Assembly: GCA_021787495.1 (NCBI GenBank)
Contig: JAJYLX010000002.1
Location: 21,455 to 53,454, forward strand
Direction of reading: 5' to 3'
From: Candidatus Micrarchaeota archaeon
Lineage (GTDB): Archaea > Micrarchaeota > Micrarchaeia > Micrarchaeales > Micrarchaeaceae
DNA length: 32,000 bases
Positions 1-32,000 of this stretch are shown one piece after another. Under the pieces are notes generated by a model, which was given only the letters and a program-made list of their open reading frames with translations, had not been told where the DNA came from and made no database searches. How positions within the stretch are numbered: the stretch's first letter is position 1; each line of letters begins with the position of its first letter. A program made the translations under genes and the position numbers.

Positions 1-1028
1 GCCGCTGCACGATGTGCAACATATGGCAGCTGAAGCCGAAGGGCGAGCTCACGATCGAAGAGATAAGGGAGTTCGCCTCCAAGAACAGATCCTTCAGATG
101 GCTTGCGATAACAGGGGGTGAGCCGTTCCTTAGGAGCGACATAGCTGAGATAGCGAGGGCGTTCAACGACAGCTCGAAAGGGCTCTACATGATAACCATA
201 GCCACGAACTCGCTCTGCAATCATGATGTGGTTGTCAAGAGAATGGGCGAGATACTGGCGTTGCGCGTGCCGAAGGTCGTCGTCACGCTCAGCCTCGACG
301 GTAACAGGGAGACGCACGATATGGTCCGCGGTGTGCCGGGCAACTACGACAGGGTCATCGCGCTGTACAGGGCTCTGAAGGAACTAAGCAAGACGTACAG
401 GAACCTCTCTGTCGTGCTCGGCTACACAATCAGTGCCGCGAACCAGGGCCACCTGCAGGAAACGTTCGAGTCGGTCAAGAAGGACCTGCCGGGGATAACC
501 TACAACGACTTCCATATAAACGTCGCGCAGCTCTCCAACAACTATTACCACAATGTGGGCGGCGGTGTAATCCCTGACGGCTCCGCCGTCTGCAAAGACC
601 TGGAGGCGGTGCAGGCCGGTAGAAGGCGCGGGTTCGGGCTCATGCAGATTACAGAAGGGAGGTTCCTGGACGGCCTTATGGCGTTCGTGAAGACGGGTCG
701 TCCGCCACTGAGGTGTAGGAGCCTTGACGCCTCGCTCTTCCTGGACAGCACCGGCAACATCTATCCATCAATAATGTGGGATGCGCCGGTGGTGAACATA
801 CGCGACATGGGCTACGACCTGACCAAGGTCTGGCGCGGCGAAAAGGCGGCCGGGATGAGGAGACTGATAAGGGAGGGGAGAGACCCAGTGCACTGGACCT
901 CCTGCGAGGCGTACCAGTCGATAATAGGGTCGATGCTCCATGCTCCGCGCCGCAATCCGCGCAGCGGCCCTGCGGTCAGCGCAGCCTACGGACAGCGGCC
1001 CTCTGAGGTTTCGGACCGCGGGAAGTAA
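1..1028 (+). CDS. Radical SAM domain protein, 5' end outside the window
   Basis: The frame is open from base 3 (R-C-T-M-C-N), so only the last two Cys of the CxxxCxxC motif are visible. The downstream ITGGEPFLRSD SAM-binding motif and VTLSLDGNRETHD are typical of radical SAM TIM barrels. Confidence 0.8.
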   Translation, partial: RCTMCNIWQLKPKGELTIEEIREFASKNRSFRWLAITGGEPFLRSDIAEIARAFNDSSKGLYMITIATNSLCNHDVVVKRMGEILALRVPKVVVTLSLDGNRETHDMVRGVPGNYDRVIALYRALKELSKTYRNLSVVLGYTISAANQGHLQETFESVKKDLPGITYNDFHINVAQLSNNYYHNVGGGVIPDGSAVCKDLEAVQAGRRRGFGLMQITEGRFLDGLMAFVKTGRPPLRCRSLDASLFLDSTGNIYPSIMWDAPVVNIRDMGYDLTKVWRGEKAAGMRRLIREGRDPVHWTSCEAYQSIIGSMLHAPRRNPRSGPAVSAAYGQRPSEVSDRGK

Positions 1029-1066
1029 GGTTTTAAGCATGCCTGGATATAATTCAATGTGACTCG

Positions 1067-1596
1067 ATGAAATGGATGCCGGCGCCAGGACTGGCGATTG
1101 CGATTGTAGCGTCAATAGCGGTTGCGGCCGTAGTGGTGTACCTGGTAGTGGCCAACCCTGGCGCGCAGACAGTAGCGGTCGGAGACACAGTGGAAGTGTA
1201 TTACACGGGCAGGTTCATGAACGGGACGGTATTCGATTCCAACGTCGGCAAGAGGACCTTGAACTTCACAGTAGGCTCCGGGCAGATGATAAGCGGGTTC
1301 GACAAGGCCGTGGTGGGCATGAAGGTCGGGGAGAACAAGACCGTCACGCTGCCGCCAAGCGAGGCCTATGGCAATACCAACCCCAATCTTATAATCACAG
1401 TGCCGCTCAGCCAGTTCAACAACCAGAGCGTAAAGGCCGGGATGGTAGTGACCGGCACGTCGCAGGCGGGCCAGCAGTCGCAGGGCGTCTGACCGCAGTG
1501 GGCTCCAACACCGTAACGGTGGACTTCAACTCCCCTATGGCTGGCAAGACGCTGGTGTTCACCATTGAGGTCGTCGGGGTGCAGAAGGCGAAGTGA
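1067..1596 (+). pseudogene. Membrane-anchored FKBP-type peptidyl-prolyl isomerase (SlyD-like, with IF insert), split by a 1-nt frameshift near 1487-1490
   Basis: The frame starting at 1067 has an N-terminal hydrophobic anchor and the FKBP core (GDTVEVYYTGRF..GTVFDSN..GSGQMISGFDKAVVGMKVGE..PPSEAYG), then stops at 1490-1492. The conserved C-terminus (TAVGSNTVTVDFNSPMAGKTLVFTIEVVGV) continues in the frame of ORF 1072..1596. Confidence 0.8.
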
Positions 1597-1672
1597 CAGG
1601 TCCGGACAGGCCAGGACATGAACGATGCCTCTTTAAGCTTTTGGGCAGAAATTCAACCAACTGCGTGATGGT

Positions 1673-2164
1673 ATGGACGGGAACGGCGGCACGGCGGCCG
1701 GGCAGCAAGCCGACGCATATCTCGGCGTGGCCATAGACACCGTGAAGGCCATCCTCGAGTCTCTGACGTCGTGCCAGAAGGATCTCATCGAGCTCTCGTT
1801 CGAGAAGGTCATAACCAGCGACACCCTGAAGGGCCACGTCAGGGAGGCCGTGCCGTACATGTACGCGGCCTCGGTGATCAGCCTTTCGGGAAGGGAGATA
1901 ACCGAGGAGAACGTGTCGAGGGTGCTCAGGGCGGCGGGAATAGAGCCGGACAGGAAGATAATCGACCAGCTCCTTGCCGTGGGGCTGCGCAACCACCTCC
2001 CATACGTCTACGCCTACTACCTGCTTCTCGCTCTCGGCAGGCACGGCTCCAATGATGAGGTCGCCAGGATAGTCCGGAGCCTCGGGATTGAGCCGGACGA
2101 ATCCAGAATCACGGAGGTCGTGAGCTTTATCTCAGCGCACGAGGACTTCGATGAGGAGCCCTGA
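1673..2164 (+). CDS. Protein with two tandem ribosomal stalk P1 (L12e) N-terminal-like domains and no canonical stalk tail
   Basis: Two consecutive segments (PYMYAASVISLSGREITEENVSRVLRAAGIEPD.. and PYVYAYYLLLALGRHGSNDEVARIVRSLGIEPD..) each match the archaeal P1 N-terminal pattern MEYVYAALLLHSxGKEIxEENLKAVLxAAGVEPxE. There is no Ala/Glu/Lys hinge and no GLxxLFG tail. Confidence 0.6.
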   Translation: MDGNGGTAAGQQADAYLGVAIDTVKAILESLTSCQKDLIELSFEKVITSDTLKGHVREAVPYMYAASVISLSGREITEENVSRVLRAAGIEPDRKIIDQLLAVGLRNHLPYVYAYYLLLALGRHGSNDEVARIVRSLGIEPDESRITEVVSFISAHEDFDEEP

Positions 2165-2229
2165 CCATGCGCCAGCATTTTAAGTCTTCCTTCGCAATAT
2201 CAGCGAGTCGAAAAGACGATGGTGAGAAC

Positions 2230-2571
2230 ATGAAGGAAGACATGAAGGGATTGCTGGACGAGTTCTACGATTCCATTGGGAAGTGGCAGAAGGACAGCTC
2301 GACGCAGATCGGCAAGTTCATGGAGATGCTTGAGGCGATAGAGAAGCCCGGCGCCATAGACCTGAAGACCAAGGAGCTGATAGCTGTCGGACTGTCGGTA
2401 TCGGGCCACTGCCAATGGTGCGTGGCATACCACGTGAAGGCCGCGTTTGACTCCGGCGCGAGCGAGCAGGAGATACGCGAGGCAGGATGGGTCGCCGTGC
2501 TGATGGGCGGAGGGCCGGCGCTCGCATACAACCAGCTCGTCGAGGACGCGATAGAGGACTTCAAAAAGTGA
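2230..2571 (+). CDS. Carboxymuconolactone decarboxylase / AhpD-like family protein
   Basis: The sequence KTKELIAVGLSVSGHCQWCVAYHVKAA carries the CxxC of the AhpD core. GGTGA lies 6 nt upstream of ATG 2230. The longer ORF from 2167 is possible but adds a non-conserved leader. Confidence 0.8.
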   Translation: MKEDMKGLLDEFYDSIGKWQKDSSTQIGKFMEMLEAIEKPGAIDLKTKELIAVGLSVSGHCQWCVAYHVKAAFDSGASEQEIREAGWVAVLMGGGPALAYNQLVEDAIEDFKK

Positions 2572-2588
2572 CAGGCAGGAGAAGAAAG

Positions 2589-2607
2589 GCCCAGGGATCC
2601 CCTGGGC
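2589..2607. terminator. GC-rich inverted repeat between convergent genes
   Basis: GCCCAGG(G)..(C)CCTGGGC forms a 7-8 bp stem centred on a GATC core. It sits between the 3' ends of the AhpD-like (+) and DUF5679 (-) genes. Confidence 0.35.
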
Positions 2608-2622
2608 AAACCTTTCTGGCGG

Positions 2623-2766
2623 TCAGCCGCCTATCTTGAACATCTTCGTGCCGCACGCGGGGCAGACGCCAGTCTTGGCTCTCTTCCCGTTCTTCATCGT
2701 CACTTCCTTCGCGTCCTTCATCTCCCTCTTCTGCTTGCACTTCACGCAATACGCTTCCGTTGCCAT
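2623..2766 (-). CDS. Small zinc-ribbon protein, DUF5679-like (47 aa)
   Basis: Manual translation gives MATEAYCVKCKQKREMKDAKEVTMKNGKRAKTGVCPACGTKMFKIGG, with CxxC..CxxC. It falls below the ORF-track length cut-off. It explains this region better than the overlapping 60-62 aa track ORFs. Confidence 0.7.
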   Translation of the reverse strand: MATEAYCVKCKQKREMKDAKEVTMKNGKRAKTGVCPACGTKMFKIGG

Positions 2767-2903
2767 TCGATCACCAATACAGTGTATCTCTGCGGGTACT
2801 GGCTATAAAAAGCCATAGCATCTGCGCACGCCGATTCTTCCGCTATTTGCCGCGCCGCATGTCTTTAAATACCCGAAGCGGCGCGTAGGTTGGCAGTGAG
2901 AAT

Positions 2904-3083
2904 ATGGCAAAGAGCTTCGCATGCAGGGACATAGGGATGTCCTGCGGATTCAGCACAAGCGCGGGCACGGAGAAAGAGCTGATGGAGCGGATAGCGCGGC
3001 ACGCCAAGGAGGCACACGGTATGGCAAAGATTGACAGGAAGACGATGTCTGCAGTCAAGTCCGCCATAAGGGACGAGGAGTGA
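2904..3083 (+). CDS. DUF1059 family small protein (59 aa)
   Basis: Manual translation gives MAKSFACRDIGMSCGFSTSAGTEKELMERIARHAKEAHGMAKIDRKTMSAVKSAIRDEE, which matches the DUF1059 pattern (FxCxD.g..C.f....te.E....v..H....Hg). Confidence 0.7.
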   Translation: MAKSFACRDIGMSCGFSTSAGTEKELMERIARHAKEAHGMAKIDRKTMSAVKSAIRDEE

Positions 3084-3108
3084 TGGGCGAGCGGCCCTCA
3101 GGCCGCCG

Positions 3109-3282
3109 TCACAGCACCTTGACCTCCTTTTCTTCGGCCCGGAAGCCCACCTTCGCGTGCGTGCCGTCGCAGAACGGCTTGCTGCCCGACTGGCCGCACC
3201 TGCAGAGGGCGAACTTCGTCGCCCCGTCCACCACGACAAGGTTCGGACCGTTCCTCATCGACTTTATTACAATCTCGGTCAT
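3109..3282 (-). CDS. CDGSH-type iron-sulfur domain protein
   Basis: The CDGSH signature is present ([16 protein letters not shown]). The start is probably the MTEIVIK Met at 3282, although the track ORF begins at 3294. Confidence 0.8.
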
Positions 3283-3344
3283 GCAATCGCACATGCATCG
3301 CAGCGCACGAATTTAAAGCCACGCTGCAATAAAAGTACGGTTGC

Positions 3345-4661
3345 ATGGCCCTCAAGAGGACGCTCGGATTCAAGGAGACGCTCGCGATAGACATCGGGGC
3401 CATAATAGGCGCCGGGATATTCGTCATAAGCGGCCTCGCCGCGGGCATAGCCGGCCCCGCAGTCATAATAGCGCTCGTCATAGGCGCCATCGTCTCGATC
3501 CTGACCGGGCTGAGCTTCGCGCAGCTGGCGCACTCATATGCCAAGGAGGGCGGCAACTACGAGTACGCGAGGCGCGAGCTTGGCAGGTATCCCGGCTTCA
3601 TAGTCGGGCTGACGTTCGTCGTGTCGGGCATAGTGGGAGGGGCGGTCATGGCGCTCAGCTTCGGCAGCTACTTCGCGAGCCTGTTCGGCGCCGCGCTGAG
3701 CGTTCCCGTGGTTGCGGCGCTGCTGGTCGCGATTCTTGGGACCATAAACTACGTGGGGGTGAAGCTGACCGCCGAGGCCTCGCTCGTGCTGACCGTGATA
3801 AAGATAACAGTCCTCGTGGTATTCATAGCGGTCGGGGCCTTCTTCATAAGGCCAGGAAACTACGTACCCTTCGCACCCGAGGGCTCCAGCAGCATCTTCG
3901 TCGCGGCCGCCCTCGTGTTCTTCGCCTACACGGGCTTCGCCAGGTCGACCGCGCTCGGCGACGAGGTCAAGGACCCGAAGCATACGATACCCAAGGCGAC
4001 GGTCTACTCCATCCTGATATCGGCCGTGCTGTACGTCGCGGTGGTGACCGTGATGGTCGGTATCATCCCGTACGGCTCGCTTGCCGCCTCCCAATCCCCG
4101 CTCGAGACTGCGATACGCTATGCGACAGGAGACCCAATCCTGGGCTACATAATAGCCATAGGGGCCCTCTTCGCGACGATAAACGTCACGCTCTCGATGA
4201 TACTCGGCGTGTCGAGGGTCACGTTCGCCATGTCAAGGGACGATAACCTGCCCAAGGCGGCAAGGAGGACCAACAGGTTCGGCACCCCTGGCATAGCGGT
4301 GATCGTGATAACGGCCGCAATGGCGCTGTCAGCGCTTGCCATAAACTTCACAGAGATCGCCTCTTTGAGCAATGCCGCGGCGCTGCTGAGCTATGCACTC
4401 GCGAACGTCGCCGCAATCAGGCTGACCCTCCGCAGCCGCAGCACCCTGTTCAAGTCGAAGTACTTCGCTGCCGTGCCTATCATGGGCGTCATATCGGCAG
4501 TATCCCTCATCTTCTTCCTTACCACGGACATACTCTACTTCATGGCGGCCATGCTCATCATCGTGACCATTTACTATGCGCTGCTACGCAGGAAGGGATC
4601 GCCCAAGAAGCGCCCCAATGGCTCAGCCTCAGGCCGTCGCGCGGCGCTTTCCGCCACCTGA
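3345..4661 (+). CDS. Amino acid permease (APC superfamily)
   Basis: 438 aa and polytopic, with GAGIFVISG..AGPAVIIALVIGA..FAQLA typical of the first APC transmembrane helices. Confidence 0.85.
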   Translation: MALKRTLGFKETLAIDIGAIIGAGIFVISGLAAGIAGPAVIIALVIGAIVSILTGLSFAQLAHSYAKEGGNYEYARRELGRYPGFIVGLTFVVSGIVGGAVMALSFGSYFASLFGAALSVPVVAALLVAILGTINYVGVKLTAEASLVLTVIKITVLVVFIAVGAFFIRPGNYVPFAPEGSSSIFVAAALVFFAYTGFARSTALGDEVKDPKHTIPKATVYSILISAVLYVAVVTVMVGIIPYGSLAASQSPLETAIRYATGDPILGYIIAIGALFATINVTLSMILGVSRVTFAMSRDDNLPKAARRTNRFGTPGIAVIVITAAMALSALAINFTEIASLSNAAALLSYALANVAAIRLTLRSRSTLFKSKYFAAVPIMGVISAVSLIFFLTTDILYFMAAMLIIVTIYYALLRRKGSPKKRPNGSASGRRAALSAT

Positions 4662-5810
4662 CTGCACACCCTTCAGCAACTTCGGGTAGAGCGCGCCGCT
4701 CACAATCTGCAGCGCGCCCCCTATAAGGATCGGGGCAGGCAGCATTGCGTCGGCGAGGTATCCAGACAGCCCGCTGCTTCCGGTCGCCAGGCTCTGCGCC
4801 AGCGACTGCACGCTCGATGCCGTACCATAATCCTGACTGTGTATGCCTCTGACATTCAATGCACTGATTGATGGTCCTCCAAACCCGGCGACCAGCGACC
4901 TCAAGGCATAGACGGCCATCGCCATCGCCAGCAGCGGAAGGAAGGTCAGCACGCCGTAGTACTGCAGTGCGAATATCGCGCCGAGCGCGATGCCGAGCAG
5001 GCCCGCGCCCACCCTGCCGAACGACGCCACGCTGAGGACATCGAACCTTCCGGACAGCCTGCCCGAGAGCCATGACCCAAGCATCGTTGCGGCGTAGGAA
5101 GGCACGTAGATTATTCCAACGTACAGCGCGGCATCATTGACGGGGAACCTGAAAGCTATTGCAAGTATGAGCGGCAACAGAGGCACCGCCATGCCGATGC
5201 CCGCGCCGTTGAATGCGTTTATCACCATGACGTTGAGCGTGTACCTCAGGCTGCTGCGCTGCATGACCCTGCTGGTCTTGCGAGGCCTCTCTGTCTCGCG
5301 CAGGAAAAGCAGGCTGGCGAGCGAAGCGGCCAGCAGCGCCGCCGCCGCTAGGAAGAGCAGCCTGTAAGCTCCCTCGCCGCCGAACTGTCCGCCGAGCAGC
5401 GACTGGCTTATCAGCATGCCCGCTCCCACGATGCTGAAGAGCGACGAGACGAGCGTCAACTGGCTCAGTCTGCCCACCCTGGATTTGTCATCCCTGTTCT
5501 CCGAGGCTATGAATGCCGTCATGCCGGGCGAGAAGGCGCCGCGCATGCCTCCGGACAGGCCCGTCACCCCCGCAACTACAATCGACAGGATTATAACTGG
5601 GGGCGAGGTGGACAGCGCAAGCCCGAGCGCCCCGACGACAGGGAATACCTCGCTGATTATGAGCGCCTTCTTGTATCCGCGCCTGTCCCCCAGCGCCCCG
5701 AGCAGCAGCGACAGCGTGACCGCGAACGCCATGACCGCGACGTACACGAGGCCTATCTGGATTATGTTGAAATTGATCAGGCTGAGGTACAGTGGCGCGG
5801 CGAGCGTCAT
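4629..5810 (-). CDS. MFS transporter (N-terminus ambiguous)
   Basis: Polytopic protein with MFS motif A (GALGDRRGYKKAL). The frame stays open for 32 further codons upstream (to 5906). These encode what looks like the first half of TM1, but they contain no ATG, GTG or TTG. Confidence 0.75.
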   Translation of the reverse strand: MTLAAPLYLSLINFNIIQIGLVYVAVMAFAVTLSLLLGALGDRRGYKKALIISEVFPVVGALGLALSTSPPVIILSIVVAGVTGLSGGMRGAFSPGMTAFIASENRDDKSRVGRLSQLTLVSSLFSIVGAGMLISQSLLGGQFGGEGAYRLLFLAAAALLAASLASLLFLRETERPRKTSRVMQRSSLRYTLNVMVINAFNGAGIGMAVPLLPLILAIAFRFPVNDAALYVGIIYVPSYAATMLGSWLSGRLSGRFDVLSVASFGRVGAGLLGIALGAIFALQYYGVLTFLPLLAMAMAVYALRSLVAGFGGPSISALNVRGIHSQDYGTASSVQSLAQSLATGSSGLSGYLADAMLPAPILIGGALQIVSGALYPKLLKGVQSGGGKRRATA

Positions 5811-5945
5811 ATATATGAGCCCCGTGCTCCTGAAGGCCCTCGACGCTATGAGGAACTTGAATGTGCTTCTTCCGTGCAGATTATCAACTCGATACCAGGT
5901 TTTTCGCTATACCATATTTGGTGCGCAGCTATCTATCAATGCCGC

Positions 5946-7316
5946 TCAAGAGGATACTTCCTCGAGCGGCCTCCTTGAGGCCACCGGGCCTGCAATTGCG
6001 ATGAACCCCGCGGCGAGCCCGGTCACGCCTATGGCCGCGAACCCCGGCCCGAACCCGATGCCGGATACCATAATCGGGAGCGCCAGTGCGCCGATAGCAC
6101 CGCCCACGTGCCCGATGCCGTCGCTGAGGGCGAAGCCGGACGCCCGCGCGCGTGTCGGATAGCTCTCAGCGGTGTAGGTATAGGCTATCTGGAGGTAGAG
6201 TCCGAGCGCCAGCGCAGCAAGGAACGAGCCTAGCATTATGCCATAATCCGAGAGCGTGCCTATGAGCAGCATGCCGATCAGCCATATGGCGGCAGCGCAG
6301 AGTATGAGCCACTTCCTCTCAGATCTGTCAGCGACCTTCGCCATGACCAGCGCGCCGACCGGGTAGCCCACGGCCCCGACCGCTATGAACAGTATCGAGT
6401 TCCCTATCGTAAGCCCCTGGGCCGCGAGCAGGGTCGCCGCGTCCCCTAGGAAGCCGTAGTTGCCTATGTACCAGAAGAACCACATCGATGCGAACACGAG
6501 CAGCCTCTTCGCGTATTGCCTCTTGAAGAGATACGCTGTCGGGAACCTCCCCTTGGAAAGATCGACCTCTCCCGGCTTGGGTTCCGGCAGCCTCACCTTC
6601 TTCTTCGCGAACTCCTCCATCCTCGACACGACGGCATTCGCCTCCTCTATCCTGCCGTGCATCGCGAGCCACCTCGGCGACTCGGCAAGCTTGAACCTCA
6701 TCGCGATGGCTATTATGGCGATAACGCCGCCTATCATGAAGAGCAGCCTCCACCCTATGACCATGTTCGGCACGAGCGCCAGGGCGACGAACGGCGTTAT
6801 CGACTGTCCGACTATGCCTATCAGGAAGGTCAGCATCGATATCCTTCCGCGCTTGCCCGAAGGCGCCAGCTCCCCTATGTACGTCGAGACTAGGTTCAGG
6901 TCGGCCCCCACCCCCATGCCCGTTATGAACCTCCACAGCGAGAGCGTTATTATGCCCGTCGCGGCCGCGTCGCCGAACGACCCTACGGCTATGAGCACCA
7001 TCGTGACGAGCATCATGTTGAACCTTCCGTACCGGTCGGAGAGCGTGCCTATTATGTACGACCCGAATATGTAGCCTATAAGTCCGATTGCGAGCGCCAC
7101 GAAGAGGCTCTCCGATCCCGTAAGGCCGAACTGCACCGCTATCGCGGGCATCGCGAAGCCTATGTTGGTTATGTCGAAGAAGGTGAAGAAATAGCCCATG
7201 CCTATGATTGCGAGGAAGGATGGAGGGAATGCCCACACCTGTATCCTATTCAGCCTGGCAATGACGTCCCGTGCGGTCATGCCCTTGCCGCGCGACCCTT
7301 TGGTCGTTGGAGCCAT
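5946..7316 (-). CDS. MFS transporter (metabolite/sugar:H+ symporter-like)
   Basis: 456 aa with about 12 hydrophobic segments. It carries GTLSDRYGR (motif A) and the PESPRWL sugar-porter-like motif. Confidence 0.85.
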   Translation of the reverse strand: MAPTTKGSRGKGMTARDVIARLNRIQVWAFPPSFLAIIGMGYFFTFFDITNIGFAMPAIAVQFGLTGSESLFVALAIGLIGYIFGSYIIGTLSDRYGRFNMMLVTMVLIAVGSFGDAAATGIITLSLWRFITGMGVGADLNLVSTYIGELAPSGKRGRISMLTFLIGIVGQSITPFVALALVPNMVIGWRLLFMIGGVIAIIAIAMRFKLAESPRWLAMHGRIEEANAVVSRMEEFAKKKVRLPEPKPGEVDLSKGRFPTAYLFKRQYAKRLLVFASMWFFWYIGNYGFLGDAATLLAAQGLTIGNSILFIAVGAVGYPVGALVMAKVADRSERKWLILCAAAIWLIGMLLIGTLSDYGIMLGSFLAALALGLYLQIAYTYTAESYPTRARASGFALSDGIGHVGGAIGALALPIMVSGIGFGPGFAAIGVTGLAAGFIAIAGPVASRRPLEEVSS

Positions 7317-7426
7317 AGCTGCCTATTTGCACCTAACGCTTAAAAAGGCACGGGAGTGAACCGCGGCCGCGGCAATGCTTATAAAGCGGCGATGCCTAAT
7401 CTATCCTGTCCATTGTGGTGGTCGCA

Positions 7427-7624
7427 GTGTGCCAGATACCGATAGGGAAGGTGGTCAGCGTGGGCAACGGGAAGATAACAGTGTCATGCAACGGCAAGAC
7501 AAAGGTCTTGGACTCCAAGCTCGTCGACGTCAAGATAGGGGACTACGTCGAGTTCGCCGGCCCGATCGCCATCGGCAAGGCGGACGACGAGGAGGCGAAG
7601 TTCGCGCTGGGCCTGGTTAAGTGA
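7427..7624 (+). CDS. hypC: Hydrogenase assembly chaperone HypC/HupF family
   Basis: A GTG at 7427 places the essential Cys at position 2 (M-CQIPIGKVVSV...GDYVEFAGPIAIGK), matching the HypC pattern MC(L/I)xIPGKV...GDYVLVHAGFAI. Confidence 0.8.
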   Translation: MCQIPIGKVVSVGNGKITVSCNGKTKVLDSKLVDVKIGDYVEFAGPIAIGKADDEEAKFALGLVK

Positions 7625-8142
7625 GGATAAGCGACAGGCTTTTGTTCTTCAGGTACGCCCTGCCGTGCGCGGGCACCCTTGTGAAGAGGGGCACGATATC
7701 GCAGCGGCAGCTGGACGAAATGATCACGCAGGTGGCCTCGGGAAGCGAGCCGGAGCCGGGCGCAGAGACAGTTTTCAAGGTGGCGATTGCGATGCTCGAC
7801 CACTATGCCGGGGCGATGGGCAAGGAAGCGGTGGACGCAGAGGTCATCAGGAGATACTTCCTTCTCGAGCACAGCGAGGTCGTGGACGAGCGTGCCAGGC
7901 TGATGGGAGACTTCAGCCCGGCATCGTGCAAGACGTACCCCGGTAGGGTGGTCTCTACCGATGGCGATCGCGCCATTGTGGAGACCAGGCTTGGCAGGCA
8001 CGAGTACAGGACGGACTTCGCGAATGGCGTGGAGAAAGGCGATACCGTCGTGGTGCACTGGGACTTCGTGGTGGAGCGCATACCGCAATCCACCGCGAAT
8101 GACATGGAATCTGCGAGGAGGAGGCATGAAAAGGGAGACTAA
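7621..8142 (+). CDS. HypC-like OB-fold domain protein with an unknown N-terminal extension of about 100 aa
   Basis: The C-terminal 70 aa (SCKTYPGRVVSTDGDRAIVETRLGRHEYRTDFANGVEKGDTVVVHWDFVVERI) align with the full HypC pattern, including the Cys and GDxVxVH. It overlaps hypC by 4 nt (GTGA). Confidence 0.55.
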   Translation: MRISDRLLFFRYALPCAGTLVKRGTISQRQLDEMITQVASGSEPEPGAETVFKVAIAMLDHYAGAMGKEAVDAEVIRRYFLLEHSEVVDERARLMGDFSPASCKTYPGRVVSTDGDRAIVETRLGRHEYRTDFANGVEKGDTVVVHWDFVVERIPQSTANDMESARRRHEKGD

Positions 8143-9037
8143 GGGCGTGGCGCTCGCGGTCCTAGCCGCCATAATGAGCGGGATCGCGATACCGGCCAAC
8201 AAATTCTTCATCGTGAACCTCGACGCATCGGTGTTCACTGCAGTCAGGGCCGTCATAATAGGTGCGGTGTTCTTCGCCGTCGCCGAATACGTCGCGAGGA
8301 AGCGCCGCGCGAGTTTCAGGAAGGCGCCATGGTCGTACCTGCTCGCGATAGCCGTGGTGGGCGGTGCGTTCGCGTTCCTGCTCTATTTCACAGGGCTGCA
8401 GCTCACCACTGCCGGGAGGGCCGCTTTCCTCTACCACGGCCTGCTCACGGTCTTCACAGCCATACTGGCATTCACCTTCCTAAGTGAGAAGGTGCCGAGG
8501 AGGATGACATATGCGGTCATAGCGATGTTCGCGGGCACGGCGATCCTCTACCTGTCCCAGGTCCCCGCTTCGCAGTTCTGGGCGAACCCGAACCTCGGCG
8601 ACATGCTCATAATTGCGGCGACATTGCTCTGGTCCATAGAATATATAATCGTGAAGAAGGCGATGGCATTCGGGGAGAACAACTTCGTCATATCGTTCGC
8701 GAGGATGTTCTTCGGGGGGCTGATACTCTTCGGGTTCGTCATAGCGCTGGGCAACACCGGGGCGCTGCTATCACTCTCGATTCAGGATTGGGTGAACATA
8801 CTGCTCTCGACGCTGCTGCTCTTCGGCGACATTCTGTTCTGGTACTGGAGCATAATGTACATCAATGTCTCGAAGGCCACGGCACTCCTGCTCGTGGCCC
8901 CGGTGATCTCGCTGATAGGCGGTGCGCTGCTGCTCGGGGAGCCCGCCCCGCCGCTGCAGATAATAGGCTCGGCAATCATGCTCGTGAGCGCATACGTGCT
9001 CATAGGTGTTAAAAGTGAACGCAGGAAGGAGGCATAA
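8126..9037 (+). CDS. EamA/DMT family transporter
   Basis: The start is taken at ATG 8126, preceded by GAGGAGGAGG. The protein has ten hydrophobic segments and a duplicated EamA-like architecture. The upstream part of track ORF 7961..9037 overlaps the preceding gene and looks non-coding. Confidence 0.75.
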   Translation: MKRETKGVALAVLAAIMSGIAIPANKFFIVNLDASVFTAVRAVIIGAVFFAVAEYVARKRRASFRKAPWSYLLAIAVVGGAFAFLLYFTGLQLTTAGRAAFLYHGLLTVFTAILAFTFLSEKVPRRMTYAVIAMFAGTAILYLSQVPASQFWANPNLGDMLIIAATLLWSIEYIIVKKAMAFGENNFVISFARMFFGGLILFGFVIALGNTGALLSLSIQDWVNILLSTLLLFGDILFWYWSIMYINVSKATALLLVAPVISLIGGALLLGEPAPPLQIIGSAIMLVSAYVLIGVKSERRKEA

Positions 9038-9419
9038 GGTTCTGGTGTTCGGCAACCCGATGCTGAAGGAGGACAGCCTGCCGCTGCGGCTCGTGCCAGG
9101 CCTCGCGAGGATGTTCCCCCATATAGAGTTCATCGAGTTCGACCCTAACGACGACATGGAGAAGGAGGGCAGGAACCTGAACATCATAGACACGGTGCAG
9201 GGCATAGACAAGGTGACGCTGCTTACGGAGAAGGATATAGATAGGCTCGAAGCGCAGAGGATCTGGTCGATGCACGACTTCGACCTCGCGCACAGCCTGA
9301 AGCTCCTCAAGAAGCTACACGCCATCGACACGGTTAGGATATTCGGCGTCCCGATGAGCATGAGGAAGGAAGAGGCGCTCCTCCAGCTCTCTGCGATGAT
9401 CAGCTCCACTTTACCTTGA
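9006..9419 (+). CDS. [NiFe]-hydrogenase maturation endopeptidase (HycI/HybD-like)
   Basis: Residues match the conserved metal-ligand positions: VLVFGNPMLKEDS (cf. GNxLxxDDG), IIDTVQG (cf. iiDA) and SMHDFDL (cf. sxHxxxL). The start codon is uncertain (GTG at 9006 or 9015). Confidence 0.6.
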   Translation: MLKVNAGRRHKVLVFGNPMLKEDSLPLRLVPGLARMFPHIEFIEFDPNDDMEKEGRNLNIIDTVQGIDKVTLLTEKDIDRLEAQRIWSMHDFDLAHSLKLLKKLHAIDTVRIFGVPMSMRKEEALLQLSAMISSTLP

Positions 9420-10698
9420 GGAAATGGCTCGCGCAGCTCATGCACGGGTCGTAGGCCCTTATCAGCTTTTCGATTTCGAACGTTATCCGCTCCTTTGAGG
9501 CGTCGATGTTCTGCTCCACCAGCTCGCCGATCGCCTTCTCCATGGTTATCTGGTTCTGCTGCGTGGGCACTATTATTCGCCCGTAGCCTATCCTGCCCTG
9601 CTTATTGACAGAGAGCATGTAGTATAGGGTCCCCCTCGGGGCCTCGAGCATCCCGACGCCTTCGCCGGCCTTTATCACGACCGGCTCGGGAGTTTCCTCC
9701 TTGAAGTCGTGCGCCTCGAGCAGCTCTATCGAGCGGTCTATGCTGTGCACGACCTCGATCGCCTGCGCGAGGTTGTTGTGGAATATGTTCTTGGACGGGA
9801 AGGCGCCAAGGTACTCCCGCACCGAGTCAAGCGTCGACTTGCACATCCTATCCCTGTTCAGGTTCATCCTCGCCAGCGCGCCGACCATGAACTCCTTGCC
9901 CTCGAAGCTGTAGCCCGTGGCCTCTGAATACGGTATAACGACCTTGTCCACATAGTCCCAGTAGCGCCCCTCTGGTATCACGGCCCCTTTCGTGTCGACG
10001 ACATCGCCTCCCCTGAAAGAGTAATCGTCAGTGAGGAGGGACACGAAGTCCGTATCGCGCTCCAGCTTGAACGTGCTCTTGTAGAATATGCCGACGAACT
10101 CGAGCGCGTGCTCCCTCACGTCCTTCAGCTCGTCTATCAGCTTCTTGACGGCGTCCTTTTCCGGGATATGCGAGAACTTCCCGACCTCGGCGTAGGTCTC
10201 ATGTATCGCCCTGCCCCCAACGACCTTGGAGAGGTTATTGCCGGCGCCCTTCACCTCGAATGCCTTCTTTATCATGTCGTTCTGCGAGTCGTCGAAATCG
10301 AGCACGGAGTCCTTGCCATAGATGTCGGGCAGGCAGAACAGGTAGAGGTGCATCGCATGGTCGCGTATCATCATGCCGTAGAGGGAGAGTTCCCTGAGCA
10401 GCAGCGTCTGGTCGGACGGCGTGTATCCGACAGCGTTCTCAACGGCCTCAGCGCAGCACGTCAGGTGCGCTATGCTGCACGTGCCGCACACCCTCGAGGT
10501 CATGAGCGGGAGCGAGAGCGCGGGCTTGCCCACTATCGCCTCGGTGTAGAACCTCTTGCTCTCCGTTATGCTGAGCTTCGCGTACTTTACCTTCCTATCG
10601 CGTATGCGTATGTCAACGCTCCCATGGCCCTCTATCTTGGTTATGCCCTCGAGGTGTATGTGCCCCTCCGGGCCTATGTCCGTCTCGTCCCTATGCAT
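9400..10698 (-). CDS. [NiFe]-hydrogenase large (catalytic) subunit
   Basis: The N-terminal RVCGTCSIAH and C-terminal DPCMSCASH Ni-Fe ligand motifs are present. A short extension (FLKVKWS) follows the His at the expected protease cleavage site. Confidence 0.9.
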   Translation of the reverse strand: MHRDETDIGPEGHIHLEGITKIEGHGSVDIRIRDRKVKYAKLSITESKRFYTEAIVGKPALSLPLMTSRVCGTCSIAHLTCCAEAVENAVGYTPSDQTLLLRELSLYGMMIRDHAMHLYLFCLPDIYGKDSVLDFDDSQNDMIKKAFEVKGAGNNLSKVVGGRAIHETYAEVGKFSHIPEKDAVKKLIDELKDVREHALEFVGIFYKSTFKLERDTDFVSLLTDDYSFRGGDVVDTKGAVIPEGRYWDYVDKVVIPYSEATGYSFEGKEFMVGALARMNLNRDRMCKSTLDSVREYLGAFPSKNIFHNNLAQAIEVVHSIDRSIELLEAHDFKEETPEPVVIKAGEGVGMLEAPRGTLYYMLSVNKQGRIGYGRIIVPTQQNQITMEKAIGELVEQNIDASKERITFEIEKLIRAYDPCMSCASHFLKVKWS

Positions 10699-11185
10699 TC
10701 ACAACACCAAACTCCTTCAGGCAGCCTTGCAGCGCCGAAAGGAAGATCGGCTCCTCCATCGGGCAGCCCGGTATCTCGCCGTCCACCTTGACCACCTCAC
10801 TCACCTTCCTTACCCTGTCGGCCTGGTCGAATCTCTTTATCAGGAACTGGATCTCGTTCTTCGTCTCCTGGTCGAAATTGTTGCGCTGCGCGGCCGGCAT
10901 GCCCGTCACGGCGCATGCGCCTATCGCTATCAGCTTCTTCGAGTTCTCCCTTATCTCCTTAAGGTAGTTTGCATCCTTGTCGTTGGTTATCGCGCCCTCG
11001 ACGAATGCGACGTCTATGTCGCTGAGAGTGTTGTTCTTCTTCAGGACGCGCGCGTGCCTAAACTCAATCAGTTTCCTCCATTCATCCAAGTGGTCGTTCA
11101 TAAGCTCGATGAAGACCATCGTGCTGTCCTCGCAGCAGGTGAACGAGAACCACCCGACCCTGAGCTTCTTGCCTCCCATATCCAA
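10691..11185 (-). CDS. [NiFe]-hydrogenase small subunit, minimal form with proximal cluster only
   Basis: 164 aa with only four Cys: FTCCEDS, GACAVTG and IPGCPMEEP. This corresponds to the NuoB/HoxY-like proximal [4Fe-4S] domain. It overlaps the large-subunit start by 8 nt. Confidence 0.8.
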   Translation of the reverse strand: MDMGGKKLRVGWFSFTCCEDSTMVFIELMNDHLDEWRKLIEFRHARVLKKNNTLSDIDVAFVEGAITNDKDANYLKEIRENSKKLIAIGACAVTGMPAAQRNNFDQETKNEIQFLIKRFDQADRVRKVSEVVKVDGEIPGCPMEEPIFLSALQGCLKEFGVVNA

Positions 11186-11236
11186 TTATGTGGATTGAAG
11201 GTTTATTAAGTCTGACTCAAAAGCAAAATCGATGGC

Positions 11237-11848
11237 ATGCTCGAGATAGAGACGAAGGTCATAGGCATAGACGTTCCGTCCGTGAGGAAGAGCCTGAAGG
11301 CGAGGAAGGCAAAGTTCCTCGGCAAATTCCTTCTTAAGAGGTACGTATTCAACCTCTCCAACAAGGAGGGAGAGGACAACTACGTGCGCATTCGCACCGA
11401 CGGGAAAAAGGCAACCCTGACATACAAGTTCAGGAAGGGGAAAGGACTCAGGAACACGACGGAGATAGAGACGGGCATAGAGGACTTCGAAAAGGCCGCG
11501 CGGATATTCTCGAGAATCATCAAGGAACGGTACTACCAAGAGAACCTGCGCGAATCGTACCTCTACAAGGGCGCCGCGGTCGATATAAACACATGGCCGG
11601 AGATACCTCCGTACGTGGAAGTGGAGGGCCGGAGCGCGAAGCACGTATACGGCTGCATAAGGGCGCTCGGGATAAAAGGAAAGACAGTCGGCAACATAAG
11701 CGCCGTGCAGCTCTACAGGCTCTACGGCAAGGACCTACATTCAGAGAAGGCCGTCAGGTTCAGGCAGGGCGAACAGTTTCGCCCAAAAGCAGTATATGCT
11801 GATGGTGCAGGCGAAAAGATAATAAACCATCTAGACAAACTGCAATAG
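11237..11848 (+). CDS. CYTH domain protein (CyaB-like class IV adenylyl cyclase / triphosphatase family)
   Basis: An N-terminal EIETK (ExExK) signature is followed by VRIRTDGKKATLTYK, TEIETGIEDF and VEVEG strands typical of the triphosphate tunnel fold. Confidence 0.8.
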   Translation: MLEIETKVIGIDVPSVRKSLKARKAKFLGKFLLKRYVFNLSNKEGEDNYVRIRTDGKKATLTYKFRKGKGLRNTTEIETGIEDFEKAARIFSRIIKERYYQENLRESYLYKGAAVDINTWPEIPPYVEVEGRSAKHVYGCIRALGIKGKTVGNISAVQLYRLYGKDLHSEKAVRFRQGEQFRPKAVYADGAGEKIINHLDKLQ

Positions 11849-11860
11849 GGAGGCGGCCGC

Positions 11861-12634
11861 ATGACGGTAAAAAATTCAGGTCCAGGCACAGTCAGGCTCA
11901 TCTCGCTGAACGTCGCCGGAGGCATGCTCCTCGATAAGCTGGAACAGTTCATAATGGAGGAACGCGGCCGTACCGACGTCTTCTGCTTCCAGGAGGTGGT
12001 CGCGAGGAAGCCGCGCTTCCCTGGCAGGATAAAATTCGACGAAAGGACATATGAGGTCCTCAAATCGGCCCTGAATGGCTTTTCATGCCACTCAACCACA
12101 CCCTACACGGTTAACGACCAGTTCCTAACGATGTTCCTGCGCGACGGGATAAAGATGGCGCGGGCTGGTTCCGTAGTGCTCGTGAAGCCTCGCAGCAAGG
12201 GAGTCAGGTCGTGGGCCAAGATGCAGTACGCGGAGATGTTGGTGGGGGGCGGGCGCGCCGTGGTGGCGCATCTCCACGGCCTGTTCGTCCCGCATGAGGA
12301 CCAGAGGCTGCATTACTCCGACACTCCAGAAAGGATGAGACAGTCGCGCAACGTCATCGCAGCGCTGGACAGGCTCAGACGGCCGGCGGTGCTGTGCGGC
12401 GACTTCAACCTCAAGGGGAACACCAGGAGCATCGCGATGATAGAGGGCAGGATGCTGAACATCACCAAGGAGCGCGGTATAAGGACCACGAGGAACTCGT
12501 TCGCTCTTCCTGGATCGTACAGGCTCACGGATTACGCGTTCGCTTCGCCTGGAGTGGTGGTCTCTGAATTCAGCGTTATAAGCGAGAACGTGTCGGATCA
12601 CCTCCCGCTGCGCTTGGCATTCAGCCTAACGTGA
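11861..12634 (+). CDS. Endonuclease/exonuclease/phosphatase (EEP) family protein
   Basis: EEP catalytic signatures are present: VFCFQEV, LCGDFNL and VSDHLPL. Confidence 0.8.
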   Translation: MTVKNSGPGTVRLISLNVAGGMLLDKLEQFIMEERGRTDVFCFQEVVARKPRFPGRIKFDERTYEVLKSALNGFSCHSTTPYTVNDQFLTMFLRDGIKMARAGSVVLVKPRSKGVRSWAKMQYAEMLVGGGRAVVAHLHGLFVPHEDQRLHYSDTPERMRQSRNVIAALDRLRRPAVLCGDFNLKGNTRSIAMIEGRMLNITKERGIRTTRNSFALPGSYRLTDYAFASPGVVVSEFSVISENVSDHLPLRLAFSLT

Positions 12635-12717
12635 CTCCTGCCGGCCCTCCCGCCCGCAGCCGCGTCCCGATCCCAGCAAAGCGCCAGTTCGCTCTTCAAC
12701 GAACCGTGGTTTACTGC

Positions 12718-12726
12718 CTTTTATAT
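12718..12726 (+). promoter_or_regulatory. TATA-like box upstream of hmgA
   Basis: TTTTTATAT lies about 30 nt upstream of ATG 12755. This favours 12755 as the start (short leader or leaderless) rather than 12731, which would sit only about 5 nt downstream of the box. Confidence 0.45.
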
Positions 12727-12754
12727 CTCCATGAAGATACCAAAACGTGCTAAA

Positions 12755-14062
12755 ATGCCATCAACAAGGTTGGATAAGATCAGGCTGCAGGACGCCCAGA
12801 GGAAGACGCAGGCGCTGGGCCGCATCCAGAGCGGGGAGCTCAAGCTCCACGAGCTTGGCAGGGAATACGGGGAAGAGAGGGCCGCAGCGATCCGGAGGGC
12901 CTACCTGGAAGACAAGTACGGGTGCAGCCTCGTAAACGTCGCAAAAGCCTCGATAATAGACTATGAGGATGCGGCGAAGAGCAGCGCCGAGAACATGATA
13001 GGCGCCATGGGCAGCATACCTATAGGATTCAGTGAGGCCATAGTGGATGGCGAGTATCTCAACACGAGGAAGGAGTCAGCCAAGGCGGGCGCGAAGCCCG
13101 TGTTCCTCGCCACGACGGAGGGCAAGCTCATCTCAGGTATAAATCGCGGCATGAAAGCCATAAACGAAAGCGGAGGCGCGACAGCCCGCGTGCTCCGCGA
13201 TCATATGACGAGGAGCGTCGCCATAGAGCTGTCGGGCATAACGCAGGTGAAGGCAGCCATTGACCTCGCAAGGAGCCCTGCAGGGAACAAGACGATAGAA
13301 GAGGAGTTCTACAACAATACCAACCACGGGAGGCTGAAGCACGTGCAGTACTTCGCGGAAGGCAAGACGCTGTTCATGAGATACGACGTAGAGACGAAGG
13401 CGGCGATGGGCATGAACATGGTGACGATAGCGTCCAACAACGCGACAGCCGAGCTCGTCAAGCTGATGAATGCCAACGGCCTCCCCGCGGAAATCATCAC
13501 AGAGAGCGCTAACTTCTGCATAGACAAGAAAGGAGGGCACGTCAACAGGCTGCTCGGCAGAGGCCTCTCGGTGACCGCGGAAGCGGTCATACCAAAGGAC
13601 GTCGTCGAAAAAGTGCTCAAGACCACACCGGAGAAGATAGTCAAGATAAACTACAAAAAGAATTACGTCGGATCTAGCCTTGCCGGGTCGATGGGCAACA
13701 ACGCACAGGTGGCGAACGTCCTCGCTGCGACATTCATCGCCTACGGCCAGGACCTCGCACAGGTGGTCGACGGTGCTAACGCGATGGACGACGCCGACAT
13801 AACAGACAGCGGTTCCCTTTACTTCGCGGTCAACCTGCCCTCATTGGAGGTGGGGACATATGGTGGCGGCACGAGGAGGGAGGTGCAGAAGGAGCTCCTC
13901 AAGGCAAGCGGCGTCTACGGCGGCGGCGATGAGGATGGGGTGACGAAGATGCGGTTTGCGGAGCTGATAGCCGCGACCTGCCTCGCGGGGGAGCTGAACC
14001 TGCTTGCGGCGGAAACGAGCGGCCACCTCACGAAAGCGCATGGCTCGCTGCTCAGGAAATGA
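12755..14062 (+). CDS. hmgA: HMG-CoA reductase, class I
   Basis: Motifs present: ENMIGAMGSIPIGF, ATTEGKLISGINRGMKAIN (class I TTEGCLVAS-like), AAMGMNMV (DAMGxN) and C-terminal GHLTKAH. The track ORF starts at 12731. Confidence 0.9.
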   Translation: MPSTRLDKIRLQDAQRKTQALGRIQSGELKLHELGREYGEERAAAIRRAYLEDKYGCSLVNVAKASIIDYEDAAKSSAENMIGAMGSIPIGFSEAIVDGEYLNTRKESAKAGAKPVFLATTEGKLISGINRGMKAINESGGATARVLRDHMTRSVAIELSGITQVKAAIDLARSPAGNKTIEEEFYNNTNHGRLKHVQYFAEGKTLFMRYDVETKAAMGMNMVTIASNNATAELVKLMNANGLPAEIITESANFCIDKKGGHVNRLLGRGLSVTAEAVIPKDVVEKVLKTTPEKIVKINYKKNYVGSSLAGSMGNNAQVANVLAATFIAYGQDLAQVVDGANAMDDADITDSGSLYFAVNLPSLEVGTYGGGTRREVQKELLKASGVYGGGDEDGVTKMRFAELIAATCLAGELNLLAAETSGHLTKAHGSLLRK

Positions 14063-14101
14063 GCCGTGCGAGGCGAGGCCGCCAAGGCAAGCCCAAAAAG
14101 G

Positions 14102-14112
14102 CTTATAAATTT
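14102..14112 (+). promoter_or_regulatory. Strong TATA/BRE-like box in the hmgA-mvk spacer
   Basis: CCCAAAAAGG-CTTATAAATTT lies about 180 nt upstream of the mvk start, which implies either a long leader or a separate short transcript. Confidence 0.4.
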
Positions 14113-14288
14113 GGGAAAGCGAACACACTATAAAATAACCGGCGCATTCCGATGGCGATGGCATCGCAGAACCTGGCAAAGGTCGCGGTCTTTGTTCCAT
14201 ATTGGGCTACCATTGGCGCTATTGGGCCGTCCGCGCTTGCGTGGGTAGGGATTCCCGCGGCATCGCGCACGCCTGGATGGGTGGCCAT

Positions 14289-15341
14289 ATGGACGTGAGA
14301 GCGCCTGCCGTGATAAAGCTGTTCGGCGAACACGCCGTGGTGTACGGGAAGACCGCAGTGGCCATGGCCGTGGACCTGTACGCCGGGGCATCCGCCGAAG
14401 GCGCAGGACGGCTGTCGATAGCGCTGCCGGATATCGGCAAGAGCGCAACCCTACCAGATGAAGATCTCCACCGCATCTACGGCGCTTTCTCTTCCAGGGA
14501 AAGCATAGGCGGGTTCATATCCGGGCAGGGCATGGACCGCGACCTGCTCCCCTTCGCCTCCATAGCGGCGGCCCTCTCATCGCGGCATGGGGCAAGGCTT
14601 GATTATGAGGTTACGGTCACATCCGACATCCCTGTGCAGAAGGGCCTGGCAAGCAGCGCGGCGTGCTCGACCGCGTTCCTTGCGGCGCTCGTGAAGGCAA
14701 AAGGCCTGAGCCTGCCGGACGGGGAGTTCATGGAGCTGGCGAGGATCGGCGAGATGGTGCAGCATGCCAACGAGAACAGCGGGTTCATAGACGTGAGCAC
14801 CTCATATTACGGTGGCTTTGTCAGCTTCTCTGCGGGCTCGGCGAGGAGGCAGCGCGTGCCAAAGCCGCTCAGTCTCCTGCTTGTCGATACCGGACCGAAG
14901 AAGAAGACGTCAGAGATGGTGGAGGCGGTAAGGAGCAGATACGAATCCGATCCCGTGCAGACCATCGCCATCCTGGATGAGATAGATTCGTGCGGCATAA
15001 AGGGGATTGAAGCCCTCGGGAGCGATTCGCCGGACAGGCTGGAGAAGCTGGGGAGCCTGATGTACGACAATCAGGAAAGCCTTGCGCGGCTCGGAGTGTC
15101 AAGCGGTTCCTTGGATACAGCAGTTCGCCTGGCAAGGGTAGGGGGGGCATACGGAGCCAAGCTCAGCGGAGGCGGAGGTGGCGGCATGGCAGTGATACTC
15201 CCGAGGGGCAATCCCGACCCGCTCAAGAAGGCACTGGAGGGGAGCGGTTTCCACGTGAGCGAGATAACCACTTCGTTCTCCGGAGCAAGGGACTTCATGC
15301 AAAGTGGCGCGAAGCCGGCGGCCACCGGCTGTCCCACATAA
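14289..15341 (+). CDS. mvk: Mevalonate kinase
   Basis: MDVRAPAVIKLFGEHAVVYG matches the N-terminal APGKxILFGEHAVV pattern. The GHMP motif PVQKGLASSAACSTAF and KLSGGGGGG are present. The track ORF begins upstream at 14202 in non-conserved sequence. Confidence 0.9.
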   Translation: MDVRAPAVIKLFGEHAVVYGKTAVAMAVDLYAGASAEGAGRLSIALPDIGKSATLPDEDLHRIYGAFSSRESIGGFISGQGMDRDLLPFASIAAALSSRHGARLDYEVTVTSDIPVQKGLASSAACSTAFLAALVKAKGLSLPDGEFMELARIGEMVQHANENSGFIDVSTSYYGGFVSFSAGSARRQRVPKPLSLLLVDTGPKKKTSEMVEAVRSRYESDPVQTIAILDEIDSCGIKGIEALGSDSPDRLEKLGSLMYDNQESLARLGVSSGSLDTAVRLARVGGAYGAKLSGGGGGGMAVILPRGNPDPLKKALEGSGFHVSEITTSFSGARDFMQSGAKPAATGCPT

Positions 15342-15353
15342 GCTGCTGCAACG

Positions 15354-15366
15354 CCTATAAATTTTA
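15354..15366 (+). promoter_or_regulatory. TATA-like box upstream of the decarboxylase gene
   Basis: CCTATAAATTTTA is centred about 30 nt upstream of ATG 15392. Confidence 0.45.
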
Positions 15367-15391
15367 GCATCGAAACGAACCTGGTGGTTGG

Positions 15392-16447
15392 ATGGCAACA
15401 TGGCGAGAAAACCTGACAACCGCGTTGGCAACGCCGAACATCGCACTCATAAAGTACTGGGGCAAGAGAGACAGAAGGCTGATACTGCCTGCGAACTCGT
15501 CGGTGAGCATCACACTGGACGCGGCGCTCAATACCAGGACGAGCGTGATGTTCTCAGATGGGCTGAAGGAGGATGCGCTCTACATAAACGGCGAGCGCAT
15601 CAACCTGTCAGGCAAGGATGCGATCGAGCATGTAACACCAATCGATATCCTTAGGAAAATGGCCGGGGTAAAGGCAAAATTCCTTGCCGTCTCGAGGAAC
15701 TCGTTTCCGACGGCAGGCGGCCTCGCCTCGAGCGCCTCGGGCATAGCCGCGCTGGTCTTCGCGGCATCGCATTCGCTCGGCCTTGAGATAACTGGCAAGG
15801 ATCTCTCGATGATCGCCAGGAGGGGGAGCGGGAGTTCGTGCAGGAGCATGGTCGGCGGGTTCGTCAAATGGAACAGGGGCAGCTCATCCGACGGCAGCGA
15901 TTCGTTCGCGGAGCAGGTCGCCCCCCCGGGCCACTGGCCCGGCATCATGGACATCGTGGCGGTAGTTTCCAGGGAAAGGAAAAAGACGCCGTCGCGCGCC
16001 GGCATGGAGCAGACCGTCGAAAGCAGCATACTCTACAAGGGCAGGATGGAATACGTGGAAGGCGCGGTCGCCGAAATGGTCAAGTCCATCATCGATAAGA
16101 ATTTCGAGCGCCTCGCCGCGATAACGATGCGGGACAGCAACAACATGCACGCCACAATGCTCGACACATGGCCACCGATATTCTACATGAACGATGCCTC
16201 CCGCGAGATTGTCGACAGGATAAACGAGCTCAATTCAACGGAAGGGCGCAATGTTGCAGCATATACATTCGACGCGGGCCCGAACGCCCACATAATAACG
16301 CTCCGGCAAGACAGGTCCCTGGTGATTGGAGCCCTGCATGACATCGGGGGCATGAGCCTCATAGAGGCGGGGGTCGGCGGCGGCCCGAGGCTGGCGGAGG
16401 AGCACCTGATAGACGCGTCGACGATGACGCCCCTTCCGCAAGATTGA
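15392..16447 (+). CDS. mvaD: Diphosphomevalonate decarboxylase (MVD family)
   Basis: PNIALIKYWGKRD and FPTAGGLASSASG are present, along with the conserved SGSSCRS and RDSNNMHAT regions. Confidence 0.85.
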   Translation: MATWRENLTTALATPNIALIKYWGKRDRRLILPANSSVSITLDAALNTRTSVMFSDGLKEDALYINGERINLSGKDAIEHVTPIDILRKMAGVKAKFLAVSRNSFPTAGGLASSASGIAALVFAASHSLGLEITGKDLSMIARRGSGSSCRSMVGGFVKWNRGSSSDGSDSFAEQVAPPGHWPGIMDIVAVVSRERKKTPSRAGMEQTVESSILYKGRMEYVEGAVAEMVKSIIDKNFERLAAITMRDSNNMHATMLDTWPPIFYMNDASREIVDRINELNSTEGRNVAAYTFDAGPNAHIITLRQDRSLVIGALHDIGGMSLIEAGVGGGPRLAEEHLIDASTMTPLPQD

Positions 16448-16484
16448 ACCTGGACGGCAGCGCTGACGGAGCGGGGCTTGAGCC

Positions 16485-17639
16485 GTGATAGCTATGGAAA
16501 AGATACATGCGCGCGCACACGGGAAGATACTGTGGCTCGGCGGCTACTCGATACTGGAAAGGCCCAATCCTGGCTATGTCACCACGGTGGATGCCGCTGT
16601 AAGCGCCAGCCTTGTGCCACTCGCAGGCAATGTGGTAAGGATATCGGCGCCGGACTTTTCCCTGGAGGCCTCAGGGAAGATTGATCCGGGCCGAGGGGAC
16701 ATAAAGATGCGCGTGCCGCAGGAGCTTAAGCTGGTGTACTGCGCCATCAAGGCCGCCTCGTGCTATTCAGAGGCCATCGGCTTTAAGGTATCGGGATTCG
16801 GGATAACCACCAGGAGCGACAAGGCGTTCTCCTCAGGTTCAGGGCTATCAAAGTCGGGCCTCGGGAGCAGCGCCGCCGTGACCGTCGCTACCGCCGCTGC
16901 CGTACTTAGGCATTTTGGGGCAGACCCCTACAAGGACGATGCACTCCACAAGATCTCCCAAGCCGCGCACGCAATCGCGACCGGAAAGACCGGCAGCGGG
17001 TTCGACATCGCAGCTGCGATTTACGGAGACATAATATATTCGAGGTACGACCCGTCGATTCTCGCGGCGCTGCCACAGGAGTTCGACGCTGACGAAATCA
17101 GAGAGCTCGTGGAACGTGAATGGGACTACCGGATAGAAAGGCTTCCGCTTCCCCCGGCGTTCAGCTTCGCTGCCGCCAACTTCGTTGGTGGCTCATCAGC
17201 CACGAAGGCGATGGTCGGCACGGTGAACGAGTACAAGCGCACAAACCCAGATGAATACGCGTCGCTGATAAGGGAGATCAACAGCGAGAATGAGAAGGCG
17301 ATAACAGCATTGAGGAAGATTGGCAGCGGCGCCGCCGAGCCCCTAGGAGAATTCAAACGCGCATTCAACAGGGGCAGGGAGGCCTCGAAGCGGTTGGGCG
17401 CCGCGAGCAACGCAGATATAGAACCGGATGACATAACCTCGCTGATAGAGCAGACTGTCAACAGCGGCGCTTTCGTGGCCAAGAGCCCAGGGGCTGGCGG
17501 ACACGACGCGATAGCGGCGCTGTTCCTGGCAAGGGACGGTGCTGCGGCATACAATGACACGATTAGGCTCTGGTCCAGAGACAAGAGGCTCAAGGTGATG
17601 GACCTGAAAAGGAACAGCTGCGGCGTCGAGGTCCAATGA
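16485..17639 (+). CDS. Phosphomevalonate kinase, ERG8/GHMP type
   Basis: HGKILWLGGYSILE (cf. PGKxxLxGEYxVL), the GHMP motif SKSGLGSSAAVTVA and KSPGAGGHDA are present. The start is GTG 16485 or ATG 16494. Confidence 0.8.
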   Translation: MIAMEKIHARAHGKILWLGGYSILERPNPGYVTTVDAAVSASLVPLAGNVVRISAPDFSLEASGKIDPGRGDIKMRVPQELKLVYCAIKAASCYSEAIGFKVSGFGITTRSDKAFSSGSGLSKSGLGSSAAVTVATAAAVLRHFGADPYKDDALHKISQAAHAIATGKTGSGFDIAAAIYGDIIYSRYDPSILAALPQEFDADEIRELVEREWDYRIERLPLPPAFSFAAANFVGGSSATKAMVGTVNEYKRTNPDEYASLIREINSENEKAITALRKIGSGAAEPLGEFKRAFNRGREASKRLGAASNADIEPDDITSLIEQTVNSGAFVAKSPGAGGHDAIAALFLARDGAAAYNDTIRLWSRDKRLKVMDLKRNSCGVEVQ

Positions 17640-17713
17640 CAGCACCAACGTGCACTTCTACCTTGTAGAGCCCCCGATGGCCCTTATGTAATCCGCTTCG
17701 GCCGCTACAAGGA

Positions 17714-18196
17714 TTATGACACCGCCTTTGCCTCCTTCGCCTGCTGCGGCTCCGCCGCCTCTTCCGCGCTGGCGGGCTGCCTTTTGCCTCCGCGCTTCGA
17801 CTGCCTCCCCAACCTTGCATTGACGAACTCGACCTGCAGGTCCTCCTCTGCCTTGCTCTCCATCCACTCCTTTATGTAGGCGGAGATGTTCCTCAGCGGC
17901 TTGGTATACCTGTCCGTCAATGCGTAGGCGTTGTCCTCGTGCTTCATGAGCCCGATCTGCACCGCATAGTCGAGATAGCGCTTCGCGGTCGCTATCGGCA
18001 CGTCCTTCGGCACCTCCTTCAGCCTGAGCTGCCCCCTCCTCTTCGTTTCCAGCAGCAGGAATGAGAACCTGTATGCCTCTGTCTCATTGTCAAAGAAGAG
18101 CTTTGCTATCTCCTTGACGTTCGGGCTCTTCAGCTTCTCCTTGAGCGCCGCGTCCTCGAACTCCCAGTAGCGTATCGACATCAGATCAGCAGTCAT
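17714..18196 (-). CDS. Hypothetical protein, probably a winged-helix DNA-binding fold with a charged tail
   Basis: The ORF is well supported by codon usage, and a TATA-like CTTTTTATAG lies just upstream. The central region (PIATAKRYLDYAVQIGLMKHEDNAYALT) resembles a wHTH recognition helix plus wing. No family was recognised. Confidence 0.4.
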   Translation of the reverse strand: MTADLMSIRYWEFEDAALKEKLKSPNVKEIAKLFFDNETEAYRFSFLLLETKRRGQLRLKEVPKDVPIATAKRYLDYAVQIGLMKHEDNAYALTDRYTKPLRNISAYIKEWMESKAEEDLQVEFVNARLGRQSKRGGKRQPASAEEAAEPQQAKEAKAVS

Positions 18197-18219
18197 TGGC
18201 AGCTAAACTATAAAAAGAG

Positions 18220-18741
18220 TCATGTCTCGACGGATGCGCCGCCGAACTCCCCACAGTAAATCGAGTAGTCCCTGTCGCTGTGCAGCACCAGCACTGTGTT
18301 CATTATCACATTTGCAGCATAGCCGTACAGCGTTCTGCTGACTATCTTTACCGCGGTCTGCACGGGCACGCCGTAGGAGCCTGTGGATATCGAGGGGAAT
18401 GCGATGCTCGTGCAGTTGTTCTCTTCAGCAATCCTAAGCGAGTTGACATAGCAGTTCCCGAGCAGCGCCAAGTCGTCCCTGCCGTATACCGGCCCTACCG
18501 TGTGTATAACATACTTTGCCGGGAGATCATAGCCGGGCGTTATGATTGCCTCGCCAGTCGGCAGGCCCCCCATGCGCTCCCTCCTCAGTATGCGCCTGCA
18601 CTCCTCCTCGAGCTTCGGTCCCGCTGCGGCGTGTATGGCCCCGTCGACGCCTCCGCCTCCTCCGAGCATCGGATTCGCGGCGTTGACTATTGCATCCACC
18701 CTCAGCCTCGTTATGTCGCCCTTGATTATTGAGATCCTCAT
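18220..18741 (-). CDS. Macro domain protein (ADP-ribose / O-acetyl-ADP-ribose processing)
   Basis: [37 protein letters not shown] and the SISTGSYG motif are present. Confidence 0.9.
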
Positions 18742-19166
18742 TGCAGCCCCTTTATCGCATCGCTTATGCTCCTTCTTATGGCCTCCTGCTCCTCCTTGCT
18801 CGCATAGCCCTTCCTCGGCCAGAAGAAGCCGTGCAGGCCGTCGTGGAACCTCCGCGGTATTATGTGGACGTGAAAATGGGGCACGCTCTGGCTGACCCTG
18901 TTGTTCATCGCGATGAAGACGCCGTCGGCCTTCATCGCCATCTCGATGCCTCTGGCGACGAGCTTCACCTCTGTGAAGAGAGGGCCGAGCTCCTCGTCCG
19001 GCACCTTGTCTATCGTCTCGTAATGCTTCCTCGGCGCGACCAGCGTGTGCCCCGGAAAGACCGGCCTGAAGTCCAGGAATGCCACCGATTCCTTCCCCTC
19101 GTACACTATGAACTCGGCTCCTTCCCTGAGGGCGCAGAATACGCAGCCCCCGATCCTGTTTTGCAT
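18738..19166 (-). CDS. HIT family nucleotide hydrolase/transferase
   Basis: The histidine triad HFHVHIIPR is present. The start is taken at ATG 19166 ([11 protein letters not shown]). It overlaps the macro-domain gene by 4 nt. Confidence 0.85.
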
Positions 19167-19186
19167 GCTATAATTGGGTTGGCGGC

Positions 19187-19199
19187 TTTTATATTTATA
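19187..19199 (-). promoter_or_regulatory. TATA box for the HIT-macro operon
   Basis: On the minus strand, TATAAATATAAAA is centred about 27 nt upstream of ATG 19166. This fits a leaderless transcript. Confidence 0.45.
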
Positions 19200-19456
19200 G
19201 CAATAGCGCCGCATCACAGCGTGCAGGAGCCGCTGAAAATCCTGCCGTAGGACAGGCGTGACGGCCTATCGCGGCCGCTGCCTGGGCGCAGACAATCGGT
19301 CCAATGGCAAATCTCTGGGCAGGCCCATCGCATTCGCCGTTCAGGACCGGTGTGGAGATTAGGCACCCATGGCCGGCCACTGATATCCGATTGGTCACAA
19401 ACAGTGGTCTGCCGCTGCATTCCATATCGACAGAAGAGCGTCGGCGTAACTGCGAA

Positions 19457-19469
19457 GGTTTATAATTTG
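19457..19469 (+). promoter_or_regulatory. TATA-like box upstream of the YjbQ-like gene
   Basis: GGTTTATAATTTG is present. The first ATG downstream of the predicted transcription start is 19543. Confidence 0.4.
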
Positions 19470-19542
19470 TCAAGTCCATATTCCCCGTGGTGGACGCGCA
19501 TATTACGAATAGCGGCCCCGTCCGGCGCCCTGAATACGACTA

Positions 19543-20691
19543 ATGACGTATCCTGCCTATGCTTATTTATATCGCTTCATGCGACACCCATTGCAGGTGA
19601 CTTCAATGTCAAGAGGCCCCTACATACCAGGGAAGCACAGCACACCATCGGTAGCGGAAGCGATTGACGTCTCCGCGCCATCGCCGATAGCGATCATGTC
19701 AGAGAAGCTGCACACCGTCGCATCCTCTCAAGGCAGGCTGCGCAGCAGCGCCTTCCTCGAGGGCGCAGCTAGCAACGGCTCGGCGCGCAGGCTCTCGTTC
19801 GTCTACACGGAGAACAACGGCACATCGACGCAGGCATTCGAGCCGATACCTATCTCGAAGCCGGACGTCGGCGTGCACGTCCTAGACATAACGAGGAAGG
19901 TGGACGGCGCGGTCAAGGAGCTGTCGAAGATACACACAGGAGTGGCGTTCGTGTCCACCGGCCCGAAGCCCGACACGGGGCTCACGCTCATGGAGTACGA
20001 GGACGGCTCCGTCGCGGACTACAAGCGGCTGATCGCGGATATGAAGGAGGCTGTCGGAGACGGCTTTTCCCCCGGGGCGATGCTGCGCTCCTACCTGCCG
20101 GTAATATTCATAGGGAAGAACATAAAGACGAGGGGCGCCGGATGCGAGGGCTGGGGCTGCATAGCGTACGTCGACGCCAACCAGTCCAGCGTGGAATCAG
20201 GCATCAATCTCTCGCTCGTCGGGGCGAAGGCCTCGGCCTTCGAGGTGCGCCACAGCGACGACGGCACTCCTTCCGTCCCTGGGCCGTGGGTCGTTGACAT
20301 AACCGCGCAGGTCGAGAACGAGGTCAAGGCGGCTGGCGTCCAGGACGGCACGGTGCTGGTCTCGACGCCACACACGACCGTCGGCATAATGGCCGCCGAG
20401 CGTGGCGAGGGGCTTGAGAGGCTCAAATCTTTCCTAATGAGGCTCGCCCCAGAAGGGGCGGATTACGTCCATCATCGCACCGCAGGTGACCACAATGGCC
20501 ATGGGCACCTGATGGCCGAGCTGCTTGGCTCGTACGCGCTCGTGCAGCTTTCCGGCGGCAGGATGGACCTGGGAGCCAGGCGTCTGCTGCTCATGGACTG
20601 CGACCCAGAGATAGGGAAGTCGCGCGCCGTAGGCACCGCAGTCATGCCTCTGTGCGAGGAACTGCAGTGGACGGGCCCGTGCCCAGGCTGA
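19543..20691 (+). CDS. Duplicated YjbQ/UPF0047 (secondary thiamine-phosphate synthase-like) protein
   Basis: The C-terminal domain is intact: VDITAQVENEV..GTVLVSTPHTTVGIMAAE..Y.HH..GDHNGHGHLMAELLG..LG. An upstream degenerate copy is also present (VLDITRKVDGAV..GVAFVSTG..LTLMEYEDG...GWGCIAYVD), preceded by about 95 aa of unknown sequence. Confidence 0.65.
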   Translation: MTYPAYAYLYRFMRHPLQVTSMSRGPYIPGKHSTPSVAEAIDVSAPSPIAIMSEKLHTVASSQGRLRSSAFLEGAASNGSARRLSFVYTENNGTSTQAFEPIPISKPDVGVHVLDITRKVDGAVKELSKIHTGVAFVSTGPKPDTGLTLMEYEDGSVADYKRLIADMKEAVGDGFSPGAMLRSYLPVIFIGKNIKTRGAGCEGWGCIAYVDANQSSVESGINLSLVGAKASAFEVRHSDDGTPSVPGPWVVDITAQVENEVKAAGVQDGTVLVSTPHTTVGIMAAERGEGLERLKSFLMRLAPEGADYVHHRTAGDHNGHGHLMAELLGSYALVQLSGGRMDLGARRLLLMDCDPEIGKSRAVGTAVMPLCEELQWTGPCPG

Positions 20692-20714
20692 GCTGCCGAA
20701 ATGGAAGCCTCCCT

Positions 20715-21494
20715 CTACCAGATGTACGGGCCGACGGCCCTCTCGATGAAGGCATCCCCCCTGAACCACGAGGATATCCTCATGCCGGCATCGCTGCATT
20801 CCCTGAATGTCCTGAAGCCGGCGAAGACGGTTGGCCCCTTCCCGGTAACCCCGCACTCCTCGGAGCCGTGCCTTAACTCCCTCAGCAGCCTGGCGGTGTC
20901 CGGGCAGAGCTCCGATGCCAGCTGCGTGAAGCCCTTGCCTGTCTTGTCATGCAGAGCGTACATCTCCCTCGTGCTCAGCTCCATGCGAGGGTGCGCTATC
21001 ACGTAGTAGATGTTGGGGCTGCCCATCCTCCTTATGGTATGGCTTGCGGACCCGCTGACCATCGCCCTGCCGCCGTAGAGCAGGAAAGAGACGTCGTTGC
21101 CGACCCTTTCCGCGACCCTCTGCAGGTCCGCGGCGCCCATGCCGAGCGCGAACGCCCTGTTGGCCAGCCTGAGCGCCGCGGCCGCGTCGGAGCTGCCCCC
21201 TCCCATGCCCGCCGCCATCGGTATGGACTTCGATATCGTTATCCTGCAGCTGAGCCGCATGCCCGCCTCCTTCGACAGCTCGTCCAGCGCCTTCTCCACT
21301 ATGTTGCCCGGGACGAGCGGCCCCTCTATGCCAGCCTCTCTGCTACTTGTCCTCCTGAGCGCGACACGGTCGTGCAGCGACACCGTCTGGAAGACGCCAG
21401 ACACCTCGTGCATGCCGCTGCCGTCCTTCTCGCCTATCGAGAGGCCGATGTTAAGCTTCGCCATCGCGCACGCGGAATAAGTACTGCCGCTCAT
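20715..21494 (-). CDS. ispE: 4-diphosphocytidyl-2-C-methyl-D-erythritol kinase-like GHMP kinase
   Basis: AKLNIGLSIGEKDGSGMHEVSGVFQTVSLHD matches the IspE pattern KINLxLxVxGxRxDGYHxLxS. Also present are ISKSIPMAAGMGGGSSDAAAAL and VGNDVSFLLYGGRAMVSG (cf. LGADVPFFLxGGxAxxxG). An alternative TTG start lies at 21533. Confidence 0.75.
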   Translation of the reverse strand: MSGSTYSACAMAKLNIGLSIGEKDGSGMHEVSGVFQTVSLHDRVALRRTSSREAGIEGPLVPGNIVEKALDELSKEAGMRLSCRITISKSIPMAAGMGGGSSDAAAALRLANRAFALGMGAADLQRVAERVGNDVSFLLYGGRAMVSGSASHTIRRMGSPNIYYVIAHPRMELSTREMYALHDKTGKGFTQLASELCPDTARLLRELRHGSEECGVTGKGPTVFAGFRTFRECSDAGMRISSWFRGDAFIERAVGPYIW

Positions 21495-21537
21495 CGCAAT
21501 GCCCCTGTAAACCTTGTCTCTCACCCTCTCCAACCGA

Positions 21538-22068
21538 TCACTCTCCCTCGGAACGCCTGAGCATGACGTTCGCCGCCGCGTTTATGCCCCTGCCTTTGCC
21601 GTGCTCGCTGAGCCCCTCTCCAGTGGTGGCGCCTATGCCGACGCTGCCCTCATCGACGCCTAGCGCCGTCGCGACGTTCTTCCTCATCCTGTCGATGTGG
21701 CCGCTGAGCCGCGGCCTGCCCGCGGTTATCATCACCGTGGCGTTGCTGACCGCGTATCCCGCCTCCCTGACCTTCCCCATCACGAAGCCCAGGAGCCTGC
21801 CGCCCTCTATGCCCTCGTAGTCGGGATCCGTGTCCGGGAAGTGGAAGCCGATGTCGCGCTCTCCTATCGCGAGCAGCAGCGCATTGGCGAGCGCGTGGTA
21901 GACCACGTCGCCGTCGGAGTGCGCCACTGGGGTATACCCGTCCGACACGACGACCCCCGCGAGCTTGAGCGGCTTCCGGCTCCCATCGTTCGGCTCTATC
22001 CTGTGGTCATCGGACCCGTTGCCTATGAGATACGCCGGGCGGCCCGCGCGTCCGCGTTGCTTCTGCAT
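21538..22068 (-). CDS. ispF: 2-C-methyl-D-erythritol 2,4-cyclodiphosphate synthase
   Basis: IGNGSDDHRI (cf. IGHGFDVHRF), AHSDGDVVYHALANALL, DIGFHFPDTDPDYEGIEG and GIGATTGEGLSEHGKGRGI (cf. KATTxExLGFxGRxEGI) are present. The Asp/His zinc ligands are conserved. The start is taken at ATG 22068. Confidence 0.85.
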   Translation of the reverse strand: MQKQRGRAGRPAYLIGNGSDDHRIEPNDGSRKPLKLAGVVVSDGYTPVAHSDGDVVYHALANALLLAIGERDIGFHFPDTDPDYEGIEGGRLLGFVMGKVREAGYAVSNATVMITAGRPRLSGHIDRMRKNVATALGVDEGSVGIGATTGEGLSEHGKGRGINAAANVMLRRSEGE

Positions 22069-22108
22069 GTACGGTAATCTCGCAATAGAATAATACGCCT
22101 TGCGCCGG

Positions 22109-23716
22109 TCAAGGCGACAGGGCGCCGAGCCGCGAGAACGGGAGCACTTCAATCCTGTTGCCCGAAAGCCCAGCGTACCTACTGGCGTGGTCGTCGTTCA
22201 CCACCACTATCGTCCTGGAGTACGCCCCGCTCCTGTCGCGTATCATCGCCGCGGTCTCGCCGAAGTTCTTCCTGCCCGTCTCATACTCTATCGCGATCCT
22301 GCCTCCGGCATATGCGACGATGTCGGGACCGCCCGGACGCCTGTTGACATAGTGCCTTATGTGAAGCCCGCCCAGCCTTTCTGATATCTCCCTTACGCGT
22401 TCCTCGTGCTCATCGCTCACATTGGCGGGCTTTGCCACTATGGCCGCCCCATTCCCGTCGCCGTTGGGCGGCTTTGCCGCGCGCGTCCTTACGACGACCG
22501 CGCCCTCCCTTCCGGAGACTATCGCCTCGTTTATCCCCAGCCGCTCGAGCATGCCGCGCACGACGTTCGCCCTGAACGCGTCGCCCTTCGCTATCGCGCT
22601 GGCCACGTAGTTGATCTCGGAGGGCTCGTTGATGTGGAAGGCGATGAACGTCGCGGAATTGGCGATTATGTCCTTCGGCAGCATCGCCGAGCTGTTCGTG
22701 ACTATAACTATCGCGTAGCCGAACTTCCTCCCCTCGTTCACCAGCGACGTCAGCAGCGCCCCGGCGTTGTCGAGCAGGAACCTGCTCTCGTCTATGATGA
22801 TGTAGAGTCTGATTCCCCTCTCCATCTGGTTGCCCCTCATGGCGCCGTACAGCCTCTTCACGGCCTCATGCATGTAGATGACCTTCGCCTCCGTGTTCTG
22901 GATGCCCGACAGGGAGAAAGAATTTATCCCGCTTGCCAGGCCATCCATGCCTACGTGGCTGCTGATCGGCATGCACTTCTGCAGCGAGGCTACCCTCTGC
23001 CGTATGTGCTCCAGCCTCTCCCTCTCGGCCGCCCCCTTTGCGTTGTTCGCGAAGATGGAGAGCTCGCCCACAAGGTCCCGCAGCGTCGGAACCCTGCTGA
23101 GCTCGCTGCCGTTCATGTCGCGCACGCACTTCCTGTACGTGTAGTAGAGCGCGCTGTTCAGGGCGACCCTCTGCAGGTACCCTAGGCCGTACACGTCCGA
23201 GAGGAGGTTCGCCAGCTCCTCTATCCTCTGCGAGATCGTAAGCCCGTCGAGCGCGAAGATGTTTATGTTCTCCCTAGAGGCGTCGTGCGCCTTCCCTCCC
23301 AGCCCCTCTATCAGCGCCTCGTGCTCGCTGTGCCCGTCGAAGAGCACGATCGGCTTCCCCGCTCCGGCTATCTCCCTTATCATGGTCTTGAGCAGCGTGG
23401 ACTTCCCATAGCCTGACGCCCCGAGTATCACCGTATGGGGGTTGGCCTCCCTTTCCGGCAGCAGCCGGAACCTGCCGAACGCCCTCTTCCATACGAAGGT
23501 GCGCATGTACGAGTAGGTCACCGCGCGCCCGTTGAAGCGGGGTTCCGCCATCCATGCGTTGCAGAGCCTTCTCCTCCTCTTTCCTAGCTCTATGTGGAAG
23601 CCTCTCCCGTTCCACTCCCATGTCCAACCTGTCAATCGTTTTATCTTCGCCAAAATGCCATCGGTCACGGAAACACCTCGATGGCAGGGCGCGCGCTCTG
23701 CGGCTGCGAATGCCAA
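22109..23716 (-). CDS. HerA/FtsK-type (DUF87-like) P-loop ATPase fused to a C-terminal Hjc-like PD-(D/E)xK domain
   Basis: The ATPase part has Walker A (ILGASGYGKST), Walker B (LYIIIDESRF) and a HerA-like distal motif (IVIVTNSSAMLPKDIIANSATFIAFHINEP). The last 100 aa or so (EERVREISERLGG..GGPDIVAY..IAIEYETGRK..IEVLPFSRL) parallel the archaeal Hjc motifs (ERxxxxxL..PDIIA..IExK..IPFEKL). The start is uncertain (TTG 23716 or GTG 23668). Confidence 0.6.
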   Translation of the reverse strand: MAFAAAERAPCHRGVSVTDGILAKIKRLTGWTWEWNGRGFHIELGKRRRRLCNAWMAEPRFNGRAVTYSYMRTFVWKRAFGRFRLLPEREANPHTVILGASGYGKSTLLKTMIREIAGAGKPIVLFDGHSEHEALIEGLGGKAHDASRENINIFALDGLTISQRIEELANLLSDVYGLGYLQRVALNSALYYTYRKCVRDMNGSELSRVPTLRDLVGELSIFANNAKGAAERERLEHIRQRVASLQKCMPISSHVGMDGLASGINSFSLSGIQNTEAKVIYMHEAVKRLYGAMRGNQMERGIRLYIIIDESRFLLDNAGALLTSLVNEGRKFGYAIVIVTNSSAMLPKDIIANSATFIAFHINEPSEINYVASAIAKGDAFRANVVRGMLERLGINEAIVSGREGAVVVRTRAAKPPNGDGNGAAIVAKPANVSDEHEERVREISERLGGLHIRHYVNRRPGGPDIVAYAGGRIAIEYETGRKNFGETAAMIRDRSGAYSRTIVVVNDDHASRYAGLSGNRIEVLPFSRLGALSP

Positions 23717-23722
23717 ATAGGT

Positions 23723-23744
23723 GGGATGGTGAGGGTACCATCCC
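23723..23744 (-). other. 8-bp stem-loop in the 30-nt spacer between the small ORF and the ATPase gene
   Basis: GGGATGGT-GAGGGT-ACCATCCC is a perfect inverted repeat. On the mRNA strand it ends 7 nt before the TTG start of the ATPase gene. Confidence 0.5.
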
Positions 23745-23746
23745 GA

Positions 23747-24010
23747 TCAGACTGGCTGTAGCCTGACAAGCTCCGCAGCTCTCAGGCTGTCTACTTTGAA
23801 GGTCGCGGTGAATGCCCTGTAGTCCCCCGTGCACCTGCCGTACTGCCTGGCCCAGCCCTTGAGGGCCCTCAGCCATTGCAGCGCCCTGTACAGGTCTTCC
23901 ACGTCCCGCTCCACCATGGCCCCGTCCGTCTGCTCCTCGCCGTCTCCTCTCACAAGATGGTCCAGAGCCGCTTTCATCCTAGCTTCCGCTGTGTCGTTCG
24001 TTGTTTCCAT
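23747..24010 (-). CDS. Hypothetical small protein (87 aa) upstream of the ATPase-nuclease gene
   Basis: The start is taken at ATG 24010, preceded by GGTGAG. A TATA-like CTATATAAATT lies about 48 nt upstream. The protein has an acidic N-half and a basic, aromatic C-half. No family was recognised. Confidence 0.45.
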   Translation of the reverse strand: METTNDTAEARMKAALDHLVRGDGEEQTDGAMVERDVEDLYRALQWLRALKGWARQYGRCTGDYRAFTATFKVDSLRAAELVRLQPV

Positions 24011-24207
24011 TTGGCTCACCCAAAAATGAGACTGATGCCCGCGCCTTGCCGGACCCAATTTATATAGCGTCGGGTCAGAACACTTTCCTTACTCTATTTA
24101 CTGCAATAAACTATTTATACCTTACTATACTATCTAATACCAAAGTAATGCTTATATGCCTTCATCTCCATATAGTAGCGCCGGTTGTTGTTTCCGGCAA
24201 CCCAGAA

Positions 24208-24227
24208 GGGGCGGCCCGCGCCGCCCC
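24208..24227. other. Perfect 8-bp GC stem-loop inside an AT-rich divergent intergenic region
   Basis: GGGGCGGC-CCGC-GCCGCCCC. It is flanked upstream by a 5-bp hairpin (24180-24198). Downstream lie palindromes and a GCGCTTTT run near 24277-24284. Confidence 0.5.
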
Positions 24228-24333
24228 GTTTATGCTTGCAAGCCCGGGAGCCTCGTCAACTGACGCATGCGGCGCAGCGCTTTTAAGCCTTCTCTAACAA
24301 CGTTAGACTGCTTGGATCGAAGAGGCAGACAAT

Positions 24334-25452
24334 ATGGGCTTTCTTAGCAGCGAGGTGCCGCAGGATCAGATAGAGCAGAGGGGCGCGGAGTTCTCAAATT
24401 TCATGAAACAGAGGGTGGGCCTGGTGAACAGGAAGCTCGACGAGTTCTTCAACGAGGAGAACTCGGAGCACTACTTCAAGAGGGTCCTCGAGAGGAGCGG
24501 CTACGAGTTCGACACCGACGCGCTCGTAGAAGGGGTGATAAAGCCGGTCAAGTACCTCGTCGAGCTCGGGGGGAAGCGGGTGCGCGCCCTCATGACGATG
24601 CTCAGCATGGAGGCGCTCGGCGTCGATTCCGCAAACTACGTGGAGTTCGCCATTATACCCGAGACCATACACAACGGGACGCTCGTACACGACGACGTGC
24701 AGGACAATTCGGACATGAGAAGGGGCGCAAAGGCGCTCCACAAGGTCTACGGCCTCGACATGGCATTGAACGTCGGCGACATCCTCTATTTCATAACGAT
24801 GCCCATGCTGGACGTGAGCAGGAAGATAGACGACGGGACGAAGCGCCGCATCTCGTCCGAGTACATGAAGCGCATGCTCGGCCTGGGCGTCGGGCAGGCG
24901 ACCGACATAGTCTGGCACAGGCAGATGCTCGACGTCTTCAGCATAACCGAGGACCAGTACCTGAGGGTGGTGTTCGACAAGACCGGCGCGCTCCTGGGCT
25001 TCGCCGCCAAGCTCGGCGCCCTGATAGCGAAGGCGGACGACGACACGGTGTCGTCGTTCGGGAAGCTCGGCAATGCGATAGGCGTCTCGTTCCAGATACA
25101 GGATGACATACTCAACATAGGGGGCGGCAAGGTCGCCGAGAACAAGGGCGGCGCCGGCGAGGACATAACCGAGGGCAAGGTCACGCTGCTCGTGGTGCAC
25201 GCGCTGCACAGCCTCCCGGAGAGCAAGGCGAAGAGGCTCGCCTCGATACTGAAGGAGCACACGAAGGACAAGGGGAAGATAGGCGAGGCAATAGCTCTGA
25301 TAGAGGAGTCCGGCGCCACGGACTACGCGCGCAAGAGGAGCGCCGCGATAATATCTGAGGCGTGGGACGGCCTCAGGAAGAGGCTCCCGGACGGGAAGGA
25401 AAAGGCGTACATCGCGGCGATGCTCGACATGCTGCTCTCAAGGGAGAGCTGA
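24334..25452 (+). CDS. Polyprenyl diphosphate synthase (GGPP synthase family; chain length uncertain)
   Basis: The first Asp-rich motif (LVHDDVQDNSDMRRG) and the second (FQIQDDILN) are present. The residue five positions before the first motif is Gly (IHNGTLVHDD), not the aromatic residue seen in archaeal C20 enzymes. Confidence 0.85.
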   Translation: MGFLSSEVPQDQIEQRGAEFSNFMKQRVGLVNRKLDEFFNEENSEHYFKRVLERSGYEFDTDALVEGVIKPVKYLVELGGKRVRALMTMLSMEALGVDSANYVEFAIIPETIHNGTLVHDDVQDNSDMRRGAKALHKVYGLDMALNVGDILYFITMPMLDVSRKIDDGTKRRISSEYMKRMLGLGVGQATDIVWHRQMLDVFSITEDQYLRVVFDKTGALLGFAAKLGALIAKADDDTVSSFGKLGNAIGVSFQIQDDILNIGGGKVAENKGGAGEDITEGKVTLLVVHALHSLPESKAKRLASILKEHTKDKGKIGEAIALIEESGATDYARKRSAAIISEAWDGLRKRLPDGKEKAYIAAMLDMLLSRES

Positions 25453-25461
25453 AGTGATGGA

Positions 25462-26517
25462 TTGGACTACACCCTCTCATGCGGAAGCTGCCACGCGGTG
25501 TACAAGGGCTCGTACAGGAGGCAGACGTGCGGCAGGTGCGGCGGCATACTCCGCGTCGATTACAAAGGGAAGGTCGGGAAGGCAAGGTTCGACGGCGACT
25601 TCTGGTCGATGGAACCGATACTGCCGGAGTCAAGGTATAGGCACTACGAGCTCGGCAACACGGAGCTGGTAAAGTCGGGGATCCAGGGATTGTGGCTGAA
25701 GCTCGAGCTGCAGAACCCGACGAGGTCTTTCAAGGACAGGGGTTCAGTGGTGGAGATAGCGAAGGCGAAGGAATACGGCTACAAGGAGGTGGTGTGCGCC
25801 TCTACGGGCAACATGGCCTATTCTGTTGCGTACTACGCCAAGCTGTCCGGGATAAAGGCGAAGATATTCGTGAGCAGCGACGCCAACAGAGACAAGATAA
25901 GGGACATAAGGGAGACGCACGATGCGAACATAACGAGGGTCGACGGCGATTTCACCGAGGCACAGAGGAGGGCCATTGGCTATGCGAAGAGGAACGGTGC
26001 GTTCCTCTCCGGGGACTACTGCTACAGGCAGGAGGGCCAGCGCACGATGCTCTACGAGATTGCTGCGCAGCTGAAGGCCGTGACGTACGTCATTGTGCCA
26101 GTAGGCAACGCGACGCTCATATCCGGCATGCTCAGGGCCGCGGAAGAGATGAAGGCGTCCGGAATGCTCAAGAGGCCCCCGAGGATAATAGGGATCGAGG
26201 CCGATAGGTGCAGCCCGATGTTCAAGGCATTCAAATCCGGACGGTCGATGAGATATGAACGACCCAGGACAATCGCTGACGCAATCGCCGTGGGATATCC
26301 CACGTTCGGAGACATGGCGATAAGGATGCTGCGCGAGCAGGGCGGCAGCATGATGACGGTCACGGAGAGGGAGATGGCGCTCGAACAGAACCGGTTCATC
26401 AGCGAGTACGGGATGATAGCCGAGCTGGCAGGGGTCGCGGGCATCGCGGCCTACAGGAAGCTCCACCTGCCCGGATCTGCGAAGGCGGTCGCGATAGTCT
26501 CGGGGGGCAACGTCTGA
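25462..26517 (+). CDS. thrC: Threonine synthase with an N-terminal zinc ribbon
   Basis: The PLP-lysine motif SFKDRG and the CxxC...CxxC N-terminus are present. TTG is the only start candidate, 10 nt after the upstream stop codon. Confidence 0.85.
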   Translation: MDYTLSCGSCHAVYKGSYRRQTCGRCGGILRVDYKGKVGKARFDGDFWSMEPILPESRYRHYELGNTELVKSGIQGLWLKLELQNPTRSFKDRGSVVEIAKAKEYGYKEVVCASTGNMAYSVAYYAKLSGIKAKIFVSSDANRDKIRDIRETHDANITRVDGDFTEAQRRAIGYAKRNGAFLSGDYCYRQEGQRTMLYEIAAQLKAVTYVIVPVGNATLISGMLRAAEEMKASGMLKRPPRIIGIEADRCSPMFKAFKSGRSMRYERPRTIADAIAVGYPTFGDMAIRMLREQGGSMMTVTEREMALEQNRFISEYGMIAELAGVAGIAAYRKLHLPGSAKAVAIVSGGNV

Positions 26518-26681
26518 CTCACTCCCCAATAGGCGCATTCAGGTCAAAGGAAGGGCCGAGGTATTACGAAAGACTCGCATCCCTCTTTGCGACATGGCAA
26601 ATGCGCGGTCTTGATGCGCAAGTAGAACTCAGGAAGATATTGCTATCGAACCTATGCCAGAGCTAAACATGTACAAACTTT

Positions 26682-26718
26682 ATAATAATATTGCAGCGTA
26701 AAGCTTAAATATTATTAT
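26682..26718. repeat. 11-bp perfect inverted repeat with a 15-nt spacer
   Basis: ATAATAATATT (26682-26692) and AATATTATTAT (26708-26718) flank GCAGCGTAAAGCTTA. Confidence 0.8.
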
Positions 26719-26733
26719 GAATATATATTCATA
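26716..26733. promoter_or_regulatory. Perfect 18-bp palindrome (candidate operator) overlapping the promoter of the DUF5320-DUF134 operon
   Basis: TATGAATAT-ATATTCATA ends 10 nt before ATG 26744. Confidence 0.55.
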
Positions 26734-26743
26734 ATGTGATAAA

Positions 26744-26995
26744 ATGGAGACGGAAGACGAACTATACGGATACGGACATGGGAGGCGGGCCTACGGCGGC
26801 GGGCGCGGGATGGGCGTCCACAGGCAGGACCATTACGGCCTGCACCACCAGAGGCCGTGCCGCAGGCGCGAATACGAGCTGGCGGAGACGAAGGAGGAGA
26901 AGAAGGCGGTCCTGGAGAAGTGGCTCAAGGAGGTCACGGCGAGGAGCACGGCGAGGAAGGCCGAACTCGAGCAGAAGCTGAAGGAACTGGAGTGA
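26744..26995 (+). CDS. DUF5320-like small protein (Gly/His/Arg-rich N-terminus, coiled-coil C-terminus)
   Basis: The composition and architecture (GYGHGRRAYGGGRGMG... then an EEKKAVLEKWLKE...LEQKLKELE coiled coil) and the position immediately upstream of a DUF134 gene are both typical of this family. Confidence 0.55.
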   Translation: METEDELYGYGHGRRAYGGGRGMGVHRQDHYGLHHQRPCRRREYELAETKEEKKAVLEKWLKEVTARSTARKAELEQKLKELE

Positions 26996-27007
26996 CGGGT
27001 TGAGTGG

Positions 27008-27385
27008 ATGCCTCCAAGGCCGATGCGCTGCAGAATGGTCGGATTCAGGCCCGATGTGACATACTTCAAGCCCGCCGGGGTCAGCATGGCCGAGCTGCAG
27101 CAATCGGTCCTTACGGTAGACGAGCTTGAGGCCCTGAGGCTGAAGGACATGGAGGGACTCGAGCAGGAGGAATGCGCATCCAAGATGGGCATATCGCAGC
27201 CGACGTTCCACAGGCTCGTCTCGACCGCGAGGAAGAAGATAGCGACAGCATTGGTAGAGGGCAGTGCTATCAAGATAGAGGGGGGCAACTACAGGTTCTC
27301 AGGGAGCATGGCGCACCATGGCAGCATGCACATGCACGGCCATGGGATGCGCGGCCGCCGTTACCGGCAACCGCAAGAGTTTTAA
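27008..27385 (+). CDS. DUF134 (UPF0251) family putative DNA-binding protein with a His-rich tail
   Basis: MPPRPMRCRMVGFRPDVTYFKPAGV...LTVDELEALRLKDMEGLEQEECASKMGISQPTFHRLVSTARKKIATALVEG matches the DUF134 sigma-70 region-4-like HTH pattern. The tail is HHGSMHMHGHGM. Confidence 0.8.
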   Translation: MPPRPMRCRMVGFRPDVTYFKPAGVSMAELQQSVLTVDELEALRLKDMEGLEQEECASKMGISQPTFHRLVSTARKKIATALVEGSAIKIEGGNYRFSGSMAHHGSMHMHGHGMRGRRYRQPQEF

Positions 27386-27410
27386 TGCTGAAACGGCAAT
27401 CCTATACCGT

Positions 27411-27523
27411 GCCAGGGTGGCGGAAACCGGTATCGCGTGCGCCTGGAAACCTGTTCCGGCAAGCGCATGGCCTCACGGCCTTCTGGGTTCAAAAGCCTCG
27501 CGCTGAAAATCCCAGCCCTGGCG
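27411..27523 (+). tRNA. tRNA-Ser (anticodon GGA) with two introns: 13 nt after position 37 and 16 nt at 59/60 in the T-loop
   Basis: Cloverleaf elements: acceptor GCCAGGG/CCCTGGC, D-arm GCGG-AAACCGGTA-TCGC, anticodon stem TGCGC/GCGCA, loop CT-GGA-AA, long variable arm GGCC-TCAC-GGCC, T-arm CTGGG-TTCAAAT-CCCAG, discriminator G. Removing 27449-27461 and 27494-27509 leaves an 84-nt class II tRNA. Both introns fold as bulge-helix-bulge motifs. Confidence 0.85.
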
Positions 27524-27526
27524 CAT
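27513..27526. repeat. 14-bp direct repeat, left copy (attL-like; 3' end of tRNA-Ser)
   Basis: CAGCCCTGGCGCAT is identical to 30011-30024. Confidence 0.8.
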
Positions 27527-27584
27527 TCATGCTTGTGATGCGCCCGACCCCGTCCTTAATAAGAGCGACAGCAGCTGCTACTAC

Positions 27585-28344
27585 ATGCAGGACCGGGAAC
27601 GGAACTTCAGGAGGAAGGCAGAGAGGTTGAAGGCAAACGAGGCCTTCGACGGAAGCGCGAGGAAGCAGGTCACGGACTACATGAGGGCCAGGGTGTGGGA
27701 TATCACAGGCTGCAGAGGATGGCGGACTTCCTCTGGCACCTTTTGGAGACCCACAACATAGACTTCACAGCCCTTACGCAGGATCAGATAAACGACCTCG
27801 CCATCTGGATCAACGGCAACCAGCAATGGAAGGAGTGGACGAAGTACAGCTACACCAGCATACTGAGGAACTTCCTGGATTGGCTCAACGAGCAGTACGA
27901 CCTCGGCCTCATGATACGGATAAGGCACAGGGCGCCCAAAAACTCGCTTATGCCAGAGTATCTGCTGAGCGAGGATAGATATGCAGGCTGATAAACGCGT
28001 CAGCTGACGCGCAAACCAGGCTTCTGCTAGGCATCGTTTACGAGTCCGGGACCAGGATAGGCGAGATTCTGACCCTGAGGCTGCAGAACGTCAGCTTCAA
28101 CACCTATGGGGCAAGACTGTCAGTCAAGGGCAAGACGGGCCAGCGCATCATACCAATAATATGGTATGCCAACCAGCTGAGGCAGTTCATGGAGAGCCAC
28201 CCGGACAGGGACAATCCAGAGGCGAACCTCTGGTTTACCAGAGAGAACGGTCTGGTGAAACCGTTGGCTTACGGCACCGTGAGGATGGTGCTCGGTAATA
28301 CGTATTTAGCTTTATTCATGGGAAAGGACAATGATGTCGATTAA
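27585..28344 (+). pseudogene. Tyrosine recombinase (archaeal phage-integrase family) pseudogene with two frameshifts and 3' truncation
   Basis: Three frames are needed to read the protein. They give MQDRERNFRRKAERLKANEAF..VTDYMRARVWDITG, then LQRMADFLWHLLE..WKEWTKYSYTSILRNFLDWL..YLLSED, then LINASADAQTRLLLGIVYESGTRIGEILTLRLQNV..GKTGQRIIP. Frame shifts lie near 27710 and 27988. Similarity ends near 28297, before the HxxR...Y catalytic half. Confidence 0.8.
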
Positions 28345-29040
28345 ATGATAAAAGTGATCGTATTTGATGGTGGGGGAACCCTGGTTGCTAGCCTTCCCAA
28401 ACCGGAGAGAATAAATAACATACTGATGTCACAAGGCTATAAATTAGGCCTGAATAAGATAAATGACGCCTTCTTCTTATCTAGAGATATAGCAAAACTG
28501 TTGCGTGAGAAGGGTCTAATAAAATTAGACGGCGATGGATATCTCGTGGAAAATGAAATTAGAATGATGCTGCTCGGCTTCGAAGGAAAAATAGTAACCA
28601 GATTGGCTAAAAAAATATGCAGGGAAATGCTGGCAGCGGGAAAGACCAAACCATACCCGGAAACAGTAAAAGTGCTCAATTCGCTGAAGAAACGCAGATA
28701 CAGGGTTGGCATCCTGACTGCTGGCACGGTAGGCGGCTACAGAACAAAGCTGAGAGAGCTAAGCCTGCTTAAGTATTTTGATTTCATAGTAGGCGAGGAC
28801 ACTACAAATGCGCCCAAGCCTGATCCACGCGCGTATAAATACATAATAAGCATTGCCAAATGCGAACCACGTGAGATACTGTTTGTCGGGAACGAATTCG
28901 TAAACGATTATAGAGAACCGAGGAGGCACAAAATGAATGCGGTACTCGTAGACAGGGAGAACAGGTATGGCAAAAACGTCACGAAGATAGGCACGTTACT
29001 CCCTCTCTCTAATAACACTTTCCTAAGCAGATTCAAATAA
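28345..29040 (+). CDS. HAD-superfamily hydrolase (subfamily IA-like), AT-richer foreign gene
   Basis: The motifs are VIVFDGGGTL (motif I with Gly at the Asp+2 position), GILTAGT, KPDPRAY and VGNEFVNDY. Its ATG directly abuts the stop of the truncated integrase frame (TAAATG). Confidence 0.75.
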   Translation: MIKVIVFDGGGTLVASLPKPERINNILMSQGYKLGLNKINDAFFLSRDIAKLLREKGLIKLDGDGYLVENEIRMMLLGFEGKIVTRLAKKICREMLAAGKTKPYPETVKVLNSLKKRRYRVGILTAGTVGGYRTKLRELSLLKYFDFIVGEDTTNAPKPDPRAYKYIISIAKCEPREILFVGNEFVNDYREPRRHKMNAVLVDRENRYGKNVTKIGTLLPLSNNTFLSRFK

Positions 29041-29144
29041 TCGGCAATAGTCTGGAGCTCTGCCAAACCAAAAATAAGCTACCAAATCTCAGCACTACAT
29101 ATTAGCTTATATATCTCCAAAGACAGGAAGTTATATCGATATAA

Positions 29145-29291
29145 ATGCCGAATAAGTCGCTTGAATCTGCGAAAGGTTCTGTGGAAACCTCGCAGAGGAC
29201 ATTGCGGAATGTGACCTTAATCGGCGCTGACTGCACAGATGTGGACAGGCTAGTCAGTGTTGCGGGCATATGCCAGCGGAGCATAGAATAG
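29145..29291 (+). CDS. Candidate 48-aa ORF within the island
   Basis: It is preceded by a perfect 14-bp palindrome that also looks like a TATA box (TTATATCGATATAA, 29131-29144). It is followed by twin hairpins plus a T-rich tract. No homology was recognised. Confidence 0.2.
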   Translation: MPNKSLESAKGSVETSQRTLRNVTLIGADCTDVDRLVSVAGICQRSIE

Positions 29292-29302
29292 GCAGGAGCT
29301 TT

Positions 29303-29341
29303 CCCCCGACTTCGTCGGGGGTGCAGCGCAGTAGGGCTGCA
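29303..29341 (+). terminator. Tandem stem-loops followed by a T-rich tract
   Basis: CCCCCGAC-TTC-GTCGGGGG (29303-29321) is followed by TGCAGC-GCAGTAGG-GCTGCA (29322-29341) and then TAATTTTATCCTTT. Confidence 0.4.
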
Positions 29342-29428
29342 TAATTTTATCCTTTCGCATCAATCATCATGTGGCGGCGGGGTGACCGCGGTCAACGCGG
29401 TCGGATTTTCTGCCGCCGACGCGAGAAT

Positions 29429-29728
29429 ATGAACAGCGTAGCGAATGCAAAGAATAAAGATCTATCGGATTTTTGGAGTTTGGGACGAAAGTCTACAATA
29501 AGAGGCCCTCCACAATGGAAAGACATCATAAGAGCATTGATTACGGATACAATCGCTTTTCCCGCTGAGTATTATCGGAGAGAGAACTCAGAAAGTGGGT
29601 TCACAGCTGACAAAAGATTCGATGGGTGGAAGGTGTCTCAGAAGTTAGACGAGAGAATAGGTACTGCAGTTATATGTAAAGGAGTATGGCATAATCTCTT
29701 GTGGTTAACTGGAGAAGATAATACCTGA
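29429..29728 (+). CDS. Hypothetical protein (99 aa), AT-rich island cargo
   Basis: The ORF is taken from the internal ATG at 29429 of track ORF 29369..29728. Its codon usage resembles the HAD gene rather than the host. No family was recognised. Confidence 0.35.
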   Translation: MNSVANAKNKDLSDFWSLGRKSTIRGPPQWKDIIRALITDTIAFPAEYYRRENSESGFTADKRFDGWKVSQKLDERIGTAVICKGVWHNLLWLTGEDNT

Positions 29729-29929
29729 CTTTCGTCCCAAACTCATCTCGGAGGCGACATAGGCCACCACCTCGCTGAGCATGCTCACTTCTTCAACATA
29801 AATTTCATCGACATAGGGCATTTCACCGAGCAGGAGGGGATGGCGAGTCTCGCCAAGGTGCTTGCGAAGCGGTTTCCGGACGTGCGCTTCGAGTACGTCG
29901 AGCAGGGACCGCTGTGGGATGTCAGGTGA
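29729..29929 (+). pseudogene. 5'-truncated gene remnant with host-like codon usage
   Basis: A start-less 66-codon frame (..THLGGDIGHHLAEHAHFFNINFIDIGHFTEQEGMASLAKVLAKRFPDVRFEYVEQGPLWDVR) shows strong G/C third-position bias and ATA/AGG usage. It is in frame with the preceding ORF and separated from it by a single TGA. Confidence 0.3.
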
Positions 29930-30010
29930 ACAGAGTATGGCAGCTGGCATGGCATATGTATAACGCGTACACTAAGAATAGGTGAGACTATGCACAAACC
30001 AGGAACAGTT

Positions 30011-30024
30011 CAGCCCTGGCGCAT
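30011..30024. repeat. 14-bp direct repeat, right copy (attR-like)
   Basis: CAGCCCTGGCGCAT is identical to 27513-27526. Confidence 0.8.
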
Positions 30025-30096
30025 CCGCTAAACGATAGGTATTTATTCGTAAGGAATAGAATAGCAAGAGGAAATGCGTGTTCTCCGAAAGGGAAG

Positions 30097-30107
30097 GCAT
30101 TTTATTC
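30097..30107 (+). promoter_or_regulatory. TATA-like box of the S13-S4-S11 operon
   Basis: GCATTTTATTC is centred about 27 nt upstream of ATG 30129. Confidence 0.45.
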
Positions 30108-30128
30108 TTGATACCCACAGGTCTCTGA

Positions 30129-30683
30129 ATGGCTGAAGGGAAAGACCAACGTCAAAAGAGAGAAGAGCGCGGCGCTCAGTCCATCATAAGGATAGCAGGG
30201 CGCGACATAGACGGGGCGCTCAACATAGAGCGCGCCCTCTCCAGAGTCAAGGGTATAGGCATGAACATGTCACACTCGCTTTCCCATGCGGTCGAGATGA
30301 AGCTCAACATACCGAAGGCCACGGCCCTCAAATCCCTATCTGAGAAGCAGATAGCTGACATTGAGGGCGTGATAAAGAGCCCAGAGAGCTCGGGGATACC
30401 AAAGTACATGCTCAACAGGAGGAAGGACAACGAGACCGGAAAGGACATGCACTACGTCGGCAACGACCTTACGTTCAACACGCGGCAGGACATAAACCGC
30501 GAAGTAAACAACCGCACGTGGCGCGGATTCAGGCACCAGTACGGCCAGAGGGTGCGCGGGCAGCACACGAGGAGCACGGGCAGGACCGGCGCCGCTGTCG
30601 GGGTCATGAAGAAGGCAATCAAGCAGCAGCAGGAGGCGGCGAAGTCGGCGGAGAAGAAGCCAGCCGTCGCAGAGAAGAAATAA
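30129..30683 (+). CDS. rps13: 30S ribosomal protein S13 (uS13)
   Basis: IIRIAGRDIDGALNIERALSRVKGIGMNMSHSL and WRGFRHQYGQRVRGQHTRSTGR are present. Confidence 0.95.
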   Translation: MAEGKDQRQKREERGAQSIIRIAGRDIDGALNIERALSRVKGIGMNMSHSLSHAVEMKLNIPKATALKSLSEKQIADIEGVIKSPESSGIPKYMLNRRKDNETGKDMHYVGNDLTFNTRQDINREVNNRTWRGFRHQYGQRVRGQHTRSTGRTGAAVGVMKKAIKQQQEAAKSAEKKPAVAEKK

Positions 30684-30695
30684 TGAGGTAATGCT

Positions 30696-31328
30696 GTGGG
30701 AGCGCCGAGGAGGAACCGGACAAAGTTCGACAAGCCAAAGGACATATGGAACCTCCAGAGGATCAACTCCGACAACGCGCTCAAGAACGAGTACGCCCTC
30801 AAGAACATGAAGGAGCTGTGGAAGGTGCAGTCGAACATAAGCAGGGTAAGGGGGAACGTGCGCCTGCTGCTGTCCGGCAGCGCACCGAACAAGGCCATGG
30901 AATCGGACATAATCGCCAGCTTGTCAAAGTACGGCATAGTCAGCAATACCGCCAAGCTCGACGACCTGCTCGACCTGAAGGTCAACTCCTTCCTCGAGCG
31001 CAGGCTTCAGAGCATAGTGTTCAGGAAGGGCATGGCCAGGAGCATGCGCCAGGCCCGCCAGCTCATAACCCACGGCTTCATATCAGTGAACGGCAAGAAG
31101 GCGAGCCGCCCTGGCCGCATGCTCACAAGCGAGGAGGAGCAGCATGTCTCATACTATAGGCAGATCGACGTAAACGTCAACGTCAAGCCCGCCCCTGCAC
31201 CTAAGCCCGCGGCGCAAGAGGTCGCGGAGGAGGCCGCCCAAGTGCATGAATCATCCGAGCAGATAGAGGAGGCGAAGGAGGAAGTCGCCGAGGAAAGGGC
31301 GGAGGAGAAGGAGGATAAAGGCGAATGA
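30696..31328 (+). CDS. rps4: 30S ribosomal protein S4 (uS4) with an acidic C-terminal extension
   Basis: GTG start. [17 protein letters not shown] matches the GDPRKxRKKYxTPxHPW pattern, and an S4 RNA-binding domain follows ([32 protein letters not shown]). Confidence 0.95.
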
Positions 31329-31831
31329 CCATGGCTGAGGAGAAGAAGAAAGCAGGGGCAAAAGAGGAGGCGACGACCAAGAAGAAGGAGAAGGTGATAC
31401 AGTCCTACGAAGCGAAGGCGCTCGAGGAATCGAAGGTCAGGCCGAAGGCGGAGCGCTGGGCCGTGGCGCACGTCTACTCATCGAAGAACGACACCATAGT
31501 AACGCTCACGGACATGTCGGGCGCAGAGACCATAGCGGTCGCGAGCGGCGGCATGATGGTCAATGCGGACTCGCAGGAGGGAGAGCCGTACGCCGCGATG
31601 CAGGTTGCATACAAGATCGCCGCGGAGGCGAAGGAGCGCGGAATCTACAACGTGAAGATACAGATAAGGGCGCCTGGAGGGAACGGCGCCAAGACGCCGG
31701 GCGCGGGGGCGCAGGCGGTCGTGAGGGTTCTTGCGCGTTCAGGTCTCCGCATCAATAGGATCGAGGACGTGACCCCGATACCCACAGATACTACGAGGAG
31801 GCCCGGCGGCAAGCGCGGAAGGAGGGTCTGA
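31325..31831 (+). CDS. rps11: 30S ribosomal protein S11 (uS11) with a Lys/Glu-rich N-terminal extension
   Basis: [20 protein letters not shown] and the C-terminal [20 protein letters not shown] are present. It overlaps rps4 by 4 nt. Confidence 0.95.
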
Positions 31832-31945
31832 TACCATCCTCCAAGCGCAGAGCAGGGGTCGGCCTTTCGAGCGAGTTCCCCATCAAGCCCCGGTCAGATC
31901 CCCATGGCCCCGCACCCACCTGCGGACGCATTGCCAGGCAGAGCC

Positions 31946-32000
31946 TCATGTCCTCCTCAGCATCCTTTCCAGCGCATCGTCCACCTTGCACCTGAGGCGT
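31946..32000 (-). CDS. 3' end of an unidentified convergent gene (18 codons visible)
   Basis: The minus-strand frame ..RLRCKVDDALERMLRRT-stop has host-like codon usage. It is too short to identify. Confidence 0.25.
   Translation of the reverse strand, partial: RLRCKVDDALERMLRRT

What the first reader, a model, noticed from the sequence alone, without database searches (positions are those of the whole stretch)
22109..24010. HerA/FtsK-type ATPase fused to an Hjc-like resolvase/nuclease domain, with an upstream 87-aa partner ORF
The 535-aa protein combines a DUF87/HerA-like P-loop translocase core (Walker A GASGYGKST, Walker B IIIDESRF, distal TNSS..IANSATFIAF motif) with a C-terminal module of about 100 aa. 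That module follows the order of archaeal Holliday-junction resolvase Hjc motifs: ER..x..L, G-PDIVA, IAIEYETG and a terminal ..VLPF..L. The canonical ExK lysine position is Glu (E-Y-E), with R-K three residues later. The nuclease may therefore be variant or inactive. A small acidic/basic ORF precedes the gene, separated by 30 nt containing a perfect 8-bp hairpin that ends 7 nt before the TTG start. This suggests coupled or regulated translation. Two functions are plausible. HerA-family ATPases paired with nucleases occur in DNA end-resection (HerA-NurA) and in anti-phage systems, and separate ATPases cooperate with Hjc in archaeal branch migration. A single-chain translocase-resolvase with a small partner could thus be either an undescribed defence module or a junction-processing module.
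Basis: partly seen in the sequence, partly recalled or inferred. Interest (0 to 1): 0.7.

Follow-up and report, generated by a model that had tools for sequence, protein, structure and literature searches.

The report
Micrarchaeota DNA-motor ATPase with tethered nuclease
This is a real gene pair, conserved across the tiny symbiotic archaea called Micrarchaeota, that encodes a ring-type DNA-pumping ATPase with a restriction-enzyme-like DNA-cutting domain on its tail plus a small helper protein; its cellular job is unknown, and it is a new variant of a familiar motor-plus-nuclease design.

Summary
ORF 22109-23716(-) encodes a HerA/VirB4/DptH-clade P-loop ATPase with intact Walker A, Walker B and EGRK motifs. 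A 102-aa C-terminal domain models with high confidence (pLDDT 92) as a PD-(D/E)xK restriction-endonuclease fold. Hjc is among its nearest structures, but so are FokI and HindIII. It matches no Pfam or PDB sequence model. Its E436/D465/E477-x-E479 set resembles the active BamHI type and is near-invariant in 74 relatives.

The 87-aa upstream ORF belongs to a real family. It lies upstream on the same strand in about 21 of 77 related loci and is fused to the ATPase N-terminus in three.

At least 117 species genomes carry the ATPase-nuclease gene, 75 of the 80 listed titled Micrarchaeota/Micrarchaeia/Micrarchaeaceae. It sits among housekeeping genes, not in defence islands, plasmids or viruses.

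Two corrections. The ATPase probably starts at GTG 23668 (519 aa). The 8-bp hairpin is a conserved post-stop, terminator-like element, not a translational coupler.

Best reading: an ATP-driven hexameric dsDNA translocase whose tethered nuclease domains cut the DNA it handles. The cellular role is unresolved: repair/resection, DNA uptake or transfer, or defence. This is a new variant of a known kind, of moderate interest.

The parts
24059..24066 (-). TATA-like box (TATATAAA on the minus strand), about 49 nt upstream of the small-ORF ATG, in the AT-rich divergent intergenic region
   Evidence: Read directly from the sequence. The intergenic region 24060-24333 is 48% GC against 58% for the window. 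Promoter function is inferred, not tested.
24016..24020 (-). Shine-Dalgarno-like GGTGA, 4 nt upstream of the ATG of the 87-aa ORF
   Evidence: Sequence. It supports the 87-aa start over the 103-aa TTG start and the 76-aa annotated start.
23747..24010 (-). Small partner protein, 87 aa, pI 5.3, with a helical N-terminal two-thirds and a C-terminal beta-hairpin-like Y-x-h-x-V motif. It belongs to a family of about 90-aa proteins found so far only in Micrarchaeota-labelled records.
   Evidence: ORF. Family alignment and HMM. 16 database homologs, all hypothetical proteins of 58-103 aa. Fused to the ATPase N-terminus in L025, L026 and L032, which correspond to P0021 and P0024. No Pfam, NCBIfam, PADLOC, PHROG or PDB match.
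23723..23744 (-). Perfect 8-bp hairpin (GGGAUGGU, 6-nt loop, ACCAUCCC) beginning 2 nt after the small-ORF stop codon. Probably a terminator, attenuator or RNA-stability element.
   Evidence: Both arms are conserved while the loop differs in L001 and L043. In L001 the hairpin is followed by TCTTTTTTGTTTTG. It is absent in L003. No covariation is available, so the structure itself is unproven.
23674..23679 (-). Shine-Dalgarno-like GAGGTG, 5 nt upstream of GTG 23668
   Evidence: codon listing. It aligns with GCGGTG upstream of the ATG start in L001.
22109..23716 (-). ATPase-nuclease gene as publicly annotated (535 aa, TTG start). The probable true start is GTG at 23668 (519 aa, pI 9.7).
23447..23668 (-). 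N-terminal domain (aa 17-90): one helix followed by a long three-stranded beta-meander. Basic.
   Evidence: AlphaFold2 model m176e3e412562. Blocks covering aa 41-90 have pLDDT 88-94; aa 1-16 and 29-37 are below 50. W76 is invariant.
22484..23446 (-). HerA/VirB4/DptH-type P-loop ATPase core (aa 91-411). Walker A at 23396-23422, Walker B at 22787-22804, EGRK (arginine-finger region) at 22724-22735, N353.
   Evidence: Pfam DUF87 6e-11. PDB sequence hits to SIR2-HerA 8wiv and Sso HerA 4d2i. Foldseek: 7es4 at 3e-17, 4d2i at 1e-14, 4ag6 at 3e-13. Motifs are conserved in every relative in which the residue aligns: D309, E310, E328, R330, K331 and N353 in all 74; Walker A residues in 70-71 of 74, the rest being alignment gaps.
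22418..22483 (-). Flexible linker (aa 412-433, Pro/Gly/Ala-rich). About 64 of 74 relatives carry a roughly 60-aa extra domain here, which this protein lacks.
   Evidence: pLDDT below 50 for aa 417-431. Insert-length distribution. Alignment A1 columns 515-600.
22112..22417 (-). C-terminal PD-(D/E)xK (restriction-endonuclease-fold) domain, aa 434-535. Candidate catalytic residues: E436 (22409-22411), H437, D465 (22322-22324), E477-Y-E479 (22280-22288) and K483 (22268-22270).
   Evidence: AF2 model m0ce2e932620f, pLDDT 91.9, topology alpha-beta-beta-beta-alpha-beta-alpha-beta. Foldseek matches to FokI, HindIII, Hjc, Hje, YaeQ, BsaWI, SfsA and VRR-NUC. hhalign register against Hjc. Residue conservation 64-73 of 74.

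Best explanation
The locus is a two-gene module that appears to be vertically inherited and that the scans found almost only in Micrarchaeota.

The large protein most likely assembles, like its HerA, VirB4 and DptH relatives, into a hexameric ring that uses ATP to move along or pump double-stranded DNA. Each subunit carries a small PD-(D/E)xK nuclease domain on a flexible 20-aa tether. In most relatives the tether also holds an extra domain of about 60 aa.

The nuclease has a BamHI-type metal-binding set: E436, D465, E477 and E479, with K483 and H437 nearby. The tethered nucleases would cut the DNA that the motor engages. The protein would then be a single-chain helicase/translocase-nuclease, the functional counterpart of two-protein machines such as HerA-NurA or HerA-DUF4297.

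The 87-aa protein is an accessory subunit that works on the N-terminal face of the ring. In some genomes it is literally the N-terminal domain. One possibility is that it supplies strands to complete the small N-terminal beta domain, or that it gates DNA access.

What is shown: the fold and motif integrity of both domains, their conservation, the partner linkage and fusion, the phyletic distribution and the chromosomal housekeeping context.

What is inferred: hexamer formation, DNA translocation, nuclease activity, and the partner's docking site.

The confidence given (0.55) is for this molecular reading, an ATP-driven DNA translocase with an active tethered nuclease and a small accessory subunit. 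It is not for any one cellular role.

Cellular role, my ranking with low certainty:
- DNA end-processing or recombinational repair, about 0.3.
- Processing of DNA during uptake or transfer, about 0.25.
- Defence, about 0.15.
- Branch migration plus junction resolution, about 0.1.
- Other, about 0.2.
For: ATPase identity:
-, plus Foldseek (7es4 DptH-C at 3e-17, TM 0.78; 4d2i HerA at 1e-14; 4ag6 VirB4 at 3e-13, TM 0.75).
- The Walker A/B, EGRK and N353 residues are the same in every one of the 74 relatives in which they align.

Nuclease fold:
- pLDDT 91.9 with the canonical alpha-beta-beta-beta-alpha-beta core.
- The top PDB matches are dominated by restriction-endonuclease-fold proteins.
- The register against Hjc places D465 on D33 and E477/E479 on E46/K48.
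- D465, E477, E479, K483 and H437 are conserved in 72-73 of 74 relatives.
- The E..D..ExE set is the active-site type of BamHI and OkrAI, which are active enzymes (PMC3025578).

Partner:
- Family alignment.
- Homologs in 22 of 77 loci, 21 of them upstream on the same strand, and 3 fusions.

Vertical chromosomal inheritance:
- 117 relatives; 75 of the 80 listed are titled Micrarchaeota, Micrarchaeia or Micrarchaeaceae, and each comes from a different assembly.
- An intron-containing tRNA lies divergently upstream in 35 of 77 loci.
- Neighbours are housekeeping genes.
- No relatives in IMG/VR, and no relatives in phage or plasmid collections beyond the ATPase core.
Against: - No biochemical data exist for any family member.
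- The canonical catalytic Lys is replaced by Glu. In EcoRV and EcoRI the K-to-E swap abolishes activity (PMC3025578), so activity depends on a BamHI-like geometry that I could not inspect, because no model coordinates were available.
- Foldseek E-values for the nuclease domain are modest (2e-3 to 1e-2).
- No neighbouring gene points to a pathway.
- The A_DKE genome also encodes two other HerA-like ATPases and Mre11 (PMC8975820 Supplementary Data S5). This weakens the idea that the protein simply replaces HerA-NurA.
- The small partner is detectable near the ATPase in only about 30% of loci.
Confidence: 0.55

Rival explanations
1. DNA-transfer or DNA-uptake motor. The protein is a soluble derivative of the ATPases that drive type-IV-secretion-like, Ced-like or mobile-element DNA transfer. 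Its nuclease would act like a relaxase or terminase, cutting DNA to create or process the transported substrate. In an episymbiont this could serve acquisition of host DNA.
For: - The same nuclease domain (ES-x-x-H, PD, ExETG-x-K) sits at the C-terminus of a near-bona-fide VirB4-like ATPase with a fused PrgI. That ATPase is P0166: 285 bits against a cut-off of 325 for NF045971. It lies next to a TrbC/T4SS pilin gene.
- The domain also occurs on DUF87 ATPases in mobile-element-like gene arrays (L088, L089).
- It also occurs on small membrane-anchored proteins (P0144, P0146, P0156, P0164).
- The best NCBIfam hits are CedD and CedB, which are DNA-import ATPases (PMC11868833).
Against: - The CedD/CedB scores are 45-50 bits against cut-offs of 600-700.
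- The Micrarchaeota protein has no transmembrane segment and no VirB4-type N-terminal domain.
- No pilin, VirB6/CedA-like or other transfer gene lies near it in 77 loci.
- The family has no relatives in viral contigs, phages or plasmids.
Confidence: 0.22
2. Single-chain anti-virus or anti-plasmid defence enzyme, a fused version of HerA-plus-effector systems such as HerA-DUF4297 or SIR2-HerA.
For: - Structural neighbours of the ATPase include DptH/DndH-C, SIR2-HerA, DUF4297-HerA and TdpA.
- PADLOC hits to mad8 (2e-19), HerA and DndH.
- DUF4297 is also a PD-(D/E)xK nuclease (my own knowledge).
- A VapBC pair sits next to the module in L003.
Against: - The PADLOC hits cover only the generic ATPase core.
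- The gene is conserved across the phylum, with one locus per assembly among the 80 listed.
- Synteny to a tRNA and to housekeeping genes is conserved.
- No defence genes are nearby. By contrast, the SIR2-HerA relative P0034 lies in a classical defence island with AbiE, WYL and BrxB.
Confidence: 0.15
3. Branch-migration motor fused to a Holliday-junction resolvase. The ring would migrate four-way junctions and pairs of C-terminal domains would resolve them.
For: - Hjc and Hje are among the closest structures: 2eo0 at 5e-3 with 26% identity, plus 2wcw and 1ob8.
- The domain has Hjc-like size and motif order.
- In five Micrarchaeum-clade loci a weakly T7-endonuclease-I-like gene lies just upstream.
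- No 'Hjc', 'Holliday' or 'resolvase' annotation appears in the stored part of the A_DKE annotation table. That table is truncated, so this is weak evidence.
Against: - No Hjc Pfam match, and the catalytic Lys is replaced.
- FokI and HindIII score equally well.
- The same domain is attached to T4SS-type ATPases and membrane anchors, which does not fit a dedicated resolvase.
- HerA/VirB4-type rings are not known branch-migration motors (my own knowledge).
Confidence: 0.1
4. The C-terminal domain is a catalytically dead restriction-endonuclease-fold module used only for DNA binding or oligomerisation. The protein would then be just a translocase.
For: - The Lys-to-Glu replacement at the canonical position.
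- Inactive restriction-endonuclease folds are common. The Rpb5 N-domain and YaeQ appear among the matches.
Against: - Four acidic residues, plus His and Lys, are near-invariant at 36% median identity. That pattern is what a metal-dependent active site predicts.
- The ExE arrangement is active in BamHI and OkrAI.
Confidence: 0.1

Closest known systems
HerA-NurA DNA end-resection complex (archaea)
   Same: Both use a hexameric HerA-clade ATPase working with a nuclease on dsDNA. The ATPase core aligns with Sso HerA 4d2i and Tko HerA 9x1m. An A_DKE family member was machine-annotated 'HerA helicase', arCOG00285 (PMC8975820 Supplementary Data S5).
   Different: - Here the nuclease is fused in cis and has a PD-(D/E)xK fold, whereas NurA has a different fold (my own knowledge).
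- HerA NCBIfam scores are 28-35 bits against cut-offs of 800-970.
- There is no mre11/rad50/nurA linkage.
- The N-terminal domain is a short beta-meander rather than a demonstrated HAS barrel.
HerA-DUF4297 and SIR2-HerA anti-phage systems
   Same: Both pair a HerA-type ring with an effector. In DUF4297 the effector is a PD-(D/E)xK nuclease. They are structural neighbours (8xav, 8zir, 8wiv).
   Different: - Those are two-gene systems in defence islands (for example P0034).
- Here the design is a single chain, with a different nuclease family, a small helical partner, and phylum-wide syntenic conservation.
Archaeal Holliday-junction resolvases Hjc/Hje
   Same: Minimal domain of about 100 aa with the alpha-beta-beta-beta-alpha-beta fold and the same order of E, D, E catalytic positions.
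   Different: - No sequence-family match.
- Glu replaces the catalytic Lys.
- An extra invariant His437, and Lys483 four residues downstream.
- The domain is tethered to an ATPase rather than being a free dimer.
BamHI/OkrAI-type restriction endonuclease active site
   Same: An E...D...E-x-E catalytic quartet: E77/D94/E111/E113 in BamHI, and E436/D465/E477/E479 here.
   Different: No detectable sequence homology. BamHI is a sequence-specific dimeric type II enzyme with its own recognition elements.
VirB4 / CedB / CedD DNA-transfer ATPases
   Same: The same ATPase clade (4ag6 TM 0.75; best NCBIfam hits). The nuclease domain family also occurs on a VirB4-like protein in a T4SS-like cluster.
   Different: The Micrarchaeota protein has no transmembrane segment, no VirB4 N-terminal domain and no adjacent transfer genes. 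Its scores are far below the family cut-offs.

Membership tests
FtsK-HerA superfamily (HerA/VirB4/DptH clade) | P-loop ATPase core matching DUF87/HerA central domain above the curated threshold, with Walker A, Walker B and the EGRK arginine-finger region | tested here: met
   PF01935 scores 43.3 bits against a cut-off of 23.2. Motifs verified and the same in every one of 74 relatives in which they align. Foldseek 1e-13 to 3e-17 against DptH-C, HerA and VirB4.
Canonical HerA (DSB-repair helicase) | Scores above the NCBIfam equivalog cut-off (NF040819, NF040937) | tested here: not met
   28.3 and 34.5 bits against cut-offs of 970 and 800.
Canonical HerA (DSB-repair helicase) | Operon or neighbourhood with nurA, mre11 and rad50 | tested here: not met
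   None of these genes was identified in the window ORFs or in the ten most frequent neighbour-gene clusters of 77 related loci that I scanned with Pfam. Mre11 in A_DKE is gene 00054, far from gene 00101.
Canonical HerA (DSB-repair helicase) | N-terminal HAS beta-barrel domain | tested here: inconclusive
   The model shows a helix plus three long strands at aa 18-85. No domain-level structural comparison was possible.
FtsK/SpoIIIE | Pfam FtsK_SpoIIIE above threshold, and a gamma winged-helix domain | tested here: not met
   PF01580 scores 22.7 bits against a cut-off of 24, matching the P-loop only. This protein has no gamma-like domain. A winged-helix identity for the relatives' mid insert was not demonstrated.
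VirB4 / CedB / CedD | Equivalog score, transmembrane or VirB4-type N-terminal domain, and adjacent pilin/VirB6-like genes | tested here: not met
   CedD 49.7 bits against 600, CedB 44.6 against 700, VirB4 27.3 against 643. I saw no hydrophobic transmembrane-like stretch on reading the sequence; no prediction program was run. No transfer genes are nearby.
PD-(D/E)xK (restriction-endonuclease-like) fold | An alpha-beta-beta-beta-alpha-beta core with acidic residues at the start of beta2 and in beta3 | tested here: met
   Model pLDDT 91.9 and its topology. The top PDB matches are mostly restriction-endonuclease-fold proteins. D465 lies at the start of beta2, and E477/E479 lie in beta3.
PD-(D/E)xK (restriction-endonuclease-like) fold | Canonical (D/E)-x-K with the catalytic Lys in beta3 | tested here: not met
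   The motif is E477-Y-E479 in 72 of 74 relatives. This is a BamHI-like ExE variant, and K483 is displaced by four residues.
Hjc Holliday-junction resolvase family | Sequence-family membership (Pfam Hjc model) | tested here: not met
   No Pfam hit for the C-terminal domain of 8 members at E<=10. No PDB sequence hit with the domain profile. hhalign against Pfu Hjc, whose sequence I supplied from memory, gives probability 8.8%.
Hjc Holliday-junction resolvase family | Dimeric enzyme that cuts four-way junctions specifically | not testable with these tools
   Requires biochemistry.
HerA-based anti-phage systems (SIR2-HerA, DUF4297-HerA) | Adjacent SIR2 or DUF4297 effector gene, a defence-island context and patchy distribution | tested here: not met
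   No such neighbours. PADLOC hits cover the ATPase core only. The gene is conserved across the phylum. Contrast locus L093.

The most novel reading that the evidence does not exclude
The module is a core, lineage-defining DNA-handling machine of Micrarchaeota. It would be a self-contained motor that both cuts and pumps duplex DNA. Its nuclease module is shared with T4SS VirB4-like ATPases and membrane-anchored proteins of other uncultured lineages. It would be used by these host-dependent cells to take in or process host DNA, for nucleotide scavenging or gene acquisition. That would define a relaxase-independent class of DNA-transfer motor in which the ATPase carries its own restriction-endonuclease-fold cutter.
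Probability: 0.12. Interest if true: 0.8.

Novelty: new variant of a known kind. Interest (0 to 1): 0.45.

Why it matters
Micrarchaeota are genome-reduced, host-dependent archaea whose conserved 'hypothetical' genes are largely unexplained.

This finding gives three things:
- A gene pair conserved across the phylum that combines a DNA motor with its own nuclease.
- A previously unmodelled restriction-endonuclease-fold domain family with a rare BamHI-type ExE active site.
- A link between that domain and T4SS-type ATPases and membrane-anchored proteins elsewhere.

If the protein turns out to be a repair enzyme, it would show how a minimal archaeon compresses a helicase-nuclease complex into one chain. 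If it handles incoming DNA, it would bear on how DPANN symbionts acquire DNA or nucleotides from hosts.

In either case it is a compact candidate for biochemical study. It has a cultivated representative, Ca. Micrarchaeum harzensis A_DKE, gene Micr_00101.

Tried and rejected
**Dead ends**
- jackhmmer seeded with the 87-aa protein alone found only itself. The family emerged only after I aligned the upstream ORFs by hand and iterated an HMM.
- Pfam (E<=10) and PDB profile searches of the C-terminal domain gave nothing.
- The roughly 60-aa insert in most relatives could not be shown to be a winged helix. hhalign against the HTH-bearing P0137 gave probability 0.2%, and the PDB profile search gave nothing. 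That idea rests only on positional analogy with P0137 and P0143.
- A PDB profile search of the small-protein family gave no credible hit.
- ARAGORN's default run and Rfam found no RNA gene in the window.
- Gene-neighbourhood clustering over 77 loci found no conserved functional partner other than the small protein.
- A search with the membrane-anchored nuclease-domain family returned only unnamed proteins, so its taxonomy stays unknown.

**Ideas rejected**
- Viral or plasmid origin of the Micrarchaeota family: no IMG/VR relatives, and phage and plasmid hits cover only the ATPase core at about 25% identity.
- Translational coupling through the hairpin: the probable start is 48 nt further downstream, and the hairpin has a terminator-like context.

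**Tools unavailable**
- The Iyer et al. 2004 FtsK-HerA paper is not held.


Full report

Yes. The minus strand carries an ORF at 22109-23716 (535 aa from TTG) and an upstream ORF at 23747-24010 (87 aa from ATG).

I checked the coordinates by translation.
- An identical 535-aa protein is in the public protein collection, on a 178-kb contig (P0001).
- The 8-bp hairpin (23723-23730 / 23737-23744) is perfect. It ends 6 nt before the TTG.

**2. Gene boundaries and signals**

The TTG start is probably too far upstream.

- GTG at 23668 is preceded by GAGGTG with a 5-nt spacer.
- It aligns with the ATG start of the 71%-identical relative L001.
- Residues 1-16 are disordered in the model.
- The protein is therefore most likely 519 aa.

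The 87-aa start of the small ORF is supported in three ways.

- A GGTGA lies 4 nt upstream.
- TATATAAA lies about 49 nt upstream, in the AT-rich divergent intergenic region.
- It matches the L001 homolog's N-terminus, MEETTK against METTND.
- The public record calls only 76 aa (P0196).

The hairpin starts 2 nt after the small ORF's stop codon.

- Both arms are conserved in L001 and L043, while the loop and flanks differ.
- In L001 it is followed by TCTTTTTTGTTTTG.
- This is the anatomy of a terminator or attenuator, not of translational coupling.
- The arms do not vary, so there is no covariation to prove the structure.

**3. The ATPase**

- Pfam DUF87 (HerA central domain) is passed: 43 bits against a cut-off of 23.
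- All narrower models fail. These are HerA, FtsK, VirB4, CedB, CedD and TraD, each 15-50 bits against cut-offs of 24-1177.
- A full-length AlphaFold2 model (pLDDT 83.8) matches these structures:
  - the DptH/DndH C-domain (7es4, 3e-17, TM 0.78);
  - Sulfolobus HerA (4d2i);
  - VirB4 (4ag6, TM 0.75);
  - the HerA subunits of SIR2-HerA, DUF4297-HerA, TdpAB and Thermococcus HerA-NurA.
- The protein thus belongs to the HerA/VirB4/DptH clade of the FtsK-HerA superfamily, without joining any described family.
- D309, E310 (Walker B), E328, R330, K331 (EGRK) and N353 are identical in all 74 relatives. Walker A residues are identical wherever they align, in 70-71 of 74, the rest being gaps.

**4. The C-terminal domain**

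- Residues 434-535, modelled with a 25-sequence alignment, give pLDDT 91.9. The order of elements is alpha-beta-beta-beta-alpha-beta-alpha-beta.
- The top Foldseek hits in the PDB are dominated by restriction-endonuclease-fold proteins:
  - the FokI cleavage domain (2e-3);
  - HindIII (3e-3);
  - Hjc ST1444 (5e-3, 26% identity);
  - A. fulgidus Hjc and Hje (1e-2);
  - YaeQ, BsaWI, SfsA, VRR-NUC and Bax1.
- The fold is therefore established. A specific kinship to Hjc is not.
- No Pfam model matches at E<=10, and no PDB sequence matches.
- hhalign against Pfu Hjc gave a weak alignment (P = 0.004). The register is D465 on D33, E477 on E46 and E479 on K48.
- Across 74 relatives, conservation is E436 64/74, H437 72, D465 73, E477 72, E479 72 and K483 72.
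- An E...D...E-x-E set is the catalytic quartet of BamHI and OkrAI, which are active enzymes. That paper notes the set is rare (PMC3025578).
- I infer an active, metal-dependent nuclease. I could not inspect model coordinates.

**5. The small partner**

- A single-sequence search failed.
- The ORFs upstream of close relatives align with the window's ORF. An iterated HMM then finds homologs in 22 of 77 distinct loci.
  - Nine are directly upstream.
  - Nine or ten are 0.8-5.4 kb upstream.
  - All but one are on the ATPase strand.
- In L025, L026 and L032 (P0021, P0024; 674-676 aa) the same domain is the N-terminus of the ATPase itself. Such a fusion is strong evidence that the two proteins work together.
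- The family has 16 database members, all unnamed 'hypothetical' proteins of about 60-100 aa.
- It has no match in Pfam, NCBIfam, PADLOC, PHROGs or the PDB.
- The idea that the partner completes the ATPase's N-terminal beta domain is my speculation.

**6. Distribution and context**

- A scan of one genome per species found 117 relatives. Of the 80 listed, 75 are titled Micrarchaeota, Micrarchaeia or Micrarchaeaceae, and each comes from a different assembly.
- The list includes the closed genome of Ca. Micrarchaeum sp. A_DKE.
- The window itself is chromosomal housekeeping DNA:
  - transporters and a hydrogenase subunit;
  - a mevalonate-pathway cluster;
  - IspE and IspF directly downstream of the ATPase;
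  - polyprenyl synthase and a PLP enzyme upstream.
- Close relatives share this synteny.
- In 35 of 77 loci an intron-containing tRNA, mostly read as tRNA-Ser(UGA), lies divergently just upstream.
- Other neighbours are housekeeping genes and are not conserved.
- There are no relatives in IMG/VR. Phage and plasmid collections match only the ATPase core, at about 25% identity.
- PADLOC hits cover only the ATPase core.
- A distant hit, P0034, is a true SIR2-HerA gene in a defence island. It shows what a defence context looks like.
- In the A_DKE annotation table the family member is gene Micr_00101, machine-labelled 'HerA helicase', arCOG00285. The same genome has two other HerA-like ATPases and Mre11. 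The stored part of the table contains no NurA or Hjc entry, but the table is truncated (PMC8975820 Supplementary Data S5).

**7. The nuclease domain elsewhere**

A profile of the domain finds 264 proteins among 1.84 billion representatives. Beyond the Micrarchaeota family it occurs in four settings.

- At the C-terminus of other DUF87 ATPases, preceded by a recognisable winged helix. Examples are P0137 from Ignisphaera and P0143.
- On a VirB4-like ATPase with a fused PrgI, next to a T4SS pilin gene (P0166, L085).
- In mobile-element-like gene arrays (L088, L089).
- On small proteins with an N-terminal membrane anchor.

All keep the signature H ... PD ... E-x-E-T-G-x-K. The domain is thus a recurrent accessory of DNA-translocating ATPases. 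The window's protein belongs to the minority of its family (about 10 of 74) that lack the roughly 60-aa insert between ATPase and nuclease.

**8. Most likely mechanism**

By homology, the protein forms a hexameric ring that moves on dsDNA using ATP. Six nuclease domains on flexible tethers cut the DNA being handled. They may need to pair, as FokI cleavage domains and Hjc do. The small protein acts at the N-terminal face.

Shown:
- the folds and motifs of both domains;
- their conservation;
- the partner linkage, including fusions;
- the distribution and genomic context.

Inferred:
- oligomeric state;
- DNA translocation;
- nuclease activity;
- the partner's docking site;
- the cellular role.

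Vertical, syntenic, apparently single-copy conservation argues for a housekeeping DNA transaction rather than defence. The kinship of the nuclease domain with T4SS and mobile-element ATPases keeps a DNA-uptake or transfer role open. The Hjc resemblance keeps junction resolution open.

**9. Novelty**

Motor-plus-nuclease designs are well known. Examples are HerA-NurA, HerA-DUF4297, terminases and RecBCD-type enzymes. Four things are new here:

- the single-chain architecture;
- an unmodelled restriction-endonuclease-fold family with an ExE site;
- the small partner that is sometimes fused;
- the near-restriction of the gene pair to one DPANN phylum.

I found no paper describing it. It is only machine-annotated as 'HerA helicase' or 'DUF87'. 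I rate it a new variant of a known kind, with moderate interest.

Noticed in passing
window 12731-17639 (+) and 20715-22152 (-); L003 10818-16847: This Micrarchaeota window carries a mevalonate-pathway cluster: HMG-CoA reductase, three GHMP-family kinases or decarboxylases, and MVD. It also carries MEP-pathway genes, IspF (YgbB, 7e-44) and an IspE-like GHMP kinase. Relative L003 has IspG, IspH, DXR and IspD next to the ATPase. MEP genes are unusual in archaea.
   Followed up: partly
related loci, e.g. L036 5660-5778(-), L058 5663-5788(-), L075 5553-5686(-): A tRNA gene of about 120-135 nt with an intron of about 40 nt lies divergently 50-250 bp upstream of the ATPase in 35 of 77 related loci. 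ARAGORN with introns allowed mostly reads it as tRNA-Ser(UGA). The default ARAGORN run missed it, but Rfam found it. It is not present in the window.
   Followed up: partly
L075 4941-5534(+), L073 4275-4907(+), also L074, L076, L078: In the Micrarchaeum clade, a 197-242-aa protein is encoded just upstream of the tRNA and ATPase, on the ATPase strand. It has a sub-threshold match to phage T7 endonuclease I, a junction-resolving restriction-endonuclease-fold enzyme (PF05367, 24.5 bits against a cut-off of 29.1). It is also listed as such in PMC8975820 Supplementary Data S5 (gene Micr_00100). It is found only in these five loci.
   Followed up: partly
L085 7490-12787; L088; L089; proteins P0144, P0146, P0156, P0164: The same H..PD..ExETGxK nuclease domain has no Pfam model. 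It occurs on a PrgI-VirB4-like ATPase beside a TrbC/T4SS pilin gene, on DUF87 ATPases in mobile-element-like arrays, and on small N-terminally membrane-anchored proteins from unnamed metagenomic organisms.
   Followed up: partly
window 22068-22152: The IspF ORF, as listed from its first start codon (TTG 22152), overlaps the 3' end of the ATPase gene by 44 nt. The Pfam match begins at aa 43, and an ATG at about 22068 would leave a 41-nt gap. In this genome the ATPase, IspF and IspE are tightly packed on one strand. That arrangement is not conserved in relatives.
   Followed up: no
window 9400-10698 (-): An ORF with a NiFe-hydrogenase large-subunit match (PF00374, 1.6e-23) in a Micrarchaeota chromosome.
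   Followed up: no
L003 6709-7385 (-): A VapBC (PIN plus VapB) toxin-antitoxin pair is inserted between the polyprenyl synthase gene and the small partner ORF in a close relative. It is absent from the window.
   Followed up: no
window 19543-20691 (+): A 382-aa protein whose YjbQ/UPF0047 domain occupies only aa 252-356. The roughly 250-aa N-terminal part has no family match. Homologs of 365-371 aa lie convergent to the ATPase in L001 and L003.
   Followed up: no
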